Source: Antedon mediterranea (lineage: Eukaryota; Animalia; Echinodermata). Taken from it: a DNA stretch of 64,000 bases. Position numbers and translations under genes: made by a program. The notes under the pieces are model-generated. The model saw only the letters and a program-made list of their open reading frames with translations, did not search any database and was not told the DNA's origin. This document shows, in pieces, positions 1-64,000 of this stretch (position 1 is its first letter; every line of letters begins with the position of its first letter). The stretch lies in NCBI RefSeq assembly GCF_964355755.1, contig NC_092670.1, positions 22,616,795-22,680,794 of the forward strand, read 5' to 3'.

Positions 1-3000
1 CATTGAGGGTGACTACATGAAGTATAACTCAAATTCTGGCTTTGTCCGAGACGAAGCATTGAGACTCACTCCACAGGTAAAGTCACAATTACATAATATA
101 GTTGCACGTCTAAAGCTACAGGATGTATACACTATCAAACTAGTTTGACAAAAAACAGTGTGATGTGCCCAAATATGGTAGTCGTATGATGTTTTTAAAA
201 TGTAAAACATGATTATTATTATTAAATAAATTATTTGGGATATAGTTGCTCTTACAAACACTTGCATGCAGTACATGCAAATTGTATATCTCAGTTTGCA
301 TGACATGGAAATATTAACATTAACAAATACTTATATACAATACATTATCCGCTGTTGTATTATACTGCCTGATCATCAGATAATCCACTGTGACTCATAA
401 AAATATCATCACCAACAAGCACTCCTTGAGCATTATTGTAAACTAATCCTGTTGTGGAATCGCATGATTACTTAACTATAGCTTGAAGTAACACTATACA
501 AATGTAATATGCTAAATATTATAATTCAGGTTAGACTAATTGTGATCTTTACTTATAATATGTAAATCCTTTGATCCCAATAGGAATATGCTGATTTATA
601 AATCTATTTTTATTTCAGATCACGGTCATCTCATGTCAATGACCATTTGACCATTTACTTTTAATATTATTTTTATTAATCAGAATTTTGTATTATTTAA
701 TTGTTTTCTTTTTTAGGCCTTCAGTCATTTCACATTTGAAAGGTCAGGTCACAAGTTGATTGTTGTTGATATTCAAGGTAAATGTTAGTTGATAATATTA
801 ATTTGCATAAAGTTAATTAAGTGTAACTTTACACTACCTGTTTTCAGCAAAAATAATTCAGTTTCAAGTTGAATCAAAATTACATAATTCTAAATATCAG
901 AACAGATATCTACACATAATATTTGTTGTGCTGATTTTTTGACTGACATTATGAACATATGTTGAAATCCTTTTTGTCACATGACACATTGCTTAAATGT
1001 AACTAATTACAGCTTGGTAATCTACTAATCAACTTAGCTTTCACAATATTAGTTTACAACAAGGTCATACTTTCCAGGTCAGTGTTATGCTAATACTTTC
1101 CAGGTCAGTATTATCCTAATACTTCCCAGGTCAGTGTTATGCTAATACTTTCCAGGTCAGTATTATGCTAATACTTCCCAGGTCAGTGTTATGCTCATAT
1201 TCTCAGGTCAGTGTAATGCTAATGCACTTTATATCAGTGTATGCTAATACTTTCCAAATATGTCATCTAATAATTTTAATAACATTTTCTAAATGTGTAT
1301 CATTTTAGGTGTTGGTGACCTTTGGACTGATCCACAGATTCACACCTCCAATGGAACAGAGTACAACGATGGAAATCTTGGTACGAAGGGGATGGCGCTG
1401 TTCTTCTTCACACATACTTGTAACACTATCTGTGAAAAGATGGACATGACACCATTTGATATGCACTCATCAGAAATTGCTGATCATTCTAGATATCTTG
1501 ATATGCATGTAAGACAACTAATTAACAACTGATTATGAAATATATTTATCATGGTAATTTTATAGTACATTTGTTTCTAAGGATGATGTGTGGTGGAAGA
1601 GTAGAAGGATCTGTTAACCATATTAAACCAATGCTGAATCAAACATTTTTTTTTTTAGACATTCAATGAAAGAAAAACAAAATATATAATATTTGATTTT
1701 TATAATAATCTTGTATTTTGTAGAAGAATTCATCAACAGTTTGTAGTGGTGAAGAGGAGCCAGTATTCCGCCCTCGTCCTCGCAAATCAATCACACCACT
1801 TGATATGACCAAGTTCATAATACGCGAAGTTAGAGAACGCCACATATCAGAATGCTCCGAAGAAAGCATGGAAGAAATGGATTACAAGTTTGAAAGACGT
1901 ACGTCTTCTGACAGTAACCGATCGTTATCGGAAAGTTCTGACACTATTGGTGATCTTCCACCGTCACGTTTTGCCAATTCCAGACCGGTCATTGATAAGA
2001 GACGGGCATTGAGATATGGCGCATCAATTTGTTTTACGTCACCTGCATCTCCAGAAGAGGTTTGCATGCCGTCATCTCCTTTGTCAGAGATTGCGGACGA
2101 GGATGAGAACGGAGAGGAGGAACATGGTACGACTACAAATCATGTGACTTTTGGAAGAAATAGAAGCCGTACAATTTCAGGTGGAGAAGGAGACTCTATG
2201 ACGAGGGTATTTTGTACAATATTTTTATCGTTTCTTTTGATTGAGTGGTGCTGAATCAAGATATAGTACTAGGAATAAATAAATATATTTTGCAGCACAT
2301 AGTGACAATAGACCTGACTCATAAAGTTCACTTAAGATCTAAATCTAGACAATATCTACAGTTTAATAATAATAATAATAATAATGATATTCGTTGTTAC
2401 AAGCACAAAACTCTTTTTGGATCAAATATACTCGCATAATGGAGCTTTAATCAGCACAAAGTTTTGTCTTGATCTAACCAGGTACCTATTTATACACCTG
2501 GGTGGAGAAAGGCAAACATAAGTAAAGTGTCTTCCCTAAAGATACAAGCAGTGCAGCAAAAGTTGAATTCAAACTCACTATCTCACGATCAGTAATCCAA
2601 CGTACAACACACTGCACCACACACCCTCAGTTTATAATGTTACTTTTGGCTAGCAAATGTGTGTGCAGCCTAGTAATATCTTTTTTTTCTTGTTAACCAA
2701 TTAGGAAGAAGAAGCCGCTGCATATTTTAAGTGCAACATGAAGGCTCGTGCATCCTGCGTTAATTTGGAAATGCAGTTAAGATTACGAGCAAATATGAGA
2801 AAATCGGATGATTCCATTCTTGGCAAGGTAATGGCTTTGTACAGTACAGAACAAGAGAATGAATGAGATTATTATTAAGACACTTACTAATAACAAATTC
2901 TCTTCCCTAGATTCACATGGACATGGCCCGTTACCACGAAATTGGACGGTTTGCTCAGACAGATGATGTACGTAATATGGAGGCCGCCCTCTATCATCTT

Positions 3001-4093
3001 GAACAGTCGGGCCTCTGTGGATCACTTGAAGCTATCATCAATCTTGCTAAGATATATCTGCAGCTACCGCATGATGTCCTCGAAGACCACTCAGTTGAGG
3101 TGTGTATTATTATTCTCATGTTTAGTGAGTACCCATGTCCCAGTACTTAGCACAATATGTGTTGGTGTGCGTCACTTTTCCAATTCAATTAAATAAATGG
3201 GACACACAGTAGACAAAACACTATACATGTTATACAATGCTAAATTCCTAGGCAATATACAGACCTGGACCGGCATTCACTGTTTTTCCAAGGAAATACC
3301 TTGATGTCTGGAAGTAGTGTTATATTTTTCTTGTTATCCTCCAGGACAATCCTCAAAATCAGGACAAAGGGTTAGACTACATGGAGCAGGCTGCAGATGC
3401 CAGAGACAGGGCTTCACAGATATACATGGCTAAAGCATTTGACACTGGTAATGGCCTAGGCACACAGAGGTAATGAAAATGTATGCAAATTAGGCCTTAA
3501 ACCTGGTCAGTAAATAATAATCAAAATTTAGCAAAAAGATAAAGGTTTAAATTTGTAAAACTCTTTTTTTTCCAGAGAGAAAGATTGGGATGAAGCTCTC
3601 CATTGGTACTCTTCCGTCACAGATGCTCCGCAAGACGATGATTCTGGTGGCTATGATGCTGTCGTTGATACGCCCATATATCAATTGATTGCTAGACAAG
3701 CAGAAATATACAGGGAGGGCGGTTTTGGTGTCGATAAAGATCCATCACGTGCAGGTCAGTTATGTGCTATATATATAATTAATAATTAATACAGTATATT
3801 TAGGACACCTGGCCCAAACACCGTTTCCTCTTAATGTGGGTGTCCCCTGATTAAGGGTTGGCCATAGTGTTCAAATATATATATCATTTCATGGGAAAGT
3901 ATCTTCTTAAAAGGGAGTAATTCTAGTGTAAAAAAGCTTTTTAAATGTTGTACTAAAAATTGATATTAATATTCTAGGTGACCTGTACAATGAAGCAGCA
4001 GAAAGTGCAATGGCAAGTATGAAAGGCCGATTAGCTAATAAATACTACATGTTGGCAGAAGAGGCATATGGAGAGGTCGAGGAAGAAGATTAG
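1..4093 (+). CDS. EEF2K: Eukaryotic elongation factor 2 kinase (alpha-kinase plus SEL1-like C-terminus), 5'-truncated by the window edge
   Basis: GT-AG exons <1-76, 717-777, 1309-1508, 1724-2206, 2705-2827, 2911-3099, 3345-3469, 3576-3754, 3978-4093(TAG) join in frame. They give IEGDYMKYNSNSGFVRDEALRLTPQAFSHFTFERSGHKLIVVDIQGVGDLWTDPQIHT...GNLGTKGMALFFFTHTCNTIC and the C-terminal GDLYNEAAESAMASMKGRLANKYYMLAEEAY, both hallmark eEF2K segments. Confidence 0.96.
1068..1258. repeat. Intronic minisatellite, 26-bp unit (tactttccaggtcagtgttatgctaa), about 7 copies
   Basis: Tandem periodicity read directly (1068, 1094, ...); decays toward the 3' side. Confidence 0.85.
2365..2625 (-). mobile_element. 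Degenerate tRNA-derived SINE in an eEF2K intron
   Basis: Minus strand shows a decayed A-box/B-box head, then a core ...ctttagggaagacactttac...ctccacccaggtgtataaataggtacc..., then a (TTA)n tail. The body is shared with 28560-28740. Confidence 0.6.
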
Positions 4094-5418
4094 TGAGGTC
4101 AAACAACAAGATTAGTGAGGTCTAACAACTACAAGGTTGGCAAAAGATATACGTTCCTTTGATCTTAACGTATGTAGGTAAAATTATTTGCGAATGTGTA
4201 AATAATCTTTAATTTTGTCTTATCTTTCTTTCATCATAATTTAAAAACAAAAACATTGCTTTTGAAATCAATTTTACAATACATTTCAAATTTTAACATT
4301 TGCATAATTTAAAGTTTTATTTTCTGTAATTGATTAAGAAATTTAAGTTAATTTGGTAAAATGTTGAATAAACCTTTTAGAACATATTAGTTTGCACATC
4401 CTGGAGGTGTATGTGAAATGATAAACAACTGTTTTATCTTTTGATTACATTGATCTGTCTTAAGAAATTTTATGGATATTATTTGGGGATTGGAGGAGGA
4501 GAATCTCCATTATGTTTTCTCAGTCATGTTAGCCTAGGCTAATGTCTTAGCTACAGAGGGCGAAATTTCATTTTAGACGTCAATTTTTACAAAACAACAA
4601 AATAATGCCTAAGCAGAACCTGACATCTTTATCAATACAATCGTATTACTACCATAAAATGTATAAAATGGCAAATATTAGCAATACGTTTTGCTACAAA
4701 CTGTTATTTTAATTTGTTTTGATTTAAATTAGAAAATGCAATCATGTAATATTTAGTACTGTAAAATTTACAAGTTATAGCCCATCTACTAACATACACA
4801 TACTATAAATTGTTTGCCTTTTCAGTAAAAAAGCAGCAACTAACAAAGCAACATTCCATAGAATCGATACTAATGGACATGGCATTATATATATGCAGTA
4901 GAACCACTATATTTGGTGTGACACAAGGGTGTCCACTGAAGAATAGGAGATGGATAATACAGCATACATTTCACAATTTGATAGATAGATTAATAGATTT
5001 AATCCTTAACATTATATGAGAATGCATACTTTATGAGACAAAATATCGGTTTATAATATTTGCTTAATTTTGAATTAATCAAATGTAAAAATATTCATGT
5101 TCTTTTGTTTGAATGATTTTTGTTTCTATCTTAGATAGGATACAAGATATCATTTTGTTTAATTAATTTTTTAACGACATAGTTTACTTCCAATAATCTT
5201 TCGTATTGGTGCTAGAGTTCTTAAATAACTAGAAAGCCACTATAATAGTAATGTCAGTTTCTTGTAAAGCTAAATTATTGTGATATTGCAAGAGGTTTTC
5301 TAAACTCAAATTTACTGTATTTTTTTCTTTTTTGGATGATGTTACAGTTCTTAACTTTCTACCACTCTTTTTGAAGCTTCATTCCTTCTATCCTTCTTTA
5401 AGGAAATAATGTTAATTT

Positions 5419-5675
5419 ATACAGTAGATTGGGATCCCAATTAACAAAGTGTCTGCTTAATTAGGGGTTGGCAACGTGTTAATATTTCCCCTTGTTTATT
5501 TCAGTGGAAAGTGTCCCTTGAATAAGTGTCTGTCTACACTATCAAACTTGATGTGACAACAAAATATGATGTGCCCATATATGGACACAATGATGTCATA
5601 CATGAGCATATCACTATCATATTTGGGCCTATTACACTTTTTTTGAATAAGGGTGTCCCAACAAGATTCTACTGT
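5419..5675. mobile_element. TACAGT...ACTGT (Tc1/mariner-like) MITE containing a nested partial Harbinger-type MITE (about 5529-5645)
   Basis: Ends tacagtaga...tctactgt, with gtgtccc/ttaa subrepeats shared with 3789-3930 and 32857-32992. The internal tctgtctacactatcaaac... matches the family at 35112. Confidence 0.55.
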
Positions 5676-7090
5676 TTAGTTGTATTTTGAAACACAATTT
5701 TTGATTTTGATTTTTTTTTCTACATTTCAACTACCTCACAAGTTATTTTTTATAAATTTAAAAAAAATTTGTATTTTATTCTGACATACACACACAAACA
5801 AATCGACAAATTTTTATGTTTTTGTAGACATCTTTTTTTTCGAATTTTCAAGTTTAACAATTAAATGTAAAGAACCAATGTAGAAAATTAGGGGAACATT
5901 ATTAACATGATGGTACCACACACTTTGTTATACTATTTCTACCTTTATCAAGTTCATATTGATTATTGACTATGATTTAATATTGATTATACATTTTAGA
6001 GGACACAACATAACCTACATGTTTGTCCAGATTTCCAAGCATTTCACACTTTTATTCTTTATATATTTTAAACAATAATACCTTTCTGGAATTCTTTATT
6101 AGATTGTCGTTATGTTAATGTTTATTACATTATGTTAGTATGTTATAATAAAATTTAATATAAAAAAAAATCAGTATTAAAAAACAATTAGTTTAAGTCT
6201 CTGACTAGTAAAGTCACGCCAAAATTAACTGAATATAATATTAAATATGGAACTTTTATTACAGCTTTTACTTTTATTTAAATTCCTTTCAATTATTTTA
6301 AACCACAATATTATGAAATAAAAGTGATGAGATACAACTTAATGGATTCTTATTAATAAAATGTTTTTAAAAACATGAAATTGTAGCAGACAATTTAGCT
6401 TTTTATAGCAATCTTTTGTACTAAAGTTGTGAGTTTTATTACTAATGCTATGCTGTACAAGTTGTATTACTTCAGAACACGAGTTCCATCAATATTGATA
6501 GGATCTTGATACAAGATCTGTATATAATAATTGATATAGTTCAGTCAGTAATTGTGTTAGAGAAAAAACTATTATTATAATAATAATAGTCAAATGTTGA
6601 AATCTTGATAACTGCTTAAATGCAATACAATACAAGATCTATACCGATAGTAGTTGGTAAATGTCTTTAATGTGTTTTAATCTTGGTATTATCGATAGGA
6701 ATTGAATGCCTGAATAGAGTGAATCACTTGGCACAATCTACCGTATAGACATTTCTGCTGTGTGTAACACAATGGTCAGTATATTATAGTGTTAACACTG
6801 TATTAGGTCAAGTAGTTGGGAGTGCATGCCCCTCCCACTTTTGAAAGTTGAGTTTTCTAGATTTGTCAATACCAAATAAACATGAACGTGTATGAAATAC
6901 ACCATACATTTGTCAAATTGCAACTGGTTCTGTATGCCTTCGATAAATAAACAACTAAAATACAGAATTTTTGTCTACATATGATTTTTTATTTTATTCT
7001 ACTCTTGTTTACTGTATAAAGATTGCCTTTTAAAATGCAAGTTACATAAAAAATTTATATTTTGTTTGTAAATTTCAGTTTTTATATTAT

Positions 7091-10000
7091 TTAATAAAGC
7101 ATGAATTGACATTTTCCTTTCCATCTATCAACTTCTTCACGTTCTTCTGCTGTCAAACCACCAGGGTACATTTTCCTGGTCTTCATTTCATCTGTAATGG
7201 AAGAGTTCCGTCTGGTACACTCTGCTGATGACCGCTTACCTGCTCCGGCTGCCATTGCAACACGTGAGCTGGTATTAAAGTGCATATGGCGTGAATCAGC
7301 ATCAAAACTCCTCTCGTTAAGACGAGTGACGGATGCCATCAGGTCGTCTGTAGCCATGTTTATTTGTGAACCACCTGGACGAAGAGCACCATGGTTAAGT
7401 GCGAGGGAGCCTCGGCGTAGATTAGCTTTGCGATTCGAGGCCGCCATCATCATAAGACTTGATTTACGGTCTGGTTCTGTTCCAGAGTAATCGTCCATTG
7501 TGTGGTACATCATCATTGGTTGTTGTACTGCTTGAAAAACATTATTTCTCTTGTTTTATGTTTCAAATAAAGGCAAGTAATCGCAATCGCAAACATTCTT
7601 TAACTTTTAAGTCAACACATTTACAAACGTATGCACAAAATGCACAATTTTTACCAAGACAACTGGGATTGGGAGGTTGGAATACAATTTTTTAATTCCA
7701 TGTTACATGTCAATACAATTATTAAATTTATCTAAACTTAAACTTGAACTTAATTGACTAAACAAACATGTAGCAATAGTCTTACAGTTATGGTCACTGA
7801 GTTGAATGCTAATCTTCTGGGCGGCTGGTCCTCTAAGTCCAGTATGTTCAGCTCTTTCTAACATGCCCAGATGATGAGTCACATTGGAATCCGCTCTAAT
7901 AAATTTAATATCATAGGTTAAGATTCTATGTATTATTTTATTTTGTATTAACAAATTGTAGCGTATCTTTGCAAGTCTGATAACATTCATACTTACGTAT
8001 GTTTGATAGCGACAGCTCGTAGTATGTTTGTGACCAGTGATGGTTCCTTCTGTTTCATAGCACGCTGACTCAATGCATAACCATGGGACGCATCAGCCTC
8101 CATGGGCTTCCAAGTGTCGCCACCTAAAAGAGAAGGGTTAAGGCATGTTAAAACTGATGAGAAAAGAGATACAGAGAGGAACACTGAAACACAGGAACTA
8201 GATTACCATAACTAGCCTCAAAGAACACTCGCACCATCTGGTCTTTCTCAATTATCTACCAATACGGAGAACTGAGATACGGAGAGAAACACTGCAACCC
8301 AGGAACTAGATTACCATAACTAGCCTCAAGGAACACTCGCACCATCTGGTCTTTCTCAATTATCTACCAATACCAATACGGAGAACTGAGATACGGAGAG
8401 AAACACTGCAACCCAGGAACTAGATTACCATAGCTAGTCTCAAGGAACAATCACACCATCTGGTCTTTTTCAATTATCTACCAATACCAATACGGAGAAC
8501 TGAGATACAGAGAGGAACACTGAGACCCAGGAACTAGAATACCATAGCTAGCCTCAAAGAACAATCACATCATCTGGCCATTGTCTACCAATACCAATAT
8601 AGAGAACTGAGATACAGAGAGGAACACTGAGACTGGGGAACTAAAATACCATAGCTAGCCTCAAAGAACAATCACATCATCTGGTCATTTTCTACCAATA
8701 CCAATATGGATAACTGAGGTACAGAGAGTGACCCAAGAACTATAGTTTGGTCTCATGTCTCATCTTATGTTTGGTTAATAACTGAGTGTCAATTTTTTGG
8801 GGTTTTCCCTTAAGCGTGGTTCCCACTAGCGACGCAACGCAAGGGACGTAACGCAACGCAAGTGAATTGACCAATCACAAGCGATGGCTAACTGTCTATA
8901 ACTTCGCTTGTCATTGGTTAAAACGCTTGCGTTGCGTTTACGTCCTTGCGTTACGTTCTAGTGGGAACCACGCTTTACCAAGTGAAGCTAATGACGAACA
9001 AGGTGTTCCAAAGTCAGCAGTTGATGTGTCAATAGGTCGATTCAACCAATCAGAATGCTTTAAATGATCGACAGTGGCACGACATCTTGGCTCTAAACAA
9101 AGCATTGATCTTACAAAAGACCGACAATCTTCAAAAAAGAAAAAGAAAGTTTATCTTACATGTATAGTATTGTTTTACCAAGCCTTTTACACCATCTCAA
9201 AATGGGGCTTGATTTACACGGTAAAGTGGGCCTACTGTTGTGCATCAAAAGGATTCACAATTCCATAAGACACACAACTCTGCAAACTTGTGCTAACATC
9301 TTCTTACCTTTTGACACTTTCTTCTCAAAATGAAGCTTTTCTCTTCGTCTAAAAGACGCCATTAAGATATTGAAGTCATCATCGCGAAATGGCAATCGCC
9401 CACACAACATGGCGTAAATAACTATACCTGTAATAAGTATTGATTGATAATCAATGTTATAGTTTACTTATTTTGTTGCTGGGCTTAAAGAAAATGCTTA
9501 TATGTTTCTTCCCACGTTCTCGAAGGGTAGGCCTATACATATAAAATGAATGATCTGTTTTCTGTGGCCGGATGAGGTTGATAACTTACCCATACTCCAA
9601 ATATCTGCCATTTTCCCGTCGTAACAAATACCTTCATGGATTTCAGGTGCGGTGTACACGAATGAACCACACGCTGTGTCAAGCAGGGTGCTGCGGTCAC
9701 AAAAAGTCGAAAAGCCTAGATCTTTAAAATAAAGGCAAGGTTTAAAGGTGAATTCCAAAGAGACAACCAAGCAATTCGCTGCAAACGAACAACTGAAGCG
9801 CCTGTATGCAAATTGAGAGATATTTTAATTATTCGGTTACTTTTAACCAATGAGAGAATCGTTATTTATGCATCATACACGTAGCAGCCAATGAGAGAGG
9901 AAACGCTAACATCAATAACCTGAACGTGGAGGGAAGATAGCCAATGAGAGGCCTGGATGCTTTTAACTGTGGGCGTTTGCAACCCAAAACACGTATAGTA

Positions 10001-12045
10001 GTTAGAGTAGATATTGCTTTAGATATCGCCAAAAAGTTAAATTACCAGCTAATTTTATGTTATTTTGTCGATCCAACAAAACGTTTTCACACTTGATATC
10101 GCGATGTACAATATCTAAATTGTGTAAATACGTCACGACGTCCAATAGTTGATGAAAAATGCGACGTGACTCGCATTCCGAAAGATGTCCTGGAATAAAA
10201 ATAAGAAGTAATCTAATGATTATAAATAATTGAATATAAATAATAATTGTACCGCACCAAACAATTTAGAAAATAAAATTGCGATTATCAATGCGACTTT
10301 TCAATGCTAAAGGGTATTGTGTGGTAAAAGTCATTAGAATATCAAACAATGAAATTATATTATATATAAATATACCCTTTCTGTTGATGTAGTCTAACAA
10401 GTCTCCGCCAGGAAGATATTCCATAATTATGTAAGTGTGTTTATTTGTCAAAAGTGCTCCTTCGAATCCAATCTGAAATTGTATAAAAAAGAAAGACCGC
10501 TAAATATTATGCTGATTTTGAAGCCCGAGGGGAGGTAGATGGTTTTCTATGTGGAGGTTGGGTGAAGACAGAGAAGTACATCTTGGTATCTCACAACCTA
10601 TCAGCATCTCCAACACAATAATAATGTCATTGGTGGTGAGTACAACTAGGTTTGAACCAAAGCACTGGCGATGTAAAGCACACAAATAAACCACAAGCAA
10701 CAGAGCCACTTACCAGCCGTTCGTGGCCAAGCGTTTTCATTATTGTAATTTCTCTTGGAATAATCTTCTTGGTATACTCTTCCGGCGCATTCTCTTTTGA
10801 TATTATTTTGATTGCTAGATCTTTGTTGAGCTTCTCACTATGGACCTTCACCACCTGTACAACAATGCAAATCAACAAGACAAATTGTCATTGTCATGAT
10901 ATTGTCCGACATCGTCACGATATTGTCCGACATTGTCACGATATTGTCCGACATTGTCACGATATTGTCCGACATTGTTACGATATTGTCCGACATTGTC
11001 ACGATATTGTCCGACATTGTCACGATATTGTCCGACATTTTCACAATATTGTCCGACATTGTTATGATATTGTCCGACATTGTCATGATATTGTCTGACA
11101 TTGTCACGATATTTTCTGACATTGTCACGATAGTGTCCGACATTGTTATGATATTGTCTGTCATTGTCACAATATTGTCCGACATTTTCACAATATTGTC
11201 CGACATTGTTATGATATTGTCCGACATTTTCACAATATTGTCTGACATTGTCACGATATTGTCTGACATTGTCACGATAGTGTCCGACATTGTCACGATA
11301 TTGTCTGTCATTGTCACGATATTGTCCGACATTTTCACAATATTGTCCGACATTGTTATGATATTGTCCGACATTAATTGTCATGATATTGTCCGACATT
11401 GTCATGATATTGTCTGACATTGTCACGATATTGTCTGACATTGTCACGATATTGTCCGACATTGTCACGATATTGTCTGACATTGTCATGATATTGTCTG
11501 ACATTGTTACGATATTGTCCGACATTGTCACGATATTGTCCGATATTGTCACGATATTGTCTGACATTGTCACGATATTGTCCGACATTGTCACGATATT
11601 GTCCGACATTGTCACAATATTGTCCGACATTGTCACAATGTTGTCTGTCATTGTCAAGTATGATTTGTTGTTCATAATAAAGGTAAGTTAGCATTTAATT
11701 TGGAATAGACAAAAATGCCTAATACTAAAACGATATATCTAATAGTAAATACATTATAGAAAGCCATAATTTTAATACATGAAAATTGTATTAGGCCTAT
11801 TGTCACATTGATTACAGATCTATTTTCATATATTTGTTAGATCTACTACCCTACTCTACATTTGTATAAAAAATTTAACTTACCTTTGAAAACATTCCTT
11901 CGCCTAATGTTCGACCTATCTGTATCCCAAGTCCCAGAGAATCTAAAGGGTTACTTTGTTTGCGAGGTGTCCAGCAGCTATTGCCTCTTCTTTTCTTCAT
12001 TTCAAACTCCTCACTTGAGTAAAATATTTGGTCGTCTGCTGGCAT
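7091..12045 (-). CDS. Testis-specific serine/threonine kinase-like (TSSK family, CAMK group), 10 exons, 539 aa
   Basis: Exons 12045-11884, 10854-10714, 10472-10376, 10189-10046, 9721-9590, 9427-9308, 9128-8979, 8123-7997, 7895-7786, 7527-7091 total 1620 nt with all phases compatible. Motifs: LGEGMFSKV, AIKII, PREI, MEYLPGGDLL, HRDIKCENVLL (TSSK-type KCEN), DLG, TACGSFVYTAPE, DIWSMG, GRLPF. Confidence 0.9.
8160..8745. repeat. Intronic tandem repeat, about 110-114-bp unit, about 5 copies
   Basis: The ggaacta...taccata motif recurs near 8193, 8302, 8416, 8530 and 8637. Confidence 0.9.
8813..8974. mobile_element. PIF/Harbinger (Tourist-like) foldback MITE with TTA target-site duplication
   Basis: TIR agcgtggttcccactag...ctagtgggaaccacgct, a nearly fully palindromic body, and TTA at 8810-8812 and 8975-8977. 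Confidence 0.85.
10885..11656. repeat. 21-bp minisatellite (gatattgtccgacattgtcac) in intron 1 of the TSSK-like gene
   Basis: About 36 tandem copies; they produce the spurious MSDNIVT/CHDIVRH ORFs. Confidence 0.95.
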
Positions 12046-12183
12046 TATGACGTGGTTATTGAATTTATTAATTTGTGAAGCAAAAATATGACATACAGTC
12101 CCACTGTGCCTTAACGTTTAAGTCTGTGCGTCCTTTTCTCTAAACTTTAAATTTTGGTGGTATAGTGTGTATACTTTTATATC

Positions 12184-12226
12184 GTAACCTAGTAACTTGC
12201 GTACGTATTGATGCGTACTTAGCAAC
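12184..12226. promoter_or_regulatory. RFX X-box (GTAACC-T-AGTAAC) plus a half site (TAGCAAC) upstream of the TSSK-like gene
   Basis: 12184-12196 matches GTNRCC(N0-3)RGYAAC, about 140 bp upstream of the ATG at 12045, which fits a cilia/flagellum gene. Confidence 0.55.
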
Positions 12227-12569
12227 AGTGGGCATACGTACGCGTACACGTGTATCTAATGTGTAGAGTTTGGTTGCCGGTGTAAGATTGAAATGTGTCC
12301 ATCATTCAAAAGTGTCCGGGTGGACACTTTTCAGCATTGGATAGTGTCCAATTGCATGTTTCAACGGGTTCGCGGGCGTTTTCCAACAATTTAATGCTGT
12401 CCGGCGCGTTTAATAATGTCTGACCCTTGGATTGAATACCGTCCGTGGTTGAGATTTGAGATTCAGGTTTTGATCGTGATTGCGCATGCACTTGTCTTTT
12501 TTTAACGACCACTATTTGTTAATAATGCCAAACTAGTTTTTATTTTTCAAAGATAACTTGGCTTAAAAC

Positions 12570-15045
12570 ACCTCCAATTAGCGACCATTATATTATTTGG
12601 TATGAATAAAGACAAGAAGAATAAATAACAATATAATAATAATCATGTAATAAAAACAAGTAATTATACTGGTCCTCTTCCAATTAAAGAACACTTTAGT
12701 TTAGACACTTCCAATTAGCGACCATTTTTATTGTTTTGTATGAGTAAAGACAAGAGTAATAATAGTTTTTAATCATGTGACAAAAAACAAGTAATTGTAC
12801 TGGTCCTCTTCCAATTAAAGATCACTTAAAATTAAACACTTCCAATTAGCGACCGTTTTATTATTTTGTATGAGTAAAGACAAGAATAATAAATAGTTTA
12901 TAATCATGTGATAAAAAACAAGTAATTGTACTGGTCCTCTTCCAATTAAAGATCACTTAAATTTAAACACTTCCAATTAGCGACCGTTATTATTGTTTTG
13001 TATGAATAGAAACAAGAAGAATAAATAGATTTTAATCATGTGATAAAAAACAAGTAATTGTACTGGTCCTCTTCCAATTAAAGATCACTTTAATTTAAAC
13101 ACTTCCAATTAGCGACCGTTATATTATTTTGTATGAATAAAGGCAAGAATAATAAATAGATTTTAATCATATGACAAAAAAACAAGTAATTGTACTGGTC
13201 CTCTTTCAATTAAAGATCACTTTACTTTAAGACACTTCCAATTAGCGACCGTTATATTGTTTTGTATGAGTACAGACAAGAAGAATAAATAGATTTTAAT
13301 CATGTGATAAAAAACAAGTAATTGTACTGGTCCTCTTCCATATAAAGGTCACTTTACTGTAAGACACTTCCAATTAGCGACCGTTATATTATTTTGTATG
13401 AGTACAGACAAGAAGAATAAATAGATTTTAATCATGTGATAAAAAACAAGTAATTGTACTGGTCCTCTTCCAATGAAAGATCACTTTACTTTAAGACACT
13501 TCCAATTAGCGACCGTTATATTATTTTTTATGAATAAAAACATGAAGCATAAATAGTTTATAATCATGTGATATAAAATAAGTAATTGTACTGGTCTTCT
13601 TCCAATTAAAGATCACTTTACTTTAAGACACTTCCAATTAGCGACCGTTATATTATTTTGTATGAGTACAGACAATTAGAAGAATAAATAGATTTTAATC
13701 ATGTAATAAAAAACAAGTAATTGTACTGGTCCTCTTCCAATGAAAGATCACTTTACTTTAAGACACTTCCATTTAGCGACCGTTATATTATTTTGTATGA
13801 GTACAGACAAGAAGAATAAATAGATTTTAATCATGTGATAAAAAAAAACAAGTAATTGTACTGGTCCTCTTCCAATTAAAGATCACTTTACTTTAAGACA
13901 CTTCCAATTAGCGACCGTTAAATTATTTTGTATGAGTACAGACAAGAATAATAAATAGATTTTAATCATGTGATAAAAAATAAGTAATTGTACTGGTCCT
14001 CTTCCAATTAAAGGTCACTTTACTTCAAGAAACTTCCATTTAGCGACCGTTATATTATTTTGTATGAATAAAGACAAGAATAATAAATAGTTTATAATCA
14101 TGTGATATAAAATAAGTAATTGTACGGGTACTCTTCCAATTAAAGGTCACTTTACTGTAAGACACTTCCAATTAGCGACCGTTATATTATTTTGTATGAG
14201 TACAGACAAGAAGAATAAATAGATTTTATTCATGTGATAAAAAACAAGTAATTGTACTGGTCCTCTTCCAATGAAAGATCACTTTACTTTAAAACACTTC
14301 CAATTAGCGACCGTTATATTATTTTTTATGAATAAAAACAAGAAGCATAAATAGTTTATAATCATGTGATATAAAATAAGTAATTGTACTGGTCCTCTTC
14401 CAATTAAAGGTCACTTTACTGTAAGACACCTCCAATTAGCGACCGTTATATTATTTTGTATGAGTACAGACAATTAGAAGAATAAATAGATTTTAATCAT
14501 GTGATAAAAAACAAGTAATTGTACTGGTCCTCTTCCAATGAAAGATCACTTTACTTTAAGACACTTCCATTTAGCGACCGTTATATTATTTTGTATGAGT
14601 ACAGACAAGAAGAATAAATAGATTTTAATCATGTGATAAAAAACAAGTAATTGTACTGGTCCTCTTCCAATTAAAGATCACTTTACTTTAAGACACTTCC
14701 AATTAGCGACCGTTATATTATTTTGTATGAGTACAGACAAGAAGAATAAATAGATTTTAATCATGTGATAAAAAATAAGTAATTGTACTGGTCCTTTTCC
14801 AATTAAAGGTCACTTTACTTTAAGACACTTCCATTTAGCGACCGTTATATTATTTTGTATGAATAAAGACAAGAAGAATAAATACTAGTTAAGACAAGAA
14901 GAATAAATAGTTTATAATCATGTGATAAAAAACAAGTAATTGTACGGGTCCTCTTCCAATTATAGATCACTTTAGTTTAAACACTTCCAATTAGCGACCG
15001 TTATATTATTTTGTACGAGTAAAGACAAGAAGAATAAATAGTTTA
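12570..15045. repeat. Satellite array, about 131-133-bp unit, about 19 copies, inside the Ginger element
   Basis: ctggtcctcttccaatt recurs at 12669, 12800, 12931, 13063, 13195 and onward. Confidence 0.95.
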
Positions 15046-15784
15046 CTTGTTTAATCCCCAATCAATTAAAAGTTGCACCTTTTTATAATCAACACGATAT
15101 AGCTGATCTCTTGAAAAAACATAATCAGTTTTACTGAAGTATTATGTTAATTGGTACATTGATCGTCACATCGAGAATATGGTAGGGGTGTCACACTATG
15201 TGCGTCTAGGGTGAATGCAAAGATAATGACATCGATATAGCGCCACATCAACACGTTTTTATGCACCTTTGGTGTAAGTATTTATTTTAGTATTTTGTCC
15301 TTAAATCAGAATTTATATTCAAAGAAAAAATGACTTGTTATGTAAAAAAAACAACAATTCGGTATCTGGAATCTTAAAATTAATGTATCTATAAAAATAA
15401 TTAATATGGGATAGGCCTGAGACCTCATACATTTGTTAATAGGGCTACTTTATTGAACCTTCATTTTATCGGATGTTATAAGAACGCTTGCTTCAACCGA
15501 TTCTTTTTTTGAACAGCATTTTGTTTAAAGGCGATTGTGTTATTTTCAATGTTTAATAAACTTCTGGAATTTCAGAGAAACCCATTTTAATAAACAAAAG
15601 CTTCTTATAAAATGTGCTTACTGGATAATGTTTCATACATGTTTGGCTGGTTCAAATTTACTTTACTTTTGCTTTTCCGCTACTCCCCTGTTATACTATA
15701 TATTTGTTGTTATGTAGAAAGATTGAAAATAAATTCATTCATTCATTCTTCTTTTATTTCGGAAAAAAAAAATTCTCCATAGTT

Positions 15785-15998
<214 letters not shown>

Positions 15999-16072
15999 TG
16001 TGTTCCAACCGTACCACGCCGAGAATGTTAAAGGGTCGTTATCCGGTCGAGTTAAAGAACAATACCATGAAA

Positions 16073-16144
16073 GCCCCAGTGGTCTAATGGTTAGGGCAAC
16101 TGCATATCAAGCCGACGGTCCGAGTTCGAGCCTCGGTTGGGGCG
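16073..16144 (+). tRNA. tRNA-like cloverleaf copy 1 (anticodon position ATC); probable pseudo-tRNA or SINE head
   Basis: 72 nt. Acceptor GCCCCAG/TTGGGGC, A box TGGTCTAATGG, T arm CCGAG-TTCGAGC-CTCGG, followed by T6. The anticodon stem is partly mismatched. Confidence 0.55.
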
Positions 16145-16338
16145 ACTTTTTCTCATTCTCTCAGATTTCCTCATCTTTATCGTTTCAAAAATTAATTAAA
16201 TCATTTTCAGTGTATCACCGGGCGGTTTGGAATTTATTTCTATGCCTGTTGTGTTTACAACTGAGGACTAGTGCTGTTCCGCCGTACCACGCCGAGAATG
16301 TTAAAGAGTCGCTATCCAATCGAGTTCGAACCGTGAAA

Positions 16339-16410
16339 GCCCCAGTGGTCTAACGGTTAGGACATCTGCATATCAAGCAGGCGGTCCGAGTTCGAGTCTC
16401 GGTTGGGGCG
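16339..16410 (+). tRNA. tRNA-like cloverleaf copy 2 (anticodon position ATC)
   Basis: 72 nt with all four stems pairing: GCCCCAG/TTGGGGC, GTCT/GGAC, TCTGC/GCAGG with loop ATATCAA, and CCGAG/CTCGG with loop TTCGAGT. It lies within a tandem duplication of about 266 bp (16000-16510). Confidence 0.6.
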
Positions 16411-17549
16411 ACTTTAACTCATTCTCACAGATTTCCTCATCTTTATCGTTTCAAATTAATTAATTAAATTTCAGTATATTACCGGGCGGTTTAGAATTAA
16501 TGTTCTATGCTACATAGTCACGTGGTTAGAACAATAGTTTCATATATCTACTATGTAGATTGGATGAAGGAAAAGCAAATTCATGAATACATTACAAATA
16601 AATGTATGAATTGTGAATTACAAAAATATTAAATGTTGTTGTCTTGTCAGAATGAGTTGTAAATATGAACGAGTTTTGTAAACATAAATTATATATCATT
16701 GATCATTACTTATATTAACAGGATAAAATAATAATAGTGTAATAATAATGAACAATAGTTACAGAAAAATATTTATTTATTTATTTATTTATTGCTATTA
16801 AAACTTGTTTCAGTAAGTGTGTTTGTATTTATTTTACTTTGTTATTGATCATCATTGGTCTGGCTACCAATACATTGGAAGCACGCAAGCCTCGCTACCA
16901 CGTCAAGGTTGATGATCATAGCGAGGGTAGGTTGCACGTTTGTATGTGCCCCTTTGACCAAAGAAAACATATTATAGAAGAAAATTGCATAACATTATGA
17001 AACAGAATCATATGAGTTGTAAATATGAAAAAGTTTTTTAAACATAAAAATACAATAAAAATAAACACTAGTTACAATCTAATTCACGTACTTTTACCTT
17101 ACCGGACCTTTAGTCGCGTTATTCTTTTATACAATCTGCTTTTTAATTAATTTTTTAATCCTTGTAGCGATCAAAGCAGGGCGCATGACACATCATTGCA
17201 TGTTTACACTGGACACACTGTATTTGATCTGTTGTTATCTGCCATTAGACCCCTTGAGCCTTTGACGTACTTATGCTCAGATATTCGTCTTCTGTTGATT
17301 CAATGAAAGATGGTGACGCTTTAATTAGCCGCTGTGGTGAATCTATGTTCTTCTTTCTGGTCCGACAAATGCAATTGGTATTTCTTCGTCGATGAGTTTC
17401 AGACAAAGCCGACAATCTCCTCTTGACGGAAGCACCTGTAAAAAATCAAAGCATTAACGAAACTTACCTCTATAAGGTAAACAAATACCCTTTTCACCAT
17501 TTAATGCTTCTGTGTATGTTGAGATTACCGGTCATAGGTAGGCCTACAG

Positions 17550-20500
17550 TTAAAGAGTGACGTTGTATGAATCAACATATAATTGTCCAGGTACTTCATT
17601 GTTGCTCTGATGAATCCTTTCCGGGAAATGTTCCATGTCACAAAGCAAATTGAATATATTTGGATCGATATCATCTTTTAGATGGTTGACTGCTTCAATG
17701 TCATAATGTGTGTCCGTGAATTCAGATACGTATATAACGTCCATAATGCCTTCGGAACGCATTACCGCTTCATCTTCGTAATTATCTACCAGAGCAGCAT
17801 TGAGGGTCACATCGGATACAATATCCCAGTATTTCCGTGCAAGGTGGTTTTTGATTGGTGCGTATGGTGTACGAGTGTATTTTAATTCAGCGTCATAAGT
17901 TTTCTTGTCTACATCCAGGACAGGCTCAAAGTGTGCACATAAGTTTGATAGGTAGATGTTTCTTTCAGATACTAAATCACCAAACTGATTACTTATTGGT
18001 GCATATTTCAACCATTCATAATGTGGAAGCCCTTTCCTTCTTCCATATTTACTGTAAACATAAACATTCGTATTTGACATGGTCGCAAATGCCATGATTT
18101 CGATGTCCGAACCCCATGTCCCATATTCCCCCATTCTCGTGTCTTCCACGTATCGTTCAAATGATCTGGATTCAATTTTTTCAAATAGGTTTTTGTTCAT
18201 GGACATATAGTTTAGTATGTAATCCCGTACAACTACATGGTAGTTCTGGACACCAAAGAGAATATAACTCAAAGCCCTAAAAAGACAGTTGCCGTCCCCT
18301 CTCATATTAACAACTTTAGTAGGCCTGGCTGCCTTGTCCATTTCACATTTTAAGTGAGTTTTGTGAAAATTTTTGACATTGATACCAAATGGTGCTGCCT
18401 TTTCAAGCTGCCAATTGGCATCGACAGGAAAGAATAACTTTCTTGAAGTTTTCGTGTTGAGGTATACCACATCACTATCAGATACAGGCCTACTGTTGTC
18501 ATGGTCATCATCCGGTGCGACATTATCATTGTCTAATGTAGGTATGTTATCGAGATTATCCAGTGTGATATCATCGTTCTTGGATGTAGGTATGTTAATG
18601 TGATCATCCGGTGTGATATCATAATTCTTGGATGTAGGTCTGTTATCGTTATCATCAACATTCTTGGATGTAGGTATGTTAATAATGTGATCATCCGGTG
18701 TGATATCACCATTCTTGGATGTAGGTATGTTATCATGGTGCGTTACTTCAGGTGGGATGTCTGGCGTTCGCTTTCGTTTCTTTGGAGGGAGATGCTTATC
18801 ATTGGTATTACATTTCTGTTTAGTGCTTGATGATGGACAGTTCAAAGAGGTTGTTTTATCGGACTTGTAATGTCTGATCTTGTTTCCGTTAACAATAGCC
18901 CTTCTTCCTTTTAGTCGATATGTATTGTGAGTGAGGACTTTTTCTATAATATATGGACCAGTCCATCGAGCATTAAGTTTGCCTCCCTTTCTTGACAAAT
19001 TTCTGGAATTCTGCAAGAGCACTTGATCTCCTGCATAGTACGTGTTGCTTTTAACACCAGCATCATGATAATGTTTTTGCTTTTTCTGTGCTTTTTTGAT
19101 ATTTTCTGATGCCTTTCTCCTTGAATCTTTGAGTTTCAAAAAAGCGTCCACTCTTATTTTTAAAGGAACAGTTCCGGATATGTCATCTTTATTAGACGAA
19201 ACGATGGGAATACGTAATTCTACAGGCAACACAGCCTTTCTACCGTAAACTAATGAGAATGGGTCACATTTCGTAGACTTGTGCTCGGATGTTCTGTAGG
19301 CAAACAACACGTATGGGAGTTGTATATCCCAGTCATTTTGGTCTGCGTTGGTCAACGTCATAAGCATTGTGCAAAGTGTTCTGTTAAAGCGCTCCGTTTG
19401 CCCGCCTGTTTGAGGATGGTATGGTGAGGCAACTCTGTGGTCTACCCCAATCAGCTTACAGAAGCTGTCATTCAGCTCATTACAAAACTCTCTACCCTGG
19501 TCTGTAATCAATATAGAAGGTGTTCCATGTCTGCAGACAAAATCAATAAAAGATCTCAGCACTGTTTTAGCAGATTTATCTGGAATTGCATCAGCTTCCA
19601 CCCATTTGGTAAGGTACTCCGTAAATACAAGTAAGTACCGATTACCTGAAACACAGCAAATAATAATATAATAAGCCGTAATAATAGTAGTGTCAAAATG
19701 TCATGATGAGATGTACAACACCCGAACTGTACGAATGAAATAACAATAATAATAACAATATTAATATCAATAAATATAATAAGAACAAGAACAATAATAA
19801 TATCGTGGATTTACATAGCGCCTAATGTTGTAAAACCTCTATGCGCTGAACAGTATTACCCCAGTCATGGTTTGGATCAAATTAAAACAGGCAGAAATAA
19901 AGATTATTACAGTATAGCCATAATCGATGTAAATCCGGTGACAATAATAAGAGCATCTGATTCTTGGTAAATCTAGTTTTTGTTGACAGTGTAAAAAAGA
20001 GAACTGTCATAATTTTAGTTTAGTTAACAATTTCAAGAAACCTCACAGAAATTGCGCTTGTGCCTTTACAATAATAAATTTAAGTTCAGCTCTATTACAA
20101 TAAAGGCCGAACAGAACTAATTATTAACTGTAATTTTAGGCCCTGAAGAATGAATTACAAAGTTTTCTGAACGTATTTCATTCATGTCTTCTTGCTTTTT
20201 ACTTTTACGTTTTGATTTAGCTTTTTTATCCAGTCACAGCATTTTTGTTTTTCAGTAATTTGTCATGAGATACCTTACCATTTTCTGTCTTTACCAAAGG
20301 CCCAACAATATCCATACCGATCTGTCTGAAAGCAGTATCTGTTACGGGTATAGGTTGAAGTGGCACTTTTGCTTTTTTTAAAACTTCTTTCCGTTGGCAC
20401 TGATCACAGGCGGCTATAAAATTACGAACACCATCAAATGACCCCTTCCAATAATACCTTTCGCGTATCTTTTTCCAACTGTTAAAAAAAAAATGTGTTT

Positions 20501-23368
20501 ATTGTATTGATGATATTCAATCTCTTTGTAGGTTTACTATTGACCTTAAAACTGTATTATGGATTCTTTAAATATTTTAATTTTATTTTGTTTTTTAATA
20601 TTATTTATTATTTATTACCGCAGTTCACATCACCATTCTCATCAATGCATTATAATAACATTACAGTTTGGCGTTCCATATATTTTAACTTTTCGTTTAA
20701 GGCAAGCACTGGGCACAACTGATTAATTAACTTTTAATATTTATCTATGTTTCTAGTTTTTTTATTTGACAATGATAAATGAATATTGAAAAGGGAAAAG
20801 ATACCTTCTATGAAAAATGTCCATCAGTCCGTGATGATTCCGTGTCACATTGTACCAGGGAGATTTACATCTCCCTGATTGTACCGTGTTTACATTCTAA
20901 ATACCCCCATATAAACTTCAAATTGAGTGCAGCCTCCCATACAAAATAACTACGCCCTCAATCTGGTAATAATTCACTCAGGCAATAAAAAACTAACTTG
21001 AAAAGTATAAATAATTAATTGTCCTACTAGAATTATTGTGTACGCTTGGTGAATGTGCGACAGAGTAGATATAAAAATCGCCACTTTTTTTTTAAAATAA
21101 ACAAGGGGAAATATATACGTTTTAACACTACATACTGGTTAAATTTATTTATTTTTAAAATGTAGAGGACACCCTATTAAGGAAACCGGGTACTTTTTAG
21201 TGAGCCACAATGGTAGATTGCGAGAGGTAGTGGTCCTTTAAAATAGGTGGTCACTTACGAAAGATGTGGTCGATAAGGGAGGTGGTCGCTTACGATATGT
21301 GATCGATTATGAGAAGCGGTCTCCTAACAGAGAGGTCGTTTATTAGAAGTGGTCACTTAAGAGAGGTGATTTATACAAGAGTTGGTATATTATGAGAAGC
21401 GGTCCATTTAGAGATATGGTGGTCTTCTAAAAGAGATCATCACTTACGAGAGGCGGTCGAAAATAAAAAGCGGTCGCTTACGAGAGTTGTGGTTGTTAAG
21501 AGAGGTGGTCGCTTACTACGAGAGGTGGTCGATTATGAGAAGCGGTCCATAATGAGAGGATGTGATCACTTACAATAGTTGGTCGATTATGGGAAGCGAT
21601 CCCTTAACAGAGACGATGGCCGTTTAATAGAGGTGGTCACCCAAAAAAGTTGTCGTTACGAGAGAGGAAGTCGATTATGAGAAACGGTCCCTTAAAAGAG
21701 TTGGTTGCTTACGATGTGTGGTCGTTTTAGAAAGTTGGTCGGTTACGAGACGTGGATAGATGGATAGCTAAGTAAACAGATGCATTTGCACATGATTTAG
21801 ACATTTAGGTTTGTAAAATATATATTTTCTACATTAGCTGGCGATAGTCCTACATTAGCTGGGATGCAATTTTCGTTCCTACATTCGTTGTTGATCGTTC
21901 TACATGGTGTTAATTTTTTTCATTACATAAGCTGCAGGTGGTTTTACTCCATTACCGGGGGATTGGAAACTAGTTTTGTTATTGAAAATGCGTTTTTTTT
22001 AAAGAAGTATTCCCTAAAAAAAAATGTAATAATCCACTTTAAAGTTACATAATAAAAGTCTTCTTCCTTACCTTTTTTTTTGTCAAATTGTGTTTTCTTT
22101 CATAAGTATACATTTTAAACGAACGAAAGTTAATACTGATATGGCTTTTTGCATTATGAATGAGCAACTAATATTGAACATATTTATTATACCAAGACCT
22201 GAATAAGTTTTCATTCGGGAAGTATTTGTATCACTATTTAAAACTAAGATATCTCTCATGAGGGATATCTCTATATTACTTACTTACCAAGATATTTAGA
22301 ATGGAAGATTCTTGTCCCATTCGGAATATCACAAGTGGATTTTTTTCTGTGTTAGTTATGCAGTGGGCACGTGTAGAGTACCGTATATGAACTGTTATAA
22401 AACTAAAACATTACTATTATAGATAGAGCTAGTTGTACTGTATTCTTCTTGGTTTTTCGAGGTGTAATAAGCCTACAAAAAAATATCTATTAACATAGAT
22501 ATTTCTTTTAAAAAGTAAGACATCTTAGTTTTCAATTGAAATAATCTATCTTTATTAAAAGAGATATCTTAATTTTGAACTAAAGATATATGCGTTGTGT
22601 AGCACTGTGTAAATTATATAATAATAATCTGTCAAATTATTGAAACAGTGCTCATATTCGGAACATTTTTGATTAATTATTGAATGCCAATATATGTTTT
22701 GTATTTTTTACATGTGATATTTTATGTTCAACTTCAATATATTTATACAATTAATTGCGATAATATATTGAGTAGAAATTATTATCGACTTAACATATTT
22801 TTCATTCATGGAGGTATAAAAATATGTTTGAATCTATATATAAAATACTAACTTCATAATGTACACGGTCATTATACATTTTTCAATTGATAAGTATTAG
22901 TTATTATTCATTTAATTCATTCATTTAATCATTTGTTTCGAATTCTGTGGTCCACAGAAAGTAAAATTACGTATAAAATCATTTAAAAACAATGCTGTAC
23001 TAATTACTAATACTCATCTCAGGATGGCATTCCACCTGGCCAAACATATAAACAGTTTTAAAGTCACCCAGAAACTTATCGAAGCTTAAATATTATTTAA
23101 TTGACAAACTTTAAACTTACGTTTTGTTGACACCCAAGTGACCACCATGTGCCTGCTTATGGATACTGTTTAACACTTCGTTTTTTTCTTTCGGTAACAA
23201 TACACGCAACAATCTACCAGAATGTTGTTTGTAATACAAGATATCACGAAGAATTGTAAAGTTCTTGGCTTTCCGTCGCAAACTTCGTTTTAATATTTCA
23301 GAATAATTTACAGGATAAACGTTGTTTTGTAGATAGTTTCTCAAGGCATCAAACTCATGATCGGCCAT
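17550..23368 (-). CDS. Ginger transposase: YPYY-type motif, HHCC zinc finger, DDE integrase, GPY/F, OTU cysteine protease; 3 exons, about 847 aa
   Basis: Exons 23368-23121 (YLQNNVYPVNY...IHKQAHGGHLGVNKT), 20478-20279 (RYYW...CDQCQ...GMDIVGPL) and 19645-17550 (ITDQGREF, GQTERFNRTL, WTGPY, GDGNCLFRALS, WGSDIEI, HFE) are GT-AG bounded and total 2544 nt in frame. Confidence 0.9.
19770..19880 (-). mobile_element. 3' tail fragment of a SINE/LINE2-like retroposon in Ginger intron 2
   Basis: Minus strand cagcgcatagaggttttacaacattaggcgctatgtaaat followed by (TTA)n matches the tail at 28681-28740. Confidence 0.5.
21165..21945. mobile_element. Foldback/MITE arm built of gagaggtggtcgctta subrepeats, in Ginger intron 1
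   Basis: Subrepeat array followed by the unique ttacgagacgtggatagatggatagcta...cacatgat segment shared with the 24915-25895 element. Confidence 0.65.
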
Positions 23369-24914
23369 AATGATAATAAGTAAAAATAGAAAGAAGGCAG
23401 ATTGTAACGAACAACACCGTGATTGGAACTTTGCAAGCAAAGTGAATGATTTTTTAAATGTAGGAGGTTTTGAACAAACATTGAGCCAATCAGCTTCTTG
23501 CTACATTTGTTTTAACCAATTGCCGATTAGAAGAAAGAGCAAACAGTTTTGTCAGGTGTAGGCCTATAATTTAAACTTTGTGCCTTAAGTGGATGTCACG
23601 AACTCCTTTTACGTATGTTTCCGAGCGGTTGAAAATACTTTAGAAACTCCCTTGTGACATAAAAGTATACACACCAAATTCACAAAGTTGTAAAATAACT
23701 CAAAAACAAATCTTTAATTTCAATCAACTTCAACTTTCAACAACCCAGTAAGCATTTTAAACAACAGCTTCACAATAACTTTTACAATCTAATATCCAAC
23801 CTCTAATATCCAACAACATGACAATAGTTTTACATCCCTTTATATACAAGATGTTCCTATCCTTCTATATCATTCTTTATACTTCTTATTCTATTTGATT
23901 ACAGTTTCTATTAATAGCATACTGGAATGTTCCTGATTGTTATTATATTAATTATACATGATGTCTTAAATGTAAACATCTTATTCTAGAATGTTCATGG
24001 TTAGGGAATGGTAATTTATTACAGTGGCAAGTACACAAAAAATGAGAGAAAAAAACTATTGGAGGGAAATGCCATTTATTAAATTAAATTTCGAAGATAC
24101 TCTTATTGGTAAACGCTTCAGTCGTTCTATTACACAATAAATAGCACATTCAGATAGGAGTATAAAATATAATCATATAGTTATTCTTTATTACATATTA
24201 TACGTTCATCTCAAATTATATTATAATATTAATTGAAATTGTATTTAAATTTGTATCCGTTTTTGTCGACAGGACCACAATGCAAAACAAGTATATTTCT
24301 ACTTGATTGTGTATAATCCTGTATAAATATGTTGTTAAATAAATAAAATAATATTAAATAGTAATCTACGTAAAATAATATTATAGTACATAAGTTCGTA
24401 TTAAAACCGTTCAGGCTATGAGGCAACCCCCGCTCCCTGTATATTAAATAGAAACATTTTTTATAATACTTATACTAGAATCATATACTAATTTATTTAG
24501 TTATTTTTTAAAATAAGAGAATTAAATTACGTAACATACTGTGGTATATAATTCTTGTAATGAAATCATATTCATGGTAAGCGTAATCTTAATTTGAGAT
24601 ATGGCAAGTTCGCACCCCTTCTCCTGACAAATAACAGATGACAGTTAACACGACTACCGGTAATTAATATCTCCCGAGAGCCGCTGTTTTGAGGTTGACC
24701 TGACAATTGTGGCCTGAGTTATGGGACATTACCCTTGCTGGACATCTGGTAAAAATAAATACTGATTATGCTGCCACTTTAGTACACAAAACAATAAATA
24801 AAAAAAAATAAAAAAACACAACTTGTGGCATTTCCTTTACACTAGTCCCTGTTCAAAACCGCTAGTGCAGAAAACGGCAGCAAATGTCGTCGAAACTGTC
24901 AAATCCACCCATGT

Positions 24915-25895
24915 AGTAAAACCTAGAACTAGCTAATGTAGAAACACCAACAGTTATTTATTAAATAAAAATCAACATTAGCTAATATACAACTTAACAG
25001 GTAATGAAGTAACGAAAATTGCCTCACAGCTGATGTAGTTAATATCGCCAGCTAATAAAATAATAATTATATATTTTACAAACCTAAATGTCTAAATCAT
25101 GTGCAAATGTATTTCTCTACTTAGTTTAGCTGTCAGTCTATCCACCTCTCGTAAGTGATCGGCTTTCAAAACGTAGCACTCTGATCGTAAGCAACTACCC
25201 TTGTTAGCGACCACCTTTAATATTTAAAAGGGACTACCTCTGTTAAAGGACCGCTTCTCACAATGGACAACTTCCTGAAGGGGTAACCTCCTCTCATAAG
25301 GGACTGCTTTTCATAAACTACCACCGCTCGTAGACGACCACTTCTTTTACCGACTACACCTCCCGTAAGTGACCACCTCAATAGAGGTGGTAATTTGCGA
25401 AAGGTGGTTGTTACGGATGGTAGTCGATTATGAGAAGTGGTCCCAGTGGAGAGGTGGACGTTTTTTTTTTATAGAGAGGTCGACACTTTAGGCGTGGTCG
25501 TTAAGAGAGGTAGTCCGTCATGAGGTTGATTATGAGAAGCCGAGGTGGTGGTCCTTTAAAATAGCTCGTCCTTGACGAGTGGTGTGGTCGTTAAGAGATG
25601 GTGGGCGATTATCAGAGACGGTGGTCGTTCAATAGAGGTGGTTACTTACTAGAAGTGGTTGTTGGTTGGTTGGTCACTTACGAGACGTGGATAGATGGAT
25701 AGCTACCGGTAAGTAAAGAAATGCATTTTCACATGATGTAGATAGGTTTTTAAATTATACAATATTTTCAACATTAGCTGTGAGGCAATTTTCGTTACTA
25801 CATTATCTGCTGACCGTTCTAAATTAGCTGGTGTTGATTTTAAAAATTGATACATAAGCTGTTGGTATTTCTGGTATTAGCTGGTGGTTTCTATG
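24915..25895. mobile_element. Foldback element of about 1 kb (inverted arms of about 480 bp, centre near 25380)
   Basis: The left arm aacgaaaattgcctcacagctgatgt...ctatccacctctcgtaagtgatc is the reverse complement of the right arm gtcacttacgagacgtggatag...acattagctgtgaggcaattttcgtt. Confidence 0.75.
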
Positions 25896-26429
25896 TTTAT
25901 ATGTCCATATAAAACAAAAATACAACCGCGATTTTTTAAACTCAGCTGCATGTACAGACATTGTGGCAAAGACGTTTTAAACGCTTCATTTCAATATAAG
26001 CCATTATTCTATAAATTTGATGTATAACGGTATTGGACTGTTTGTATTGGGAACGAAATACCCTAATATTCGAAAAAAACAAAAAACCGAAATACCCTTG
26101 AGTGAACGAATAATTATGATGCGCAATTAAGGTGTTTATTTTGCCATATAAAATATAAAAAACAAATATTTTTTGGTAATATGCATCAACAATATTTTTC
26201 AAATGTATTTTAGATAAATAAATAAATAATGTAAAGTCTCTAGAAACAAAGCAAATATTGTGACTAACCAATTCAATGTTTTATTAAATAAAAACAAAAA
26301 TCAGGCATCTGTGAAAAAAATATAATGAAAAAGAACTGACTTTAACAATGACGAACTTACTTGTTTAAAGAACTTTTGTTATCAGTTGATATTATTAAAT
26401 TAGTAGCAGTATTATGAATATTACAAAAT

Positions 26430-26720
26430 AATATTTTGAGAACTGAAAAATATTTTGAGGGAACGAATATATTTAGGGAGAACAAAATAAGATTTCAAGA
26501 ACTGAATAATATAAAAAACGAATTACTACTTCGAGACAAGGAATGATGATGATGATGATGATGATGATCGAGAGAACGAAATAATTTCGAGGGAAATTAT
26601 TTCGTTCTCTCGCGAAGTAGTAATTCGAATTTCAAATGAAATAATATTTCGAGATAACGAAATAGGTAGGCCCTATGCCTATATGATTTAGTGATATTCA
26701 TTCCCTCGAAATAATAATAC
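26430..26720. repeat. Degenerate (ttcgagggaacgaaataat)-type short repeats with local inversion and (GAT)n; probable MITE remnant
   Basis: Recurring gagaacgaaataat / ttatttcgttctctcg motifs. Confidence 0.4.
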
Positions 26721-27481
26721 AGTAGGCTATATATTTTTCAAGTTGTCGATTTACTTCAAATTGACAACAGGTTGTATATACTCAATCAAAAACAAACAAT
26801 TTAATTTGATTAGACTATATGTCTCCAGATATAATAATAGTAATATTTATTTCAATCCACTTGATATTTTGCGATTCAAGTTGGTATTCTAAGGAATTAT
26901 AATTACCCTAACGGGAGTTGGTGAACGTCCAGTGCCCTAGTTTTTACGGGGTTAATATGATGTCGATGTCTCGATGGTCCTACTTTTTTATCGATGAAAG
27001 CTGCCCGGGTGGTTGCGGCCATTTTCAACAGCTAGTATTACAATATTCAATGCTGAAAATTGTCCAGTGGACACTTTCAAACACCGGACAGATTTAAATC
27101 TTACACCGGCCATAATTATGTCCGTGGTGTGTGTTGTGTGTGGATGATAGATAATAAATGTTATAAATTTAAATTTATCAATACTAGACTACGACAGTTT
27201 GCCTTTTTCAAAAATCAATTATTTACGAGCACAAAAATGTTTATCAAAAGTTCTTTCTAAAATAAAAGATTCTTCTTGTGCTTTAAAATAGAGGGCGCCA
27301 TTCATAATAACCTTTATGCGCCATCAAAATAAAAGGTTTTTGGTAAACAACAATAGCTAGCTAGCTGCAGAAGTTACGTATCCTAAATTTGAACACAATA
27401 ACTGCATAACTCTCCCTCTTTCTGATGTTATCTTGGCAAAATTTTGCCACTATTGTACTAGAGGAGAGTTAGAGCAGACAA

Positions 27482-30400
27482 ATGAATCTCGCAAGCCTAG
27501 GACGACAGCCAGATTCCCCTTTATTATTTGCTACGTTTAATCAAGATTGCACGTAAGTAATTATCAGGAGGCCTACCTAGACTACGTACAGTACAGTACT
27601 TGGGACAGAACACTGTTTATGTATAGGTTGGCCAGTGGTGTATTATTGTGGCGCAGCTGTCAAACAAAGATGAACTTTGCACTAAGGATTAGGGATTTAT
27701 TGTGTTGATGATCTTATAATTGTTTATTCGCAGACATAGGCCTAGATTGAAAATAAATCTTCTGCACTTTAATAATTTCTTTTTTCTATATATATAATAT
27801 TATTAAAACTACTGCGTTTAGCTAGTGCCACCAGATAGGCCTACTACTTTTTTTTTTAAATTCTTAGCTTGAGGTCCAGAAATTGTTTTGTGGTTTTTGC
27901 CTTTTGTGAAAAAATATATATCCACTTCATTGATTTTTCCAAATTTGTACTTTGTTTTCTATTATTGTCCCTTTGAACTCATATTTGAGTGTTTTGTTCT
28001 TTTGTTGCTTCCTGCTGAATCTAAAAATGTATTCAATAATAACATAATTTTCCTTTTCTTACAGAGATTGCTGCAAAGATAAATTAACACAACCACCCTC
28101 TTCCCCACCAATTCTAACCCCATAACTTCCATAGTGTATGAATGCATTGTTTACATACACTCTACCCTTGTTAATCCCATCCCTGTGACTGTCAGCCTTC
28201 ACATTTTACCACCCCCATGTCTCTTGAACAGCATTTAATACTATGTATTATATTATGAGTCTAGTCTGGATACCTAATTAGGTAGTAGTGGAATTATACT
28301 TGAATGCAATAATGTGGAATTTACCAAATTCTTGTGTCCATATATTATTTAACCTAAATTAGGGGGGAGGGATTATACTTGAGCATATGATTATATACTC
28401 CATCATATAATGGTACATTAATTAAATATTACAATATTGAAAATATTTATAATTTGTTCGTAGGTCCTTGGCAGTTGGTACTGAAACAGGCTATCGGTTG
28501 TTCTCACTCAACTCTGTTGACAAACTTGAAACAATCTATGAATCTGGTAAGCTATATTACAGGTGTATAAATGGGAACCCTGTTTAGATCAAGACACAAC
28601 TTTGCGCTGATTACTAGCTGCATTATAGGAGTATGTTTCCATACATGTTTGATCAAAAAAATGACTGGGATAATAATGTTCAGCACTTAGAGGTTGCACA
28701 ACATTAGATGCTATATAAATTCAGGATATTTTTATTATAATTATTATAAAGCTCTGTCTACACTATCAAACTAGTTTGACAAAAAAATGTGATGTGCCGA
28801 AATATGGAAGCGATATACCCAAATATGATAGTGATATGACACATTTTTTTGTCACATAAATGTTGATAGTGTTGACAGAGCTTTTAGGCTTTATTATTTT
28901 TTATATACAAAATTGCAATGAACAAAACAAACAAACGCTGTCTTGCAACTAGGCAGCAAAAATATACCCAGAAGCATGCATATTTGTTATCTTTCTTTAT
29001 GCAATTCCAAAGTTTATCATAATCTAAAAATAGAAATGATGTAATCCTATAAATTATATTTTTAGGAATGTTCTATAATAATAGGCATCAAATTTTTAAC
29101 TTCATTACATCATTTATATTTTTAGAATATGATCAATGTGTAATAGAAATATTAAAAAAAACATCATTTTTATAACAATTATTTTATTTTATCACCAGTA
29201 ATTTAATCTCTTATTGAAGAAATAATTATATGTAATTCATTTTTTATATTAGTGAATACATGCAATTATTATTGTTTGAATAAATATAAATAAAAAGTAG
29301 GTCAACATTATTTCAAAAATATCAATGATGTATTATAGGTCAAGATTATAAATTAATTCATTATAATATTTATGAAATCATGATTCAAACACATTTTTAT
29401 AAAGCCATTACTACTGTACGAATATATAATAATATAATAATATTCATTGAATGACTTGTTTTTAAGACAATGAGGATATCTGTATTGTGGAACGTCTCTT
29501 CTCTAGCAGCCTAGTCGCTATCGTCAGCTTGTCGTCGCCACGGAAACTGAAGGTATGCCATTTCAAGAAAGGAACAGAAATATGCAACTACAGTTACTCC
29601 AACACAATCCTGGCCGTCAAGCTCAACCGGATGGTAAGACGTCTGATATTGTCCTTTTTATTCCTAGTTCTTTGGCAGATTTAGAGAGTAGCACTTGTAG
29701 TCCAGGAGTATTAGACAAAAAAGGGCCAAAGGTAGAAATAAATATGCTAAAGCTGAATTTTTCAGGATAGGTCCCTGAGGTTGTCTCGAACAATATTTAC
29801 TAAAGTTCCAGTGTTTTCCCGGTCTGCTTCAACCCGCTTGGACTATTTTTCAAAATGGCTGCCATCTTTTTCTTATTTGAGAAAAGATGGATTTTTTTAC
29901 TAATGAAGTACAGTAGTACCCTTGGGGATGTAGGTCAAGAGTTCGAGGGTTGGGTATAAAAAATTAATGGTAGGTGGAATAAAATTAAAACGATAATTAT
30001 ATCCATGACTCTGAAAATTGTAAAGTTTACACCCAAGTATGTTAAATGTATATATGGTAGTGGAGCTGTTGGTGGTTAACATGCATGCCCTTCCAACCCC
30101 AGTGCTAGGGTTGTAACTCACAACTCTTGCAACTCCACTCCCTAAGCTTCAAATGAGACTTGGTTTATAACACGATAAATTATAAAATAGTTTATCCATC
30201 CTGTAATTGAAGAGTTGCTCGCTATTGGATGCGCATGAAATAAACAAATTGTAAAAATATAATATGTGATTCAATTTTTGTTTTCATTTTCAGCGACTTA
30301 TAGTTGCCCTGGAAGAGAGCTTGTACATTCACAACATACGAGACATGAAGGTACTACACACGATACGTGAGACACCTGCCAACCCTCTTGGACTGTGCGC

Positions 30401-33400
30401 TCTCTCCATCAGTAATGATAACTGTTACTTAGCCTATCCAGGTAGCAGTCATATAGGAGAAGTGCAGATCTTTGATACCGTCAATTTACAAGCAGTTAAT
30501 ATGATACCGGCTCATGATAGTTGTCTGGCTGCTCTTGCATTTGACTCGTCTGGTTCTAAACTTGCCACCGCCTCAGAAAAGGTTTGTTATTGCAGAGCTT
30601 TCGATTTGTGATGACCAAACTCTGTCTCAGGTTTGTTTATTGTCATGCAGAAATATTGAGATGTGTGTCCTTGGTCCTCCTTGGTTTCTATGTCCAGACA
30701 ATGGCCGATGAAACATTGATTGACCTGACCTAGGTCATTGCAAATCAAAAGCTCCCGGTTAGCAATTACAGTCATTTGGGAAGTGTCTGGAAAATTAAGA
30801 AATTTTTAAATTTTAAGCCAATTGTATACCTTACTTTTGCTATGATGTGTATTACTGTCCAATGTTGTTATAAAAGAACATAGAACAAGTTTGGAAAAAT
30901 TAAAAATTAGTGTTTCTGAATACTTAATAAATTCATTAATATTTTATTAATTTAAAGGGAACAGTTATTCGAGTGTTTACAATTCCTGATGGCCAGAAAA
31001 TCTTTGAATTCCGACGAGGTGTAAAAAGGTAATTTCATTTTGGTTGTTTTTGTTCTTTTCTTTTTAATATAGTAGTGTATATTAATACAGTACATTTGTG
31101 TATGATAATATAACCCTCTAGATATAATTGACTTGACCATAAGGTCATATATTAAGGTCAAGAGAGGAAGCAATAAACAACACAGAGACTATACAGTAAA
31201 GAATATATATGTTTGTATTGTTTACAATCCTGTCTACTTACAAACATACATAATTAAAACAACAAAAAAATACAAAATCAAATACATTTGTGTTATTCTA
31301 GCTTAGCTGTTCCTGTTAATTATACTGGTAATACAAATTAGATTTAACCTTTCACCCACAATCACAAGTGACTAGCTTATAAGCTTATAAACTGGTCCAT
31401 TGGTCTATATTATGAATTCAAACCTCTATTGAGGTTGTAAAAACAGACTAGTTATTGTAGACTTTAGTTACAAGAGTAAGGGATTTCCCTCCTGAGACCA
31501 AAGAGATTAACTAGAGAGTGAACCCCAAGGTAATCAAAGTTCAAAAAGGGAGTCACATGGAGACTACAGAGCCAATCAGATATATCACATTAAGTCACTC
31601 CCCCTACACCCAAAACCCACCTACCCACCAGTACACCTTTTGGTGTTGAGTGTGTTGAGCATATTAAATGCGAGAATGTATTCCCGAGATCCTTATATGT
31701 GAAAATTAAAAACATTTATCAAAATATTATATTATGTTTCAAGATTATAAATGTTATTACTGTAAACCGTGAGTTCATTTGATAAATTGTGTTTTTGTTT
31801 GCAGGTGTGTAAGCATAAGCTCTTTGGCATTCAACACCGAATCAACATTCCTCTGTGTGTCCAGCAACACGGAAACAGTTCACATTTTTAAACTTGAAAC
31901 ACCAAAAGAAAGGTTTGTCAAAAATTACAATTGTATACGCCTTACCATAATGATTTACAGTACATATAATATTTTTCCATAATTTGAAATAGAGTGCGTT
32001 TTCAGTTGGAATCTGTACAAATTAAGCTCGACTCACTATATTTCTTACCTTTTCTATTTTACTATTGTTTTATTTTGATTTGATTTATTCAATATCGGCT
32101 CATAACAATTACAACAGAATACATAAAAATACAAAAAGAAACAAAAAGCCAGGATTGTCAAAAGCGAACCCAATCACTGTTTAAAGACTTTCAGTCCCAC
32201 AGTCTTGTGCAGTAATCTTCTATAATATTTTTATGTTACTACACATACACTACTGATTGAAACTACCAATTACTTTTAAATAATTTTTTATTTCCATTAT
32301 TTTGTTTGTAAATAATTAGCTTGTCTATTTTTTGGTCTTCTCCCCTCCTTATCTTTTTTACTGTTAAACTTGAACTATTATTTTTGAAACCAATTTTTTA
32401 ATTTTTTTTAAAAAGTAATCTGGGGTCTCTATTATACAAACCTCCTGGTTTCCTGAGACTACATTTCATCATTTTCTTGAATCATTGTACATACTATTAT
32501 TTTATTGTGATTTGATGAATAAAGGTATTTGTTGTTGTTGTATAATTTAGATTTAGATGATATACACAATATGTAGATTCTGTTATTATTATTATTATTG
32601 AAATATGTACAGTACTAAATCCGAGGATGAGCCTAGTACTTGGATGGGGTACTTAGGCAAGGCACTGATGAACTCGGCAACGTACCTACCATCCCAAGTA
32701 ACTGAGGTGTTCTCTCAAGGCCGTGCATTTGCTACAATAAAGTTACCATTCTCGGGCATTAGAAACGTTTGTGCCCTTGTCACGTAAGTTGTGTACTTTA
32801 TCTCTTTACTATCGTTCCCTCTTAATTTGCAGGAACTAAATCGCCTAAGCTTATACCATACAACCCCTATTATTAAGGGAACACCTTGGAGACCAAACAA
32901 AGTGTCCCCTTAATAGAGGTTATTGTCCTTCATTTGTTTCTTGAGAAAGTGTCCCCTTAATGGGGGTGTTCCAATAGAGGAGGTCTACTGTATATACACA
33001 CACACAGTACACAGTACACAGTAGTGCATAACATATCTACTGTGAGAAACTTAATAGAGGCCTTCCTCCCCAAAGATCACAGTATTATGCAATAAGCTTA
33101 TATATTTCCTATGTTTTTTATTTCTTCTTTTATTCAATGTCAACTTATCTTGTAGGATATCTAAACCCAGAGTGTTAGTTGCGGCAGCTGATGGCTATAT
33201 TTATATTTACAACTTGGATCCCACAGACGGAGGGGATTGTACTTTACTTAAACAGCACAGGTAAGCCAATCTCTAAAATGGAATAACCCAATCCCTAAAA
33301 TGGAATAACCCAATCCCTAAAATGGAATAACCCAATCCCTGAAATGGAATAACCCAATCCCTAAAATGGAATAACCTAATATTCACACATTAATTAAAAC

Positions 33401-35464
33401 CAATAAAATTCATGGTAAATAGTGAGTCCTTCTGGTGTAGTAAATGTACAGGGCACTAATAATACAGATTGGAAACTGGAATTTTTGAATTAATGTCATC
33501 TGTATTTTCCCAAAGGCTTGACGGTGCTGAGAATACAGAAGTTCCATCAGAAAGTGCTGAAGGAGGCGACGACAACACAGCCGCTGAAGAACGCAGTGAA
33601 CGGCCAGCAACATTAACACGAGGTACTTTTGCAGCAGCCGCTGCTTCTAATGTACAAACACAATCTTCAAAACATAATACCAAGGGTAGGTAAATGAACC
33701 ACAAATGCTAGGCTGCATGAATTCGCTCTTTAACCTTCGACCCACGACCCTCTTCATGACATGCTTTGCTGGAGTGTATCGTCTGTATATCCAACATCTA
33801 CCGGTGAGAGTAAACATTTTCTGGTTTAATTTGATTGGCTTTCTTACAGTAATGCTAGAAAAGGTGGTTGAGCTTTTATTTTAACATTGTTATTTATATA
33901 GCGCCTTTATAATTTTGCTGAGGATTTAACTTGTTTTTGTAACTGTGTCTATTGCATGAGATACTACCACCTATAATAGAAAAAAAGAATTTTAGGAACA
34001 TTTTACAAAATATGGACTTTTCCATTTTTTGTTTGAGGGGTGTTGTTTCTGGGTATTTTTGTCTATATAGGTAGGGAATCTAAGCTATAGACTACTAGTA
34101 CTAACAATTTAAATTGATTGTGCTGTTCTTAGATCTTTCTAATTAATGACTTGGTGATACCTGCCTTTTCCCCTTTTGACATTATTCCAACCCCACCCTT
34201 TGCTAGTTAAAGATTCACAATACTTTAATTCCCAAAAAAAATGAAAAAGAGTAGCTAGGGTGTAACAGTGGATAGGCTTCTGCATCATTGGTGCTCCAGC
34301 TTTATGTTGCTTCGTGGCCTACAACACCCATTTTGCACATTTTTCTAAGCCTATGGTTAATACAGAATTGTTAGGACAGTCTTGTTTTATGTATTGCTAT
34401 TCACACTGCTTCTTTGATATTATCTTAATGAAAAACACGTTCTAACAACATAGGTTACACATAATAATCACTTTTAAATATAAACACATACTTATTATTG
34501 GTCTGCTTTTCATTTTCCATGATTCTTAAGCCTAGTTGAGACAGAGCTGTATACTAGCAAATGCCTAAGACTTGTATACAAATGCGAAACCATGATTCTT
34601 AAGCCTAGTTCAGACAGAGCTGTATACTAGTAATGCACTAGCAAATAAAAACATCTCAATGTACATACATTTACTAGTTTTCTGACATTTCATTTTTCCA
34701 GGTCTTTTGTTGGCCGTTCAATGTTCAAATAGTCGGCCGCTATGTTCTTTAAAATATTCCAAATGTTTCCACCTATTACTACAGTATTAAGAACGCTTTC
34801 TGAAAACCAGACTATAGTTGACTATATTAGGTTATACTACTAATAATATACAGTATTTACATTATCAAAAACACTGCTTGTAATAGTACACTACTCACTC
34901 CTTTTTTTGATAAAATTACAACATTATTATTTTTGCAATTTTTCAATACTTAAATGCATATTTGTATCTTAACGTTAACACCAGATTTGATATTATTCAT
35001 TATCATTAATCAATATCATTAACAACATCATCATTATAATTAACTTCATAATCAGATTTAATCATTTTTGTTATAACATTAATAACTTCATTGAATCTTC
35101 ACAAACAGTAAAGCTCTGTCTGCACTATCAAACCTTATGTGACAAAAAAATGTGACATGCCCATATATATGAACATGATGATGTCACTACCATATTTGTG
35201 CACATCACATTTTTTTTGTCAAACTAGTTTGATAGTGTAGACAGAGCTTAAGATTATATGTTTCTCCATGGTTTAAAGCTGCTTATTTAACTTTGCCATA
35301 ACTCATTCCCTACAGATTATGCCCAAGCTACCGATAAATCAAGCAAACCCAAAACAGATGACCTTCTAGGTGAAGCTGTCGAGGACGAAGTCAATCGTGA
35401 GGGCGCCCTACCACTCAACGACGAAAATGAATTTCCACCGATGACTCATTACACAGACTCTTAA
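27482..35464 (+). CDS. WIPI2: WD repeat phosphoinositide-interacting protein 2 (ATG18 family PROPPIN), 10 exons, about 460 aa
   Basis: Exons 27482-27552, 28464-28546, 29467-29633, 30294-30581, 30958-31028, 31805-31912, 32613-32783, 33156-33260, 33516-33685, 35316-35464 total 1383 nt in frame. Motifs: MNLAS...[61 protein letters not shown]...[19 protein letters not shown]-terminal NDENEFPPM. The exon 9 donor could alternatively be 33622. Confidence 0.94.
28560..28745 (+). mobile_element. 5'-truncated SINE (same family as 2365-2625)
   Basis: caggtgtataaatgggaacc...tagatcaagacacaactttgcgctgatta plus a LINE2-like tail. Confidence 0.55.
28750..28882. mobile_element. Harbinger-type MITE (agctctgtctacactatcaaac family)
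   Basis: TIRs agctctgtctacactatcaa...ttgatagtgttgacagagct; same family as about 128-190, 5529, 35112 and 41174. Confidence 0.75.
33273..33378. repeat. 22-bp minisatellite (ctaaaatggaataacccaatcc), about 5 copies
   Basis: Direct tandem repeat in WIPI2 intron 8. Confidence 0.85.
35112..35248. mobile_element. Complete PIF/Harbinger-type MITE with TAA target-site duplication
   Basis: TAA|agctctgtctgcactatcaaac...gtttgatagtgtagacagagct|TAA. Confidence 0.85.
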
Positions 35465-36650
35465 AGTATTCAAGACGAGGAAGAAGTGTATGGGTTACAT
35501 AATATTATGTAATAATATCTCATAATATGATATTTATGGCCAATCATTGCCAGCCTTTTTTATCACATGATTTCATGCATATCCCGTAATTCAATGATGA
35601 TTAAAGGTGTCGTATTCAATGCTTGGTTGGTTGGTTTTGTCATTACCTCATTTTCAAAGTGTGCCATGGTTTATTTTTTAACACATTTTTGTTACCGTTT
35701 TGTTTTAATATTATCATTTTTTGAACATTTTTCCACTAGTTATTTTACTTTTTTATGGAAAACTGCCAAATTTAAAAATATAATTTTTAAAATAAATATG
35801 ATAATTATTTTTTTTTAAATTACTGTTTTTAAGTTTAATGAAAGGTTAATTCAGTTTTAGCACTTTTAAATTTTCAAGATTTTTTAGAAATTTAACTAAA
35901 GTGTATAGACTTTATGGGAATAGACTAAAATAAACATGTATATTAATGTTATATTATATATAATATTATATTATATATTTAGTAAATATAGTACTGTTTA
36001 AATTAACTTAATCATATATAAGTTTATAAGAGTAAGATTTGATCTTTTTTCCAAATACACTGTTATGTGTAATGTTTACTTTAACGTCAGATATCACTAA
36101 ACAAGTAGTTACTATAATATTATTACAGATATATTTTGTGAAATAGAAAGACATCTTGTAAATATTTCAATGTTAAGTTACTATAGTCTTTGTACTTTTT
36201 TTTTCACAAATTGAGAACATTGCTGTTATGCTATAGATGTCTTAGTGCTGTAAATGTCCGAATCATATCTTATTTTGTGGCTGATCTGAGCAAGGAACGC
36301 CCTCATCGTTTGACAGTTGGCGACAATGACCAGTTTAGTCTCTGCCATCCTGAACCCTGAGTGCCAGCAATTCTTGGTTGTCTTCGTTTTCCCTGATTGT
36401 AAAATGTTGTGTTTGCTAATTTATTTTTTGCGCTTAAAAAATCAAATTCAAACTTGAAATGGGTTTCTTAAATATTAAGTTTCATATATCCTTATCTAAT
36501 ATAAAGTTAGTTATATATTTCAATATTAATTATTTTATCCTGGAATCCTCTTTTAAGAATTATATAGTAGAATAAAAAAATGGGTCAAAGTTCACACAAA
36601 ATTTGACTGTTTTATATATAATTATACAGTAGTGTGGTATTACACCAGAA

Positions 36651-36995
36651 TATGGCCTTACCACGTTGAAACACCGGTTCTCGTCAAATCACCGGTTCTC
36701 GTGTTAAGCCTGGGTAGAGCTTGGATAGGAGACCATCTGGGAATACCGGGTGCTGTATATGGAGCTGGAGTCCCATTAAGCATTTGAAGCAGCAATGCTG
36801 ACTCTTATGGCAGCCCCAGAATTTAGTATCTGCGTCAGACGTATTGGCTTATACCTCTACTCTGGTTAAGATGGCCACTGGACGAAAGAAGTCCTTGGTC
36901 AATGTTCCAGCCATGGTTCTGGCTTAGTCATCATTCAGATGAATGTAAGACTTAATTGACATTGTCGTTTATGACAGAAGTCGTCCATATATAAT
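36651..36995 (+). mobile_element. 5S rRNA-derived sequence (36651-36757) with a downstream body; candidate SINE3 or 5S pseudogene
   Basis: tatggccttaccacgttgaaacaccggttctcgtc...cctgggtagagcttggataggagaccatctgggaataccgggtgctgta follows eukaryotic 5S rRNA, with an internal duplication/deletion and no T-run terminator. Confidence 0.7.
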
Positions 36996-37615
36996 CAATA
37001 GGCCTATTATTAATTGGGACTTCAGTTCTCTTTGAACCACTGAGAATACCACTCTTTATATGTTTTGACTTCTATTTTGAACATTCTATAAAAACTCCAA
37101 TTTGGGGCACAGTTAGTAGATTTAGTGTCTGCAAATAAATTAGTGGTTTACTGTATTTAGAAGTCTTGGATTGAGGCTATACTGTATGAAATGATTTTAA
37201 ATGTCCTCATACATTTTTATTTTATAGAAGTGGGTGGGTTTGATAGATAGCTCTCTACAATGATATGATATGTACTTTTGACTGATTATCATTCTAATTA
37301 TCTTGGCATGCCTCAAGTAACTTTTATGTAAAATGTTATACAAATAAAATACAAATATTTGATTTTTGTTTTGCATTCTTTTCAATTTGTAAAGAAAAAT
37401 GTTATTGACCAACAAATGGAATGAGTTGCAAATTTTAGAATTTAGCAGCAGCAGTCAAATTAAACATGCAAGCATGGAGACAGACTAATCGTCATTAAAA
37501 AAACATTAGTTTTTCTTCTATATTCTATTAACTTTTTATTACAAAAAAATAATAGGCATATCACGAAACTATCATTTTATCGAATAAACAGAAAAACGCC
37601 GTTTTTTATTTGAAG

Positions 37616-37727
37616 TGGGTGTGGTCATCACTTAATATGGGCGGAGCTTAAAGTCACGAGTGAGTGAGCTAGCTAGCTCTCTGTTTGTAATTGTTTGATC
37701 GACAGCAGTGCATTTTTCGCACGTGAC
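37616..37727 (+). promoter_or_regulatory. Proximal promoter of the fucosidase: GT/GC boxes and CLEAR-like E-boxes
   Basis: GGGTGTGG (about 37617), GGGCGG (37639-37644), GTCACGAG (37653) and CACGTGAC (37720-37727), all within about 240 bp of the ATG. Confidence 0.45.
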
Positions 37728-37857
37728 TTTGTTTATTGTTTTCATTTTAGTTTTCTGAAAGAATCCTTGACGCGGACCGTCTTTGTGTTTAATAATCTTT
37801 ATTTTAATCTATTCTGAATATCTGTAAGTTTGAAGTCGAGTAATAAATAAACAAATT

Positions 37858-40800
37858 ATGTTGTCAAGGTACAATATGTTTATTTTATACTTAGTTCTAG
37901 CTGTCTTAATGATGGTGACAGCTCAACAATATAAACCAACCTGGGATTCTCTCGATTCCAGGCCGCTACCGCCGTGGTACGATGAAGCAAAACTTGGAAT
38001 CTTTATTCACTGGGGTGTGTTTTCAGTACCTAGCTTTGGAAGTGAGTGGTTTTGGTGGAATTGGCAAGGTCTTCATAACCAAGAATATGTGGATTTTATG
38101 AAGAAAAATTACCCACCAGATTTTACATATCCAGACTTCGCCCCAATGTTCAAAGCAGAATTTTTTAATCCTCAAGAATGGGCAGAAATATTTCAGGCTT
38201 CTGGAGCAAAGTAAGTTTGTCAAAAAGATACAAAAGTGACAGCATTGATTAATTACCTATAAATATTATATTCGTAATGCTACAATTTAATATGGTGTGT
38301 TGGACACAATGTGTCGTAAATTATTCATCACCCATACAAAGAAAATAGTACTAGGCCTACAGCATAGCCTAAATTGATTTATAAATATTATTCTAAAAAT
38401 AAAATAAAAAATGTGTGTATTGATGAAATTAAATTTATATGTCATTTATGTACTAATTTTCATTCATATACTTTTTAATAGGAATATATTGTGTGTTTTT
38501 ATAGCCAAAATAATTTGAATAAATGATTAATTGCTGTGACTCAATTATTATGTAGAATTTTTAACATAACAGTAGCTTTTTTCTTCATATATGTAGATAT
38601 ATTGTTTTGACAAGCAAGCATCATGAAGGCTTCACAAACTGGCCATCTCACTACTCGTGGAATTGGAACGCTATGGACATTGGACCGCACAGGGACTTAG
38701 TAGGTAAAGTTACCAAAACGTAAAACCTATTTATGATTTAAGTTTTAGGGGTTAGCAATTGCAAAATATTATATTATGTTAATTGTTTGGTTAATTAATA
38801 ATGGTTTCAAATTTGTATAGCGCATAATACAAATAGTCTCTATGTGCTGTGGACTGGATGTTATATTTTTCAACTACATGCTTCTCCCCTAAGGGTCACG
38901 TCATGTCAGTGCATGTGTGTACACTGGACCTATGGTTTATAGTTCGTATCTGAGACTTGTTCTACTGTAACCCTCCAATACACAACAAGACATAACGTCC
39001 GATAGAGGGTGGCAGGTAGAGAGAGATATATCAACGATATATCATATGTTATACTACCACCAGAACAATGGAGCGAGTGAGTCTCGAACCCTTGCTGATG
39101 TTGTGGCTGCCAGCCACAACTGGATTACGGTTCCACTGTCTAAACTGCTCGGCCACTCACTCACTTATGTAAAATATTCAACCTTAGGAAAGCTTTCTTT
39201 TTCCTTGATTATGGAATTAATTTACCAGCAAAAATTGTGAAAAAATGTGATTGTTATATGATCTACCAGATATAAAATTTAAGGTGTTATTAATCTTTTT
39301 AATTACAGGAGAATTAGCTGGTGCTATCCGTCAAAATACCAGCATAAGATTTGGACTGTACCATTCTTTATTTGAATGGTTTAACCCGTTGTACATAAGT
39401 GATAAGAAAAACAAGTTTAAAACTAATGAATATGTTGAGGTTGGTCAAATTTGTGTTACTGTACTTAGTATTTTAGATATTGTTTTTTTTCTTATTTCAT
39501 ATGCACCCAACATCGAGTAACTCGCCAATTACAGGATTGATAAACTATTTTATAATTTATCATGCTTATAGTGTATAAAGTGACGTTACAAGAGTGTGAG
39601 TTACAACCCTGTACCAGGTTAGGATTGAATCCTGCACTAGGTCAGGATTGTACCCTGCACTAGGTCAGGATTGAACCCTGCACTAGGTCAGGATTGAACC
39701 CTGCACTAGGTCAGGATTGGACATTGGGATTGGAAGGCAAGCAATGTTATTGTTGCTACAACTCCACTCCACTGTTATTTATAATGGTAAGAAAAAAAAT
39801 AAGTGTATATATCTTAACCATCTATTCTCTTTGCCAGAAAATTTGTTTACCAGAATTGTATGAAATAATAAACAACTATAAACCGGATGTGTTATGGTCA
39901 GACGGAGACTGGGAACCAAGCTCATCCTACTGGAATAGTACCGGATTCCTGGCATGGCTATACAACGACAGGTAGGCCTTTAATATTCTTCAATTGTTCC
40001 CATACCGTTGGAATTCACAATATTGATATGATAGAGAAAACCACCTTGTCTTTAATAATGGCATGTTTCTGTCCTGTTTTTAGTCCAGTTAAGAACACTG
40101 TGGTGACCAATGACAGATGGGGAAGTGATGCCCTTTGTAAGCATGGAGGATATTACACATGTCAAGACAGGTATAATCCAGGTAAATGGGCTAAAAGGAG
40201 CCTAACATCAAAGCTGCTCGTGTTCTAGAAATTATCCACCCAACCATTTTTTATCCTACCCAACCATTCTTTCTGGTCAAAGGGGTGGGTGAGAGGTATG
40301 GTGCTCTTATTTAAGTGAGTATCAATACAAGGATGGATTCTAGGATAGAAGAATAGGACATCTTAAGGATATAATATTGACCCTATTCTTCTCCTAGAAT
40401 TCACCCTTTACTACTATATTATTTATTTTAAAGAGTCTAAATATAGAGTCTATATAATTTAGTAGAGTCCTTTCAATTAACATGGTTTATTTATGGATGT
40501 TATGTGAGTGAGTGGCCGAGCGGTTAAGACAGTGGAACCGTAATCACGTAGCCATAACATCGGCAGGGGTTCGAGGCTCACTCACTCCATGGTTCTGGTG
40601 GTAGAACGAGTCTTCTCGGATAAGGACTATAAACCGTAGGTCCAGTGTACACAACTTGCTCGTGTGCACTTTAAAGAACCTAGTACATCTTTCGAGACGA
40701 GTAGGGGGTTACCCCGGTGTATTAGTACATCACAGCCACTGATCACCAACTGAGCCCTCTGGGAGATCAGTCTTTGACTGAAGAGGTCACCCAGTATAAA

Positions 40801-42393
40801 GATAAAACAAACAAACAAACAAATTATAGGAACATTGGTGTGTCGTACGGGGTGAGATGCATAGTATCTCTGCCTTTAGTATTTCTTTATGGCCTATGTG
40901 ATTAGCAAGAGATCACTCTTCAACCAAAGCTTCCACAATACACCAATATCAATTTCTTTGTCATACAATATGATTAACACGGTTTATTTTTTATTTTCAG
41001 GTAAAGTTATCAATCATAAATGGGAGAATTGTATGACAATTGACAAGAAATCTTGGGGATATCGGCGCAATAGCCAACTTTCAGACTATCTAACAACTCA
41101 TGAGATTATATCAACATTAGCAGAAACAGTCAGGTAATTTATTATTGATGTACAGTAATACAAATGAATGTTAAGCTCTGTCTACACTATCAAACTGATA
41201 GTGAGTGAATGGCCGAGAGGTAATGACAGTGGAACATCGACAAGGGTTCGTGGCTCACTCGCTTCATACTTCTGGTGGTAGAACGAGTCTTCTCGGATAA
41301 GGACTATAAACCGTAGGTCCAGTGTACACATCTACAGTAGCTCATGTGCACTTTAAAGAACCTAGTACATCTTTCGCGACGAGTAGTGGGTTACCCCGGT
41401 GTACTAGTTCAAACACAGCCACTGTCACAAACTCATCATATATATATATATACTGGGCCCTCTGGGAGAACAGTCTTAAACTGAAGAGGACCCAGTATAA
41501 AGAATAAATAATAATTAACTAGTTTGCTAAATAAAGTGTGATGTGCCCAAATATGGTAGTGATATGCCCACATATAGTGTCCATATATGGGCACATCACA
41601 TAAAGTTTGATAGAGCTGTACAAATTGTCTCATGACCCTCGTGCCTTTCCAGGATTATGTAACATTATCTACTTTCTACATTTTAGTTGTGGTGGTAACT
41701 TATTAATAAATGTTGGACCAACTGCAGATGGACGTATTTTGCCGGTATTTGAGGAACGTCTCCGTGAGCTGGGTGATTGGATGAGGGTGAATGGGGAAGC
41801 AATCTATGGTACTAAGCCCTGGAGAGCTCAAAATGATACTTTGTCACCTTACGTCTGGTAAGATACTTTGGCTATAGTTCAGCCTGCTATTTATTCATTC
41901 ATTTTATTCTATCATATCTTTTAAAGATGTATTGTTCCCCCAAAAACATGAAAAATGATGATGCCTGTTTGCTGTTTATTCTACATCATATCTTTTAAGC
42001 TAGACAAACATTAAATCGACCAAATACAGTTCCAAAAATTACCATCTGCTTTCATCTACCCCCTTAAAACAAAAGCTCATTATTCTACCAATAATATCCA
42101 GCTATGAGTATACTCAACTCATCATTTGTTTGCACTTTTTATAATTTTCTTTTAGGTATACAAGTACAAAAGATGCAGTTTATGCGATTGTTCTAACCTG
42201 GCCTAAGTCTGGCAACGTGACTATTGCAGCACCTAGAGTGTCCCCTAATACGTCAGTCCAAATGCTAGGCTACCCTACCCCGCTGAAATGGACAGTCACC
42301 AACAATCATACAGCAATCATTTTGCCTGTTATAACCCCAGACAGCCTTCCTTGTAAATATGCTTGGGTATTGAAACTGCAGAATATTGCATAA
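37858..42393 (+). CDS. FUCA: Alpha-L-fucosidase (GH29, FUCA1/FUCA2 family), 8 exons, about 454 aa with signal peptide
   Basis: Exons 37858-38210, 38597-38703, 39309-39439, 39838-39971, 40084-40181, 41001-41133, 41687-41857, 42156-42393 total 1365 nt in frame. Motifs: [45 protein letters not shown] (nucleophile Asp), [25 protein letters not shown]. Confidence 0.96.
38905..39165 (-). mobile_element. Partial copy of the tRNA-head Deu/Nin-domain SINE
   Basis: Reverse complement of the 40505 head (gtgagtgagtggccgagcag...ggttcgagactcactcgctccat) and of taaaccataggtccagtgtacac. Confidence 0.7.
39615..39720. repeat. 23-bp minisatellite (taggtcaggattgaaccctgcac)
   Basis: About 4.5 tandem copies in a fucosidase intron. 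Confidence 0.8.
40505..40823 (+). mobile_element. Full-length tRNA-derived SINE with a Deu/Nin-like central domain and (AAAC)n tail
   Basis: A box tggccgagcggtt and B box ggttcgaggc. The core gtcttctcggataaggactataaaccgtaggtcc...taaagaacctagtacatctttcgagacgagtagggggttaccccggtg resembles my recollection of the AmnSINE/DeuSINE core. Confidence 0.8.
41174..41620 (+). mobile_element. Harbinger-type MITE interrupted by a second copy of the Deu/Nin SINE (about 41197-41520)
   Basis: agctctgtctacactatcaAACT | SINE | AACTagtttg...gtttgatagagct. Confidence 0.75.
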
Positions 42394-43038
42394 TGTGTAT
42401 GTGATGAAAGTTTGCTAGCCACACATGAAAAAATGAAATGAAGTAACATTTCCATGTTAGCAATGGCCACACAAAAAAAGTTACCAACATGCTTTGCATT
42501 AGCAAACAGCAAGTCAAGATTGTTGATATGAATTGTTTGATTATAGCAATATAGTAGAGATAATTACAGTATTCTAAGTTTAATAAGGAGGAGATTTATT
42601 ATTGTAGGAATTTCACCAAAGACTTGGCATATTATATGCAATAGTAGAACATGGATTAGTGGTATTCTTTAGAGTATATAATATAAAGGTCTATTATCTA
42701 TCATCTATTTAGGAAAATCATATGCATTTTAATGAAAGTCATTTTATATGTTTTACTGTATATACAATGTATAGACGGCGTGTCTTTTTAAAGGTCAACA
42801 ATAGTTTTCACAGTACTATGTGTAGCATAATTTGTTTTATTAAATTTATTTCTATTAATAATGTTGTAAGCTGGCATATTTGTTTGTTTGAGAGAAAACA
42901 CAGCATTCTATTATACTTCCTGAATGCAAGGAGATATGTAAGCGATGGGGGTAGGTGAGAAACTCCAGGAAAAGTGCCATTTATTCTGTCAATATTTCTT
43001 TCTAATTCTGTGACCGCACAATGATTTATTCTAATTAT

Positions 43039-43214
43039 CAATTCAATGGAATATGCATCTTTGACTCATTTATTGTATTTCTTTTAGACAAAAAAAGCGG
43101 TTAGCACGTACTATCAATATCGATTCGAAAATTGATAGTACCTGCTACCGCTTTTTTTGCCTAAAAGAAATACAATAAATTAGTCAAGAGAGAGATGCAT
43201 ATCCTATTGAATTG
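43039..43214. repeat. Near-perfect palindrome of about 176 bp (foldback MITE-like)
   Basis: caattcaatggaatatgcatc...tttattgtatttcttttag.caaaaaaagcggt...actatcaat / attgatagt...accgcttttttt.cctaaaagaaatacaataaa...gatgcatatcctattgaattg. Confidence 0.8.
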
Positions 43215-46200
43215 GTGGCGCTGTTCAAAAAATTACGGTCGGCGCGGAGAGGATAGGAAGAAAAGAATGAGTTAGTAATTACACATTTTTGTCGTATTAA
43301 ATGTTATTTTTTATACACTAGTTACACGATGTTAATAAATAATCAGCGTTACGCTGCTATACTACTGATATAACAATTATTTTGTCTGTTTTGTTACGTA
43401 AAATTAGCCTAGGCTGGCCTAAGCACGGCCGGTTTAAAATCATCCGACTTTTATAGCAATGACTTGATGCATTAACTGGTAAATTAAAGTCGTTTCGTCC
43501 TCTTCTTTTTCTTTAGTTCGAACAGGCCATGGAAGAAATTGAGATTTCATTCTTCCCTGGGCTTCAACTACTGTTATGTACACCTATGTAAGAACCCAGT
43601 TAGAACGTTATTTTCATAATAATGCGTATGGAACTTTTTGTAAATGTTATTGCAATTGTTAATATTGTTTCTATTTGGTTATCCGCACTTGGCGGATAAC
43701 CTCTTGTTATTGTCAGGATCTTTTTTTTTTTTTTTTGGTTATCCGCTCTTGGCGGATAACCCCTTGTTATTGTCAGGATCTTTTTTTTTTTTTTCTTTTT
43801 TTTCTATTTTCTTCTTTCTTTCCAAGAATTTTGTTGCACGCATATCTCTAATTCTGGCTAACATAAGATTGTAAAACTTTGTCATAAGATTGACCTATAT
43901 CTGTAGATGTGCAAGAAACTTAGATTTTTTATTTTCGAGTTGCGCAGCGTAGGTTACGCGCAATTTTATGAATTTCAATGATTGATCATAGATTAAAAAC
44001 CAAAAGTCATTTTGTATTGAAACTTGGTGAAAATTTAAGTCATATCAAGCTCAAACTTTCTATGGATTAAAAATGGCATGTTGCGCAAAACGTTACGCGT
44101 GCACGCGCGTTTAAAATTTTAAATTGCGAAAATTCAACTTCTAATCAACTTTCTACGCGTTTCATGTCATTTTGAGCTTTACAAAAATTCCCACGCGTGC
44201 GCAATTTTTTTACGCGCGCGTGCGCACGTAGCTCAAAAACAATTTTTTTTTGCTTGATTTTTGTTCTTCCAGCCTTTTCTAGTAATTTCACCAATTTTTA
44301 TACAATTTCGACTTAATATCACGTCATACGAGCACGTAGAAATTGACAATTTGCGCGCATTTTTGAAAAAAAAGTTCAGAAATTCGTCAAAATTATGCCT
44401 TTTTTTAAACAGTCATAAATTCTAAACTACGTGGTGAACTTTTTTTAAATTACATATTCTGGAAGTAGATGAGTTGTGTTTATCGAATTATGCATTAATA
44501 TGGCTAACCAAACATTATAACGTCATCGTATGGCCACTCAAATATAAAATATAGAATTTTTTTCTCTTTCGTCATAGCTTGTCACATTTAATAGAGCGCA
44601 TCTTTACTTATCCGTATTCCATTTCCCTCAATTTTTTTGTATTATCTAGGTCAATCAATTATCTTTTACATGATTTACCATTTTTTAAATTGTGATAACG
44701 TCATCATGTCCAAAAGCGTCAAAAACTTTGGTCACTTATTTTCACCTATTCTGAACTGTATGTAGTACGTATACAGTATAATAGTGTATACTGTATACTT
44801 AGACGTGACGCAAGCTAGAGAGCGCACTAAAAATTTTTCAATGGTATAAGCGTTTTTTCTGTGTGCAATATTCTAACGTATGACGTGCACGTGGCGTTTG
44901 CACTTCGGAAAACCTGAATCAAATTCGATTATTTTTGTCTTTTTTCTTTTTTTTTTCTGGTACGAGTGAAATTAAAAAATGCGCCAAATTAATTTCTATT
45001 TAATTTGCGTACATTTCAGGTCACTTTGAGCATTTCAAAATTATCTAAATTGTTTGCGGTTTGCGCACGCACTTGTACGCACAGCTCGTACAAAGCGTAG
45101 AAAAATTTTTTTTGCAATTGATTTTTTTGGTCATAGGCCTACGTTCACGATTTCTTTCATTTTCATGCATTTTTATTGCAAATTAACGATGCACTTGCAT
45201 GTTAAACTTTATAAATCGTGTGCTAAAGAATGGGTAATATAATACGAACTTGTGCAAAAATATACTTATTTTGATTCAGTTCTAGCTTCTTAGGATGGCA
45301 GGTTACCCATTTTTTTAAATGTATTATAGAAGCTAAATCAATTAATGTACAATTTGCACCTAAAGGATGTTCTGGCGTCACCATATGGCCACTCGAATTT
45401 TAATGATAGATTTTGTATTAGTTAATCCCATTTAATAGAGCGCATCGCGCTAATGCGTTTTAATGTTCTTGACAAATCAATTTTCTTTTACACATGAGTT
45501 AACAAAGTGACCCACGTGATTAAAACTTAAGGAAATTATTGAATTGTATATATGAAGTCTTATACAAATTTTGTCTATCTGATTTCATGACGTCATTATA
45601 TGGCCAGTTGAATTTAAAAAGTCAGATTTTCATCTCTTTCGTAAAAATTAATCGTGTTTAAAATAGAGCGCATCTCAAGTTAACGTTCCCAAAATTTTTC
45701 AAATTTGTATTAATGTAATTATTTAGATAATTAAATTATATAACATATACAGTGTATTCTGTAATATGCTGTCATAAAAATTTTCCTATGGGATGCTGCG
45801 AGGTGATGCTATGGGGTCATGCTATTAGGTCATGGTATGGCCAGTAATTGGAAAGGTAGGATTTTTATTTGTTTTTTGGCATAGTTCATCACATATTACG
45901 CATCTCAGTTGTACGTGCCAAATTTAATTATTATTATTTATATTATATTATTTAATTATGTTATCGTTGAGATGAAATATTTTCAGAAAATAAACATACT
46001 TTTATGTTTCATTTTGATGACATCAAACAATTTTTTCTCCCGTAATTTCAGTTCTAAACACAATAATATATTACAGTACAACTAGTTACAGAATTAATTA
46101 TGTGTGAATAATAATAGCAATTTATTGTCTCCTCTGGTCTATGTATTGATCCAATGGAATCTCAGTTACAGTGAAACTTACTCCAATAGATATAAAAGAT

Positions 46201-46689
46201 AAAATAGATAAAACTAATATCACCACACCATAACTGTTAAAAATAATCTTTTATTTCAAACAAATTGAAGAAAATTTACAATAAGTATAAAATAATTTAT
46301 ATGTATTTATAAAAGCTTTCATTGGTTATTGCAAATTGTACCAAATTGTCAACATATAGTAGCCTTTTTATACTATACAGTAGTTTATTTCGTGATCAGT
46401 AATTTTACTTTACATTATATACATGTTAGTTTGTCAGTTGTAGATTCATTACACTTTTATTTTTTGATTTATTTATAGAAGATTCTTATTTTTTTAACAA
46501 TCATTAATATAATTGATAATTTAATCATTTGCCGCGTTTAGACAATAGTTATGAAAGAGCGAATGACTGCATTACTGACTGCCTAAAAATCCGGATCCTA
46601 TTATAATTGAAGAGATGAAACCATTCTATTGAACACCTAAAAACCAAAACAAACAAATTTTTGCAAATGAGCAAATTTATTTTATTTAT

Positions 46690-47790
46690 TTATTTTATTT
46701 TATTCAGTTAACAACCAACAGCAATGAAACCGCCACTAACAGGTTGAATCTAAATTACTGTATTAGCATTGGTAATCGTATAAAACAAAACGTATTTTCT
46801 TCTTCTGTTAAATGTAACTTTATTTTTAACATTACTTGAATACCGGTAGACATAGCATATTCAAATTCAGAACAATATTTATAATAATATATCTCACTTA
46901 AAAACAAGATTAAAATGTATTTACTCACCAGATATTGTTTCTCCTATACAGGAGAATGACATGGCTTGAAGTTACAGATTATTCACTGCCACTCGTGCAT
47001 AGATAATAAATCGATTATTTTTGCAAATGAGTAAATTACTGTATTAGTAATTTAATGTGGTCCTGGATATATAGAAAAAATAATATAAAAAACAATTATA
47101 CAACTGAAATTATGTATAGACCTAATGAAGTATTGGCAATCGTATAACACAAAACGTATTTTCTTCTTCTGTAAAATGTAACTTTTTATTTTTAACATTA
47201 CTTAAATACCGGTAGATATTGAAAGATTATTATTTGCACAGATTGCAACATTACATATTCAAATTCAAAACAACATTTATAATAATATAACTCACTTAAA
47301 AACAAGATTAAAATGTGTTTACTCACCAGATATTGTTTCTCATATACAGGAGAATGACATGGGTTGAAGTTACAGATTATTCGCTGCCTCTCTTGCATAG
47401 ATAATAAATTGATTATTCTTCTTGCAAATGAGTAAATTACTGTATTAGTAATTTCATGTAGACCTGGATAGATAAAAAAAAAATAATATAAAAAACAATT
47501 ATACAACTGAAATTATGTATAGACCTAATGAAGTATTGGTAATCGTCTAAAAAAAAACTTTCTTCTTCAGTAAAATGTAACTTTCATTTTTAACATTACT
47601 TGAATACCGGAAATATTGAAAGATTATTATGTGCACAGATTTACAACATTGCATATTCAAATTCTGAACAATATTTATAATAATATAACTCACATAAAAA
47701 CAAGATTAAGATTAAGATTTCGCCTATACAGGAGAATGAAATGGGTTGAAGTTACAGATTATTCGCTGCCCCTCGTACATAGAGAGTCAA
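46690..47790. repeat. Diverged tandem triplication (about 365-400-bp unit) downstream of the Helentron ORF
   Basis: ttcttcttc.gt.aaatgtaacttt...taccgg and tacaggagaatga.atgg.ttgaagttacagattattc each occur three times. Confidence 0.8.
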
Positions 47791-48110
47791 ATGATTTTCA
47801 GCTTGTTTTTATCAAATTGGTTTTTTTTTTCTTGATTTGTTTCCAGTTTTGTTTTCAATTCTTAAAAAGTTTTTATAGTATTCTGCTGGATGATTTTCCT
47901 GTTTATTATATATTAATATATTTTTGACGTTCTTGACCACGCTTGCACATAATTATAGTGATAGGCCTAATAGTATTTCATTTTGGTTTTTCAGTTTTTC
48001 TCCATTTCATAATGTAAGAATGTAATGAACAAGTTGAAATAATAATGCTATGCAAGTTCAGTTTCTATTTACTAAAATATAATTCAAATACTTAAAAACC
48101 ATTGATGCAA

Positions 48111-51100
48111 TTAAAATTTAATTTGAATGGCTTCATGATAGCTATAATAAATTGGAATTACTTCAGCCTGTACTGAATCAAGACCTTTGCTATAAACATG
48201 ATCAATCAATGTATTGTTTTCAGTTGTAGAACATGTAACATGTTGTTTGTACTCATTCTCTGCCATTAAATTATTCACTCTGGAAGATTGTTTGAAAAGA
48301 TTTTCATTAAAATCACCCATTACAATACATTTTGTGCTCATTTTATGTAACTCTTCCAAATGTTTTCTCAAATTTTGACAGAATTGATTAATATCATAAC
48401 TTGGGGGTCGATAAATTACTGACACGGCAACAGAAATCGGACTTGTTATTAAAAATGAAACTGCTTCAATATCATTATTACATATGTTTAATCTGCTTGA
48501 GGACGTATTCTTTGCATACACTGCAACTCCACCATGAGCCTGATGTTTTATTTTGGAACTGAGATCATTTGTATTAGAATACGAATCATACCTTGCTTGG
48601 TGATACAATTTATACGGCTCAATGCGTACGTCAAAAAAATCATCATCCTTGTTTAACCATGTTTCAGTTAGACATATGATATTAGAATTCATAAACAAAT
48701 CATTACACTGAAGATCAACAAAATGTTGTTTAAGCCCTTGAATGTTATGTAACATTATTGAAAATCTAGAAGCCGAATCATGACCTTGTTTATCACATTG
48801 TACGTATGAATCCATATTATTTAAGCACTTTTTTATGTTTGGATCACAATAAATCAGACTAGGTTTAAAATTTTCAATAGTAAGTCCAGTTATTGAAGTA
48901 ACACGACTGAGGCCTACATATGCTTGACCATGCGTAAAAGTATCTTTAAGGCAAACCACTGCTTTATCCATTGTCATTCCTTGCACTTTATGAACTGTGC
49001 ATGCATATGCTAATTTGAGAGGAAATTGTTTTCGACTGTATTTTTTCCCCATAGATTCTTTAAACATTTCAATTGCCTGAATACCAATGTCATTATTGTC
49101 AAATTTTACTTTAATAGATACTGGTTCGGTGTTATGATCAGGTTTGACTATTTCATCAACATGTCCCATACATCCATTCGTTAAGCCTTTTTTAACATCT
49201 ACATTTTTAATCAACATCACTCTGGCATTAATTGCAATCCACAAATAGTTTAGTAAACTAGTTTGACGTGAATTCCGAGGTTTGTCACAATTTTTGCTCT
49301 GTTTCTTGCTATTTACTACACTATCTTCTGCTTTAATGCATACAATGTCTGTACAGGTTTTGTGCAACATTTTTTTATTCCATTCATCAACTTGTTTGTT
49401 GCGTGGGTAAATATGAACAGCATCTTCACATTCTTCACCTGTTTCACGTGATTTTAGAACTAATAAATCGTTATCAGACAAACAATCATGTTTTTCTTTT
49501 GTACGCAATTTGTTTAACAATAAAGCAAATTGTTTATCTTCTTTTTGCCTCATGATTTGATCTAACTGTACTTGCTTAAAGTTATCTATCCACAGTGAGC
49601 TTTCCAATGTGTCTTTATATAACGAACTGCCCATCACCGGGGGTAACTGATAAAAATCACCAACAGCAATTACTGAAATGTAACCAAATGGACTATCGTT
49701 GCGTACTTGTTTTATTTGCCTTAATCGTCCGTGGATATACCAAAGTAACCTTTGATTTACCATTGATATTTCATCTATAATAACAATTTGCAACTGGCCC
49801 AATTTATTACGAAGTGCACTTATTTTTTCTTCTCCAAGTGGTTGATACGGAAGTGAAATATTAATCGGGATAGACAAAGCGCTATGAATTGTTTGGCCTT
49901 TAATATTATATGCTGCGATTCCTGTAGGAGCTAATTTCAATATTGACAAATCATCGGGATTTTCCATAATCTTTCCAAGAATACGTGTCGCTTCATTATA
50001 AATACAATTTACCAAATGACTTTTTCCTGTACCAGCGCCTCCAGTTATGAAAGTGTAAAATGCTTCAGGTTTGTTACCATTAACTTTGTCTAAACACCAT
50101 TGTCTGGTCTTATAAAATATATGTTGTTGTTTTTCATTTAAAGATCGAATCATTTTGTTCAATTCTGGTCTTGGAATATTAGATGAATTAGACTCTAATT
50201 TAGATGTAGGATTTTTTTGAATTCCAAAATCTGGAATGAAAAATTCATCTTCTTCATCATCAACCTCTACATTTGGCTTTGGGTTGTCTAACCTTTCTTT
50301 TTCGCTTTCTGGACATAATAGGCTCCATGCATCTTCTTGTGGTCCAAATTTTGATAAACATTCCTGTGCTTCTTCAACATCATCAGCACTTTTTTCATAT
50401 TGTTCCCTGTTTCCATGAACTATTGACTTTACCGTTTGTAATTGACAGCCACATAATTTCACACATCCTTTCTCATGAAATTGTTCATACGTTTCAAAAT
50501 TTGGAGGTTTTAACTGTTCATCTTTTCGAAATGGTAGAAATAACTGAAGTATACTCAAAAAATATTTCTCAGGTGCTGTATCCATTGGAAACCGTGGGTA
50601 TCTTACTATAGCATTACTAGTTCGTGTTCTTTTTTGGATGAATCCCAACTGTTTTTTTAACTGAAATACATTCTTTTTTTGTTTGTTTCCTTTCATTTCT
50701 GATGAACTCAATATTCTATATTCTGAACAAAATTTTGCAAGGCACATTTTATTAAATTCAGAACTATTAGGTCGAGCTTTATATTTGTCGATCTTATTTG
50801 GCAACCATGCACTTACATCATCATCTTCTTTGTTTTTAATTACACTTAGTGGTAAACTCATTCTGACAGGGTTAGGTCCTACTGGGATAAATTCAACTTT
50901 CCTTGAACATTCTTTTAATCTTAAACTACAAACACGATAAATACTTTCTTGTGCAGACACTTCTCGATTATTCATATAAACATTACCAAGTTTTCGCAAA
51001 CTTTGCCTAGCATCTTCATTGCCTTCTTTTACTTCTGATGCTGCATGATTTAACAGTAAACCCATTTCACGTTCAGATTTTGACATATATCCTATAACGT

Positions 51101-54100
51101 AAATTATACATGCATATACATTTGTAATATATTGAATATCCATATTAGCATTCCATGCTCTCAATAAGGAAGGATTATATTGATTTACCCACACATCTTG
51201 AGGGTTTCTCTTTATAACTATTTTTTCCTCAGTAGCTACACAATTATTTGCTTTCTCAAATGCACTCTGTGTAATACCTAAACTTTGGAAAAGTTCTATT
51301 GCATTTTTATATGTTTCTTCATTAGTCACAGCATCTTTTACTGAGGTTAACAGCTCCGTTGCTTTTTTATTGTCATCATTATCATCATTGTCTTTATCCA
51401 CAATTGTAGGTCTCATAACAAATGTATTTCCAGAAGGTTGTCTGGGAAAGTTAAATCTGCAATTTGTTCCCTTTTTTTTACATGATTTAGAATGTCTTTT
51501 ACTGTGAATTTGCACACTTTTAACAGTTTCATTCAGTTCACGATCTACAGTTTCACATGGCACAGCACAAGAAATATATTTATCAACAAAATTAATAACT
51601 TCATTATCTTTATCTGTACCAAAAATAGGAGCATTTTCAACCCATACTAACATATGAACATGTGGACTTCCTCTCATTTGAAATTCAATTCGGTAAAAAT
51701 AATCTACGACTTTACCAATAGGCTGTGCTTCAGACAAAATTACATTTTTCAAAAAAGTATGAAAGCGTTTGTCAAACATTCTTGCAACAGTCACCGGATT
51801 TGATTTCAACAAATTACATTTATCTGCCCATTCCAATTCTTCAATGTTTCTTTGGTCTCCTGACTGATTTAACAATGTCGTCATTATTTCTTTCCAACGG
51901 AAGTCAGCACTTGAGAATGAAAGAAAGAATGTTGGCTTTCCAATCTGTCTAACCATTGCTATTATATCTTTTTGTGTAGCTTGCCAGTACGGTGGAGTTC
52001 CACGAATTTGTTTTAAAAATTTATAACCCTTATCAGATTTTAAAATCTCCTGAATTTTGGTAACATTTTTTAAATCGGATACAGTAACTTTGCTAAAGTC
52101 ATCCTTTTTACTTGACCCTTTTCGCAATGCAATGGAAATACTAGATAAAATTTGTTGAAGTTCATATAAAGATTGAGCATAAAATATGAATTCTGTATTT
52201 TGTGCAAACCTGTTATCTATATGCATTAATCTATTGTGAAAATAACGTCCAAGTGTTATTTTAACATCTCTCGTATCATGGAATGTTGGTTGTCCTGTTG
52301 GAAATAACACTGGAAATGATTTTGCTTCATTGCTTTTATTACTTAATAATGCAATAGGGCTATTATTTTCACACGGTGCACAACAAATTATTTCATTAAA
52401 ATATTCATCAACCAAATTTTGTCGCATGTCAACAGGTTGGAGACTTGTATCAAAGGTAGCACCACACAATTGGTCTTCTACTTCTACCTCTTCTTCTTCA
52501 ATGTTTTCTACACATGTTTGATTTTCATGTACATTAGTATTTGCATTTTCGATGTTTTCTTCAGATAAATAATTATGCCATTCTTCATTAATAGCTATGT
52601 CAAAATAGCACTTGTTGTGATCTTGTAAATATCTAAGAGCTTGAATAACATTGGCAGTGTTAACAAATTTATATTTGTAATAACCTTTGTAAGATAACTT
52701 TCGCTTCAATTTTACAGATATTAATTGATCATCAACCTGTGGTCTAGGCAGCATTTTTACAGTTTCAATAGTATTTGATGGTACACATACGACTGGTCCA
52801 TGTATTCCATTCTGTCCACCTTTCGGTAAATTCATTAATTTCATAAAAGGAATGTTTAATCCAATCAAATGCTGCTCTAAATTATTTAAACACCTGAGCT
52901 CAGGAGGAATATCGTGTAGTTGTAAATTGTTTGAATTGGCTTCTGCAGGAACTTTCCCGTTTAACATTTTCCTGTGGCATGTGAAACAATTCCATAAACG
53001 ACATCTTGGTGATTCGACAAATTGACAAGGTTTATTACATTCATTATTGCAAAGATGCAAATACTTTTCATTTATACAAGCCTTATTTTTGTATTTAGCT
53101 TTGATGCACTTCATAACTTGATCTTTGAATAACAATTTAAAGCATACACAACAAACATATTCAGGACCACGAGAAACTGTTTCCCTGAAGTTTTCTAAAA
53201 CAATATTAAAATTAGTGTTTTCTGTTTTGATTTTTTCCCGATTTTTCATATTTTTCTTAATGATTTTTTTCCGGAACCCTTCATCACCATGATACTTTTC
53301 TGTAAATCTTTGCTTACATCTTTGACGAAATTTTGAATTCCCTCGATATTTCTCTGCCAATTTATGCTTACAGTTTTGTCTAAATTTCAAATTACTCCGA
53401 TACTTTTCTGCCAATTTGTCTTTGCATTTTTGCCTAAATTTCAAATTACTCCGATACTTTTCTGCCAATTTGTCTTTGCATTTTGTTCTAAATTTTAAAT
53501 TACTCCGATACTTTTCTACCAATTTATCTTTCCATTTTTGTTTAAATTTCAAATTAGTCCGATACTTTTCAACAAATTTTTCTTTACAGTTTTGTCTAAA
53601 TTTAAAATTACTTTGATACTTCTCTGTCAATTTTTGGGTAATGTTTTCTCTGAATTGTGAATTACTACAATACTTCTGTGTTAAATTTTGTTTCAAATTT
53701 TTTCGAAATTGTGGATCATTGTGATATCTTTCCTTATTTCTTTGTTTATTATTTTGCCTAGTTTTATGTCTAAACATTGTTTCATTGTTGTATCTATTCT
53801 TCATTGTTTCTTTTTTGGTTGTTCGGTAATCCAAATCAATGTTGTAGTTATTTTTAGCTTTATTTCGTACCTTAACATTATATTCAGGTTCACATCTATA
53901 CTTTTTGTGTTGTCTTTCTCTGTTTTCTTTCCTTTTTTGGAATTTATAATCATCATCACCATATCTTATTTTTTGCGCCTCTTTTACTTTGCGTTTCTTT
54001 TCCTCTCTGTATACAGAATCACTTTCATATTTGTTTCCGGTTTCTTTTATTTCTTCTGAATTATTTTTTTTTTCTCTTTCCCGTTTAATTTTCTGTCGAT

Positions 54101-57100
54101 TCTTTTCTATTTCTTTTCTAATTCTATAAGATTGTTTTCGTTTTCCGCTCAATATTTTTACTTTGCTTTCTGAACAAGGTTTTTCATCAGTTTTACTCTT
54201 TTTGTGTTTTGGTTCTTTGTCTTCAAATGTGTCACAAGTTTCTTTTCCAGTTTGCTTTCGTTTCTTTGTTGTAGAATTCTTTACCAAAAAAATCGCCTCT
54301 GTATTTGACAGTTTATTGTGGGATGTCACATTCATATCAACTTGTCCTGTTGTTTCCTGAACATTATTTTGACTCACATTGACAGATTCTACTACATTAA
54401 AATGCACATTCATGGTGTACAAAATATATATACCATTGTCAGTTGTAACATCATCTATTCTTCCCGGCTTTTTAGCAGAAAACAATTGCCACGTCAAAAG
54501 TTGATCATTAAATGAATAAATATCTGTATTAAGCAAGTTTGCCATTGCACTTATTTCAGTATTGGATGCCCACGTTCCATTATCCATTACTCTTTTTTTA
54601 AACACATATTCCTTAACTGATCTATATTCGTGACTAAATGTATTAATAAATAAGTCATCAGTTTCCAATAAATGATTAGTAATTGCTCTTCTTAAAAATA
54701 AATGATTATCTTCAGTCCCAGAAATAATGTATGAAATTGCACGATAAAAACAATTACCATCACCTGTAATATTTGTAATTTGAAGAGGATGTCCAATCTG
54801 ACTAGCTCTGTTAATACCACAATTCATATCGGTATGTTCACAATGAATGCCTAATTTATTACACATGTTTTTCTTTTGTGCTTCTGAGGTAGGAATAAAT
54901 TTAAAATTCTCGTCAGGTCTTTCTGCATACTGAACATTAACAATTTCAATATCACTATCACTTTGCCATCCATTACTTGATGAGACATGACCTTCTTTAT
55001 TATGTTTTTTGCCTTTAACGTTAGAATCAATATTCTTGTCTGGTAATCTTGTACTACATTTATACTGATAAGAGGTACTAGGTTCATCAACGTCGACGTT
55101 TCCCAAGTTTCTTTGTTCACAATTATCATCGAGCACAGAAGCGGAACATAACATCATAGACTTATTTTCAATATTTACACCAGTCAGTTCAAACTCGGTT
55201 TCATGTAAATTACAGTTCATTGACCTTGCTAATCTTATACAATAATCGTACACACCTTGCCACGATGGACTGTAAAGTAAAATACTCTTTCCATGTTCAC
55301 TAACACAACCAAATCGATCTCTTGCATGTGGATCAAATATAAGAAATCCATTTACACGTTTGATAATAGAAAATGTGCTTCTGTTGAAATTCATAAAAAA
55401 TGCATCATGTTGGTGTAATTCTTGTTCAAGAGCTTGGTTTAATGACAAGGCTCCATATTCAGCCATAAATTCGAGATTCCCATCTATTATGCCAAAAACT
55501 GATTCTTTGGGAGATATTACAAATGTGTTATCCAAGATATCCAATTCTTTCGGCAGTTCAGAAATCATTAAAAGGTCCTCGTGCATAGTGGAATCTTTCT
55601 GAATGTAACGGTACAACTCGTTTCCAAGAGTCAATATTGTATCAAGGTCTTTGGTGTAAAATTCATTTCCATTCCTCTTTGTAGAATAAAGAATAGCTAC
55701 AAGACTATTTGCAACACACTGTTTACCACTTGCAAAGCCAAATCTATAATTCCCTTGATTAAAATTACCCTGTGCTACAGTTATATTTTCATTACTATTA
55801 TATACTTGTAATTCATTTATTGATTGTGTTTTCTGCCTTTTTCGTGTATTTTTTTGTTTTGGTACATCATCGATTATCAATTCTTCCGAAAAATTACTTT
55901 TTGTTAAAACTTCAATATCCACATCGATAGTATGTTGGTCACATTTAGGTTTAGTATGGGACCTAATTTTTTCAGTCACTGCTTTTTTGAATCCGTCATC
56001 AATTATCAATACTTCATTTTCCTCAAATTCACAACTTGCACATGTTTGATTTTTATGATCTGTACCATTACTATCAATTATTCTACTTCTGTCATTCATT
56101 TTGCTATTATTTTGTGCTTTCGCATCGTCAGTCGCTGTGTTGTCGTTTTCTACAGTACATTCCATTTTAAAATCCTCGTCAGTTTTCGTTTCAGAATTGT
56201 CATTATTACCCATGTTCTTTATATCTTTCATAGTATCGCAATCATTCTTTAAATTCACATTACCTTGTGCTTTTTTGTTATCAATCCTCTTAGTTTTGAC
56301 AAAACGACCCTTGTTATTTCGTAAACGTTTCGAACCACCACCTGATTGTTGTTGTATTCCGTGCGTTACTTTTGTATTTTTCAAATCATCACACATAGGC
56401 CTACCACTGTCGTCAATTATTGTTTGTGAATTTCCCAATATATTCGTTTTACCATTTTCTTTGTTGTATTCTCTGTAAGTAGTTGTATTCATATTCCATT
56501 CCATTTTTTTATTATTTTGTCTTTCATAGAAATCTTTTACACCTTTGCCAATATATTTTACACCTGGTTCTATACTTATACCATTTATAACGCGCTTTCT
56601 CCTTTTCTTATTTCCTCTATTTTTACATCTTTTTTTTCTGTTGTCGGTTCTTTTCTTTGATCTTACTCTGATCCAATCACTACCAAGTAAATCTTCACTT
56701 TCTGTTTGTTGACATTTTAATATTGCATTATTATAACGTTTTTCTTTATTTTTCGTTAATTCTGGAAAGTCTGAAGTGACAGATTCATCAGGTTCTAGAA
56801 TCGTATATCTATTGAAATGACAGGGAATACCTATTTCGCCAAACATGTTATCAACAAAATTATTATTCCCACACATTGAACAAATCCAAATTACCCGGGA
56901 ATTACATAGTTTGTCTTCAAAAACATCTCTTACACATTTCACATGAAAATATTGACTACAACAGTCACATGTTATGCAATTGTCGTCTACTTTCACTTCA
57001 ATATTACAGAAATCGCATGTATCATCAAACTCTGAAGTGACATCTGTACCATAAGATAATATGTTTATGATATCATCAATTATTCCTTTAAATTCTGTTG

Positions 57101-57383
57101 TATCTTTCATAAATTCACAATTGACATTACCTGTATCATCATTTCTGTCGTCTTTGACATTCTCAGTTGAACAGCATTCATCAAGTAGGTCCAAGATGTC
57201 ATTAACAACTATTTTAAATTCTGCTGTCTTATCCATAACTCCATTATTAACATTACCAGTTGTATTGACAAAAATATGCTTTTTACTTGTAACTTCTTTA
57301 TTCACATTCTTACACAAATAAATTATCATTGTAAAGATAATCAACAAAAAGATACCAACTAATGTTATGAATTCCATATCCAT
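48111..57383 (-). CDS. Helentron Rep/helicase/endonuclease polyprotein, 3090 aa, with N-terminal hydrophobic anchor, PHD finger, herpes-tegument-like DUB and OTU domains
   Basis: Uninterrupted ORF. Rep: FFLSFSSAD, YRIEFQMRGSPHVHMLVW, YVIGYMSK. PIF1: GGAGTGKS, IIDEISMV, GDFYQLPPV, QFPLKLAYACTVHKVQG, GQAYVGLSRV. EEP: HNIQGL, LTETW, GDFN, IDHVY, SYH. OTU: GDGNCFYRAIS...HF. C76-like: NQGNYRFGFASGKQCVANS...FDPH. PHD: C4HC3. Confidence 0.93.
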   Translation of the reverse strand: MDMEFITLVGIFLLIIFTMIIYLCKNVNKEVTSKKHIFVNTTGNVNNGVMDKTAEFKIVVNDILDLLDECCSTENVKDDRNDDTGNVNCEFMKDTTEFKGIIDDIINILSYGTDVTSEFDDTCDFCNIEVKVDDNCITCDCCSQYFHVKCVRDVFEDKLCNSRVIWICSMCGNNNFVDNMFGEIGIPCHFNRYTILEPDESVTSDFPELTKNKEKRYNNAILKCQQTESEDLLGSDWIRVRSKKRTDNRKKRCKNRGNKKRRKRVINGISIEPGVKYIGKGVKDFYERQNNKKMEWNMNTTTYREYNKENGKTNILGNSQTIIDDSGRPMCDDLKNTKVTHGIQQQSGGGSKRLRNNKGRFVKTKRIDNKKAQGNVNLKNDCDTMKDIKNMGNNDNSETKTDEDFKMECTVENDNTATDDAKAQNNSKMNDRSRIIDSNGTDHKNQTCASCEFEENEVLIIDDGFKKAVTEKIRSHTKPKCDQHTIDVDIEVLTKSNFSEELIIDDVPKQKNTRKRQKTQSINELQVYNSNENITVAQGNFNQGNYRFGFASGKQCVANSLVAILYSTKRNGNEFYTKDLDTILTLGNELYRYIQKDSTMHEDLLMISELPKELDILDNTFVISPKESVFGIIDGNLEFMAEYGALSLNQALEQELHQHDAFFMNFNRSTFSIIKRVNGFLIFDPHARDRFGCVSEHGKSILLYSPSWQGVYDYCIRLARSMNCNLHETEFELTGVNIENKSMMLCSASVLDDNCEQRNLGNVDVDEPSTSYQYKCSTRLPDKNIDSNVKGKKHNKEGHVSSSNGWQSDSDIEIVNVQYAERPDENFKFIPTSEAQKKNMCNKLGIHCEHTDMNCGINRASQIGHPLQITNITGDGNCFYRAISYIISGTEDNHLFLRRAITNHLLETDDLFINTFSHEYRSVKEYVFKKRVMDNGTWASNTEISAMANLLNTDIYSFNDQLLTWQLFSAKKPGRIDDVTTDNGIYILYTMNVHFNVVESVNVSQNNVQETTGQVDMNVTSHNKLSNTEAIFLVKNSTTKKRKQTGKETCDTFEDKEPKHKKSKTDEKPCSESKVKILSGKRKQSYRIRKEIEKNRQKIKREREKKNNSEEIKETGNKYESDSVYREEKKRKVKEAQKIRYGDDDYKFQKRKENRERQHKKYRCEPEYNVKVRNKAKNNYNIDLDYRTTKKETMKNRYNNETMFRHKTRQNNKQRNKERYHNDPQFRKNLKQNLTQKYCSNSQFRENITQKLTEKYQSNFKFRQNCKEKFVEKYRTNLKFKQKWKDKLVEKYRSNLKFRTKCKDKLAEKYRSNLKFRQKCKDKLAEKYRSNLKFRQNCKHKLAEKYRGNSKFRQRCKQRFTEKYHGDEGFRKKIIKKNMKNREKIKTENTNFNIVLENFRETVSRGPEYVCCVCFKLLFKDQVMKCIKAKYKNKACINEKYLHLCNNECNKPCQFVESPRCRLWNCFTCHRKMLNGKVPAEANSNNLQLHDIPPELRCLNNLEQHLIGLNIPFMKLMNLPKGGQNGIHGPVVCVPSNTIETVKMLPRPQVDDQLISVKLKRKLSYKGYYKYKFVNTANVIQALRYLQDHNKCYFDIAINEEWHNYLSEENIENANTNVHENQTCVENIEEEEVEVEDQLCGATFDTSLQPVDMRQNLVDEYFNEIICCAPCENNSPIALLSNKSNEAKSFPVLFPTGQPTFHDTRDVKITLGRYFHNRLMHIDNRFAQNTEFIFYAQSLYELQQILSSISIALRKGSSKKDDFSKVTVSDLKNVTKIQEILKSDKGYKFLKQIRGTPPYWQATQKDIIAMVRQIGKPTFFLSFSSADFRWKEIMTTLLNQSGDQRNIEELEWADKCNLLKSNPVTVARMFDKRFHTFLKNVILSEAQPIGKVVDYFYRIEFQMRGSPHVHMLVWVENAPIFGTDKDNEVINFVDKYISCAVPCETVDRELNETVKSVQIHSKRHSKSCKKKGTNCRFNFPRQPSGNTFVMRPTIVDKDNDDNDDNKKATELLTSVKDAVTNEETYKNAIELFQSLGITQSAFEKANNCVATEEKIVIKRNPQDVWVNQYNPSLLRAWNANMDIQYITNVYACIIYVIGYMSKSEREMGLLLNHAASEVKEGNEDARQSLRKLGNVYMNNREVSAQESIYRVCSLRLKECSRKVEFIPVGPNPVRMSLPLSVIKNKEDDDVSAWLPNKIDKYKARPNSSEFNKMCLAKFCSEYRILSSSEMKGNKQKKNVFQLKKQLGFIQKRTRTSNAIVRYPRFPMDTAPEKYFLSILQLFLPFRKDEQLKPPNFETYEQFHEKGCVKLCGCQLQTVKSIVHGNREQYEKSADDVEEAQECLSKFGPQEDAWSLLCPESEKERLDNPKPNVEVDDEEDEFFIPDFGIQKNPTSKLESNSSNIPRPELNKMIRSLNEKQQHIFYKTRQWCLDKVNGNKPEAFYTFITGGAGTGKSHLVNCIYNEATRILGKIMENPDDLSILKLAPTGIAAYNIKGQTIHSALSIPINISLPYQPLGEEKISALRNKLGQLQIVIIDEISMVNQRLLWYIHGRLRQIKQVRNDSPFGYISVIAVGDFYQLPPVMGSSLYKDTLESSLWIDNFKQVQLDQIMRQKEDKQFALLLNKLRTKEKHDCLSDNDLLVLKSRETGEECEDAVHIYPRNKQVDEWNKKMLHKTCTDIVCIKAEDSVVNSKKQSKNCDKPRNSRQTSLLNYLWIAINARVMLIKNVDVKKGLTNGCMGHVDEIVKPDHNTEPVSIKVKFDNNDIGIQAIEMFKESMGKKYSRKQFPLKLAYACTVHKVQGMTMDKAVVCLKDTFTHGQAYVGLSRVTSITGLTIENFKPSLIYCDPNIKKCLNNMDSYVQCDKQGHDSASRFSIMLHNIQGLKQHFVDLQCNDLFMNSNIICLTETWLNKDDDFFDVRIEPYKLYHQARYDSYSNTNDLSSKIKHQAHGGVAVYAKNTSSSRLNICNNDIEAVSFLITSPISVAVSVIYRPPSYDINQFCQNLRKHLEELHKMSTKCIVMGDFNENLFKQSSRVNNLMAENEYKQHVTCSTTENNTLIDHVYSKGLDSVQAEVIPIYYSYHEAIQIKF

Positions 57384-57919
57384 TATTCAAAATTTGTATA
57401 AGAAACAAATCTACAAATTTCTTCAAATTAATAAACTTTGTATTCTGCAATTCCAATGAATATTACAATTAGGTTCTTTTTATCAATTCAAGAAATTCTT
57501 GCTAAAACAAAATAAATTATTAAAATTCCAAAAACAATTCAATTTTATATTGTCTTTTGTTTCTATGATTTTTAATTTTTGTCCTAATTTTTTTTCTTTT
57601 AATATATTTTTTTTTTATCTGCTTTTTTTTCAATAGTTCAATTATACAATTTCACTGAATAAAAAAATTAGCTTCTGCTTAATATTGGCTTGATGAAATA
57701 CTCTATATTATTTTTAACTTCTCTTTAATACTTGGTTATGCTAAATAGTTTCAGATTCTAATTTTTATTCTTTTTACAATTCTACTTAATAACAGATTCA
57801 AATAAAAGTGATCTTTAAATCTTCTTTAATTAATTCTTTTGTAATAAACTCTGTTTAATATTTATTTCTTTATAATAAGCTTCTGTTTTATTCTTCAAAC
57901 TTTTGTTTATATAATCAAA

Positions 57920-58200
57920 CTTTAACTTTACACTTTTGCTTTTGCAAAAATGGTTTTGTAATAAACTTTTGTTTATTAGTTGTTTCCTTGTGATTAACTT
58001 CTGTTATCTTCAAGGTTTGACACTTTTGCTTTTGCAAAAATGGTTTTGTAATAAACTTTTGTTTATTAGTTGTTTCCTTGTGATTAACTTTTGTTATCTT
58101 CAAGGTTTTACACTTTTGCTTTTGCAAAAATGGTTTGTAATAAACTTTTGTTTATTAGTTTTTTCCTTGTGATAAACTTCTGTTTACTTCAAGGTTTTAC
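57920..58200. repeat. Tandem repeat of about 90 bp, 3 copies
   Basis: cacttttgcttttgcaaaaatggttt at 57930, 58021 and 58111. Confidence 0.9.
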
Positions 58201-59024
58201 TGAATGTTTCAAAGATACTTTTAAAAAATGTTTAAAAAGAAATTGTGCATAAATATTAAAATTCGGTAACCCCTCGTAGAAACTCTCTTTGGAGAGTGGA
58301 TCTTTTTCTAAAGACCCGGATCTCTTCTGAGATCCAGTGGGTTTATATAAGACAGTCACCTACAATAAAAGAAAAAAAAAAGAGTTAGTTATTAATTTTA
58401 AGATACACTGTACAGTACTAAGAATTTGTAAAAACACTGATTTATCTACTGATTCAATTTATAATATACACATCCCCCTTGTGGAATGTAACATGATCTA
58501 TTGGGCCTAGCAAAACAAATTAGGACCAACTCACTACTAAATTCAGGATAGACCCATTTTATAAAATTGCAAGTTTGTGTCTGGAGAAACTGACCACCAC
58601 ATTTATGTTAAAAAGGATGATTGTCCCAAATTTTGAAGTAAATTATGATAATATATTTGTGACTTTGGTTTATACAATATAAATAAATCACTATAGAAGA
58701 TATTTTGACCTAAAAATATGTCAAAACTTCATTACATGGAATGTGTCGGAAACAAATTCTTTCATAACAATTTCACCTTCACAATTTTTCAACTTCTACG
58801 AAATCAACTTGTATTTTTGTTGCTTTTAATCAAACACTTGTATCAAATGATAATTCACATAAATTGTTATATTGTAATATTCAATAAAGTCCTAGTATAA
58901 ACATATAATCTGAAAATAGGTTTAATTATTCAATGTTCTAATATAACAGAATTTTATACACAAAAATATTTGGTCACTCAGTATTGTAAATTTACAGACA
59001 ACACATGTTTATCAATTAAGGGAG

Positions 59025-61512
59025 GGCATAAAGTAAGGAAAATATGTTTTTTCCGTTTTACAAATAATTTTCTAATACTCACAGCTGTAACTGATACTGT
59101 ATATTTTCTGTACAACTACAATCTAAAATATAAAAGGAAAATCATTAATAATTGCAATAAACAACATTAACACTTTTTCAAAATCAACATGCTTCTTAAT
59201 CGAAAAAGTAAGAAATTTCCTCAAAATGACTTTAGGTATGGGCCGGTTGATTGGGGTATACATGTTGTCTTAATACTAATTTCATTTAATAATTTATTCA
59301 CAAACAATAAAATCTGAATTATGTAAATGTTTCATAATAGAAAATGCCTACAAAATGACAGGCAACTGTTCACGAAGTAAGGAAAATATGTTTTCTCCAT
59401 TTAACAGTTAATCTACTAATACTCACAGCTGTAGCTAACACTGTATATTTTCTACAATCTAAAAAAAACAAGGAAAACATTGATAATGGCAATAAACAAC
59501 ATTAACCCTTTTGCTAAATCAACATGCTTCTTAATCAATGTCTGAAAAATTAGGAAATTTCCTCAAAATGACTTTGGGTATGGGCCGGCTGATTGGGGTC
59601 TACATGTTGTCTCAATACTACTTTCATTTAATATCTCATTCACAAACCATAAAATCTGAATTATTTAAATGTTTCATAATATAAAATGCCTACAAAATAA
59701 CAGGCAACAGTTCACAAAGTAAGGAAAATATGTTTTCTCTGTTTAACAGATAATCTACTAATACTCACAGCTGTAGCTCAAACTGTTTATTTTCTACAAT
59801 CTAAAAAAAAAACAAGGAAAAACATTGATAATGGCAATAAACAACATTAACACTTTTTCCAAATCAACATGCTTCTTAATCAATGTCTGAAAAATGTAGG
59901 AAATTTCCTCAAAATGGCTTTGGATATGGGCCGGCTGATTGTGGCCTACATGTTGTCTCAATGGTAATTTCATTTAATTGTTTGATTACAAACAATAAAA
60001 TCTGAATTATGTAAATGTTTCATAATACAAAATGTCTACAAAATAACCGGCAATAGTTCACAAAGTAAGAAAAATATGTTTTCTCCGTTTAACAGATAAT
60101 CTACTAATACTCACAGCTGTAGCTCAAACTGTATATTTTCTACAATCTAAAAAAATACAAGGAAAAACATTGATAATTGTAATAAACAACATTAACACTT
60201 TTTCCAAATCAACACGCTTCTTAATCAATGTCTGAAAAATTAAGAAATTTCCTCAAAATGACTTTGGGTATGAGACGGCTGATTAGGGCAGGCAACAGTT
60301 CACAAAGTAAGGAAAATATGTTTTCTCCGTTTAACAGATAATCTACTGATACTCACAGCTGTAGCTCAAACTGTATATTTTCTACAATCTAAAAAAAAAC
60401 AAGGAAAAACATTGATAATGGTAATAAACAACATTAACACTTTTTCCAAATCAACACGCTTCTTAATCAATGTCTGAAAAATTAAGAAATTTCCTCAAAA
60501 TGACTTTGGGTATGAGACGGCTGATTAGGGCAGGCAACAGTTCACAAAGTAAGGAAAATATGTTTTCTCCGTTTAACAGATAATCTACTGATACTCACAG
60601 CTGTAGCTGAAACTGTATATTTTCTACAATCTAAAAAAAAAACAAGGAAAAACATTGATAATGGTAATAAACAACATTAACACTTTTTCCAAATCAACAA
60701 GCTTCTTAATCAATGTCTGAAAAATTAAGAAATTTCCTCAAAATAACTTTGGGTATGGGCCGGCTGATTGGGGTCTACATGTTGTCTCAATACTACTTTC
60801 ATTTAATATCTTATTCACAAACAATAAAATCTGAATTATGTAAATGTTTCATAATACAAAATGTCTACAAAATAACAGGCAACAGTTCACAAAGTAAGAA
60901 AAATATGTTTTCTCCGTTTAACAGATAATCTACTAATACTCACAGCTGTAGCTCAAACTGTATATTTTCTACAATCTAAAAAAAAAACAAGGAAAAACAT
61001 TGATAATGGTAATAAACAACATTAACACTTTTTCCAAATCAACAAGCTTCCTATTCAATGTCTGAAAAATTAAGAAATTTCCTCAAAATGACTTTGGGTA
61101 TGAGACGGCTGATTAGGGCAGGCAACATTTCACAAAGTAAGGAAAATATGTTTTCTCCGTTTAACAGATAATCTACTGATACTCACAGTTTTAGCTGAAA
61201 CTCTATATTTTCTACAATCTAAAAAAAAACAAGGAAAAACATTGATAATTGTAATAAACATTAACACTTTTTCCAAATCAACACGCTTCTTAATCAATGT
61301 CTGAAAAATTAAGAAATTTCCTCAAAATGTCTTTGGGTATGAAACGGCTGATTAGGGCAGGCAACAGTTCACAAAGTAAGGAAAATATGTTTTCTCTGTT
61401 TAACAGATAATCTACTAATACTCACAGCTGTAGCTCAAACTGTATATTTTCTACAATCTAAAAAAAACAAGGAAAAACATTGATAATGGCAATAAACAAC
61501 ATTAACATTTTT
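59025..61512. repeat. Satellite with long (about 345 bp) and short (about 243 bp) unit variants, plus an orphan copy at about 62355-62670
   Basis: The tactcacag anchor occurs at about 59075, 59420, 59762, 60107, 60350, 60592, 60937, 61180, 61419 and 62361. Confidence 0.92.
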
Positions 61513-63477
61513 TTCATGAGTATATGTAAAACTATAATTTTTAATAGTTTGGAAAATATTATAATTGTCAAGAAGGTGCATGGTTCTTAAATTTAAAAAT
61601 AAATGTTGTTTTTCGGTAACAATCCGACAAAATCATTAATAAATGTTGGCCCCTCTCTAATATTTCTATGTTGATTAATTCAATTTTTTTAAACTATATA
61701 CTATATATTTTGATTATTGATTTTAAAGCATATTGAAATAAATTTTAATGTAAAAATGCTGGTTTAGCTTACTGTAATAACACTGGTCACAGACTGACAT
61801 GTCAGTCTGTGACTAACTCGGTAACAACCAGACACTTTTTAATATCATATAAAAATGTAAAAATAAGGTTTTAAAAAAAAGTAACCTTATGAGTGTATGT
61901 AAAGCTATAATTTTTAATAGTTTGGAAAATATTATAATTGTCTAGAAGGTACATGGTTCTTAAATTAAAAAAATGTTTTTTGGTAACAACCCGACAAAAT
62001 TATTAATAATTATGTTGGCCCCTCCTTAATATTTCTATGTTGATTAATTCAATTTTTTTAAACAAAATCTCAAACAATATATTTAGTTCTTTAATTCTAA
62101 AAAGAAATGACATGTATAAATTAGGATTTAGTTGTCTGTTATAGGATTTAAGTAAACCTCATATTGTTTTATTTTTTAAGTTTTCTAAATATCATTATTT
62201 TAAATGGAAATATGTCTGTATATATCTCATTTTTTTTTTACCACTTAAATATCCTGAAAGTATATAACATTAGCTTTAGTTTGATATCAAACATGTTAAG
62301 ACTGCTAAAAGTTAAAAATTTTCAAAATCCAAAAAAAAAATTGTGGAATTGCCCTACTAATACTCACAGCTGTAGCTGAAACTGTAAATCTTCTGTTAAT
62401 AAAAAACAATTACAATCTAAAAAATACAAGGAAAAACATTGATAATGGCAATAAACAACATTAACACTTTTTCCAAATCAACAAACTTCTTAATCAATGT
62501 CTGAAAAATTAGGAAATTTTCTTAAAATGACTTTGGCTATGGGCCAGCTAATTGGGGCCGACATGTTGTCTCAATGGTAATTTCATTTAATAGTTTGATC
62601 ACAAACAATAAAATTTGAATTATGTAAATGTTTCATAATAGTATAAATGCCTACAAAATAACAGGCAACACTTCACTCCCAATCATGAGAACATAAATCA
62701 TCTCTACAAATTATTTATTTTATGTTCACTATTTACGATATTCTAGAGATTATGAAGTACTGTAGAAACAATAATGTTATTACTGTACATGTATCTCTTC
62801 CAACTCTTTAGGAACTGATACAACTAAAAACTAGGCCTAGCCCCTAGCTAGGAGGCCTAGGCTAGTAGTAGGCATAGAAGAGAACTTCGCAAAAAGCAGA
62901 CTCAGCTTGCTAACAATGCTAAGTAGAGTAGGCTATATTATACCGGTATTTAATTTTAAGGCATGGTATTCAAGATAAAGTTTGTTAACAAATTAGGAAT
63001 TAATATACGCCGTGGTTAGGATTCCGGCACCGGAACTCAACTGCCCAGCGTTAGGGAATCCGACACGCTATTGCGCATGCCCAGAGCGAATTAATTATAG
63101 CTTTGCACTTTACCGCGCACCACACCACCGAGAGAGTCGGAGTGTTATTATAGGAATTTACTGTAGCCTCCTATTGCCTATAGTTAGTCGTTGCGCGAGC
63201 GAGAGAGCGATGGATGAAACTTGGCCTAGCCTAGGCCATATGAATTAATAATTAAAATACCACTACGCCACGCGTTAAAATAATTATTATGATATTGCTA
63301 AGAATCAGCCTATCTATCAAAGAATCGTAATGCTGTAATTTTATTAGACAAAGTGAATAGCGTAGCGACCCCGACTTCCCAAACGGTTCTGTTTTTTTCA
63401 CATCATATCCGCGCGGCGGCTGCCGTCAACAAATCAACTTATACGCATGGAGGGTACCTCCATGGTATACGTGTTAT

Positions 63478-63728
63478 GCGCGATTTGAACGATTTGCGCA
63501 ATTTAAAATTGCGCAAAAAAATCCTTGCGCAATTTGAAATTGCGCAAAGAATTCTTGCGCAATTTAAAATTGCGCAAGGATTTTTTTGCGCAATTTCAAA
63601 TTGCGCAATCAACTTGCGCAATTTCAAATTGCGCAAGAAAATCTTTGCGCAATTTTAAATTGCGCTGCACAATTTGTAAATTGCGCAAGATAGTTCTTGC
63701 GCAATATGACACCTTTGCGCAATTTGAA
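63478..63728. repeat. Array of nested palindromes (ttgcgcaatttnaaattgcgcaa)
   Basis: More than a dozen TGCGCAA/TTGCGCA cores, spaced about 15 bp apart. Confidence 0.9.
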
Positions 63729-64000
63729 AACGAACTGTAAATTTTCCCATACATGGCTAGGCCTAGGCAGAGGAGTTTAAAATTTAGTATTTTATTATAT
63801 AAATAAGACCATTTCAATGAAGATAATGTTTAATACTCACTTTTTAAGTTTTTAATATTAGTTTAATAAGCTAGGCCATGTAACCTAGTCAGTATCAGTA
63901 GTCCAGACCCTAGCTAGGCTAGAGTAGTATAGCCGACCGCCCGCGCCGCGCCCGCCTGGTGGAACACCACCGCTTCGTTTTCCTTCGTCGGTTCTTCGAC

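What the first reader, a model, noticed from the sequence alone, without database searches (positions are those of the whole stretch)
54380..55790. Helentron carries two different deubiquitinase folds in tandem, one of herpesvirus tegument type
Upstream of the OTU is QGNFNQGNYRFGFASGKQCVANSL...LDTILTLGNELY...FLIFDPHAR. This reproduces the Gln/Cys and Asp-Pro-His catalytic signature of herpesvirus large-tegument DUB/deneddylases (UL36/UL48/BPLF1, peptidase C76). Two apparently intact ubiquitin-like proteases fused to a rolling-circle transposase suggest an anti-host-defence module or polyprotein self-processing, and gene flow between Helentrons and large DNA viruses (inference).
Basis: partly seen in the sequence, partly recalled or inferred. 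Interest (0 to 1): 0.85.

Follow-up and report, generated by a model that had tools for sequence, protein, structure and literature searches.

The report
Known two-deubiquitinase Helentron transposon
An intact rolling-circle transposon, likely from a feather star, carries two predicted ubiquitin-removing enzymes (one herpesvirus-like, one OTU) fused ahead of its transposase, an arrangement already described and partly tested in fish transposons, so this is an ordinary new member.

Summary
One unbroken 3,089-aa ORF (48111-57380, minus strand) encodes a Helentron polyprotein: leader, VTD (herpes tegument-like deubiquitinase), OTU, DUF6570, Rep, PIF1 helicase, AP endonuclease. The VTD passes Pfam Herpes_teg_N and folds like the zebrafish Helitron VTD 8ADD (Z 28.9) and cytomegalovirus M48 (Z 22.9). 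Its triad (C557, D685, H687) is intact, as in 69 of 70 full-length relatives. The OTU (C879/H995) is intact too. Erven et al. 2022 named this family, counted 121 Helitrons with VTD plus OTU, and showed deubiquitinase activity for zebrafish copies. VTD+OTU occurs in 50 of the 120 closest RepHel relatives. The VTD tree follows the helicase tree, so capture is ancient; viral identity is only 12-19%. Likely role: removing ubiquitin to protect the transposition proteins (untested). One extra: a Q-x-x-x-GGG motif is kept in the fast-changing leader of 12 of 12 close relatives, a candidate self-cleavage site. It is absent beyond chance from 46 other leaders, and 30 of 34 elements lack GG between the proteases and DUF6570.

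The parts
48111..57380 (-). Single uninterrupted Helentron polyprotein ORF, 3,089 aa from the first ATG (aa numbers in this report count from the upstream stop, so that ATG is aa 3)
57315..57371 (-). Hydrophobic N-terminal segment aa 6-24, predicted signal anchor or membrane helix; found only in Antedon-type leaders
   Evidence: Kyte-Doolittle mean 2.82; 6 of 59 leaders score 2.0 or more, all Antedon-type. Whether this ATG is used is untested
56871..57017 (-). PHD-like C4HC3 finger aa 124-172
   Evidence: Cys/His invariant in 8 of 8 aligned leaders; Pfam PHD E 0.0049, 17.3 bits, below the cut-off of 24; Atlas leads at 0.79-0.80 only
56289..56357 (-). Conserved block aa 344-366: QQQSGGG, a basic run, then KGRF; candidate di-glycine cleavage site (G349-G350) or nucleic-acid-binding motif
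   Evidence: 8 of the 12 invariant columns of the 254-aa linker fall in this block; present in 12 of 12 close relatives with a leader
55161..55781 (-). VTD (viral tegument-like deubiquitinase; Pfam Herpes_teg_N, peptidase C76 type), aa about 536-742: Q544, C557, E610, D685-P-H687
54387..54902 (-). OTU domain with a conserved N-terminal extension, aa about 829-1000: D876, C879, H995, N997
53291..53675 (-). In-frame 54-bp (18-aa) basic tandem repeats between OTU and DUF6570
52578..52961 (-). DUF6570, a marker of the HLE2/Helentron group
   Evidence: Pfam E 6.8e-20; PMC11417382 passages
51645..52241 (-). HUH Rep domain with Helentron signatures F-Y-R and R-G-S-P-H-x-H
   Evidence: Pfam E 4.8e-37
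48897..50141 (-). PIF1 helicase
   Evidence: Pfam E 1e-28; motifs located
48114..48746 (-). C-terminal AP-type endonuclease
   Evidence: Pfam E 8.3e-9
59030..61498 (.). Tandem arrays (units of about 240-340 bp) upstream of the ORF, probably inside the element; ends of the element not resolved
   Evidence: contigs of other runs cover the region
46856..47709 (.). 398-bp tandem duplication downstream of the ORF, probably inside the element

Best explanation
This is an intact Helentron (HLE2) whose single polyprotein carries a VTD and an OTU domain with complete catalytic residues ahead of Rep, helicase and endonuclease, and the two domains likely act as tethered deubiquitinases that would strip K48/K63 ubiquitin (possibly NEDD8) from the transposase or nearby host proteins so that transposition is not cut short. 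Shown here: architecture, folds, intact and conserved active sites, long co-inheritance with the helicase. Shown by others on zebrafish homologues: Ub-PA reactivity and K48/K63 cleavage by the VTD. Inferred: activity of this copy, activity of any Helitron OTU, and the substrates.
For: Folds: VTD model to 8ADD E 3.7e-15, TM 0.82, Z 28.9, rmsd 1.8 over 203 residues; to M48 2J7Q Z 22.9, rmsd 2.9 over 199. OTU model to OTUD5/OTUD3 E about 3e-8. Residue mapping to 8ADD puts C557/D685/H687 on C322/D451/H453, each essential in DrT1-VTD2, and E610 on E377, needed for binding the ubiquitin tail (PMC9741609). Triad intact in 17 of 17 close domains, 99 of 109 covered domains in the wider set and 69 of 70 full-length elements. 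OTU Cys/His intact in 115 of 121 covered domains. Both domains are better conserved than their linkers: VTD 49-86% and OTU 45-82% against 10-63% in five diverged elements. 32 of 37 well-supported VTD splits recur in the helicase tree. No GG lies between the last protease and DUF6570 in 30 of 34 elements, consistent with the DUBs staying attached. The paper proposes the same role.
Against: No activity was measured for this copy. DrT2-VTD, the tested VTD from a VTD+OTU element, was much weaker than the others. D376 of DrT1-VTD2 is Ser (S609) here, and D376A reduced activity there, though this site varies across the family. Transposon OTUs were untested as of that paper. 38 of the 120 closest RepHel proteins show neither domain; many are short gene models, so dispensability is unclear. 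The substrate is unknown.
Confidence: 0.6

Rival explanations
1. Besides deubiquitination, the VTD or OTU cuts the polyprotein at the di-glycine at G349-G350. This would free VTD-OTU-Rep-Hel-EN, with a new basic (NLS-like) start, from a membrane-anchored PHD leader.
For: Q-[QE]-[LQ]-x-G-G-G is kept in 12 of 12 close relatives that have a leader, with Leu at P4 in 7 of 12. The block holds 8 of 12 invariant columns of an indel-rich 254-aa linker. A sea-urchin relative has a GG followed by a similar basic motif. DrT1-VTD2 cleaves the peptide substrate RLRGG-AMC, and viral DUBs process polyproteins at di-Gly sites. A hydrophobic N-terminus is kept at only 42% identity in two subfamilies.
Against: Not family-wide: in 46 other leaders GG occurs in 12 (15.8 expected from shuffles) and LxGG in 0 (1.8 expected). 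The 12 carriers are one clade, so not independent. This copy has Gln, not Leu, at P4, and lacks the Arg residues that E377 binds in ubiquitin. Four carriers (P0009, P0012, P0013, P0019) show no hydrophobic N-terminus in their gene models. GGG plus basic residues plus KGRF could equally be a nucleic-acid-binding motif.
Confidence: 0.12
2. The domains act mainly in trans as a counter-defence: deubiquitinating or deneddylating host factors (cullin ligases, chromatin silencing, DNA-damage signalling at the insertion site) rather than protecting the transposase.
For: Zebrafish DrT1 VTDs cleave NEDD8-AMC better than BPLF1, and herpes VTDs target cullins and signalling (PMC9741609). A PHD-like finger in the leader could aim it at chromatin. 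Unrelated transposons carry OTU or Ulp1 domains (PMC2836005; one lies in this window).
Against: DrT2-VTD (VTD+OTU type) had negligible NEDD8 activity. No host target is known for any Helitron DUB in what I read. Not exclusive of the best explanation.
Confidence: 0.25
3. The domains are neutral captured cargo, or a recent gain from a large DNA virus.
For: Helitrons capture gene fragments (PMC11417382). 23 of the top 26 viral structure hits are named herpesvirus proteins.
Against: Catalytic residues are kept in 69 of 70 elements from echinoderms, molluscs, a hemichordate, hagfish and teleosts. VTD and helicase distances correlate (Spearman 0.65; maximum 0.15 in 500 permutations). Viral identity is 12-19%, against 40-99% to other Helentron VTDs. 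The nearest solved structure is the Helitron one.
Confidence: 0.03

Closest known systems
Zebrafish Helitron/Helentron DrT2 (VTD + OTU) and DrT1 (two VTDs; PDB 8ADD), Erven et al. 2022, PMC9741609
   Same: VTD plus OTU in the ORF of an endonuclease-bearing Helentron; same fold (Z 28.9), same Cys...Asp-x-His triad and conserved E377 equivalent.
   Different: Host is probably a crinoid (the paper lists vertebrates, insects, cnidarians, molluscs; 'echinoderm' 0 hits in its main text). About 17-18% structural identity to 8ADD. D376 is Ser here. The leader with hydrophobic helix, PHD-like finger and GGG block is not discussed there ('PHD' 0 hits).
HLE2 subgroup b of HELIANO (Li et al. 2024, PMC11417382)
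   Same: Herpes_teg_N and DUF6570 in the RepHel ORF, with endonuclease; OTU upstream of RepHel.
   Different: That survey treats OTU as mostly in a separate ORF; here, as in many relatives, OTU is in the same ORF.
Herpesvirus large tegument DUBs (M48, BPLF1, UL36; Pfam PF04843, peptidase C76)
   Same: Fold (2J7Q Z 22.9), triad arrangement, and profile match (BPLF1 chain E 5.8e-10).
   Different: 12-19% identity; fused to a transposase, not to a capsid-binding tegument protein.
Ginger1 transposons with C-terminal OTU or Ulp1 (Bao et al. 2010, PMC2836005)
   Same: A ubiquitin-like protease fused to a transposase; a related OTU (32% identity) sits on such an ORF in this window.
   Different: DDE integrase, one protease only, C-terminal, no VTD.

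Membership tests
VTD / peptidase C76 deubiquitinases | Profile match to Herpes_teg_N above the curated cut-off | tested here: met
   40.3 bits against 25, E 3.4e-10
VTD / peptidase C76 deubiquitinases | M48-like papain fold | tested here: met
   Predicted model: 8ADD Z 28.9, 2J7Q Z 22.9; best non-VTD AvrPphB Z 13.1
VTD / peptidase C76 deubiquitinases | Catalytic Cys with Asp-x-His | tested here: met
   C557, D685, H687 align with C322, D451, H453 of 8ADD; conserved in 69 of 70
VTD / peptidase C76 deubiquitinases | Cleaves ubiquitin or NEDD8 | not testable with these tools
   Shown only for homologues (PMC9741609)
OTU deubiquitinases | OTU profile and fold with D-x-x-C and H-x-N/D/E | tested here: met
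   Pfam 39.1 bits against 23.3; Foldseek OTUD5/OTUD3; D876, C879, H995, N997
OTU deubiquitinases | Cleaves ubiquitin chains | not testable with these tools
   Needs biochemistry
Helentron (HLE2) | Rep + PIF1 helicase with C-terminal AP endonuclease in one ORF | tested here: met
Helentron (HLE2) | Rep signatures F/Y-x-R and G-S-P before HxH; DUF6570 | tested here: met
Helentron (HLE2) | Subterminal inverted repeats, 3' stem-loop, insertion in TT | tested here: inconclusive
   No clear pair found; one 12-bp, 1-mismatch candidate (46607/62698) among 6 such matches, not above chance; contig ends did not mark the termini
Self-processing polyprotein (viral PLpro-like, di-Gly sites) | Conserved di-Gly sites at domain boundaries across the family | tested here: inconclusive
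   One site conserved in one clade (12 of 12); not enriched in 46 other leaders; none between protease and DUF6570 in 30 of 34

The most novel reading that the evidence does not exclude
In this echinoderm Helentron clade the transposase is made as a membrane-tethered precursor, and its own VTD or OTU cuts the conserved Q-x-x-x-GG/G site to release a nucleus-bound DUB-RepHel-endonuclease: a virus-style self-processing switch in a rolling-circle transposon.
Probability: 0.12. Interest if true: 0.6.

Novelty: new member of a known kind. Interest (0 to 1): 0.2.

Why it matters
The core finding adds an intact, probably echinoderm example to a family described, solved and assayed in 2022, so by itself it matters little. 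What stays open in the field is what Helentron DUBs are for, and whether the OTU is active. An unbroken, multi-copy element with both domains is a handy test case. If the di-glycine site proved to be self-cleaved, it would show protease-controlled maturation of a Helitron transposase; my searches of the open library found no such report.

Tried and rejected
Element ends: exact and 1-mismatch inverted-repeat searches, hairpin folding and two read layings gave no clear termini; no whole genome is held. Expression: no RNA holder listed (one run is only guessed RNA), so nothing is concluded. Viral relatives: none in IMG/VR by close-pattern search (the search finds close relatives only). Metagenome scan gave 2 weak 25-36-residue matches, not pursued. 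Leader homologues among shorter proteins: 0 of 1,377 candidates. Family-wide di-Gly enrichment: none (GG 21 of 69 against 24.4; LxGG 7 of 69 against 2.2, but 6 of the 7 from one clade). The leader motif INGxxxEPGV was considered as a 2A ribosome-skip site and rejected: it lacks the D-x-E-x-N-P-G-P core (recalled motif). An LPxGGQ inside DUF6570 (26 of 34) lies within a conserved domain and is probably structural; not tested further. A complex model of the VTD with the di-Gly segment was not obtained, so fit to the active site is untested. Earlier scan findings: none. Literature searches with no hits. A tree including viral VTDs was not built, as no viral sequence was held.

Full report
Observation. 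The finding lies in the longest ORF of the window, 48111-57386 on the minus strand, 3,091 codons without a stop. Pfam gives, in order: Herpes_teg_N aa 543-690 (33.6 bits in the whole protein, 40.3 alone, cut-off 25), OTU aa 875-957 (38.3 and 39.1, cut-off 23.3), DUF6570, Helitron_like_N, PIF1 and Exo_endo_phos. The Rep carries F-Y-R and R-G-S-P-H-V-H, which Thomas et al. give as Helentron signatures (PMC4067079, passages).

Host and family. The closest named relatives are Antedon mediterranea gene models: four at 96-97% over the VTD-OTU region, three at 78-79%, two at 42-45% (17 hits among 3,048 candidates). The host is therefore probably Antedon or a near crinoid (inference). Near-identical copies on four contigs of different length suggest a recently active multi-copy family (inference). 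Of 711 RepHel relatives, the best 120 were listed. My own HMMs find VTD and OTU together in 50 of these 120, VTD alone in 22, OTU alone in 10 and neither in 38, many of the last being short gene models. By the source names, carriers of both include sea urchin, acorn worm, abalone, limpet, mussel, oyster, hagfish and many teleosts.

Folds. The VTD model (pLDDT 94.9; its alignment held one OTU-only row by mistake) matches the zebrafish Helitron VTD 8ADD best (E 3.7e-15, TM 0.82; Z 28.9, rmsd 1.8, 203 residues). Next come cytomegalovirus M48 2J7Q (Z 22.9), the Waddlia VTD (Z 17.6) and AvrPphB (Z 13.1). A profile of the alignment reaches 8ADD at 1.7e-26 and herpesvirus large tegument chains at 5.8e-10 to 1e-4. 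Among predicted viral structures, the top 26 hits have 12-19% identity; 23 are named herpesvirus proteins and 3 are unnamed. The OTU model (pLDDT 91.5) matches OTUD5, OTUD3, OTUD1 and nairovirus OTUs.

Active sites. The alignment to 8ADD, numbered against the paper, places C557, D685 and H687 on C322, D451 and H453, each essential in DrT1-VTD2. It places E610 on E377, which binds the ubiquitin tail; D376 is Ser here. Q544 is invariant; its role as oxyanion residue is recalled, not tested. The triad is intact in 17 of 17 close domains. It is also intact in 99 of the 109 domains, out of 154 aligned, that cover all three columns, and in 69 of 70 full-length elements, the exception being a gap. 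OTU Cys and His are intact in 115 of the 121 covering domains, out of 145. Against five diverged elements the VTD keeps 49-86% identity and the OTU 45-82%, while the flanking linkers keep 10-63%. That is protein-level evidence of purifying selection; dN/dS could not be computed.

Origin. Across 70 elements (one VTD each, those with near-complete VTD and helicase), VTD and helicase tree distances correlate (Spearman 0.65; 0 of 500 permutations reach it, maximum 0.15). 32 of 37 VTD splits with FastTree support of 0.9 or more recur in the helicase tree. The VTD has been inherited with the element for a long time. No viral sequence was in the tree, so the direction of the ancient exchange is untested here.

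What is known. Erven et al. 2022 (PMC9741609; I read parts 1, 2, 3, 5 and 6 of 9 of the text, keyword passages and supplement passages) defined the VTD family. They found most non-viral members in endonuclease-bearing Helentrons and counted 121 with an OTU as well. They showed Ub-PA reactivity and K48/K63 preference for three zebrafish domains, one from a VTD+OTU element, and solved 8ADD. They propose that Helitron VTDs prevent proteasomal degradation of transposition proteins and that herpesviruses probably took the domain from a Helitron; they note that transposon OTUs were untested. HELIANO (PMC11417382, passages) independently lists Herpes_teg_N in the RepHel ORF of HLE2 subgroup b. So both the pairing and the virus link are in print.

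Mechanism. Most likely the two domains are tethered deubiquitinases that keep the large transposase, or factors at the transposition site, free of degradative ubiquitin (0.6). Action on host defence or cullin ligases in trans is the main rival (0.25) and is not exclusive. Architecture and conservation are shown; activity is carried over from homologues; substrates are inferred.

Self-processing. I looked for di-glycine sites, since viral DUBs cut polyproteins there and DrT1-VTD2 cleaves RLRGG-AMC. Between the last protease and DUF6570 there is none in 30 of 34 elements (three of these have almost no linker), so release of RepHel from the proteases is unlikely. Upstream of the VTD, however, a block Q-[QE]-[LQ]-x-GGG, basic run, GRF/GCF is present in 12 of 12 close relatives that have a leader; 7 of 12 have Leu at P4, while this copy and its four near-identical relatives have Gln. 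It holds 8 of the 12 invariant columns of an indel-rich 254-aa linker in an 8-sequence alignment. A sea-urchin relative has a weaker version. The leader also has a PHD-like finger (sub-threshold Pfam) and, in 6 of 59 leaders, all Antedon-type, a hydrophobic N-terminal helix. Against it: in 46 other leaders GG appears in 12 (15.8 expected) and LxGG in 0 (1.8 expected) (two Diadema models whose leader is a cut VTD were left out; many gene models may be truncated). The carriers are one clade, four of them lack the hydrophobic helix, and the block could be a nucleic-acid-binding motif. No complex model was obtained. I put self-cleavage at 0.12. Searches for helitron + polyprotein + self-cleavage, helentron + ubiquitin + proteolytic processing, and VTD + deubiquitinase + helitron since 2023 returned 0 papers in the open library; subscription journals are not covered.

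Unresolved. The termini were not found; contig cover suggests the element runs from roughly 46,500 to 62,700, which is a guess. Expression and the true start codon are unknown.

Verdict. A correct reading of the sequence, and a new member of a known kind. Interest 0.2.

Noticed in passing
window 17550-19700 (-): 716-codon ORF with an integrase core and a C-terminal OTU (Pfam), like Ginger1 transposases (PMC2836005). Its OTU is 32% identical to the Helentron OTU, including the extension before the domain. The frame starts inside the integrase, so it is spliced or truncated.
   Followed up: partly
P0237 aa 103-220 and P0231 aa 136-254 (fish Helentrons): A GDSL/SGNH esterase in the leader ahead of VTD-OTU (Pfam E about 1e-6, below cut-off). 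With the PHD-like finger of the crinoid leader this recalls ORF1 of CR1/L2 retrotransposons (recalled), hinting that Helentron leaders came from LINE ORF1.
   Followed up: no
ranks 6 and 27-32: An unnamed 810-aa viral protein, Q06VS9, matches the VTD model as well as herpesvirus proteins (TM 0.79); from recall the accession may belong to an ascovirus, not verified. Tupanvirus, Indivirus, Catovirus and Yasminevirus proteins match more weakly (TM 0.36-0.55). A search for ascovirus + tegument + deubiquitinase gave 0 papers.
   Followed up: partly
P0002 aa 535-1503: An Antedon copy with the whole VTD-OTU module duplicated in tandem (VTD-OTU-VTD-OTU), both units 96-99% identical to this window's; real duplication or assembly error not checked.
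   Followed up: no
window 58318-58385 (-): Two adjacent hairpins (58318-58335 and next), a TATATAA box and a polypyrimidine tract ending in TAG/G: possible promoter or splice acceptor for an upstream exon. Contigs from three or more runs show a strand-switch joint at 58413-58465.
   Followed up: no
window 61786-61813: Perfect 28-bp palindrome between two copies of a roughly 360-bp repeat upstream of the element's tandem arrays.
   Followed up: no
window 63494-63709: Array of palindromic TTGCGCAA-containing units of 15-31 bp in a very high-depth repeat; probably a MITE or satellite.
   Followed up: no
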